From Clostridia bacterium (GTDB lineage: Bacteria > Bacillota > Clostridia > Oscillospirales > Butyricicoccaceae): a stretch of 32,000 nucleotides of DNA. How positions within the stretch are numbered: position 1 is the stretch's first letter; every line of letters begins with the position of its first letter. Shown piece after piece: positions 1 to 32,000 of the stretch. Location of the stretch: assembly GCA_017453985.1 (NCBI GenBank), contig JAFTDT010000051.1:10083-42082 (forward strand), in the 5' to 3' direction. The notes under the pieces are model-generated. The model ran no database searches and was not told the DNA's origin. It saw nothing but the letters and a program-made list of their open reading frames with translations. The position numbers and the translations under genes are program-made.

Positions 1-293
1 TCAAAAAGCTCAACCGCGAAAAGGGGCTGACGGTGGTGCTGATAACCCATCACATGGACGAGGCGGCGCAGGCGCGGCGCGTGGTGGTGATGGAGCGCGG
101 CAAGGTGGTAATGGACGGCACGCCGGAGGACGTGTTTTCGCAGGTGGAGCGCGTGCGGGAGCTGTCCTTGGCAGTGCCGCAGACGGTGGAGCTGGAATAC
201 GCGCTTAACGCGCACGGGGCAAACCTTTCGCTGCGCGACCTCTCGGTGGAGGACTGCGCGAGAGAAATAATGAAGTATTTGGGAGCAGACTGA
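1..293 (+). CDS. ecfA1: ECF transporter ATP-binding subunit, C-terminal fragment (gene starts upstream of window)
   Basis: The reading frame is open from base 3 (KKLNREKGLTVVLITHHMDEAAQA...), giving an ABC H-loop (ITHHMDE) and C-terminal region. It sits directly upstream of a second ECF ATPase and ecfT, the canonical ecfA1-ecfA2-ecfT order. Confidence 0.85.
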   Translation, partial: KKLNREKGLTVVLITHHMDEAAQARRVVVMERGKVVMDGTPEDVFSQVERVRELSLAVPQTVELEYALNAHGANLSLRDLSVEDCAREIMKYLGAD

Positions 294-295
294 AA

Positions 296-1153
296 TTGGA
301 AAACATTCTTGTAGTCGAAAATCTTTCTCATATATACAGCGCCGGAACGCCTTTTGAGAAAAAGGCGGTGGACGGCGTGAGCCTTTCCGTGCGCCGCGGC
401 GAGATCGCGGCGCTGATAGGGCATACCGGCAGCGGCAAAAGCACGCTGATACAGCATTTCAACGGGCTGCTGCGCCCGAGCGAGGGGCGCGTGCTGATAA
501 ACGGCGAGGATATCTTCGAGAGCAAGGACACCGTGCGCGCCGCGCGCTTTGCCGTCGGGCTGGTGTTCCAGTATCCGGAGTATCAGCTCTTTGAGGAGAC
601 GGTTTACAAGGACATCGCCTTCGGTCCCGGCAATATGGGGCTGGACAGCGCCGAGATAGACCGCCGCGTGCGGGAATCCGCGCAGATAGCGGGCATCGCG
701 GAGGACGTGCTGGAAAAGTCGCCCTTCGAGCTTTCCGGCGGGCAGAAGCGCCGCGTGGCGCTGGCGGGCATCTTTGCCATGGAGCCGGAGGTGCTGGTGC
801 TGGATGAGCCGATGGCAGGTCTGGACCCCGCCGGGCGCGAGGACGTGTTCAGATTTATCAAGGAATACAAGGAGCGCCACGGCACGACGGTGATATTCGT
901 CACCCACAGCATGGAGGACGCCGCCCGCATGGCAGAGCGGCTGATAGTCATGCGCGGGGGAAGCGTCATGCTGGATGGCACGCCGGCGGAGGTGTTCGCC
1001 CATGCGGAGGAGCTTATCGCATCAGGGCTGGACGTGCCGCAGGTCACGCGCGTATTCATGCGTCTGCGCGAGCTGGGTGCGCCGGTGGACACGGCGGTAT
1101 ATACCGTGCCGCAGGCGGCGGAGCTGCTGCTGCGGCTGAAGGGGGTGCGCTGA
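296..1153 (+). CDS. ecfA2: ECF transporter ATP-binding subunit EcfA2
   Basis: 285 aa with a TTG start. Walker A GHTGSGKST, ABC signature LSGGQKRRVALAG, Walker B LVLDEP and H-loop VTHSMED. The stop overlaps the ecfT ATG. Confidence 0.9.
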   Translation: MENILVVENLSHIYSAGTPFEKKAVDGVSLSVRRGEIAALIGHTGSGKSTLIQHFNGLLRPSEGRVLINGEDIFESKDTVRAARFAVGLVFQYPEYQLFEETVYKDIAFGPGNMGLDSAEIDRRVRESAQIAGIAEDVLEKSPFELSGGQKRRVALAGIFAMEPEVLVLDEPMAGLDPAGREDVFRFIKEYKERHGTTVIFVTHSMEDAARMAERLIVMRGGSVMLDGTPAEVFAHAEELIASGLDVPQVTRVFMRLRELGAPVDTAVYTVPQAAELLLRLKGVR

Positions 1154-1956
1154 TGCTGAAGGATATCACCTTAGGGCAGTATTTCCCCGGAGAGAGCGTC
1201 ATGCACCGGCTCGACCCGCGAACCAAGCTGGTCGCGCTGATAGTCTACGTCGTCATGCTGTTCGTGGCAAAGGGAACGGCGTCATATCTGCTGTGTGCCG
1301 TCTGCGCCGCCGTGCTGATCGCCATGTCCCGCGTCGCGCCGAGACTGATACTCAAGAGCCTCAAGCCCGTGATAGTCATCGTGATATTCACGGCGGTGCT
1401 CAATATGCTTTATACGCCGGGACGGGAGCTGGTCTCGTTCTGGATATTCAAGATAACCGCGGAGGGCGTCTACAACGGCGTGTTCATGGCGGTGAGGATA
1501 ATCATGCTGGTGGCGGTTACCTCGCTGCTGACCTACACCACCTCGCCCATCGCGCTGACGGACGCCATAGAGCATCTGCTCTCGCCGCTGAAGAAGCTGA
1601 AGGTGCCGGTGCATGAGTTCGCCATGATGATGACGATAGCTCTGCGCTTTATCCCCACGCTGATAGAGGAAACGGACAAGATAATGTCCGCGCAGAAGGC
1701 GCGCGGCGCCGACTTTGAGAGCGGGAACCTGCTGCGGCGGGCAAAGGCGCTCATTCCGGTGCTGGTGCCGCTCTTCGTCTCCGCGTTCCGTCGGGCGGAC
1801 GAGCTGGCGGTGGCAATGGAGTGCCGCCTGTACCACGGCGGCGAGGGACGCACGAGGCTGAACGTACTGCGCTTTTCGCGGCTGGACGCCGCCGCCGCCG
1901 TGCTGGTGATTTGCTTTGTCGCCGGCGTGGTGCTGCTGAACCGGGTGAGCTTATGA
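1153..1956 (+). CDS. ecfT: ECF transporter transmembrane (T) component
   Basis: 267 aa polytopic membrane protein. It has the conserved EcfT/CbiQ C-terminal region (ARGADFESGNLLRRAKALIPVLVPLFVSAFRRADELAVAMECR). There is an ATGA overlap with ecfA2 and an ATG/TGA overlap with truA. Confidence 0.9.
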   Translation: MLKDITLGQYFPGESVMHRLDPRTKLVALIVYVVMLFVAKGTASYLLCAVCAAVLIAMSRVAPRLILKSLKPVIVIVIFTAVLNMLYTPGRELVSFWIFKITAEGVYNGVFMAVRIIMLVAVTSLLTYTTSPIALTDAIEHLLSPLKKLKVPVHEFAMMMTIALRFIPTLIEETDKIMSAQKARGADFESGNLLRRAKALIPVLVPLFVSAFRRADELAVAMECRLYHGGEGRTRLNVLRFSRLDAAAAVLVICFVAGVVLLNRVSL

Positions 1957-2726
1957 AAACCGCCTTTGTTATGTCGTACCTCGGCACGGCTTATCACGGC
2001 TGGCAGCGGCAGAAAAACGCGCTGACGGTGCAGGAGGTCATGGAGGAGACGCTGGCGCGGCTCTGCGCGCGCCGCCCCGCCGTGTCCGGATGCGGCCGCA
2101 CGGACGCGGGCGTGCACGCCGAATATTACGTGGCAAGCGCGGATATCGAAACCGGCGTGCCGCTGGACAGGATGCCGCTGGCGCTCGGCTCGCTGCTGCC
2201 GAAGGACGTTTCCGTGCGCCGCGCGATCGCCGTGCCGGAGGATTTTGACGCCCGCTTTTCCTGCAAAAGCAAGGAATACACTTATCGCATACATAACAGC
2301 CGGGTGCGCGACCCGTTTTACGCGGACAGGGCGTATTTTTTCCCGCAGAGGCTGGACGAGCGCGCCATGGCGGAGGCGGCGCAGGGCTTTGTGGGAAAGC
2401 GCGACTTTGCCGCGGTCAAGAGCGAGGGCAGTCCGGTGAAAAGCACGGTGCGCACCGTGGAATATTGCCGCGTGCGGCGGGAGGGGGACATGGTTCTCGT
2501 CTCCGTCAGGGCGGACGGATTTTTATACAATATGGTGAGAGCCATCACCGGTACGCTGATATACTGCGGCATCGGCAAGCTCTCGCCGCAGGATGTGCCG
2601 CTGCTGCTTGCGGGCGGCAGACGCGAGGATACGGGACCGACAGCGCCCGCATGCGGGCTGTATATGACTGACGCCTTTTACGGCATGGAGGAGTTAGATG
2701 GACAAGCCGGCGGAGCAGGAAAGTAA
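1953..2726 (+). CDS. truA: tRNA pseudouridine(38-40) synthase TruA
   Basis: Start chosen at internal ATG 1953 (MKTAFVMSYLGTAYHGWQRQ...). Catalytic motif GCGRTDAGVHA is present. The Arg-rich 44-aa N-terminal extension of the tracked ORF overlaps ecfT and is rejected. ecfAAT-truA is a conserved Firmicute arrangement. Confidence 0.9.
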   Translation: MKTAFVMSYLGTAYHGWQRQKNALTVQEVMEETLARLCARRPAVSGCGRTDAGVHAEYYVASADIETGVPLDRMPLALGSLLPKDVSVRRAIAVPEDFDARFSCKSKEYTYRIHNSRVRDPFYADRAYFFPQRLDERAMAEAAQGFVGKRDFAAVKSEGSPVKSTVRTVEYCRVRREGDMVLVSVRADGFLYNMVRAITGTLIYCGIGKLSPQDVPLLLAGGRREDTGPTAPACGLYMTDAFYGMEELDGQAGGAGK

Positions 2727-3885
2727 AATAACACGGTTTCGCCGCGACAGGAGACTGGTGGTGATCGGTCTGCTGCGCTCGCTGGCGATGTTGGCGATGC
2801 TGGGCACGCTGGTGTTCGGCGTGCTGCGCTATCACGACAGCTTCAGCGCGGAGAACGTGCGGCGGCTGTATCAGTATGTCAAGGCATCCGCCTCACAGAC
2901 GGAGGCGTTCAGCGAATACGGGCTGGAGCGCGGCTTCCGCATAATCTATACGCCCTTTGAGTCCGGCGTGGCGCTGGTGGAGGAGGACACCTACCATTTC
3001 ATCAGCGGATACAGCGGCAGCGGCTTTTCGCATCAGCTCAAGTATCAGTCGCCGGCGCTGGAGGCGGGGGACGCCTCGCTGCTGATATACGACCGCGGCG
3101 GCACGGGCTACTGCGTCGCCAACAGCTATTCGATAAAGGGCAAGCGCAGCACGGAGTCGGAGATAATCTCCGGCTGCATGAACCGCCGCGGAGATTTTGC
3201 TCTTGTGACCAACGAGCAGGGCTACCGCGCGGGCGTGACCGTGTTCGACAGCCGCCTGCGCCAGCAATGCAAGTGGCAGACCTCGAAATATTACGTCATG
3301 CTGGCGGCAGTGTCGCCCAACGGGAGCCGCTTTGCGGCGCTGTGCCTGTACGAGGCGGACGGAGCCGCCCAAAGCGATGTGCTCGGCTTCCGCATCGGAG
3401 AGGAGGAGCCGTCGCTGCGCATACCGCTCGGCAGCCGCAGCGTGTATTCGATGAAATATTCGGGCGGCGGAGAGCTGGTAGTCATCTGTGACGACGGAAC
3501 GTATATATATGATGAAGAAGGAAAAAGGGTGGGAGAATATCTCTATTCTGATCTGGTGATGTTCTTCCACCGCGGCGGGGAGATGCCGCTGCTGGCGCTG
3601 CGGCGCTCCGGCAACGACCAGACGCGGATATGTCTGCTGGGCGAGGACGGCGCGCCCGTCTTTGAAAAGGCTTACAGCGGCTCGCTGCGCGCAATGGCGC
3701 GGGGGGAGGACGGCTTTGCGCTGCTGTTCGGCAAAAGACTGGTGATCGCAGACCTGCGGGAGGAGAGCGAAACGGAGCTTGCCGTCAGCGAGGTGCGGGA
3801 CGTGATCGCCTCCGGCGGAGGATATCTCGCCGTATATTCTGACCGCATGGAGCGCGTACAGACGGAAGAGGGGAATGAAGAATGA
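2698..3885 (+). CDS. Hypothetical membrane-anchored protein (single N-terminal TM, large extracytoplasmic domain; possibly DUF5711-like)
   Basis: 395 aa. GGAGGAG RBS lies 5 nt upstream of ATG 2698. One TM segment (LVVIGLLRSLAMLAMLGTLVFGVL) is followed by a beta-rich repetitive body. The family assignment is from memory only. Confidence 0.55.
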   Translation: MDKPAEQESKITRFRRDRRLVVIGLLRSLAMLAMLGTLVFGVLRYHDSFSAENVRRLYQYVKASASQTEAFSEYGLERGFRIIYTPFESGVALVEEDTYHFISGYSGSGFSHQLKYQSPALEAGDASLLIYDRGGTGYCVANSYSIKGKRSTESEIISGCMNRRGDFALVTNEQGYRAGVTVFDSRLRQQCKWQTSKYYVMLAAVSPNGSRFAALCLYEADGAAQSDVLGFRIGEEEPSLRIPLGSRSVYSMKYSGGGELVVICDDGTYIYDEEGKRVGEYLYSDLVMFFHRGGEMPLLALRRSGNDQTRICLLGEDGAPVFEKAYSGSLRAMARGEDGFALLFGKRLVIADLREESETELAVSEVRDVIASGGGYLAVYSDRMERVQTEEGNEE

Positions 3886-4514
3886 GAGCTTCGTTGATTA
3901 TAGATATTATACTCGTGGCAATACTTATACTGTGCATAACGGTCGCTGCCCGGCGAGGCGCCTTCAAGGCGGTGGCGTCGCTCGGGGGGACGGTGCTCGG
4001 GGGCGTGCTGGCGTTCAGGCTGACGCCGCAGCATTCCGGCATTGCGGAGGGACTGCTGCGTCCGTGGGTGTCGCGCACAGTGGACAGCTCCGAGGCGTTT
4101 TCCGGCGGCGGAGATAAGCTGACGGAGCTGTTGGAGCATCTCAGTCTGCCGGCGTCGCTGGCGGACGGCTGGACGGACAAGGCGGAATCGGCGCGGCAGG
4201 CGCTGGCGGAGTCCGTCACGGACAGGGTGACGGCGCTGATCGCGCCGGCAGTCACCTTCGTAGTGATATTTCTGGCGGTCAAGCTGGCGGTGTGGCTGCT
4301 CAGTCGGCTGCTCAGCGCGGACGTGCCCGTTCTGCGGACGGTAAACCGGTTTGCCGGCGGGCTGCTGGGCGCGGCGGCGGGACTGCTGCTGGTGTTCGTG
4401 CTGTGCTGGGGGGCGTTTCGCTTTGCCCCGGAGGAGGAGCTGCTGGGATTTCTCAGCCGTGAGGCAGTAAAAAGCAGCGTGATCGGCGGGATCGTGGATA
4501 TCCTTGTGGGATAA
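3882..4514 (+). CDS. cvpA: CvpA-family membrane protein
   Basis: 210 aa. ATGA overlap with the upstream gene. N-terminal IIDIILVAILILCITVAARRGAFKA is typical of CvpA/colicin V production family proteins, and there are multiple TM helices. Confidence 0.65.
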   Translation: MRASLIIDIILVAILILCITVAARRGAFKAVASLGGTVLGGVLAFRLTPQHSGIAEGLLRPWVSRTVDSSEAFSGGGDKLTELLEHLSLPASLADGWTDKAESARQALAESVTDRVTALIAPAVTFVVIFLAVKLAVWLLSRLLSADVPVLRTVNRFAGGLLGAAAGLLLVFVLCWGAFRFAPEEELLGFLSREAVKSSVIGGIVDILVG

Positions 4515-4549
4515 AGGGACAGAATATTTCAGATAAAGAGGAAATGCAT

Positions 4550-5098
4550 ATGAACATACCAAACGCGCTCTCCCTGTTCCGGATAATACTCGTGCCGGTG
4601 TTCGTGGCGGTGTTCTTTTCGGATACGCCGCATGCCTACGCCATAGCCACAGCGGTGTTTCTGGCGGCAGGACTGACGGACGTGCTGGACGGAAGGATAG
4701 CGCGCAAATACGGACAGATAACGAAACTGGGCAGGCTGCTCGACCCGCTGGCGGATAAGCTGATGGTGTTCGCCGCGCTGATATGCCTTGCCGTGAGAGG
4801 GCTGGCGCCGGTGTGGGCGGTGGCGCTGTATTTCGGCAAGGAAGCGGTGCAGGGCATAGGGGGACTGATATTTTACCGCCGCATGGCGGACGTGCCGCAG
4901 TCCAATCTGCTCGGCAAGGCGGGGACCTTTGTATTTTACCTGACGGTAACGGCGATAATACTGCTCGATATCCCCGATACGGCAAAGAAGATCATGCTCG
5001 CCCTCAGCTTTGCGCTGATATTCGCGGCGGCGGTGACATACGCGGTGAGAGCGGCAAGGCTCTTAAAACAGCAGGACAAAAAGGAGAAAAAGCAATGA
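4550..5098 (+). CDS. pgsA: CDP-diacylglycerol--glycerol-3-phosphate 3-phosphatidyltransferase
   Basis: CDP-alcohol phosphatidyltransferase motif DVLDGRIARKYGQITKLGRLLDPLADK. ATG 4550 is preferred over 4544 because the AGAGGA RBS (4537-4542) is then about 7 nt upstream. Confidence 0.88.
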   Translation: MNIPNALSLFRIILVPVFVAVFFSDTPHAYAIATAVFLAAGLTDVLDGRIARKYGQITKLGRLLDPLADKLMVFAALICLAVRGLAPVWAVALYFGKEAVQGIGGLIFYRRMADVPQSNLLGKAGTFVFYLTVTAIILLDIPDTAKKIMLALSFALIFAAAVTYAVRAARLLKQQDKKEKKQ

Positions 5099-7392
5099 AG
5101 ATGCCAATCTGCGCCCGCTGCGGCAAAAACGTGGCGGTAGTATTCATAACCAAAATGGAAAACGGCAGGACAACCAACGAGGGACTCTGCCTCAAATGCG
5201 CCCGCGATCTGGGGATAAAGCCGGCGGGAGATCTGATGAAAAAGTTCGGCATAACCGACGAGGACGTGGAGAATATGACCCGTGAGCTGACGGAGTCCGA
5301 GGGCATGCTGGAGGAGCTGATGGAGGGCATCGGCGGCGACCGCGAGGACGGGGAAGAAGAAGAGGACAGGCGCGAGGATCAGCCCTCGCGCGCACCCGCC
5401 ATGCCGTTTTTCAACCTCATGCGTCAGGCGCCAAAGCAGGAGGAGGAAGAGCGCGAGGAGCGCGGAGGAAAGCGCAAAAAGAAGAAATTCCTCTCAAATT
5501 ACGCTCTCAGCCTTACGCAGAAGGCGGCGGAGGGCAAGCTCGACCGCGTCGTCGGACGCGAGCGCGAAACGGAGCGCGTGATACAGATACTCAACCGCCG
5601 TCAGAAAAACAATCCATGTCTGATAGGCGAGCCGGGTGTCGGCAAGACCGCCGTGGCGGAGGGGCTTGCACAGCGCATACACGACGGCGATGTGCCGTAT
5701 AAGCTGAAGAACAAGGAGGTCTGGCTGCTGGACATGACGGCGATGGTTGCCGGCACGCAGTTCCGCGGTCAGTTCGAGGCGCGCATGAAGAGCCTTATCG
5801 AGGAGATAAAGGCGCTGGGGAATATCATACTGGTCATCGACGAGGTGCATAATCTGGTCGGCGCGGGCGATGCGGAGGGCAGCATGAACGCCGCCAATAT
5901 CCTCAAGCCGGCGCTGTCGCGCGGGGAGATACAGGTCGTCGGCGCGACGACCTTCAAGGAATACCGCAAGCATATCGAGAAGGACAGCGCGCTGGAGCGC
6001 AGGTTCCAGCCGGTGGTGATAAACGAGCCGACTCCGGACGAGACCTTTGAGATACTCAAGGGAGTCAAGGGCTATTACGAGCAATATCACAAGGTCAGGA
6101 TAAGCGATGAGGCGGCGCGTCAGGCGGTGTATCTGGCGGACAGATATATCAACGACCGTTTTATGCCCGACAAGGCGATAGATCTGCTCGACGAGGCGTG
6201 CTCGGACGTCAATCTCAAGAATACCGAGCTGATACGCATAGAGCAGCTCAGGGACGAGCTGGCGGATATAATCGCTCAGCGCGAGCAGGCAATGCAGCGT
6301 CCCGACGACGAAACGATATACGCGCAGATAGCACAGCTCAAAAGCCGCGAGCTGCAGGTGGAGCAGGAGCTGGCGGAGGCAGAGCGCGTGCCGTGGCCGA
6401 GCCTGACGGTGGACGATCTTTCCCGCGTTATCGAGCTGTGGACCAAGATACCTGCCAGCCGCGTGAAGGAGCAGGACTTCGAGCGCATAATCAAGCTCGA
6501 CAGCAGACTGAAGGAGCGCATCATCGGGCAGGACGAGGCGGTGGACGCGGTCGCCGCCGCCATACGCCGCCGCCGGGCTGGCATCAGCGAAAAGCTCAAG
6601 CCGGTTTCCTTCCTTTTCGTAGGACCGACGGGCGTGGGCAAGACCGAGCTGGTGAAGTGTCTGGCGGAGGACCTTTTCGGAACGCAGGACGCGCTGATAA
6701 GGCTGGACATGAGCGAATATATGGAAAAGCACAGCGTTTCCAAGCTGATAGGCGCCCCTCCGGGATATATCGGCTACGATGAGGCGGGACAGCTCACCGA
6801 GAAGATACGCCGCCGTCCGTACAGCGTGGTACTGTTCGACGAGATAGAAAAGGCGCATCCCGATGTGCTGAACATGCTGCTGCAGATATTGGATGACGGG
6901 CGCATCACGGACGCGCAGGGCAGATATGTCAGCTTTGAGAACGCGGTGGTCATCATGACCTCCAACGCCGGCTCGGAGCGACAGGACGGCGCGGTGGGCT
7001 TCGGCAGGACAGCAAGCGAGCAGGGACGCGAAAAGGCGCTCAAGGCGCTGAGAGATATCATGCGTCCGGAGTTCATCAACCGCATCGACGAGATAATCTC
7101 CTTCAATCAGCTTACCAGAGAGGACTTCATGCGGATATGCGATATCATGCTGGGCGACCTCAGCCGCGCCGTGGCTCGCAGCGGCATAGAGCTTATCTAT
7201 GACGAGCGCCTGACAGCGTATCTGGTGGAGAAGTCATACTCGATAAAATACGGCGCGAGAAACCTGCGCCGCACGATAGAAAAAGAGGTCGAGGACCGTG
7301 CGGCGACGCGGATAATAGCCTCCTACGAATCGCCTGTGACGAAGATATTCGCCACGGCGGACGAGAGCGGCGTCGTAATCCGCGCGGAATAG
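5095..7392 (+). CDS. ClpC/ClpA-type double-AAA+ unfoldase with atypical CxxC...CxxC N-terminus
   Basis: Start at ATG 5095 (ATGA overlap with the pgsA stop). Two Walker A motifs ([18 protein letters not shown]), a coiled-coil middle region and a ClpP-docking-like loop (GAVGFGR). The N-terminus is [12 protein letters not shown]...[11 protein letters not shown] followed by an acidic/basic low-complexity linker instead of Clp_N repeats. Confidence 0.85.
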
Positions 7393-7579
7393 CGGCTGAA
7401 GCCTGCGGAGAAGCCTCAGGCTTGCCGCCGCACCCTTCTTGGCTCTCTCTTTGGGAGTCGGTGAACTGCGGCACTTCGTTATAATTGTATTCCGTTTTTT
7501 GGAAGAGTGATGCTGCAGCTAAAAGTTCTTTATAAAATTAAAAAAATTATTATATTACGTAATTGGGTGGTGATTTGCT

Positions 7580-8665
7580 TTGAACGATAAACAGATTACT
7601 AAAATAAAGATTAACGGATTCAAGTCTATCCAAGAATGTTCAATAGACTTGGACATGGTGAATATTTTAATTGGCAGCAACGGTTCTGGCAAAACGAACT
7701 TCATATCTCTGTTTAGAATGCTGCAGGCATTGATTGATGGAGAATTACAAGCGCATATTTCGAAATATGGAGGACCTAATGCATTTTTGTTTTTTGGCAG
7801 CAAAAAGACGGAGTGTATGAGCGCGGAATTCTATTTTGGGGAAAATGGCTATCAATTTACCTTAACTCCAACCGCAGATAATCGAATGATGTTTGAAAAA
7901 GAGTCTTTTTATTGGGTGGAGTGCGGTTCTAAACCTGTAGGCAGTGGTCATTTTGAATCAAAATGGGAGGAAGGCTGTGGTTACCGAATTGATAAATTTG
8001 TAAAACCTATTCTGCAAAACCAAAAATGGAGAGTATATCATTTTCATGACACAAGCGATACAGCGCTTGTGAAGCAAATGCATGGAATTAATGATAATAT
8101 TGACTTTGCCACAGATGCCCGAAACTTGGCGGCATTTCTTTACCGCTTAAAGACTGCGGAAGAAAACAGCTATAATCAGATCGTTCGCACCATTCAGCTT
8201 GTCGCACCGTATTTTGAAGATTTTATTTTACGCCCTAATCCGCTTAAGCCGGACAGCATTCGTTTGGAATGGAAGGACAAAAACAGCGAAGCACCTTTTA
8301 TTGCAGCTCAACTTTCAGATGGAACGCTTCGGTTTATCTGCTTAGCAACTTTATTATTACAGCCGGCAAATTTAATGCCTGAAACAATACTGATTGATGA
8401 ACCGGAGCTTGGCTTGCACCCATATGCAATATCGCTGCTTGCCTCTTTAATAAAAAAAGCGTCAGTTGAAAAACAAATTATTGTTTCTACACAATCTGTT
8501 GAATTGCTTAATGAGTTTGAAGCTAAAGATATTATTGTAGTAAACCATAAAGAAAATAAATCTGTTTTTTCCCGATTGAATTATGAACAGCTTAAAGTGT
8601 GGCTTGATGAAGATTATACATTAGGTGAGCTTTGGAAGCGAAACGTCTTTGGGGGGCGCCCATAA
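7580..8665 (+). CDS. ABC/SMC-like (AAA_21-type) ATPase, first gene of the island cassette
   Basis: 361 aa. TTG start with GGTGGTGA RBS 6 nt upstream. Walker A GSNGSGKTN (7673-7699). Signature-like QLSDGTLRF (8309-8335). Walker B/D-loop ILIDEPELGLHP (8387-8422). H-loop position reads VSTQS (8483-8497). About 200 aa separate Walker A from the signature, as in RecF/SMC/OLD-type ATPases. Confidence 0.85.
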   Translation: MNDKQITKIKINGFKSIQECSIDLDMVNILIGSNGSGKTNFISLFRMLQALIDGELQAHISKYGGPNAFLFFGSKKTECMSAEFYFGENGYQFTLTPTADNRMMFEKESFYWVECGSKPVGSGHFESKWEEGCGYRIDKFVKPILQNQKWRVYHFHDTSDTALVKQMHGINDNIDFATDARNLAAFLYRLKTAEENSYNQIVRTIQLVAPYFEDFILRPNPLKPDSIRLEWKDKNSEAPFIAAQLSDGTLRFICLATLLLQPANLMPETILIDEPELGLHPYAISLLASLIKKASVEKQIIVSTQSVELLNEFEAKDIIVVNHKENKSVFSRLNYEQLKVWLDEDYTLGELWKRNVFGGRP

Positions 8666-8666
8666 G

Positions 8667-9296
8667 ATGAAGAGAGTAATAGTGTACTGCGAGGGACCTA
8701 CGGAGGAAACGTTTGTAAACAGGCTATTAGCTCCCATTTTCTATCCCAATAATATCTTTTTGTCTGCATCTTCGTGTAACGGCGTTTCTAAATACAGCAT
8801 TATCAAAAAAGATTTGAAAGTATTGTGTTCGAACGACAGAACTGCGATTATTACAACAATGCTTGATTATTATGCCTTTCCTTCCGACGCACCAGGAATG
8901 CAAAATAATGCAAACACAGATATTTATAGCAAAGTACAGTTTGTTGAAGATGCCATAAAGGCTGATATCGGCGCAAACAATCTAATACCGAATTTGATGC
9001 TGCATGAGTTTGAAGCGCTGCTGTTTTCTAGACCGGAGTGTTTTTCCTATTGTGGTTTACCACAAAGGAAACTGCAAGAACTGTGCGATATCAGAGCAAA
9101 AGTGGAAACCCCCGAACATATTAATAACAACCCAAGCACCGCTCCGTCAAAGCGCATATTGTCGCTGTATCCGGCATACAGCAAGTTCTTGGATGGATAT
9201 AATATTGCAGAAGACATTGGCATAGATGTTATGCGGTCACAATGTTTACATTTTAATGAATGGATTAATAAATTGGCAAAAATCAATGAAATATAA
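8667..9296 (+). CDS. DUF4276-like small protein (TOPRIM-like putative nuclease/effector), second gene of the island cassette
   Basis: 209 aa from ATG 8667, 1 nt after the ATPase TAA. Motifs VIVYCEGPTEETF, ITTMLDYY, LHEFEALLF and PEHINNNPSTAPSKRIL match my recollection of the DUF4276 family. The tracked GTG-type start at 8625 would overlap the ATPase by 41 nt and is rejected. Confidence 0.7.
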   Translation: MKRVIVYCEGPTEETFVNRLLAPIFYPNNIFLSASSCNGVSKYSIIKKDLKVLCSNDRTAIITTMLDYYAFPSDAPGMQNNANTDIYSKVQFVEDAIKADIGANNLIPNLMLHEFEALLFSRPECFSYCGLPQRKLQELCDIRAKVETPEHINNNPSTAPSKRILSLYPAYSKFLDGYNIAEDIGIDVMRSQCLHFNEWINKLAKINEI

Positions 9297-9300
9297 AAGA

Positions 9301-9327
9301 GAAGAGGGCAGAAAAGCTGTCCTCTTC
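9301..9327 (+). terminator. Hairpin downstream of the island cassette (terminator-like, weak U-tract)
   Basis: gaagagggcag-aaaag-ctgtcctcttc: an 11-bp stem with one G.U pair, 5 nt after the stop codon. The following sequence (ccttaac) is not U-rich. Confidence 0.45.
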
Positions 9328-9466
9328 CCTTAACAATGTGATACATGATCGCATAAACAATGCTTTTGCCGACGCCGAAATGCGTTGCTGCGGTATGAAT
9401 AAAAAAGTTCATAAAACTCTTTTGCGTCGATTATACGCCGTAGCCCCAATTTTCTTGCTAAAGCTA

Positions 9467-9496
9467 TTGACAAAGCGGAAGTGTCTGTATTATAAT
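9467..9496 (+). promoter_or_regulatory. Sigma-A-type promoter of the tRNA operon
   Basis: TTGACA (9467-9472), an 18-nt spacer, then TATAAT (9491-9496), about 27 nt upstream of tRNA-Gly. Confidence 0.65.
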
Positions 9497-9522
9497 TGAA
9501 AAGCTGACTTGGAGGGGCACAT

Positions 9523-9596
9523 GCAGGTGTAGTTCAATGGTAGAATGTCAGCCTTCCAAGCTGAACACGTGGGTTCGATTCCCATCACCTGCTCCA
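9523..9596 (+). tRNA. tRNA-Gly (anticodon UCC)
   Basis: Folded by hand. Acceptor GCAGGTG/CACCTGC, anticodon stem TCAGC/GCTGA with loop CTTCCAA, T-loop GGTTCGATTCC, encoded CCA. Confidence 0.9.
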
Positions 9597-9597
9597 A

Positions 9598-9634
9598 GTT
9601 AAGTAAACGCTGATATGCTCAGCGTTTACTTAAC
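9598..9634 (+). other. Perfect 16-bp inverted repeat in the tRNA-Gly/tRNA-Arg spacer
   Basis: gttaagtaaacgctga-tatgc-tcagcgtttacttaac. It is followed by a second 7-bp hairpin, ttccggg-aattg-cccggga (about 9643-9661). Confidence 0.8.
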
Positions 9635-9680
9635 AGCCTGCTTTCCGGGAATTGCCCGGGAGCCATGTCAAAAGTCACAT

Positions 9681-9757
9681 GTGCCTGTAGCTCAGCAGGA
9701 TAGAGCAACTGCCTTCTAAGCAGTAGGTTGGGGGTTCGAGTCCCTCCAGGCACGCCA
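9681..9757 (+). tRNA. tRNA-Arg (anticodon UCU)
   Basis: Acceptor GTGCCTG/CAGGCAC, anticodon stem ACTGC/GCAGT with loop CTTCTAA, T-loop GGTTCGAGTCC, encoded CCA. Confidence 0.9.
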
Positions 9758-9762
9758 AATAT

Positions 9763-9840
9763 GGTGGGTGTAGCTCAGGTGGTTAGAGCGCCAGGTTGTG
9801 GCCCTGGAGGCCGACGGTTCGAGTCCGTTCATCCACCCCA
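9763..9840 (+). tRNA. tRNA-His (anticodon GUG) with encoded G-1
   Basis: An extra 5' G pairs with discriminator C. Anticodon stem CCAGG/CCTGG with loop TTGTGGC, T-loop GGTTCGAGTCC, encoded CCA. Confidence 0.9.
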
Positions 9841-9872
9841 TTTTCTTTTTTATGCCGTGCGGCGGCAAATAC

Positions 9873-9946
9873 TGGGCTGTCGCCAAGGGGTAAGGCACCA
9901 GACTTTGACTCTGGCATCGTAGGTTCAAATCCTGCCAGCCCAGCCA
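9873..9946 (+). tRNA. tRNA-Gln (anticodon UUG)
   Basis: Acceptor TGGGCTG/CAGCCCA, anticodon stem CCAGA/TCTGG with loop CTTTGAC, T-loop GGTTCAAATCC, encoded CCA. Confidence 0.9.
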
Positions 9947-9949
9947 TAT

Positions 9950-10025
9950 GACCCATTAGCTCAGTCGGCAGAGCACCTGCCTTTTAAGCAGGGTGTCCGC
10001 AGTTCGAATCTGCGATGGGTCACCA
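9950..10025 (+). tRNA. tRNA-Lys (anticodon UUU)
   Basis: Acceptor GACCCAT/ATGGGTC, anticodon stem CCTGC/GCAGG with loop CTTTTAA, T-loop AGTTCGAATCT, encoded CCA. Confidence 0.9.
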
Positions 10026-10039
10026 TAGTTGTTTTGTCC

Positions 10040-10073
10040 GACGCCGCCGTGGCTTCCGGCGGCGTCGTTTTTA
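10040..10073 (+). terminator. Rho-independent terminator of the tRNA operon
   Basis: gacgccgccg-tggcttc-cggcggcgtc followed by gttttta. Confidence 0.8.
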
Positions 10074-10096
10074 TGCAAAAAAGGGAGATAAAGAAT

Positions 10097-11008
10097 ATGT
10101 GGTTTTGGTTTGCGCTCATCGCACTGCTCTGCTGGAGCGGCTCAGACCTGTTTTCAAAGATAGGCTGCGGCGACGGCAAGGATAAATACAGCCATCTCAA
10201 GATGGTCACCGCCGTCGGCGTCGTAATGGGACTGCACGCGGCGTATGAGATATTCATCGGCGGCGTGGAGATAAACGCCTCCGTCATCATGACCTATCTG
10301 CCGGTCTCGGCGCTGTACATACTTTCCATGGCGATAGGCTATCTCGGTCTGCGCTATATCGAGCTTTCCATCTCCTCTCCGATATGCAACAGCTCCGGCG
10401 CAATCGTGGCGGTGCTGACGCTCATCACCGTCGGCGTGGGCGACGATCTGCCGCCGGTGGCGCTGGTTGCGGTGGCGCTGGTCTGCCTCGGCGTGATTGG
10501 GCTGGGCGTGACCGAGGCGCGTGAGGACGAGGAGCTGCGCCGCGCGCGTCAGGACGAATCCAACCGTCACTATGCCAAGAGCTGGATAGCGATACTGATA
10601 CCGATAGTTTACTGTCTGCTGGACGCGCTGGGCACTTTTGCGGACAGCCGCGTGCTGGAGGTGCTGAACGAGGACTCGGCAAACGTGGCGTACGAGCTGA
10701 CCTTCCTCGCGGTCGGTCTGCTGTGCCTGATATACGTCGTGCTGATAAAAAAGCAGCCGCTGGTTCCGCGGCAGGAGGCGCCCAAGTACACCGGCGCAAT
10801 ATTTGAAACCATCGGGCAGTTCTTCTACATCTACGCGCTGGCAGATACGGAGCATGTCGCCTTCGCCGCGCCGATAATCTCCGCTTACTGCGTGGCGTCG
10901 GTGATATGGAGCCGCCTGTTCCTCAAGGAAAAGCTGTCCAAAAAGCATTACGCCTGCATCGCGGTGGTCGTCGCCGGCATAATCATTCTGGGCGTGCTGG
11001 ACATTTGA
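10097..11008 (+). CDS. DMT-superfamily (EamA-like) transporter
   Basis: About 303 aa from ATG 10097, with GGGAGA RBS 8 nt upstream. About 10 TM helices in two halves. The upstream part of the tracked ORF overlaps the tRNA terminator and is rejected. Confidence 0.7.
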   Translation: MWFWFALIALLCWSGSDLFSKIGCGDGKDKYSHLKMVTAVGVVMGLHAAYEIFIGGVEINASVIMTYLPVSALYILSMAIGYLGLRYIELSISSPICNSSGAIVAVLTLITVGVGDDLPPVALVAVALVCLGVIGLGVTEAREDEELRRARQDESNRHYAKSWIAILIPIVYCLLDALGTFADSRVLEVLNEDSANVAYELTFLAVGLLCLIYVVLIKKQPLVPRQEAPKYTGAIFETIGQFFYIYALADTEHVAFAAPIISAYCVASVIWSRLFLKEKLSKKHYACIAVVVAGIIILGVLDI

Positions 11009-11027
11009 AAAAGATGCAAAAGCTCTC

Positions 11028-11060
11028 CGGCAGCGGCATTATCTCGCTGCCGTTTTTATT
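11028..11060 (+). terminator. Rho-independent terminator
   Basis: cggcagcg-gcattatct-cgctgccg followed by tttttattt. Confidence 0.75.
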
Positions 11061-11149
11061 TCGCTGCCTGTCAACGCCTCTTGCCTTGCCGCCGCGGCTG
11101 TGGCATAATATCGGTATCAGAATAAAATATAATGTCGGAGGTAAGGACT

Positions 11150-12538
11150 ATGGTACTCGACCACAGCAAGCCGCATCAGAAATACTTTGAGCGGATATGC
11201 GCCATTCCGCACGTTTCGTACAACGAGAAGGCGCTGAGCGACTATATCGTGTCCCGCGCGCGGGAGCTGGGCTATTGGCATCATCAGGACGAGCTGCACA
11301 ACGTGATAGTGCGCGTGCCCGCCTCGCCCGGTTATGAAGACTCGGAACCGCTCATGCTACAGGGGCACATGGACATGGTGGGGACAAAGCTGCCGGACTG
11401 CGGACACGATTTCGATACCGATCCGCTACGGCTTTACGTCGAGGACGGCGTACTCCGCGCGCGCGGCACCACGCTGGGAGCGGACGACGGCGTTGCGGTG
11501 GCGTATATGCTCGCCATCATGGACGAGCGGGAGGCGCCGCACCCGCCGCTGGACTGTGTATTTACCGTGCAGGAGGAGGTCGGATGCGTCGGCGCGCGCG
11601 CGACTGCCGAGAGCGGGTTTATCCGTGCCCGCCGCATGATTGGGCTGGACGCCGCCGGCGAGCATGTGACGGTGGTGGGAAATTATTGCAGCGACAAGCT
11701 GATAACAGATTTGCCGCTGCGCCGCGCGCCGCTGGCGGGCGAGCGCGTGCTGCGGGCGGAGTTGTCCGGCATCGCGCCGCCCTCCTTCGGGCTGGAGGCG
11801 CTGGACGAGCGCGCAAACGCGGTGAAGTATCTCGCATGGCTGCTGCAAAATGCGGGCGGGGAGCTGCGGCTGATCTCGCTCTGCGGCGGCACGGCGGAAA
11901 ACGCCCACCCGCTGAGCTGCACGGCGGAGCTGGCGGCGTGGGACGCGGATTCGGTGCGCGCACACCTCACGGAGCTGACTGACAAGGGATTGCGGCTGGA
12001 GCTGACGGAGAGCACGGCGGAGGAAGCCTTCGACGCGGAGTCCACCGCAGCGGCGCTCGCCATGATAGGCGAGCTGCCAAACGGAACGATAGAGCATACC
12101 GATGAATATATGCTTACCAGCAATCTCATCGGCATGGTCGAGACGACTGCCGAGGGTCTGCGGCTGACCGGCTCCACGCGCTGCCGCAGCAGCGAGCTGA
12201 ACGGCGCCTTGCTCGCCTCGCTGCGCGCCGCTGCGGACAAATACGGAGCGCGGCAGAGCACGGAGGTGCGCTACCGCTCGTGGGACTATATGGAAAACTC
12301 CCCGCTGCGCGAGCTGTTTGCGCGGCTGGTACGCAGCGAGTGGGAGCGCGAGATACGCGAGGAGATCTGCCCCGGCGGGCTGGAGATATCCGACTACGCG
12401 GCGGCGATACCGGGGCTGGACGCGATAGCGATCGGACCGCTGTCCGGCGACTATCACGTTCCCGCCGAGTGGCTGGATATCGCCTCCTTTGACCGCGTGT
12501 ACGACATGCTGCTGAAAATGCTGGAGAATTTAAAATAA
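11150..12538 (+). CDS. pepD: Aminoacyl-histidine (Xaa-His) dipeptidase, M20C family
   Basis: N-terminal PHQKYFERICAIPHVSYNEKALSDYIV and metal-binding LQGHMDMVG and GADDGVAVA motifs are typical of PepD. ATG 11150 is preferred (GGAGGT RBS 7 nt upstream). Confidence 0.8.
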   Translation: MVLDHSKPHQKYFERICAIPHVSYNEKALSDYIVSRARELGYWHHQDELHNVIVRVPASPGYEDSEPLMLQGHMDMVGTKLPDCGHDFDTDPLRLYVEDGVLRARGTTLGADDGVAVAYMLAIMDEREAPHPPLDCVFTVQEEVGCVGARATAESGFIRARRMIGLDAAGEHVTVVGNYCSDKLITDLPLRRAPLAGERVLRAELSGIAPPSFGLEALDERANAVKYLAWLLQNAGGELRLISLCGGTAENAHPLSCTAELAAWDADSVRAHLTELTDKGLRLELTESTAEEAFDAESTAAALAMIGELPNGTIEHTDEYMLTSNLIGMVETTAEGLRLTGSTRCRSSELNGALLASLRAAADKYGARQSTEVRYRSWDYMENSPLRELFARLVRSEWEREIREEICPGGLEISDYAAAIPGLDAIAIGPLSGDYHVPAEWLDIASFDRVYDMLLKMLENLK

Positions 12539-12589
12539 GACTTGCGCCGGGCGCAGTTTTGTGATATTATTATTTACAGTTTTGAATAA

Positions 12590-12823
12590 TTAAAGACGGT
12601 GAAGAGGCAGAGTAGCCCTGCACCGCCCGCGCAGAGAGGGGCGTATATGCTGCGAGCGCCCTGCGGGAGGGCTTGGTAAAGTGCGCCTTGGAGTCCGGCG
12701 GGACAAACGGTGTGCGCCGCGGTATCCCGCCGCGGGTCGCTTCCGTTACCGGCGCATGAGTAAAATCAAGAGTGGGACCGCGCTTTGCGCCTCTTGCCGC
12801 TTCGGCGGCGGGAGGCGTTTTTT
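12590..12823 (+). promoter_or_regulatory. T-box riboswitch leader (putative Cys specifier UGC) with intrinsic terminator, upstream of cysE
   Basis: Stem I elements are present (AGAGA-type bulge 'cagagag', distal loop 'gcugcga'). Candidate specifier 'aaaGUGCg' has UGC at 12682-12684. T-box sequence aaucaagaGUGGGACCGCG lies at about 12764-12783. The terminator gcctcttgccgc-ttcg-gcggcgggaggc plus U7 spans 12789-12823. A candidate extended -10 promoter is TTGCGC-17-TGaTATTAT (12542-12570). Confidence 0.8.
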
Positions 12824-12904
12824 ATACGCTAAGGTAAATGAAGAACAAATGCTGCGTCGGCGTCTTGCGGCGCTATTCATCAATTGCTCAAGAGGTGCTT
12901 TCAT

Positions 12905-13564
12905 ATGTGCAGACTGATATACGATATAAAAACGGTAAGAAAAAAAGACCCCGCCTGCCGAAGCTGGCTGGAGGTCGTGCTGCTGTATTCCGGCTTTCAC
13001 GCCCTGCTGTGGCACCGTGCGGCGCATGCATTCCACCGGCTGCATCTGCGCTTTTTAGCCCGGATGATATCGCAGATATGCAGGTTTTTTACCGGAATAG
13101 AAATACATCCCGCCGCAAAAATCGGGCGGGGGCTGTTCATCGACCATGGCAGCGGCATCGTGATAGGCGAGACGGCGGAGATAGGGGACGACTGCACGCT
13201 GTATCAGAGCGTGACCATCGGCGGCACGGGCAAGGAGAGCGGCAAGCGCCATCCCACGCTGGGCAACGATGTGCTGGTGGGCGCGGGCGCCGCGATCCTC
13301 GGGCCCGTCAGCGTCGGAGACCATGCCAAGATAGCCGCGGGCGCGGTGGTGCTGTCCAACGTGCCGGAGGGCGGCACGGCGGTGGGCGTGCCGGCGCGGG
13401 TGGTGCGCATCGGTGAGCAGCGTGTCGCGGAGCGGGACAATGCCGACCTCGATCAGGTCAACATACCCGACCCCGTTTCACAGGAGCTTTGCCGCCTGCG
13501 CGCCGGACTGGAGCGCATGCAGGCGCGCATAGACGAGCTGGAGAGGGAACGCACGGCTGGGTAG
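12905..13564 (+). CDS. cysE: Serine O-acetyltransferase
   Basis: [37 protein letters not shown] plus hexapeptide repeats ([44 protein letters not shown]-like). ATG 12905 has an AGAGGTG RBS. The C-terminal ~45 aa form a coiled-coil-like extension. Confidence 0.9.
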   Translation: [219 protein letters not shown]

Positions 13565-13569
13565 CGGAG

Positions 13570-14127
13570 CTATTTGCCCTTCTTGTCGGCGAGCAGCGGC
13601 TTGAGCGCCTTGTATATCACGCCGGTTTTTTCGCTGCCGAACTGCTTTGCCAGCGCGTTGTTAAAGCCCTGCTTGGTCTTGTATTTTTCCAGATAATCTA
13701 TCACCAGCGGCACGTCATTTTTATATTGCGGTATCAGCTTGCTCACGCGCTCCTCGTAAGATTCGCGGTCGTATTCCGAGAGGTCATAGGCGCACTTGAT
13801 GCGTATGCCGCGCTCCTTCCAAAAGCTGACCACGCTCTGAAATCCTTGGTCGCGGCTGACTATGACATAAGACTCGCCGCCGCGCTTGGCGATGAGCCAG
13901 CCGAGGTAGGACACGAGCTGAAAATCGAGGCTGTTTTTGGAGCCGGCGGTGACGGAGATGAGCTGCACCGCGGCGCGGGAAGCATTGATGCGCTCGTGCA
14001 GGGAAAAGGTGAGCGTGTTCGACCGCTCGCTGTAAAATATCATCACGCTGTCCTTCTCTCCGAGACTCTCCACCCCGTTCATGCCCTTGATATGCACGTT
14101 TTCGTAATCTATCAGATATGTCGCCAT
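13570..14127 (-). CDS. NYN/LabA-like PIN-fold domain protein (putative RNase) with small C-terminal helical domain
   Basis: 185 aa from ATG 14127 (AAGGAG RBS). Acidic NYN-like positions are LIDYENV, SLDFQL and VSRDQGF. The 35-aa upstream extension in the track is rejected. Confidence 0.6.
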   Translation of the reverse strand: MATYLIDYENVHIKGMNGVESLGEKDSVMIFYSERSNTLTFSLHERINASRAAVQLISVTAGSKNSLDFQLVSYLGWLIAKRGGESYVIVSRDQGFQSVVSFWKERGIRIKCAYDLSEYDRESYEERVSKLIPQYKNDVPLVIDYLEKYKTKQGFNNALAKQFGSEKTGVIYKALKPLLADKKGK

Positions 14128-14194
14128 AATATCACTCCTTTGCTTTATTTTACCACACGCCGCGGCTTTTTTCAAACACGGCGCAAAAAAACGG

Positions 14195-14223
14195 TTGACA
14201 AAGCGGCGCGAAGGCAGTATAAT
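14195..14223 (+). promoter_or_regulatory. Consensus sigma-A promoter for the valS leader
   Basis: TTGACA (14195-14200), a 17-nt spacer, then TATAAT (14218-14223). Confidence 0.8.
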
Positions 14224-14231
14224 ATGCGTCA

Positions 14232-14489
14232 AAGGCTGTGAAGGACAGGAGTAGCCGTTTTCCCGCAGGCAAAGAGAAGGCGCGGTCGGTGCGAGCGCCG
14301 CTGACGGGTACGGTGAAGGTCGGTCCGGAGCCGCGGGGCAGAACTGAGAGTAAGCTCCGCCGTATTCCGCGTTAAGGATAGGGGCGTGCAGGCGCCTCGA
14401 GTGCGCGCTTTCGGGCGCGAATATGGGTGGTACCGCGGGCTTTTATGCCCGTCCCGTAGCCGTTTGTGCGGCTGCGGATTTTTTATTTT
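14232..14489 (+). promoter_or_regulatory. T-box riboswitch leader (putative Val specifier GUC) with intrinsic terminator, upstream of valS
   Basis: Stem I motifs are 'aggaguagcc', 'aaagagaagg' and distal 'ggugcga'. Candidate specifier 'gaagGUCg' has GUC at 14319-14321. Canonical T-box AAUAUGGGUGGUACCGCGG lies at 14420-14438. Terminator ccgtagccg-tttgtg-cggctgcgg plus auuuuuuauuuu spans 14454-14489. Confidence 0.85.
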
Positions 14490-14525
14490 CGGTAAAAAAA
14501 TAATTATAACACGGGAGTGATTGAA

Positions 14526-17159
14526 ATGAGCACGGCAAAGGAACTTCCCAAGACCTACGAGCCAAAGGAGACAGAGGAGCGGCTGTACCGGTTTTGGGAG
14601 AAGGGCGGATTTTTCCACGCGGAGATAGATAAAAGCAAAACTCCGTATACGATAGTGCTGCCGCCGCCCAATGTCACGGGGCAGCTCCACATGGGGCACG
14701 CTTTTGACCATACGCTTCAGGACGTGCTTATCCGTACAAAGCGCATGCAGGGATATTCAACGCTGTGGCTGCCCGGTACGGACCATGCCGGCATTGCCAC
14801 GCAGATAAAGGTCGAGGAGGTGCTGCGCGGCGAGGGCTTGAGCCGCTATGACCTCGGACGCGAGAAGTTTTTGGAGCGCGTCTGGGAGTGGAAGAATAAG
14901 TACGGCGGGCGCATCATCGAGCAGCTCAAGCGCATGGGCGCCTCCTGCGACTGGGACCGTCTGCGCTTTACCATGGACGAGGGCTGCTCGCACGCGGTCA
15001 AGGAGGTATTCGTAAATCTCTATAACAAGGGGCTGATATACAAGGGCAGCCGCATCATCAACTGGTGCCCGAAATGCACCACCGCGCTCAGCGACGCCGA
15101 GGTGGAATATTCGGAGAAGCCTGGCCATCTCTGGCATGTGCGCTATCCCATCGAGGACAGCGACGAATATATCGTCATCGCCACCACCCGTCCGGAAACC
15201 ATGCTGGGCGACAGCGGCATCGCCGTGCATCCGGAGGACGAGAGATACAGCCATCTGGTGGGCAAGCACGCCGTGCTGCCGCTGGTAGGCAGACGCATAC
15301 CCATTTTTGCCGACGAATATGTAGAGCGCGAGTTCGGCACCGGCTGCGTCAAGGTGACGCCCTGCCACGACCCCAACGACTTTGAGATGGGGCAGCGGCA
15401 CGGGCTGGAGTTCATACTTGTTATGGACGGCGAGGCGCGCATCAATGAAAACGGCGGCAAATATCAGGGGCTGGAGCGTGACGAGGCGCGCCGGGCGATC
15501 CTTGCCGACCTTGCGGCGGAGGGCTATCTTGTGCGCGAGGAGGAGCACGTGCACAATGTCGGCGCCGGCTACCGCTGCGGCACCACCGTGGAGCCGATGA
15601 CCTCTGCCCAGTGGTTCGTGAAGATGAAGCCGCTGGCAGAGGAGGCGCTGCGCGTCGTGAACGACGGAGAGATACGCTTTGTTCCCGACCGCTTCAGCAA
15701 AATCTACACAAACTGGATGGAGAACGTGCGCGATTGGTGCATATCCCGCCAGCTCTGGTGGGGACACCTCATACCGGCGTGGTACTGCGACGACTGCGGA
15801 CACATGACGGTCAGCAAGGACGAGGTATGCAAATGCGAGAAATGCGGCAGCGCGAATATCCGTCAGGACGAGGACGTGCTGGACACCTGGTTCAGCTCGG
15901 CGCTGTGGCCGTTCTCCACTCTCGGCTGGCCGGAAAAGACGCCGGAGCTGGAATATTTCTATCCTACGAACGTGCTGGTGACCGCATACGACATCATTTT
16001 TTTCTGGGTGGCGCGCATGGTATTCTCCGGCATGGAGCATATGAAGGAGCGCCCGTTCAGGGACGTGTTCATTCACGGCATCGTGCGCGACGCGCAGGGA
16101 CGCAAGATGAGCAAGTCCCTCGGCAACGGCATCGACCCGCTGGATGTAGTCGATAAGTACGGCGCGGACGCCCTGCGCTTTGCGCTGGTGACGGGCAACG
16201 GCCCCGGCAACGACATCCGCTTTTCCTACGAGCGCGTGGAAAACAGCCGCAACTTCTGCAACAAGATATGGAACGCCTCGCGCTTTGTAATGATGAATCT
16301 GACGGTGAGCGATTTTACCCTGCCGGAGCAGCTTGATTTGGAGGACAGGTGGATACTCAGCCGCCTTAACACCGTTACCCGCGAGGTGACGGAGAATATC
16401 GAGAAATACGAGCTGGGCATCGCGGCGGAGAAGCTGAACAGCTTTATCTGGGACAATTACTGCGACTGGTACATCGAGCTGTGCAAGACCCGCCTGACCG
16501 ACCGCGAGGACACGGCGGCAAGCGAGCGGGCGCAGCGCGTGCTGGGCTATGTGCTGGATAAGTTCCTCAGACTGCTGCATCCCTTCATGCCCTTCGTCAC
16601 CGAGTCTATCTGGCAGGCGCTCCCGCACGAGGGCGAGAGCATCATGGTCGCGGAGTGGCCGAAATACGACGAGCGTCTCGCCTTCCCGCGGGAGGAGGCG
16701 GACATGGAGCGCATCATGCAGGCGATACGCGCCGTCCGCACCCGCCGCTCGGAGATGAATGTGCCGCCGTCCAAGCGTGCCGCGCTGCTCATCGTCAGCG
16801 ATATGCCGGAGCTTTTCCGCGATAACGCGGCGTTCTTTAAGCGGCTGGCATGGGCGGATGACGTAAGCGTGAGCGCACAGGCGCCCGCCGACGCGGGCAA
16901 GATGATCTCCTGCGTGACGGAGGCGGCGAAGATATACATGCCGCTCAGCGACCTTGTGGACACGGAAAAGGAGCTGCAGCGGCTGAACAAGGAGCGTGAC
17001 AACGCGCTCAGGCAGATACAGAGCATCAGCGGCAAGCTCGCCAACGAGTCCTTCGTGGCAAAGGCGCCGGAGGCGGTCGTTAATGCGGAGCGGGAAAAGC
17101 TGGCGAAGTTCGAGGAGCTGCTGAGAAAGCTCGACGAGAGCATCGCGGCGCTGGCGTGA
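14526..17159 (+). CDS. valS: Valine--tRNA ligase
   Basis: Class I motifs [14 protein letters not shown] (HIGH) and KMSKSLGN (KMSKS), plus a C-terminal coiled coil. ATG 14526 has GGGAG 8 nt upstream. Confidence 0.95.
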
Positions 17160-17171
17160 GGTGTGGCGCGT

Positions 17172-18452
17172 ATGACGTATGAGGAGGCTTTGGAGTATAT
17201 CCACAGCCGCATCCACCTCGGCTCGCGCAAGGGGCTGCGGCGTATCCGCCGCCTGATGGAAAAGCTGGGCGATCCCCAGAAGAAGATGAGGTTCATCCAT
17301 ATCGCCGGCTCCAACGGCAAGGGCAGCACCGCCGCCATGTGCGAGAGCGTGCTGCGCCGCGCCGGCTGGCGCACGGGGCTGTTCGTCTCGCCGTATGTTT
17401 TTGACTTCCGCGAGCGTATGCAGATAAACGGCAGACTGGCGGAAAAGGAGGATGTGACGGCGGCGCTGGAGGCGCTGATACCAGCGCTGGACGAGATGCG
17501 CGCCGAGGACATGGAATGCACGGAGTTTGAGACGGTCACTGCGCTGGCGATACTGCTGTTTCTGCGCTGTGGCTGCGAGATAGTGGTGTTCGAGGTCGGC
17601 ATCGGCGGGCTGCTCGACTGCACTAACGTGATAGACGCGCCGCTGGTGGCGGTGCTGACCTCCGTTTCGCTGGAGCATACGGATATATTGGGCGATACGA
17701 TATCGCTCATCGCGGAGCAGAAGTGCGGGATAATCAAGCCCGGCAGTCGCGTGGCGGCATACTGCGATTTGCCGCCGGAGGCGCTGGAGCAGCTTCGGCT
17801 CGCTTGCCATGCGGCGGGCGCGGAGCCGAACGTGGCGGACATGTCGCGGCTGGAGGTGCTGGAAGCCTCCGCCGCCGGCTCGCGCTTTCGCTATAAGGGT
17901 GAGGAATACCGCATCCGGCTCGCGGGGCGGCATCAGATATACAACGCGCTGACGGCGATAGCCGTGACGGAGGAGCTGGCAAAGGCGGGCTTTCCCATTC
18001 CGGCGGCGGCGCTGCGCGAGGGGCTGGAGCGCACGGAGCTGGTCGGCAGACTGCAAACCGTGCGCGAGACGCCGCACTGCCTCATCGACGGCGCGCACAA
18101 CCCCAAGAAGATAGAGAGTCTGTGCGAGGCGCTGGACGAGCTGTATTCCGGCGTGCCGCTGGTCTGCGTGATGGGTATGCTGAAGAAGAAGGATTACGGC
18201 GCGTGCATACCGATGGTGGCGCGGCGCTGCCGCGTGTTCATCGCCGTCACGCCGGACGCGCCGCTGACTCTGCCCGCCGAGGAAACCGCGGCGATCGCGC
18301 GGGAATACTGCGCGGACGTGCGCGTATGTACCGACGCCCGCGAGGCGGGCAGGCTCGCCGTGAGCCTCGCGCGTGAGGGAGAGCTGGTGCTGGCGTGCGG
18401 CTCGCTGTATTTCCTCAGCGAGGCAAAAGAGGGCTTTACCGCCGATATTTGA
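17172..18452 (+). CDS. folC: Folylpolyglutamate synthase / dihydrofolate synthase
   Basis: MTYEEALEYIHS..., P-loop HIAGSNGKGST, Mur-ligase-like fold motifs. The valS-folC linkage is typical of Firmicutes. The alternative GTG start at 17163 cannot be excluded. Confidence 0.9.
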   Translation: MTYEEALEYIHSRIHLGSRKGLRRIRRLMEKLGDPQKKMRFIHIAGSNGKGSTAAMCESVLRRAGWRTGLFVSPYVFDFRERMQINGRLAEKEDVTAALEALIPALDEMRAEDMECTEFETVTALAILLFLRCGCEIVVFEVGIGGLLDCTNVIDAPLVAVLTSVSLEHTDILGDTISLIAEQKCGIIKPGSRVAAYCDLPPEALEQLRLACHAAGAEPNVADMSRLEVLEASAAGSRFRYKGEEYRIRLAGRHQIYNALTAIAVTEELAKAGFPIPAAALREGLERTELVGRLQTVRETPHCLIDGAHNPKKIESLCEALDELYSGVPLVCVMGMLKKKDYGACIPMVARRCRVFIAVTPDAPLTLPAEETAAIAREYCADVRVCTDAREAGRLAVSLAREGELVLACGSLYFLSEAKEGFTADI

Positions 18453-18481
18453 CAATTTTTAGGGAATAAATACGGTACAAT

Positions 18482-18515
18482 AGCCGTGCAGAAACATCTG
18501 CACGGCTGTTTTTTT
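18482..18515 (+). terminator. Rho-independent terminator after folC
   Basis: agccgtgcag-aaacat-ctgcacggct followed by gttttttt. Confidence 0.85.
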
Positions 18516-18538
18516 ATGCTTATTCGGGAGGGAATGCA

Positions 18539-18844
18539 ATGACGGTAAATCACAGTCTGAGCGACGGGCTGGTAAGGATAGAGCTTCAGGGCGAGCTGGG
18601 GCATCACGAGGCGATCACAGCGATGCAGCGGATAAACGAGATAATCGAGGTGCATCTGCCGCGGCGCGTGCAGCTCGACCTCGCGGGGCTGAGCTTCATG
18701 GACAGCTCCGGCATCGCGGTGGTCATGCGGACGCTGCGCGGCTGCCGCGATATCGGCGCGGCGCTCAGTCTGCAGGGTACGCCGCAGCAGGCGCGGAGGG
18801 TACTCAGCGCCGCCGGGGTGGATAAAGTGGTGGATATAAAGTAA
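18539..18844 (+). CDS. spoIIAA: Anti-sigma-F factor antagonist (STAS domain)
   Basis: 101 aa. The STAS motif with phosphorylatable serine context is DLAGLSFMDSSGIAVV. It is the first gene of a spoIIAA-AB-sigF operon. Confidence 0.9.
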   Translation: MTVNHSLSDGLVRIELQGELGHHEAITAMQRINEIIEVHLPRRVQLDLAGLSFMDSSGIAVVMRTLRGCRDIGAALSLQGTPQQARRVLSAAGVDKVVDIK

Positions 18845-18859
18845 AGGGGGAATACATAA

Positions 18860-19300
18860 ATGAAGAATATCATAAACGAGTTCACGGTCAGGTTTCCCAG
18901 CCGCAGCGCCAACGAGAGCTTTGCCCGCTCTGCGGCGGCGGCGTTCGTGGCGCAGCTCGACCCGACGGTGGAGGAGCTGTACGACATCAAGACCGCCGTT
19001 TCCGAGGCGGTGACGAACTGCATCGTCCACGGCTACCGCGACACACTGGGCAGCATCAGCATGACGGTGCGGCTGTATGAGAACGGCACGGCGGAGATAA
19101 TCGTCCGCGACCGCGGCTGCGGCATCGACGACGTGAAGCTTGCGCGCGAGCCGATGTTCACCACCGGCGGCGCCGACCGCAGCGGCATGGGCTTTACCAT
19201 CATGGAGAGCTTTATGGACAAGCTCTCTGTGCGCTCCGTCGCCGGCTGGGGCACCACTGTCAAGATGAGCAAGCGCCTTACCCGCCGCGAGGCGAAATGA
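18860..19300 (+). CDS. spoIIAB: Anti-sigma-F factor (serine kinase, GHKL)
   Basis: 146 aa. N-box EAVTNCIVHGY, G-boxes DRGCGI and GMGFTIM. The stop overlaps the sigF ATG. Confidence 0.9.
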   Translation: MKNIINEFTVRFPSRSANESFARSAAAAFVAQLDPTVEELYDIKTAVSEAVTNCIVHGYRDTLGSISMTVRLYENGTAEIIVRDRGCGIDDVKLAREPMFTTGGADRSGMGFTIMESFMDKLSVRSVAGWGTTVKMSKRLTRREAK

Positions 19301-20010
19301 GCGGCGGCACGCGCGAGCTGATAGCCGCGGCGCAGCGCGGAGACGGCGAGAGCATGGGGCGGCTGGCGGAGGAAAACGCGCCGCTTATCTGGAGCGTCGT
19401 GCGCCGCTTTATGGGGCGCGGGACGGATGCGGAGGACCTGTTCCAGCTCGGCAGCATCGGCTTTATCAAGGCGGTGCGCGGCTTTGACGAGAGCTTCGGC
19501 ACGCAGTTTTCCACCTATGCCGTGCCCAAGATAGCGGGAGAGATACGGCGTTATCTGCGCGACGACGGCATGATAAAGGTCAGCCGCAGCGTTAAGGAAA
19601 ACGCCGCGAGACTCCGCGCCGCGCGCGAGAGCTTTGAAAAAACGCGGGGGCGCAGCCCGCATATCAGCGAGCTGACAGAGCTGACGGGGCTGAGCGGCGA
19701 GGAAATAACATTGTGCGAGCAGGCGGCGAGCGACGCGCTCTCGCTGGATACGCCGCCGGACGCGGGAGCGCCGCCGCTGGCGGAGGTGCTGCGGGGGGAC
19801 GGCGGCGAGGACAGGCTGGTGGAGAGCCTTGCGCTCTCCGGCGCGATAGAGCGGCTGGAGCCGGTGCAGAAGGCGGTGATAATCCTGCGCTATTTCCGCG
19901 ACCTGACACAGCAAAAGACCGCGCAGATATTGGACATCTCACAGGTGCAGGTCTCGCGGCTGGAAAAGCGCGCCTGCGCCGCCCTGCGGCAGAGCCTCGG
20001 TGAGGACTGA
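19297..20010 (+). CDS. sigF: Sporulation sigma factor SigF
   Basis: 237 aa sigma-70 family protein with regions 2-4 (DLFQLGSIGFIKAVRGFD, FSTYAVPKIAGEIRRYLRD, TQQKTAQILDISQVQVSRLEKRA). It sits downstream of spoIIAB. Confidence 0.88.
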   Translation: MSGGTRELIAAAQRGDGESMGRLAEENAPLIWSVVRRFMGRGTDAEDLFQLGSIGFIKAVRGFDESFGTQFSTYAVPKIAGEIRRYLRDDGMIKVSRSVKENAARLRAARESFEKTRGRSPHISELTELTGLSGEEITLCEQAASDALSLDTPPDAGAPPLAEVLRGDGGEDRLVESLALSGAIERLEPVQKAVIILRYFRDLTQQKTAQILDISQVQVSRLEKRACAALRQSLGED

Positions 20011-20173
20011 TGGAGTCAGACATTCCTTAACTTGCCTCTTTTGCGCCGTCAGGCGTAAGGAAGGTGGTTTTCGCATTGGCGAAAACCGGTGGGATTCTAT
20101 TGGATTGTCTTATGTCGCAGCGCACCGTAGGGCGGGGGTTTATCTCCCGCCGTTTGACTGAGGCACGGCGCAG

Positions 20174-20216
20174 AAAAACCGCAGGGCGGCGCAAGCTTGC
20201 GCCGCCCTGCGGTTTT
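20174..20216. terminator. Bidirectional rho-independent terminator between sigF and the convergent surface-protein gene
   Basis: A 34-nt perfect palindrome ccgcagggcggcgcaagcttgcgccgccctgcgg (20179-20212), flanked by aaaaa on the left and tttt on the right. Confidence 0.85.
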
Positions 20217-20228
20217 ATTTACTCAGCC

Positions 20229-23200
20229 TTACTTTTTCCATGCCTCCAGCGTGAGGTACATTATTGTTCTCCAGTCGTTGGAGTCTACAATATCGCGCCA
20301 TTGGGCTTCGTCTGCGGAATTGCTGATGGCTTTGCCGTCTATGTCCGCCATAAGTATCCACAGATTATAGTCCTCGTTTTCGTTGAGCGTGACCGTGTAT
20401 CCGGCGTCGCTCGGCTTGGTATCGCGGCTGCTCGGCGCCTCCAGCGCCCAGCGCATGACATTCGCCCAGTCGTTGGCGTCCATCTCGCCGTCCAAATTGA
20501 CGTCGCCGGGGGTGGCGAGGAGATATTCCCTGCCCTCCAGCGTGAGGCGCACTGCGCCGGGGGCGAGGGAGGTCAGCTCGATGTGTACGCCGCCGTCGTC
20601 ATAGGCGCGGATGTGCATGACGGGTACGATCTCGCCGTTTTGCTTCGCATAGCTCAAGATCCGCTCATCTTCGGGCGAGCTGTCGCTCTCCGTCAGCGTC
20701 AGCCTCTCAAATCCTATGCTTCCGCCTGCGTTCCGCACTGCCCGCTCGAATGTCGCGCCGTTCAGCGCGGTCAGCGCATCACCCGGCGTGCTTGCGCCAA
20801 GGACGCGCAGCGTCATGCTGATGTTGTCCGGGTCATAGCCGTAGGTATTCGGCTCGCCGGTGCCGCCCGCCGTGCGGCTCATGCCCTCAGACCGCAGTAT
20901 CTTGCCGACGGTAAACGGCTCGCCGTCCTCGCTCAGCAGCCCCACGTCATCTGTAACCGTGAAGGACACCGTACAGCTTCCGAGGGTTACTTCGTACGTG
21001 CCGTCGCCGTCAACGTCGTACTCAAGCGTCAGCACCGTTTCGTAATAACCCGCATCAAGCCCCTCTCTCGGAGCCGCGCGGAAAAGCTCCGCGTTGTCAA
21101 ATCCTCCGTTGATACCCAGCATACCCGCGCCGCTGTTGAAATAGGGGATGATATCCTCATTATCCGCATAGACACGGATTTTCGCGGGGTCAAGCGGCAC
21201 GCTGGAGTGGTTGACAAAGTAGATGCTCTGGGAAAAGTCCGCGGGGTCATAGCCCTCGCGCGCAGTGCCGAGATGCTTATCGGATATGGTCACGCTATAT
21301 GTCGGCAGAAAGTCAAATCTGAGAGTCACCGAGCGATTATCTCCGGAGATTCTTATGATGATTTCGTTAATGAGGTCGGCGGGTATATCCTTGAACACGG
21401 CGGTCATATCCTCCCGCGGCGCAAACTGATAGCCCTCGTCCGCCTTGAACTGCGCGTCGAACTGGTACATCTTGCCCTGCTCAAACTTCTCACCCGCCGC
21501 CATTTGGTGCCTATCCGTAAGATTGTACCAATGAGGCGTCCCGACAATGCTGTAATGCGCGTCTGCGGGGAGCGTCCACGAGGTCGTGTCGGGAGCCTTG
21601 CCGACGAGGGGAGCCGTGCCGCCCTCCAGCGCGACCTCGGTTATCGGTATGGGAGGCATCGGACCCTTGTAATAAATATAGCCACCAAGATTGGAATAGA
21701 CCTCAATAATGCCGTTGGTCAGAATATACGGATTGATTGGCAGAATATATCCCGGCGCGATGACCGAGGACAGGTCGGGCGAGACGATGAAGTAATGCTT
21801 GCCATACTCAAAGGTCGGCGTGGTCATAGGTACTGCCTCGGAAAAAAAGTGGCTATCGCCCTCGTACCACACGACGGCGACGCTGTCCACGGTCAGTCCG
21901 CCCGCCGGCTCTGTCTGCACCTGCATGACCGTGGACGGGACTGCGCCTGTCACAGCCTCCTCAATGGTAAAGCGCAGTTCCCTTATCTCCACCGGCTCGC
22001 TGGCGGTAAAGATATGTCTCACGCCGAGGCAGCGTATACCCGGTATCTCGGTTACGATCGTTACCTCGTCCGGCTCCATGCCGTTGACGGTCGCCGTTGC
22101 AGCATCGTCAAAGAAATATCCGTCCTTCGGCATGAGTATCGTGATAAGCTCATATTCCCTGCCTGCCTCAAAGACGTCGCCCGCCTGCGCCGGCTCCATG
22201 CGGCCGTCCTTCATGACGCCCCAAGCGGAGGCGAATACGACATAGCCCGCGCCGTCCTCGACGCCGACGTCCACCGATAAAAAGTCACCTGCGTTTCGGC
22301 GGACGGGTATCGGCGCTCCGATGACGGGCTCCGCCACCGTCAGCGCGGCGGACTCTATCGCATCCTCCGGCAGAGTGGGGTCAAGCGGGTTGATGGGATA
22401 CCAGACGTAGAAGTCGCCCGACGGCAGCCAGGGCGGCGCGTCCACGGCAGTGCCGTTCACGTTCACGACCGTGTCGGCGTCGAACAAGCAATCGCTTTGC
22501 TTGCACTGGAACTCAACAACGGCATAGTAGGTCTTGTCCTCGTAAACGCCGCTGACGGCAGTGCCGTATGGCGCATCGTCTATACTTGCAACCCTTGCAT
22601 AATAGTCCGTGCCGCCCGGCGCGGTGAAAATGGCGGACGGGTCTATCGTGTCGCCGATACGGGGCGTGCGAAAGGTCGCCTCGGCAGAGTGCAGGACGGT
22701 GTACTCATTCCAGAGGGCATAGAGCGTGAGGTCTGCGTTGATAACGGTAACATCAAACCTGCAAAGCTCCGTGCATTCAGCATCAAGATACCAGTCATCG
22801 AGCATGTATTTGCCGTCGATAAGCTCATTCGGGAAGTATGTATCCCACAGCTCTCCTAACTCTATCGCATCATGAAGGTTCATGCCTGCGGCGACCTTCA
22901 GCGGCGGGAACTCGCCGTGGCCGTTGCCGTCAAAGGTGACGGTGTAGAACACCGAAGGCGCGATCTTTACATATTTGTATGCGGAGCTGCTGCCGCCCAG
23001 AGCAGCCATGCCGTCCCACGCTGTCGCGCCCGCGGACGAAGCGGCTGTATTCACCCGCACGGCAGGCGCGGGAGCGTAGCCGGAAAGGTCGGGGTCATGT
23101 CCAAAAGCTGCGCTGTTGCCTCTTGCCTCCACCGTGCCGCCGTTGATGGTGTAGACGTGCTCGCCGCTTTGATCATTGCCGACGCCGTAGCTTCCACTCT

Positions 23201-25175
23201 TTGCCTCACCGCCGGCGGCTATGAGGGAGCCGCCGTTTACGGTAAGATTTCTTGCGTAAACGCCGTAGCTGCTCGCGTTTTCCGATTTGCCGCCGCCGGC
23301 GATAAGCGTGCCGCCGTCCATGGTCAATGATTTTACGCTCACGCCGATGCTCCCTATACTGACGCCTTCTCCCGCCGTCACGGTCAGACTGCCTTCGCCG
23401 GTGACGGTGAGGTGATAATCGGGGTAGTAAGTACAGCAGATGCCGTAGCTGTATGAGGATGCCGGAATACCGGTGATGGTGCTGTCTCCCTCCAGCTTCA
23501 GGGTCATGTCCTCACCTATGATGATGCCGGCAGTGTGAGTTCCGGCAGGAGGCCCGGAGATATCCGCCGCCGTGACGTCGGCGTCCGTCAGGGTCAGGGT
23601 CTTGCCGAGCGGGTCGTAGGTGACGCTGCCGCCGTCCTCCAGCACGTCGTCTTTGTTGGCGCCGGTCACCTGCACGCCGCCCACCCAGACGGGATATACC
23701 GGCTCCGTCGCGGTGCTGAGCTTCGCCCGTACATATACGTCCACATCGCTCTTGTAACTGCTATGCCACATCGCAGCGTCCGGAGCCGCGCCGTTGACGG
23801 TTATCGTCGGAAAGCTCTCTGTGTCCCATTCGTACTCACCCGTGTTCTCGATGTTGAAATAGAAATAGTATTCGCCGTCTGCACGCAGCGGCTCGTCGCT
23901 GTTGTGCAGGGGCAGGTAGTTCTCTCCGCGATTTTCCACAAGGGTAGTATAGTCACTGTCTGTATAGACATACCAGCCGCCAGGCGCGCCGGGCGAGCTC
24001 GTGCCCTTGGGCGAGGTGATGCTGCTGCGCAGCAGCTCCGTCGCCTCGCGCCCGGTCATTTCCTCCGTCAGCGTGACAGGCTCGTGCCGGATATCTATCG
24101 CGGCGGAAATGATGTGCTTTGGCAGCACCTTCACGGTCAGCTCGTCGTATTTTGAGGAATCCCGCGCGGAGGTCGCCCGCACGGTGAGAAGCTCCGCCGT
24201 CTCGCCATCGCTGACATTGAGAGATGCCGAAAGAGAGCCGTCGGGGCTGTAGATTTCGGTACTGGCTGAGCTGTTTCCGCTGAGCGTCCAGAGCAAGTCG
24301 TGGACGTCCGTGCCGACGACCTCGGCTGTGAAATAGACGGAGTTGCCCCGGATGACCTCCGTTTTGTCCGCGCTTATCTTCACGCTCTCTATCGTTACAG
24401 GCGCGTCAATAAGAGATACCTCGCACTCGGCATAGTATGCCGTGTTCACGGCGGAGGTCGCCCGTACGGTCAGCGTGGACGCCGTTTCGTCCGCCGCAAC
24501 GGTGAGAGTCCCGTCCGCGCCGATGCGCGTGCCGGCTGCCTCGTTGCCGCTCAGGCTCCACGTCACGGTATCCAGCGTGCCCTGCACCTTGGCGTGCAGC
24601 TGCTTCTCCGTGCCGCGCTGCACCCTGAAGAGGTTCGGCTCGATGGAAATGCCCCACACCGCATCCGCCGTCTCGTCAAAACGCGCGCGCACATAGACGT
24701 CCACATCGCCGTTAGGCTCCTGATTGCGCCACTCCGCAGCGTCCGGAGCCGCGCCGTTGACGGTTATCGTCGGCAGATTTTCCGTGTCCCATTCGCAGTC
24801 ACTCGTGTTCTCGATATTGAACCAGAAATAATATTCTCCGTCTGCGCGCAGCGGCTCGTCGCTGTTGTGCAGGGACAGGTAGCGATCTCCGAGCTTTTCC
24901 ACAAGGGCCGTATAGTCGCCGTCTGCATAGACATACCAGCCGCCAGGCGTGTCGGATAGATTCACACCCTTGGGCGAGGTGATGCTGCCGCGCAGCAGCT
25001 CCGTCGCCTCGCGTCCGGTAAAGCGCGTGGAGACAAAGGCGAGCGCCGCATCATATCCGATGTTGATGGAGGACGCGACCTTCGGCTTCTCTGCAAACGT
25101 CTGCACGGGCAGCAGCCCTGTCAGCATGGCGAGCGCCAGCAGCAGACTCAGCAGCCTCGTCGTTCGATTTTTCAT
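20229..25175 (-). CDS. Giant secreted multi-domain surface protein (signal peptide, duplicated novel module, 2x Big_2-like Ig domains, beta-helix-like Gly-rich repeats, Listeria-Bacteroides (Flg_new)-like repeat, several beta-sandwich-like modules, C-terminal dockerin-like module)
   Basis: 1648 aa. Signal peptide MKNRTTRLLSLLLALAMLTGLLPVQTFA/EK. Ig-like segments at aa ~175-355 (…LHAKVQGTLDTVTWSLSGNEAAGTRIGADGTLTV…; …FTAEVVGTDVHDLLWTLSGNSSAS…). Flg_new-like FYTVTFDGNGHG…DDWYLDAECTELCRFD…DLTLYALW. C-terminal GDVNLDGEMDANDWANVMRWAL … ADIDGKA…DSNDWRTIMYLTL (about 20232-20507). Confidence 0.85.
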   Translation of the reverse strand: MKNRTTRLLSLLLALAMLTGLLPVQTFAEKPKVASSINIGYDAALAFVSTRFTGREATELLRGSITSPKGVNLSDTPGGWYVYADGDYTALVEKLGDRYLSLHNSDEPLRADGEYYFWFNIENTSDCEWDTENLPTITVNGAAPDAAEWRNQEPNGDVDVYVRARFDETADAVWGISIEPNLFRVQRGTEKQLHAKVQGTLDTVTWSLSGNEAAGTRIGADGTLTVAADETASTLTVRATSAVNTAYYAECEVSLIDAPVTIESVKISADKTEVIRGNSVYFTAEVVGTDVHDLLWTLSGNSSASTEIYSPDGSLSASLNVSDGETAELLTVRATSARDSSKYDELTVKVLPKHIISAAIDIRHEPVTLTEEMTGREATELLRSSITSPKGTSSPGAPGGWYVYTDSDYTTLVENRGENYLPLHNSDEPLRADGEYYFYFNIENTGEYEWDTESFPTITVNGAAPDAAMWHSSYKSDVDVYVRAKLSTATEPVYPVWVGGVQVTGANKDDVLEDGGSVTYDPLGKTLTLTDADVTAADISGPPAGTHTAGIIIGEDMTLKLEGDSTITGIPASSYSYGICCTYYPDYHLTVTGEGSLTVTAGEGVSIGSIGVSVKSLTMDGGTLIAGGGKSENASSYGVYARNLTVNGGSLIAAGGEAKSGSYGVGNDQSGEHVYTINGGTVEARGNSAAFGHDPDLSGYAPAPAVRVNTAASSAGATAWDGMAALGGSSSAYKYVKIAPSVFYTVTFDGNGHGEFPPLKVAAGMNLHDAIELGELWDTYFPNELIDGKYMLDDWYLDAECTELCRFDVTVINADLTLYALWNEYTVLHSAEATFRTPRIGDTIDPSAIFTAPGGTDYYARVASIDDAPYGTAVSGVYEDKTYYAVVEFQCKQSDCLFDADTVVNVNGTAVDAPPWLPSGDFYVWYPINPLDPTLPEDAIESAALTVAEPVIGAPIPVRRNAGDFLSVDVGVEDGAGYVVFASAWGVMKDGRMEPAQAGDVFEAGREYELITILMPKDGYFFDDAATATVNGMEPDEVTIVTEIPGIRCLGVRHIFTASEPVEIRELRFTIEEAVTGAVPSTVMQVQTEPAGGLTVDSVAVVWYEGDSHFFSEAVPMTTPTFEYGKHYFIVSPDLSSVIAPGYILPINPYILTNGIIEVYSNLGGYIYYKGPMPPIPITEVALEGGTAPLVGKAPDTTSWTLPADAHYSIVGTPHWYNLTDRHQMAAGEKFEQGKMYQFDAQFKADEGYQFAPREDMTAVFKDIPADLINEIIIRISGDNRSVTLRFDFLPTYSVTISDKHLGTAREGYDPADFSQSIYFVNHSSVPLDPAKIRVYADNEDIIPYFNSGAGMLGINGGFDNAELFRAAPREGLDAGYYETVLTLEYDVDGDGTYEVTLGSCTVSFTVTDDVGLLSEDGEPFTVGKILRSEGMSRTAGGTGEPNTYGYDPDNISMTLRVLGASTPGDALTALNGATFERAVRNAGGSIGFERLTLTESDSSPEDERILSYAKQNGEIVPVMHIRAYDDGGVHIELTSLAPGAVRLTLEGREYLLATPGDVNLDGEMDANDWANVMRWALEAPSSRDTKPSDAGYTVTLNENEDYNLWILMADIDGKAISNSADEAQWRDIVDSNDWRTIMYLTLEAWKK
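23721..24056 (-). repeat. Intragenic repeat copy 2 (aa 374-485 of the surface protein)
   Basis: TGREATELLRSSITSPKG…GGWYVYTDSDYTTLVE…LHNSDEPLRADGEYYFYFNIENT…EWDTESFPTITVNGAAPDAAMW…DVDVYVRAK. The offset from copy 1 is exactly 321 aa (963 bp). Confidence 0.9.
24681..25019 (-). repeat. Intragenic repeat copy 1 (aa 53-165 of the surface protein)
   Basis: TGREATELLRGSITSPKG…GGWYVYADGDYTALVE…LHNSDEPLRADGEYYFWFNIENT…EWDTENLPTITVNGAAPDAAEW…DVDVYVRAR. Long identical DNA runs are shared with copy 2 (e.g. cccttgggcgaggtgatgctgc, gcgcagcagctccgtcgcctcgcg). Confidence 0.9.
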
Positions 25176-25305
25176 GCGTGATGACCCCTTTCCTTCTATG
25201 CCGATATTGTTGACCGTGCTTGCTCTCTGGAGCTTATTTATGTTATTTTACCAGATATTTTCCGTCTCCGCCACCCCCATTTGGCGGGAAAAAGGAGAAA
25301 TATTT

Positions 25306-25339
25306 GAAAAAAATCGGAGCCTTTCACCGAGGCTCCGAT
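25306..25339 (-). terminator. Rho-independent terminator (minus strand) after the small membrane protein gene
   Basis: On the minus strand: atcggagcct-cggtgaa-aggctccgat followed by ttttttt. Confidence 0.8.
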
Positions 25340-25367
25340 GCAGAATAATTCAAAAAGCGCGGCCGTC

Positions 25368-25856
25368 CTATCTGCGGCTGCTGCCGCTCGCCTTGTGCGC
25401 GTCAAAGCTCATGATATGGAACTTCTCCAGATATGCCATCACCAGCTCCTTTTTCTCGTCGGGGTATTGCAGAACGATGTCGCGGCGGCGGGTGTGCAGC
25501 CGCAGGATAAAGCTGCCGCCCTCCTCGCGCTCGACGTGATAATACTCTATCTGGTCATAGCCATAGCGTTTGCCGCGGTAGTATACAAAGCTGTCGCCCA
25601 GCCCGTTCTTCATCAGCGCGAAGATGACGAGCACCAGCGGCATGGCGCCGAAGGCTATCCACAGCGTGGTATTCATCCGGCTCCGGTTGCGGTATATCGC
25701 CACCGCGACGAGCGCGGCAAAGAGAATGAACGAGGCGAGCTGACCGGGCATTTTGCCGGCGACGCGCACATTCCTGCCGGTGGCGATGAGTCCGGCAAGC
25801 TGCCAGACCAGCAGCAGCCCCACGACGGCGAGCAGTAAGTAATCATAATGTTCCAT
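25368..25856 (-). CDS. Hypothetical membrane protein (3 N-terminal TM helices plus a small cytoplasmic beta-rich domain)
   Basis: 162 aa. AGGAGG RBS upstream of ATG 25856. TM segments LLLAVVGLLLVWQLAGLI, LASFILFAALVAVAIY and LWIAFGAMPLVLVIFAL. Confidence 0.6.
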   Translation of the reverse strand: MEHYDYLLLAVVGLLLVWQLAGLIATGRNVRVAGKMPGQLASFILFAALVAVAIYRNRSRMNTTLWIAFGAMPLVLVIFALMKNGLGDSFVYYRGKRYGYDQIEYYHVEREEGGSFILRLHTRRRDIVLQYPDEKKELVMAYLEKFHIMSFDAHKASGSSRR

Positions 25857-25860
25857 ATCA

Positions 25861-26451
25861 TCAATCCTCCTGTAATTCGTCGAGAGTACATTCGTAGGCG
25901 GAGGAAAACTCCTCCATAAAATAGTCCGCCTCCGGCAGCTTCAGCCCGCGTATCGCTTCCCTGAGCTGCTGCGCGGCGCGGCGGAACTCCTCGTTGCCCA
26001 GCTTCAGCTCCTCCACGCACTTGATATAGGCGCTTATCTTGTCCGCCGCCTTGACGTAGGCGTACAGCTCCGGCTGCTCGGCGTCAAAGGCGAAAAGCAC
26101 CCGATACTTGGGGCGCAGCGCGTCAGGCAGCATGGACAGCAGACTGTCCGCCGCCGCCTGCTCCACGGACTTGTAAGCGTTGCGTATCTCGGGGTTGTTG
26201 TACTTGACCGGCGTGGGCAGGTCGCCCGTCAGTATCTCCGGTGCGTCGTGGAACAGCGCCGCCGCCGCCACCTGTCCGGGGTCGATGCTTTTGCCGAAGT
26301 ACGTCTGACCGATGAGCGCAAGCGAATGCGCTATCACCGCGGTGTCAAAGCTGTGCTCGGAGAGGTTTTCGCGCAGTCCGTTTCGCATCAGCCCCCAGCG
26401 CGTGATGTTCTTCATGCGCGAGAGCATGGCGTAAAAGCCGTTTTTCTTCAT
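25861..26451 (-). CDS. HD-domain 5'-deoxynucleotidase (YfbR-like)
   Basis: RWGLMRNGLRENLSEHSFDTAVIAHSLA … ALFHDAPEILTGDLPTPVK gives the H…HD…D metal motif of YfbR-type HD phosphohydrolases. Start set at ATG 26451 (MKKNGFYAML). Confidence 0.75.
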   Translation of the reverse strand: MKKNGFYAMLSRMKNITRWGLMRNGLRENLSEHSFDTAVIAHSLALIGQTYFGKSIDPGQVAAAALFHDAPEILTGDLPTPVKYNNPEIRNAYKSVEQAAADSLLSMLPDALRPKYRVLFAFDAEQPELYAYVKAADKISAYIKCVEELKLGNEEFRRAAQQLREAIRGLKLPEADYFMEEFSSAYECTLDELQED

Positions 26452-26513
26452 TTGAATATCAACTCCGTCTCCTATTGTATCAAATAAAGACGGCGAGCAC
26501 AACTTAAAAATCA

Positions 26514-26546
26514 CAAAAAAATCTCCGGGGGGACGCCTCCCGGAGA
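26514..26546 (-). terminator. Rho-independent terminator (minus strand) after spoIIE
   Basis: On the minus strand: tctccggg-aggcgtccc-cccggaga followed by tttttttg. Confidence 0.8.
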
Positions 26547-26556
26547 AATCGGCTGT

Positions 26557-28857
26557 TTACGGCCGTCTGCCGACGCGGACGATCATCACCGTCATATCGT
26601 CCGTGCTGCCGCCCGCTGCGGCGGCGTTTATCAGCTCGGCGGCAAGCTGCGGCGGTTCGAGCGCCGCTCCCGTGCGCAGCACAGCTTCGATGCCCTCGCT
26701 GTCCCAGACGCCGTCGCTGAGCATCACCAGTCGGTCGCCGTCCGAGAATTTTATCACGGCGGGCGAGCTGTCCTGCGGCAGTACATTTTCGATCCCGGCG
26801 GGCATCGCCTCGCCGCAGATGCGCCGCATGCTCCCGCCGCGCAGCAAAAAGCTGGGCGAGGCGCCGTATTTCAGCAGCTTGCCGCCGCCGCTGAAAAGGT
26901 CGATCTCCAAAAGATCCAGCGTGACAAAGCCGCTCTGCTCAAAGCCGGCGTTCAGCACGGGCAGCACCGCGCCGCAGCTTTCCTCCAGACTGCAGCCGGA
27001 GCTGACAAAGGATGCGATCAGCTCCAGCGCGCGCCGTGACACGTTCTGCGCCGCCTCGCCGGTGCCCATGCCGTCGGAGAGCATGACTACGGCTCTGCCG
27101 TCCTCGGTGTGCAGATGCATGCTGCTGTCGCCGCACACGCTTTCGCCGTGTTTTTTGCGCACGGCGCAGCTTACGGAGGCGGCAAAGCGTTCGCACTCGC
27201 TGATGCGTATGACTGCGCCGCTGCGGTCGGGGATCTCGGACGGGGGGAGAAAGCTCTTGCCCAGCGCGCGGGAGACCGTGCCGAGAAAGGCGCGGCTGTC
27301 AAAGCTCTCTGCCGGCTCGCGCGGGAGATGCACCTCGATATGCATGCGCCCGTTGTCGGAATAGACAAAGGCGCGCGCGCCGCGGCAGTAAGCCGAGGCG
27401 ATGTCCTGCACCTTGCGGCACAGCTCGGGGTAATATTCCGGGTAAGGCGTCACGCTGCCCGCCATATCCCGCAGCACGCTCCGCAGGCTTTCATACTGCC
27501 CGCTTATCAGCTCCATCGCCCGGTTTTCCCGCGCCTGTCCGGCGCTGCGCAAAAGCGAGCTGCGATAGCGGTGGTTGATCTCGCCGCACAGCTCCGTCAG
27601 CCGCATGCAGCGCGAGGCAAAGGGTGCGGGAAAGTCGCTCAGTTTAAGAAAGTTTCGGCGGCGCAGCGCGGCGGAAACGTCGTTTAGCGCGCCCTTGGTG
27701 TCGATATAGCCGTCCTGCCAGCAGGCGGAGACTCGCGGGCATTTGCGGCAGACCGCGCCCGCCGCGCCGGAAAAGACGGAGGACAGCTCCGGCTTGCTCC
27801 GCTGTGTCTCCTGCGCGTGTGCGGGCGCGGCGACGGCGGCGCCGAGCCTGCCGATGGCGTCAGAGATGCTGCGCAGCTTGCCGGCGGTGCGCAGGCGCTG
27901 TCCCTCGCCGCCGGCGGGGACGGGCTGCGCCAGCCCCGTTTCGAGCGGAGCGGAGAGCCGCAGCGGCAGCGCGATGAAGCTTACAGAGGCGATGAAGCAT
28001 TCGTACAGTCCGGGCACGGAGCAGGGATTGCCGCGCCCCCAGAGCGTCGCGGCGGCGTTGGCGGCGACAAAGCACATGGTCTGCCGCAGGCGGCTGCTCC
28101 CGCGGCAAAAGCCGCTCATCAGTCCGGCAAAGCCCCAGATGCAGGCGAAAAACGGTCCCGAGGAATAGGCTATGTCCATCACCGCACCGAAGGCGACGCC
28201 CGCCAGTGCGCCCATGTCCGCACCGCCCACGGACATGCATATCACGGCGAGACAGGCGGCGGCGCGCGAGAGGGAGATAGCGCCGAACACCATCACCGAT
28301 CTTGCCGCCAGCAGCACGGAGGCAAGCGCGGCGGCGCGCCCCCAGACGACGAGCAGGCGGCTGCGGCGGTCGATCCGCTGGCGCGCGCTGCTGTAAAAAA
28401 CGCAGAAGCCCGCGCACAGCGCGCATTCGCACAGCAGCAGCACCGGCGCAGAGCCGCCGTCATGCAGCACGACGGCGCTGCGGGTAAAGAGCAGCGCCAC
28501 GGAGGACTACAGAGCGGTGAAATACACGCTGCGGCTCAGGCGCGTGCCGCGGAACAGCGTGCGGCAGGTGAGGACGACCAGCACGGCGGCGCAGTACGCC
28601 AGCCCCTGCGTGCCCTGCGCCAGCATATAGCCGAAAAATGCGCCTGCCGCCGCGCCGAGCGCGCTGTGCGGCGCGGTGGCGGCATACGCCAGCCCAAAGG
28701 GGGAAACGCCGCTTGCCAGCGAGGCGGTCGCCATCAGCAGCCCCACGGCGGCGCTCGCCGATTTTTGCAGCCAGACGGAGCCAAGCGCCTTTTGCAGCGC
28801 CTCCGCGGCACGGTTGCGGAGCGCCGCCAGCTTTCCGATAGTTTTTTCCCTGTCCAT
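26557..28857 (-). pseudogene. spoIIE: Stage II sporulation protein E (PP2C phosphatase with polytopic N-terminus), interrupted by one in-frame TAG at 28507-28509
   Basis: ORFs 28507-28857 (116 aa, TM-rich SpoIIE-like N-terminus …GVSPFGLAYAAT…) and 26557-28500 (647 aa: TM region, regulatory region, PP2C domain …VCGDSS…MLSDGMGTG…SDGVWD…DDMTVMIV) are in the same frame. My translation of the junction reads SVYFTAL*SSVALLFTR. Confidence 0.75.
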
Positions 28858-29069
28858 GATGAGTCCTCCCGAAAAAGGGTCTTTTTGAATATTTTAGGAC
28901 AAGCTCAGGGAGAAAAACGACGGGAAATGTAGAAGAAAAAGAAAAAAACCGCCGCGCAGAGCGCGGGCTCATGCACGGCGAAGGGGCGCCAATATCCGCC
29001 GTATATGCCGCCTCCAAACGCCGGAAACCGGAATAAAGCGAAAATTCCCGCAAATTTCCTAAATTTTAA

Positions 29070-29099
29070 TTGACAGAAGCACGGGGGGTAATGTATAAT
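29070..29099 (+). promoter_or_regulatory. Sigma-A promoter (extended -10) for rpmH
   Basis: TTGACA (29070-29075), an 18-nt spacer ending in TG, then TATAAT (29094-29099). Confidence 0.7.
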
Positions 29100-29182
29100 A
29101 TAAGTCGCGCTATTGGCAGCGGCAAGCGCCTCAGGCGGCTCTTGCCGGTGTCAATAACAGCAGACGTAGGAGGTGTAAGACC

Positions 29183-29317
29183 ATGGTAAGGACATATCAG
29201 CCCAAGAAGCGTCAGCGTCAGAAGGAGCACGGCTTCATGAAGAGGATGAGAACGCGCAACGGACGCAAGGTTCTCGCCCGCCGCCGCGCAAAGGGCAGGG
29301 TTCGTTTGTCTCACTAA
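29183..29317 (+). CDS. rpmH: 50S ribosomal protein L34
   Basis: This gene is not in the ORF track because it is under 60 aa. My translation gives [44 protein letters not shown] (44 aa). AGGAGGTG RBS lies 8 nt upstream. Confidence 0.95.
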
Positions 29318-29331
29318 GGGGTGCCCCTTTC

Positions 29332-29358
29332 AAAGACCGCTCCGGCGGTCTTTATTTT
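29332..29358 (+). terminator. Hairpin plus U-tract between rpmH and rnpA (terminator/attenuator)
   Basis: aaagaccgc-tccg-gcggtcttt followed by atttt. Confidence 0.65.
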
Positions 29359-29399
29359 GAAAGGCAGGGCGTCCGACTCCCCTTGGGGGTGGAGCATTT

Positions 29400-29753
29400 A
29401 TGGAAAAAACGGTATCCATAACGGAAAATCGCACTTTTCGCGCGCTGTACCGGCGGGGCAAGACCGCGGCGCGCAGAACGATGGCGGTATATGTCTGCAA
29501 AAACCGTCTGAAAGCGGTGAACCGGCTGGGTCTCACCGTGTCGGTAAAGCTCGGCGGAGCGGTCAGACGCAACAGGATCCGCCGCCGCATCAAGGAGGCG
29601 TACCGTCTCAGTGAGGGACGGCTGAAAAGCGGATACGACGTTGTCATCGTGGCGCGCAGCGCCGCGCATTCGGCAGAGTTTTCGCGCCTCACGGACGATC
29701 TTCTGAGCATAGCGGCGGAGCTTTCGCTGCTGGAGGAGCGCCATGATGACTAA
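29400..29753 (+). CDS. rnpA: Ribonuclease P protein component
   Basis: 117 aa, basic. RNR-type motif [15 protein letters not shown]. Located downstream of rpmH. Confidence 0.92.
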
Positions 29754-29991
29754 GCTGCTGCTTGCCCTCATCGGGTTTTACCGCAAATATCTCTCTCGGC
29801 TCAAGCGTGCGCCGAGCTGCAGATTTACGCCGACCTGCTCGCAATATGCGCTGGAGGCGGTAGAGCGCTATGGCGCCCTTCGCGGCGGAGCGCTGGCATT
29901 GCGCAGATTTCTGCGCTGCAATCCCTTCTTCAAGGGAGGGTACGATCCCGTGCCGGATCTTCCGGCGCGCTCTGATAAGGAGAAAAAATAA
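29743..29991 (+). CDS. yidD: Membrane protein insertion efficiency factor YidD
   Basis: 82 aa. Conserved [19 protein letters not shown] and CNPF..GGYDPVP motifs. Confidence 0.92.
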
Positions 29992-30842
29992 TGTTTCAAA
30001 CCATATTCAGTATAATATCCGTTCCGTTCGGATACATCATGCGCTTTATCTATGAGTTTGTCGGCAGCTACGGTCTGGCGATAATCATATTCTCATTTCT
30101 GGCAAAGCTGGTCACGCTGCCCATCACGCTCAAGCAGAAGCGCAGCATGATACAGACGCAGCGCATACAGCCGAAGATACAGGAGCTGCAGCGCAAATAC
30201 GGCAAGGACAGGCAAAAGCTTAACGAGGAAATGCAGAAGCTGTACGACAACGAGGGCGTGTCGCCCATGGCAGGATGCGGCACCATGCTGCTGTCCTTCC
30301 CGATCATGATAGGGCTTTATTACGTCATTTCGCAGCCGCTGACATACTTCATGCAGCTTTCGCAGGCGCAGATAACCGAGATCGCGGATAAGCTGGGGCA
30401 TACCATGGGCAGCGGCTACACCGCGCAGATACAGCTTGCCGGACTGATGTATGACAAGTTTGACCTGATCCGCGACGTGTCGGACAGGATACTCAGGGTG
30501 GATTTCAATTTCGGACCGATCAATTTGGCGGCTACGCCGAGCTTCGGCAATTTCAACATCATGTGGATCGTGCCGATCCTCTCGGCGCTGACCGCGCTGG
30601 CGTCCGCCGTGCTCATGCAGCGCATCAACAAAAAGAACGGACTGACGCCCGAGGGACAGACGCAGGGCAATGTAATGCTGACTCTGCTGACGCCGGCGAT
30701 GTCGCTGTATTTCGGATTTATACTTCCGGCGGGCTTGGGACTGTACTGGATAACCAACAATATCCTGACGGTCGTGCAGGATCTGGCGCTGCAGGGCTAT
30801 ATCAAAAAGAGCATCGAGAGCTCGCAGCCGCAGAAAAAATAA
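29991..30842 (+). CDS. yidC: Membrane protein insertase YidC/SpoIIIJ (Oxa1 family)
   Basis: 283 aa. Short Gram-positive-type YidC with motifs FLAKLVTLPITLKQKRSM and MAGCGTMLLSFPIMIGLYY. TAATG overlap with yidD. Confidence 0.9.
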   Translation: MFQTIFSIISVPFGYIMRFIYEFVGSYGLAIIIFSFLAKLVTLPITLKQKRSMIQTQRIQPKIQELQRKYGKDRQKLNEEMQKLYDNEGVSPMAGCGTMLLSFPIMIGLYYVISQPLTYFMQLSQAQITEIADKLGHTMGSGYTAQIQLAGLMYDKFDLIRDVSDRILRVDFNFGPINLAATPSFGNFNIMWIVPILSALTALASAVLMQRINKKNGLTPEGQTQGNVMLTLLTPAMSLYFGFILPAGLGLYWITNNILTVVQDLALQGYIKKSIESSQPQKK

Positions 30843-30863
30843 CGCTGAAAAGGAGGCGGGAAA

Positions 30864-31616
30864 ATGGTAAAGTCGATCGAGGCAAAAGGGGATACCATAG
30901 AGGCGGCGGTGGAAAATGCACTGCAGCTTCTGGGCTTGGATAGAGACGATGTTTCGGTGGAGGTGCTCAAGAACTCCAAATCCGGATTTTTGGGCATAGG
31001 CAAGGAGCCGGCGATAGTGAGAGTGTCATACTCCACCTCGCCGGGCGAGCGCGCCAAGAGCTTTTTGGAGGGGCTGCTGATACGCTTCGGCACGCCCGCT
31101 GAGGTCAGAATGACCGAGGACACGGAAACGAATACGATAAGCATGGAGCTGAGCGGCGAGAAGATGGGCGCTGTGATCGGCAGACGCGGCGACACGCTGG
31201 ACGCGATACAGTACCTCACCAACATCGTCGCCAACCGTGACGAGGACGAGCGCTGGCGCGTGGTGGTGGATACGGAAAACTACCGGGCAAAGCGTGAGAC
31301 TTCGCTGGAGTCGCTGGCGGAGAAAACGGCGCAGAAGGTGATAAAATATCGGAAGTCCGTGGCGCTGGAGCCGATGAATCCGCACGAGCGCAGGATAATC
31401 CATTCCGCGCTGCAGGGCAACGAGGCGGTGACGACCTATTCCATCGGCAGCGAGCCGAACCGCAAGGTCGTGGTCGCGCTGGCGGGCAGCGAGGGGCAGC
31501 AGCAGAGGAGCGGAGGCTCTGGCACGGCAGGCGGAGGAAAGCCGCGCCGCCGCCGCAGGAGAAGCGGACCGAAAAAGGAGTATGCCCCCGGGCAGAGCGC
31601 CTCTGCGGAAGAATAA
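30864..31616 (+). CDS. jag: RNA-binding protein Jag/KhpB (Jag_N, KH, R3H) with Arg-rich C-terminal tail
   Basis: 250 aa. KH-like GAVIGRRGDTLDAIQYL, R3H-like LEPMNPHERRIIHSAL, and tail GGGKPRRRRRRSGPKK. AGGAGG RBS. Confidence 0.88.
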   Translation: MVKSIEAKGDTIEAAVENALQLLGLDRDDVSVEVLKNSKSGFLGIGKEPAIVRVSYSTSPGERAKSFLEGLLIRFGTPAEVRMTEDTETNTISMELSGEKMGAVIGRRGDTLDAIQYLTNIVANRDEDERWRVVVDTENYRAKRETSLESLAEKTAQKVIKYRKSVALEPMNPHERRIIHSALQGNEAVTTYSIGSEPNRKVVVALAGSEGQQQRSGGSGTAGGGKPRRRRRRSGPKKEYAPGQSASAEE

Positions 31617-31628
31617 CAGAAAATATAC

Positions 31629-31662
31629 AGAGCCGTGACGGGATACCGCCACGGCTCTTTTC
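31629..31662. terminator. Hairpin terminator between convergent jag and NUDIX genes
   Basis: agagccgtg-acgggataccgc-cacggctct followed by tttc. Confidence 0.6.
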
Positions 31663-31674
31663 ATGCTTTACGGT

Positions 31675-32000
31675 TTATTTTCCTGCCAGATACAGGGCAA
31701 AGGCGGCGAGGGTAAAGCCGTCTTTTATTTCGCCTGCGCGTATCAGCTCCGTCAGCTCGCGCTCGCTCAAAAGCTCCAGCGCCTCGATGCCCTCGTGCCC
31801 CGTCTGCAAGGCGGGATTGTTCACCCGGCAAAGATATACCTCCGCCTCGCCGCCCAGCACGCCGCTGTCGGCGGCAACGGAGCCAAGCCTGCGGATATCC
31901 GTCACCTCGGAAACGCCCAGCTCCTCCCGCAGCTCCTTGCGGAGATTTTCCTCGGCTTTAAGCCCCCGTTCGCCAAAGCCGCGGGGAAAGGCGAGCATGC
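31675..32000 (-). CDS. NUDIX hydrolase, C-terminal part (N-terminus beyond window end)
   Basis: Nudix-box-like GFGERGLKAEENLRKELREELGV. The ORF is open to the window edge. Confidence 0.7.
   Translation of the reverse strand, partial: MLAFPRGFGERGLKAEENLRKELREELGVSEVTDIRRLGSVAADSGVLGGEAEVYLCRVNNPALQTGHEGIEALELLSERELTELIRAGEIKDGFTLAAFALYLAGK

Follow-up and report, generated by a model that had tools for sequence, protein, structure and literature searches.

A low-GC two-gene islet downstream of clpC in a Clostridia genome encodes a member of the HEC-01 candidate anti-phage system

The ATPase-DUF4276 gene pair that we analyzed in a 32-kb stretch of DNA (hereafter the window) is a member of the already catalogued candidate anti-phage system HEC-01 and does not define a new family. 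The two genes make up a horizontally acquired 2-kb low-GC islet in a high-GC, spore-forming Clostridia MAG, where they lie in the gap that separates clpC from a tRNA operon. On balance, this horizontally acquired cassette is probably a standalone member of HEC-01, a candidate anti-phage system that combines a small ABC ATPase (HEC-01A) with a DUF4276/Toprim nuclease (HEC-01B). The features of the islet and its downstream flank are as follows:

7475..7579, + strand: AT-rich 5' leader of the islet, beginning at the GC drop and containing the promoter-like site and the Shine-Dalgarno-like run
7529-7556, + strand: weak promoter-like site, match 9/12, level with shuffled sequence
7565-7573, + strand: Shine-Dalgarno-like run GGGTGGTGA, 6 nt 5' of the TTG start
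7580..8665, + strand: gene 1, HEC-01A, 361 aa, predicted as a minimal ABC ATPase head of the SMC/RecF/OLD type that lacks a coiled coil, TTG start
8663..8669, + strand: junction TAAgATG with a one-base spacer
8667..9296, + strand: gene 2, HEC-01B, a 209-aa DUF4276 protein with a predicted Toprim core and C-terminal helical domain, ATG start
9297..9331, + strand: imperfect hairpin directly 3' of the gene 2 stop (inverted repeat I8)
9467..9496, + strand: TTGACA-18-TATAAT promoter of the tRNA operon, outside the cassette, 12/12 consensus match
9523-10025: tRNA-Gly/Arg/His/Gln/Lys cluster, downstream flank of the islet

Identification of the pair as HEC-01

HEC-01 (Hma-embedded candidate 01) is an entry of PADLOC-DB v2 introduced by Payne et al. 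(10.1101/2024.01.29.577857). [quoted passage not shown] This returned full-length matches of gene 1 to HEC-01A (PDLC04175; 6.7e-147, residues 1-361 on positions 1-362 of the 363-position profile) and of gene 2 to HEC-01B (PDLC04188; 2.7e-74, residues 1-206), both far stronger than the matches to every other defense model. The pair also shows the gene order of HEC-01, with A before B, adjacent, co-oriented and separated by a one-base spacer. Together with the predicted folds of both proteins (see below), these matches support the cassette as it was originally read. The novelty that the note had considered possible does not hold, since the pair is the named HEC-01, for which a fold analysis and two phage-challenge tests have been published.

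Payne et al. (bioRxiv 2024) described HEC-01 as pairing an ABC ATPase with a TOPRIM protein whose metal site is OLD-like, and found that their representative left E. coli unprotected against all tested BASEL and classic coliphages (10.1101/2024.01.29.577857). In the dataset of a cold-seep study, HEC-01 belongs to the 12 candidate system types of highest abundance, and a cold-seep HEC-01 is one of four candidates reported to protect E. coli B from one or more of the phages T7, T5 and T4 (PMC12881386, Nat Commun 2026); the study gives no fold-reduction for HEC-01, and AAA_21 is the only domain it mentions. The anti-phage results for homologs are mixed: one test was negative, and the other was positive but weakly documented.

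Composition, boundaries and insertion site of the islet

The base composition bears out the initial description of an AT-rich island with two genes in a high-GC housekeeping region: the 500-nt bins over 7501-9500 have a GC fraction of 0.36-0.40, whereas all other bins of the window range over 0.53-0.69 and are mostly ~0.6, the drop starting at ~7475. By the ORF listing, the ATPase and DUF4276 genes are the entire gene content of the islet; no further gene or Rfam RNA was found in it, and a scan of 7300-10100 for RNA elements recovered the five tRNAs and nothing else. The left neighbor is a ClpC-type ATPase gene, which ends at 7392. On the right, the perfect promoter of the tRNA operon places the edge of the inserted DNA upstream of 9467. 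Since the 9/12 score of the promoter-like site in the leader does not exceed that of shuffles, the cassette promoter is only putative. The hairpin at 9297-9331 (arms 9297-9311 and 9317-9331, 87% complementary, with a 5-nt loop) is a possible transcription stop of the cassette; as it has no T-run behind it and is not among the calls of the terminator scan, it is a tentative terminator.

Around the islet (7300-9620), a search for insertion scars such as target-site duplications or terminal repeats recovered only short chance-level repeats, and no integrase or transposase accompanies it. The pair is missing at 80/80 clpC-relative loci; one of these, L108, has an empty-site arrangement, in which clpC is followed by a 50 nt gap and then directly by the same Gly-Arg-His-Gln tRNA array without an insert. 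No empty site was found in the same species: an identical ClpC occurs on four contigs, and each of them has the cassette or at least its start. As the nearest ClpC relative in a metagenome scan has 67% identity, with none closer, the islet borders are not mappable at the nucleotide level. The site downstream of clpC was seen occupied twice, by pairs sharing only 54% and 44% identity with each other. In high-GC Clostridia, such two-gene islets might land recurrently, and independently of an integrase, in this intergenic gap, although we hold this to be doubtful. More generally, the GC content of the pair is below that of its flanks in 67/80 genomes. This GC contrast, the low GC of the window islet and the empty arrangement in L108 speak for a horizontal origin.

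The HEC-01A ATPase

The TTG start of gene 1 is supported by homolog alignments that begin at residue 1-5, and public gene calls likewise give a length of 361 aa. Its motifs are those originally recognized, namely a Walker A GSNGSGKTN (residues 32-40), a signature QLSDGT and a Walker B LIDEPELGLHP. The key residues comprise K38, S246-D247-G248, D273-E274, the D-loop/H280 and the H-loop T304-Q305-S306; among them K38, S246/D247/G248 and D273/E274 are invariant in an alignment of 42 HEC-01A homologs. Pfam searches recovered AAA_21 (1.4e-27) and AAA_15 (1.3e-16), and the AF2 model (pLDDT 91.4) has its best Foldseek matches in the SMC head 4I99, retron/Septu PtuA and the T. scotoductus OLD 6P74. 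Thus, the predicted fold is that of an ABC-type, not AAA+, ATPase with Walker A, signature and Walker B intact. HEC-01A further displays two conserved peculiarities: a Gln replaces the His of the H-loop as a family-specific invariant, and a C-terminal tail (W341...G349-W352-N355-G358-G359-R360) is absolutely conserved.

The HEC-01B Toprim-like protein

The protein encoded by gene 2 starts with MKRVIVYCEGPTEE. Conserved acidic positions had first been noted in its 209 residues; across 47 sequences the acidic and His residues E9, E13, D67, E94, D100, H113, E114 and E116 do not vary. DUF4276 is its only Pfam match (1.2e-53 over 191/192 profile positions) and HEC-01B its only PADLOC match (E <= 0.1); DUF4276 has been placed in the Toprim superfamily, with Mad4 as a homolog (PMC12065111, NAR 2025). 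In the AF2 model (pLDDT 93.6), E9 lies right behind strand 1 and D67 closes strand 3. A Foldseek search of the PDB at E <= 0.001 gave four matches, 6NJV, 6NJX, 6NJW and 6NK8 (E 1e-4 to 6e-4), all to the C-terminal Toprim and helical regions of class 2 OLD proteins over ~225 aligned columns, with moderate TM-scores of 0.45-0.49 and 14-16% sequence identity. Both folds came out as the note had expected, the matches being to SMC heads, PtuA and OLD ATPases for gene 1 and to OLD Toprim regions for gene 2.

A sequence search of solved structures with the gene 2 family profile gave no matches at E <= 10, and the likeness to OLD surfaced by fold comparison only.

On the basis of the model, the HEC-01B fold is TOPRIM-like and retains the conserved acidic metal-site residues E9, E13 and D67. 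In this clade, however, the DxD motif canonical for Toprim takes the form D67-x-Y69, an invariant Tyr having replaced the second Asp, so that the nuclease activity of HEC-01B is not guaranteed.

RecF, an SMC-like ABC ATPase, and RecR, which has a Toprim domain, offer a parallel to these two proteins. This parallel, along with a weak N-terminal match of gene 1 to the RecF model and the housekeeping neighborhood, would fit a RecF/RecR-like DNA-repair or replication-restart pair with a housekeeping role. We regard such a role as highly improbable: the RecF match (TIGR00611) scores 31 bits where the cut-off is 172 and is confined to residues 6-42, the Walker A region, and it is an OLD nuclease rather than RecR that gene 2 matches best in structure. 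The foreign base composition of the pair, its absence from the clpC-relative loci (including L108 with its directly adjoining tRNA array) and its sporadic phyletic distribution also argue against it.

Gene coupling, neighborhoods and distribution

The stop and start codons fall where they were first read (TAA 8663-8665, ATG 8667), and this one-base junction is consistent with translational coupling of both genes. In all 80 genome loci that we compared, an ATPase homolog lies directly upstream of the DUF4276 gene on the same strand; the two overlap by ATGA in 63/80, and all others but one are at most 11 nt apart. These loci span Clostridia, Proteobacteria, Cyanobacteria, Myxococcota, Acidobacteriota, Bacteroidota and a methanogen. 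Thus, the ATPase-DUF4276 pairing is strict and obligate across phyla. HEC-01 is a widespread family, with at least 554 confirmed relatives in species-representative genomes from one scan. Comparison with the closest genome copy yielded dN values of 0.12 (gene 1) and 0.23 (gene 2) with saturated dS; these figures, which are of dN only, indicate that both genes are under purifying selection. Both are confirmed as real genes, not chance ORFs.

The enrichment in defense islands that had been anticipated for homologs holds only weakly: the pair stands alone, mostly among housekeeping neighbors, in 69/80 genomes, and 10-11/80 copies belong to an SNF2-helicase/type III restriction-modification (R-M) locus. 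The latter are embedded between a DrmD-like SNF2 helicase and a type III MTase/REase, together with PDC-S65 and PDC-S05. We rejected the label Hma for this recurrent neighbor set and describe it by its components because of the PADLOC scores at one such locus (L075), where a DrmD-like SNF2 helicase and a type III MTase/REase are recovered and HmaA is weaker (7e-51). Other copies adjoin PglZ/PglX, Mokosh or type I R-M genes, and one of 66% identity adjoins tyrosine integrases, a NERD-UvrD helicase and a PIN_4 giant protein. The window pair is not inside a defense island, its immediate neighbors being mostly housekeeping genes.

The embedded copies could indicate an accessory module that works only alongside a methylase/helicase partner system of the MADS, Hma or type III R-M kind, so that the stand-alone copy in the window would be inactive or relictual. 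This would accord with the presence of MAD3 among the nearest NCBIfam/PADLOC relatives of the ATPase outside HEC-01, with the homology of Mad4 to DUF4276 (PMC12065111) and with the inactivity of stand-alone HEC-01 in the E. coli test (10.1101/2024.01.29.577857). We nevertheless consider such dependence quite unlikely: the stand-alone copies that form the majority have intact ORFs and invariant catalytic residues, the dN values point to maintained genes, and the 32-kb window has no methylase or helicase partner. Moreover, the match to MAD3 (NF047739) is of 96 bits against a cut-off of 420, and gene 2 has no Mad4 model match.

A second alternative is a selfish addiction or toxin-antitoxin-like module, in which the ATPase would restrain a Toprim toxin and upkeep would depend on post-segregational killing or horizontal transfer instead of phage protection. 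The solitary, tightly coupled, low-GC two-gene islet, its patchy occurrence across phyla, the annotation of AAA_21 in Pfam as a putative AbiEii/type IV TA-associated domain and the negative outcome of one direct phage test (10.1101/2024.01.29.577857) are all in line with it. However, addiction modules have their home ground on plasmids and phages, where the pair is rare: it was found on 13/72,556 plasmids, in none of 50,697 GenBank phage records and in just 5 of 2.9 M IMG/VR contigs. Its repeated embedding in restriction/helicase defense loci and the one homolog reported as protective (PMC12881386) also weigh against addiction, which we hold to be unlikely; further, the line between addiction and abortive-infection defense is partly semantic.

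Proposed functional model

The cassette is most likely an ATPase-gated nuclease module for defense. That the proteins form a complex, that the ATPase gates it, what the trigger is and whether DNA or tRNA is the substrate are all inferred from the analogy with OLD, Gabija and PARIS. The two proteins would be co-translated from one mRNA and assemble into a complex, with the ATPase head acting as sensor and gatekeeper and the Toprim protein as a metal-dependent nuclease effector, a design amounting to a class 2 OLD nuclease split over two polypeptides. An infection cue would change the nucleotide cycle or oligomeric state of the ATPase, thereby licensing or releasing the Toprim subunit, whose cleavage of nucleic acid would halt the replication of the phage. 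PARIS provides an example of an ATPase scaffold able to release a Toprim nuclease (PMC11464382). Several observations weigh against the model: the negative test by Payne et al. and the sparse detail of the positive report, the location of the pair outside defense islands here and in most genomes, its near absence from phages and rarity on plasmids, the D-x-Y of HEC-01B and the moderate TM-scores to OLD.

The H-loop Gln, the conserved HEC-01A tail and the D-x-Y of HEC-01B are family-specific invariants, and because of them we also entertain, as a doubtful proposition, a mechanism that OLD, Gabija and PARIS have so far not shown. Here the ATPase might be a slow or non-hydrolyzing nucleotide switch, the C-terminal tail of HEC-01A might plug or complete the Toprim active site, and the effector might target RNA or tRNA instead of DNA.

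The window adds little beyond one more HEC-01 member. Its copy exemplifies how the family typically occurs in nature, as a two-gene islet that was recently acquired and stands alone amid housekeeping genes, a state due to which HEC-01 was missed by defense-island methods. It is also a clean Firmicutes example with defined boundaries that is usable for functional testing. Were the HEC-01 mechanism solved, one more branch of the ABC-ATPase/Toprim (OLD-like) immune superfamily would be accounted for.

Comparison with known systems

Gene 1 resembles in structure the ABC ATPases PtuA of Septu/retrons and GajA of Gabija, and the cassette shares with these systems an ATPase-plus-nuclease logic; however, the Septu partner PtuB is an HNH nuclease, whereas GajB is a UvrD helicase and GajA has a Toprim domain of its own, and no such partners occur here. 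Membership in Gabija was rejected as the GajA matches are partial and at best of 1e-17 strength, with no helicase gene in or beside the islet; membership in AbiL and in Septu was each rejected on a failed defining feature.

In MADS (Mad3/Mad4) and Menshen (NsnB/NsnC-DUF4276), too, a related ATPase of the AAA_21 type is coupled with a Toprim effector domain of the DUF4276 type. Both are multi-gene systems with methylase or NsnA/NsnC partners, none of which is found here. The MAD3 and Mad4 results given above and the lack of a methylase in the window exclude MADS, while for Menshen, which needs NsnA-NsnB-NsnC, the NsnB match is weak (2.7e-19) and the islet has no third gene.

PARIS is likewise a two-gene system of an ABC ATPase (AriA) and a separate Toprim effector (AriB, DUF4435). 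AriA is of 53-55 kDa (PMC11464382), compared with the 361 aa of HEC-01A, and its profiles match gene 1 partially (1.7e-26, residues 205-311); gene 2 is a DUF4276 and not a DUF4435 protein, with no AriB model match, on which grounds PARIS was rejected. PARIS is often phage- or satellite-borne, unlike the HEC-01 family with its near absence from phage records.

In class 2 OLD proteins (B. pseudomallei and X. campestris; 6NK8, 6NJV), the C-terminal Toprim-plus-helical region aligns in structure with the entire gene 2 model; likewise in the models, gene 1 corresponds to the OLD/SMC-type ABC head and E9 and D67 are predicted at canonical Toprim positions. Class 2 OLD is a single polypeptide, whereas here there are two genes, and strand 3 is followed by D-x-Y, not DxD. 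Membership in OLD (class 1 or 2) was rejected, the two ORFs being in different frames with a stop codon between them.

Set against HEC-01 itself, the window copy stands out by its location, outside any defense locus and alone between clpC and the tRNA operon. It has no family-level distinguishing feature, and the end-to-end profile match, the gene order, the ABC ATPase head and the TOPRIM-like partner are all common to the window pair and HEC-01.

Gene structure and genomic setting of the cassette

The cassette occupies a compositionally distinct islet of the window, delimited by the following features:

ends at 7392: clpC, the housekeeping gene upstream of the islet
7580–8665, plus strand: gene 1, the ABC ATPase HEC-01A (TTG start, 361 aa)
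8667–9296, plus strand: gene 2, the DUF4276 protein HEC-01B (ATG start, 209 aa)
9467–9496: promoter of the tRNA array, a perfect TTGACA-18-TATAAT match
9523–10025: tRNA-Gly/Arg/His/Gln/Lys array, downstream of the islet

The two genes meet at the junction TAAgATG, and a GGGTGGTGA run ends 6 nt 5' of the gene 1 TTG. This start is sound, since the alignment to homologues begins at residue 1–5 and public gene calls likewise give 361 aa. The GC content of the islet is 0.36–0.40 (500-nt bins, 7501–9500) vs 0.53–0.69, mostly near 0.6, in the remaining bins of the window. The islet has no coding gene besides these two, and an Rfam scan of the islet and the tRNA array recovered tRNAs as the sole family matches. 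An earlier note, made from the sequence alone, had described two ORFs at exactly these coordinates, the motifs GSNGSGKTN, QLSDGT, LIDEPELGLHP and VIVYCEGPTEE, and an AT-rich island in high-GC housekeeping DNA; all of these observations are confirmed.

Both flanks consist of housekeeping genes: ECF transporter genes, truA, cvpA, a CDP-alcohol phosphatidyltransferase gene and clpC on the 5' side, and an EamA transporter, an M20 peptidase, valS, folC, spoIIAA/AB, a SigF-like sigma factor, spoIIE, yidC and jag 3' of the tRNA array. A small PIN7-domain gene on the minus strand (13570–14127; taken from the public annotation of this contig, locus L001 14904–15461) is flanked by an acetyltransferase gene and valS, and may be a solitary toxin-like gene. 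Further on, a 1648-aa minus-strand ORF (20229–25175), whose sole match is a borderline Listeria-Bacteroides repeat, probably encodes a large surface protein; the rise of the cumulative GC skew ends near 20000, at the start of this ORF.

The cassette belongs to the HEC-01 candidate family

PADLOC-DB v2 holds dedicated models for both proteins, and the PADLOC check proposed in the earlier note matched gene 1 to HEC-01A (PDLC04175; 6.7e-147, full length) and gene 2 to HEC-01B (PDLC04188; 2.7e-74). All other defence models matched gene 1 far more weakly and partially (AriA 1.7e-26, mad3 1.1e-24, AbiLi 1.7e-24, NsnB 2.7e-19, Old 3.4e-19, GajA 1.1e-17), and gene 2 matched no PADLOC-DB defence model outside HEC-01B. 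In NCBIfam, the best model for gene 1 was MAD3, at 96 bits vs a cut-off of 420, and gene 2 had no family match. As a side observation, PDLC04144, labelled HEC-01B, matches gene 1 (2.1e-27, residues 148–359) rather than the DUF4276 protein, so its name appears at odds with the rest of the HEC-01B models.

HEC-01 was defined as an ABC ATPase plus a TOPRIM protein embedded in Hma systems, with HEC-01B sharing the OLD metal-binding site by structure prediction; it protected E. coli MG1655 ΔRM against none of the phages tested (Payne et al., bioRxiv 10.1101/2024.01.29.577857). When expressed in E. coli B, a cold-seep HEC-01 was among four candidates reported to protect against one or more of T7, T5 and T4, HEC-01 being listed without numbers of its own (PMC12881386, Nat Commun 2026). 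In a wastewater study from 2026, HEC-01 still figures as a candidate awaiting validation. DUF4276 and RloB have been placed in the Toprim superfamily, with Mad4 as a homologue (PMC12065111, NAR 2025), and DUF4276 appears in the tree of AAA_15/21 defence ATPases in the PARIS paper (PMC11464382). The cassette is a new member of this catalogued candidate family, whose folds have already been assigned in print and which has been challenged with phages in two studies. The novelty entertained in the earlier note is thus lost, and the note's interpretation as an ATPase–Toprim pair is supported by both folds and family profiles.

Predicted structures of the two proteins

Gene 1 matches AAA_21 (1.4e-27) and AAA_15 (1.3e-16) in Pfam; by sequence, its PDB matches are limited to the Walker A region of GajA/SMC3 and weak OLD and PtuA matches. 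Its AlphaFold model (pLDDT 91.4, alignment of 42 sequences) is that of an ABC head with a predicted intact nucleotide site, the top PDB structural matches being SMC heads (4I99, TM 0.62–0.69), PtuA ATPases from Septu and from retron systems, and the OLD nuclease of Thermus scotoductus. K38, S246-D247-G248, D273-E274 and H280 are invariant in the 42 homologues. Two further elements stand out:

8489–8497: gene 1 H-loop, T304-Q305-S306
8600–8662: gene 1 C-terminal tail

The H-loop position is Gln, not His, in all 42 sequences. The extreme C-terminus is modelled with low confidence, and W341, G349, W352, N355, G358, G359 and R360 in it are invariant in the same sequences; this tail may serve in partner docking or regulation.

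Gene 2 matches DUF4276 end to end in Pfam (1.2e-53) and has no relative detectable by sequence in the PDB. Its model (pLDDT 93.6, alignment of 47 sequences) has a strand-helix-strand-helix-strand core and, after it, a helical domain, and Foldseek at E <= 0.001 retrieved only the C-terminal Toprim-plus-helical regions of class 2 OLD nucleases (Xanthomonas campestris 6NJV, 6NJX and 6NJW; Burkholderia pseudomallei 6NK8; about 225 columns, TM 0.45–0.49). In the model, E9 directly follows strand 1, E13 lies one helical turn on and D67 ends strand 3, which are the canonical Toprim positions of the predicted fold. These three residues and E94, D100, H113, E114 and E116 are invariant in the 47 sequences; E94, D100, E114 and E116 may complete the metal site. 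The Toprim "DxD" place after strand 3 (D67-Y68-Y69, window 8865–8873) reads D-x-Y, with D67 and Y69 both invariant and Tyr at the second Asp. The fold searches proposed earlier thus returned SMC/ABC-head matches for gene 1 and OLD Toprim matches for gene 2, and the "split OLD" picture is structurally justified by these models. A rival explanation for an ABC-head and Toprim pair is a RecFR-like repair function.

Distribution and pairing across genomes

A protein identical to that of gene 2 has an NCBI record, in which it is named a DUF4276 family protein of a Clostridia MAG. Contigs of at least 6 samples encode it, with the ATPase present every time. A scan of one genome per species gave at least 554 confirmed relatives, of which 80 loci were retained. 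In every one of these 80, an ATPase homologue (40–81% identical) lies directly 5' on the same strand, and the genes overlap by ATGA in 63. Co-translation signals and strict co-inheritance therefore characterize the pair; an addiction module is a rival explanation for such a linked pair. In a Lachnospiraceae MAG (L008:8911–9998, JAJXRY010000001.1), the ATPase homologue aligns in 2–3 pieces in different frames, which suggests a frameshifted (pseudogenised) HEC-01A beside an intact DUF4276 gene.

The retained loci come from Clostridia, Negativicutes, Alpha-, Beta- and Gammaproteobacteria, Cyanobacteria, Myxococcota, Acidobacteriota, Bacteroidota and the archaeon Methanimicrococcus, and the GC content of the pair is below that of its flanks in 67/80 (mean deficit 4.8 points). 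The distribution is patchy and driven by horizontal transfer. HEC-01 is essentially absent from phage records (0/50,697 GenBank phages; 5 IMG/VR contigs) and rare on plasmids (13/72,556).

The earlier note had looked to enrichment in defence islands, which held for a minority of loci. In 10–11 of the 80, mostly proteobacterial, the pair lies inside a larger defence locus, as in the following example:

L075:5886–18020 (Limnohabitans sp. T6-5): composite defence locus, with 9–10 similar loci besides

Its order is a DrmD-like SNF2 helicase, HEC-01A/B, PDC-S65, a type III methyltransferase, PDC-S05 and a type III restriction enzyme, so that a single R-M/helicase frame encloses several candidate systems; PDC-S65 is SIR2-like and PDC-S05 RhuM-like. 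It is loci of this kind that bear on the rival explanation of the cassette as an accessory of methylase/helicase systems. The close neighbours in the other 69 are varied and mostly housekeeping (glycosyltransferases, release factor, SSB, threonine synthase, tRNA synthetases), with a minority of defence genes (PglZ twice, PglX, Mokosh, type I R-M, mad3/mad8). A 66%-identical gut copy adjoins tyrosine integrases, a NERD-UvrD helicase and a PIN_4 giant protein.

Origin of the copy in the window

The cassette, or its start, is present on every contig that encodes an identical ClpC, and HEC-01 was found in none of 80 metagenomic loci with a ClpC relative (identity 67% or lower). One metagenome contig (L108:5975–6383, JAEEGK010003658.1) has an "empty site" arrangement: its clpC is 56% identical, the upstream CDP-alcohol phosphatidyltransferase gene is kept, and 50 nt after clpC come tRNA-Gly(tcc), Arg(tct), His(gtg) and Gln(ttg), in the order of window 9523–9946 and with no insert. 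This arrangement and the 20-point GC deficit indicate an insertion of about 2 kb in the stretch from clpC to the tRNA promoter; neither repeats nor an integrase or transposase were found at the islet as traces of it. A second high-GC (0.62) genome, an uncultured Clostridia MAG (L027:1–3600, CAMVKI010000080.1) with a ClpC 62% identical to that of the window, carries a different HEC-01 pair directly 3' of clpC (only 54% and 44% identical to that of the window; GC again about 0.36), which suggests independent, recurrent, integrase-free capture at this intergenic site. Relative to Clostridium sp. CAG:413 (L007), the nearest genome copy among the matches listed, gene 1 has a dN of 0.12 and gene 2 one of 0.23, dS being saturated; both genes are under purifying selection.

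Mechanistic model and comparison with OLD

The model with the best support is that of an ATPase-gated Toprim nuclease, which in functional terms would be an OLD nuclease divided between two polypeptides. If the pair behaves like OLD, Gabija and PARIS, HEC-01A and HEC-01B would form a complex, the ATPase would sense an infection cue, and the Toprim subunit would then cleave nucleic acid. Three family-specific features caution against a simple transfer of the OLD mechanism to HEC-01: the T-Q-S H-loop of HEC-01A without His, the invariant W...G-W-N-GGR tail in which this ATPase ends, and the invariant Tyr that in HEC-01B replaces the second Asp of the Toprim DxD.
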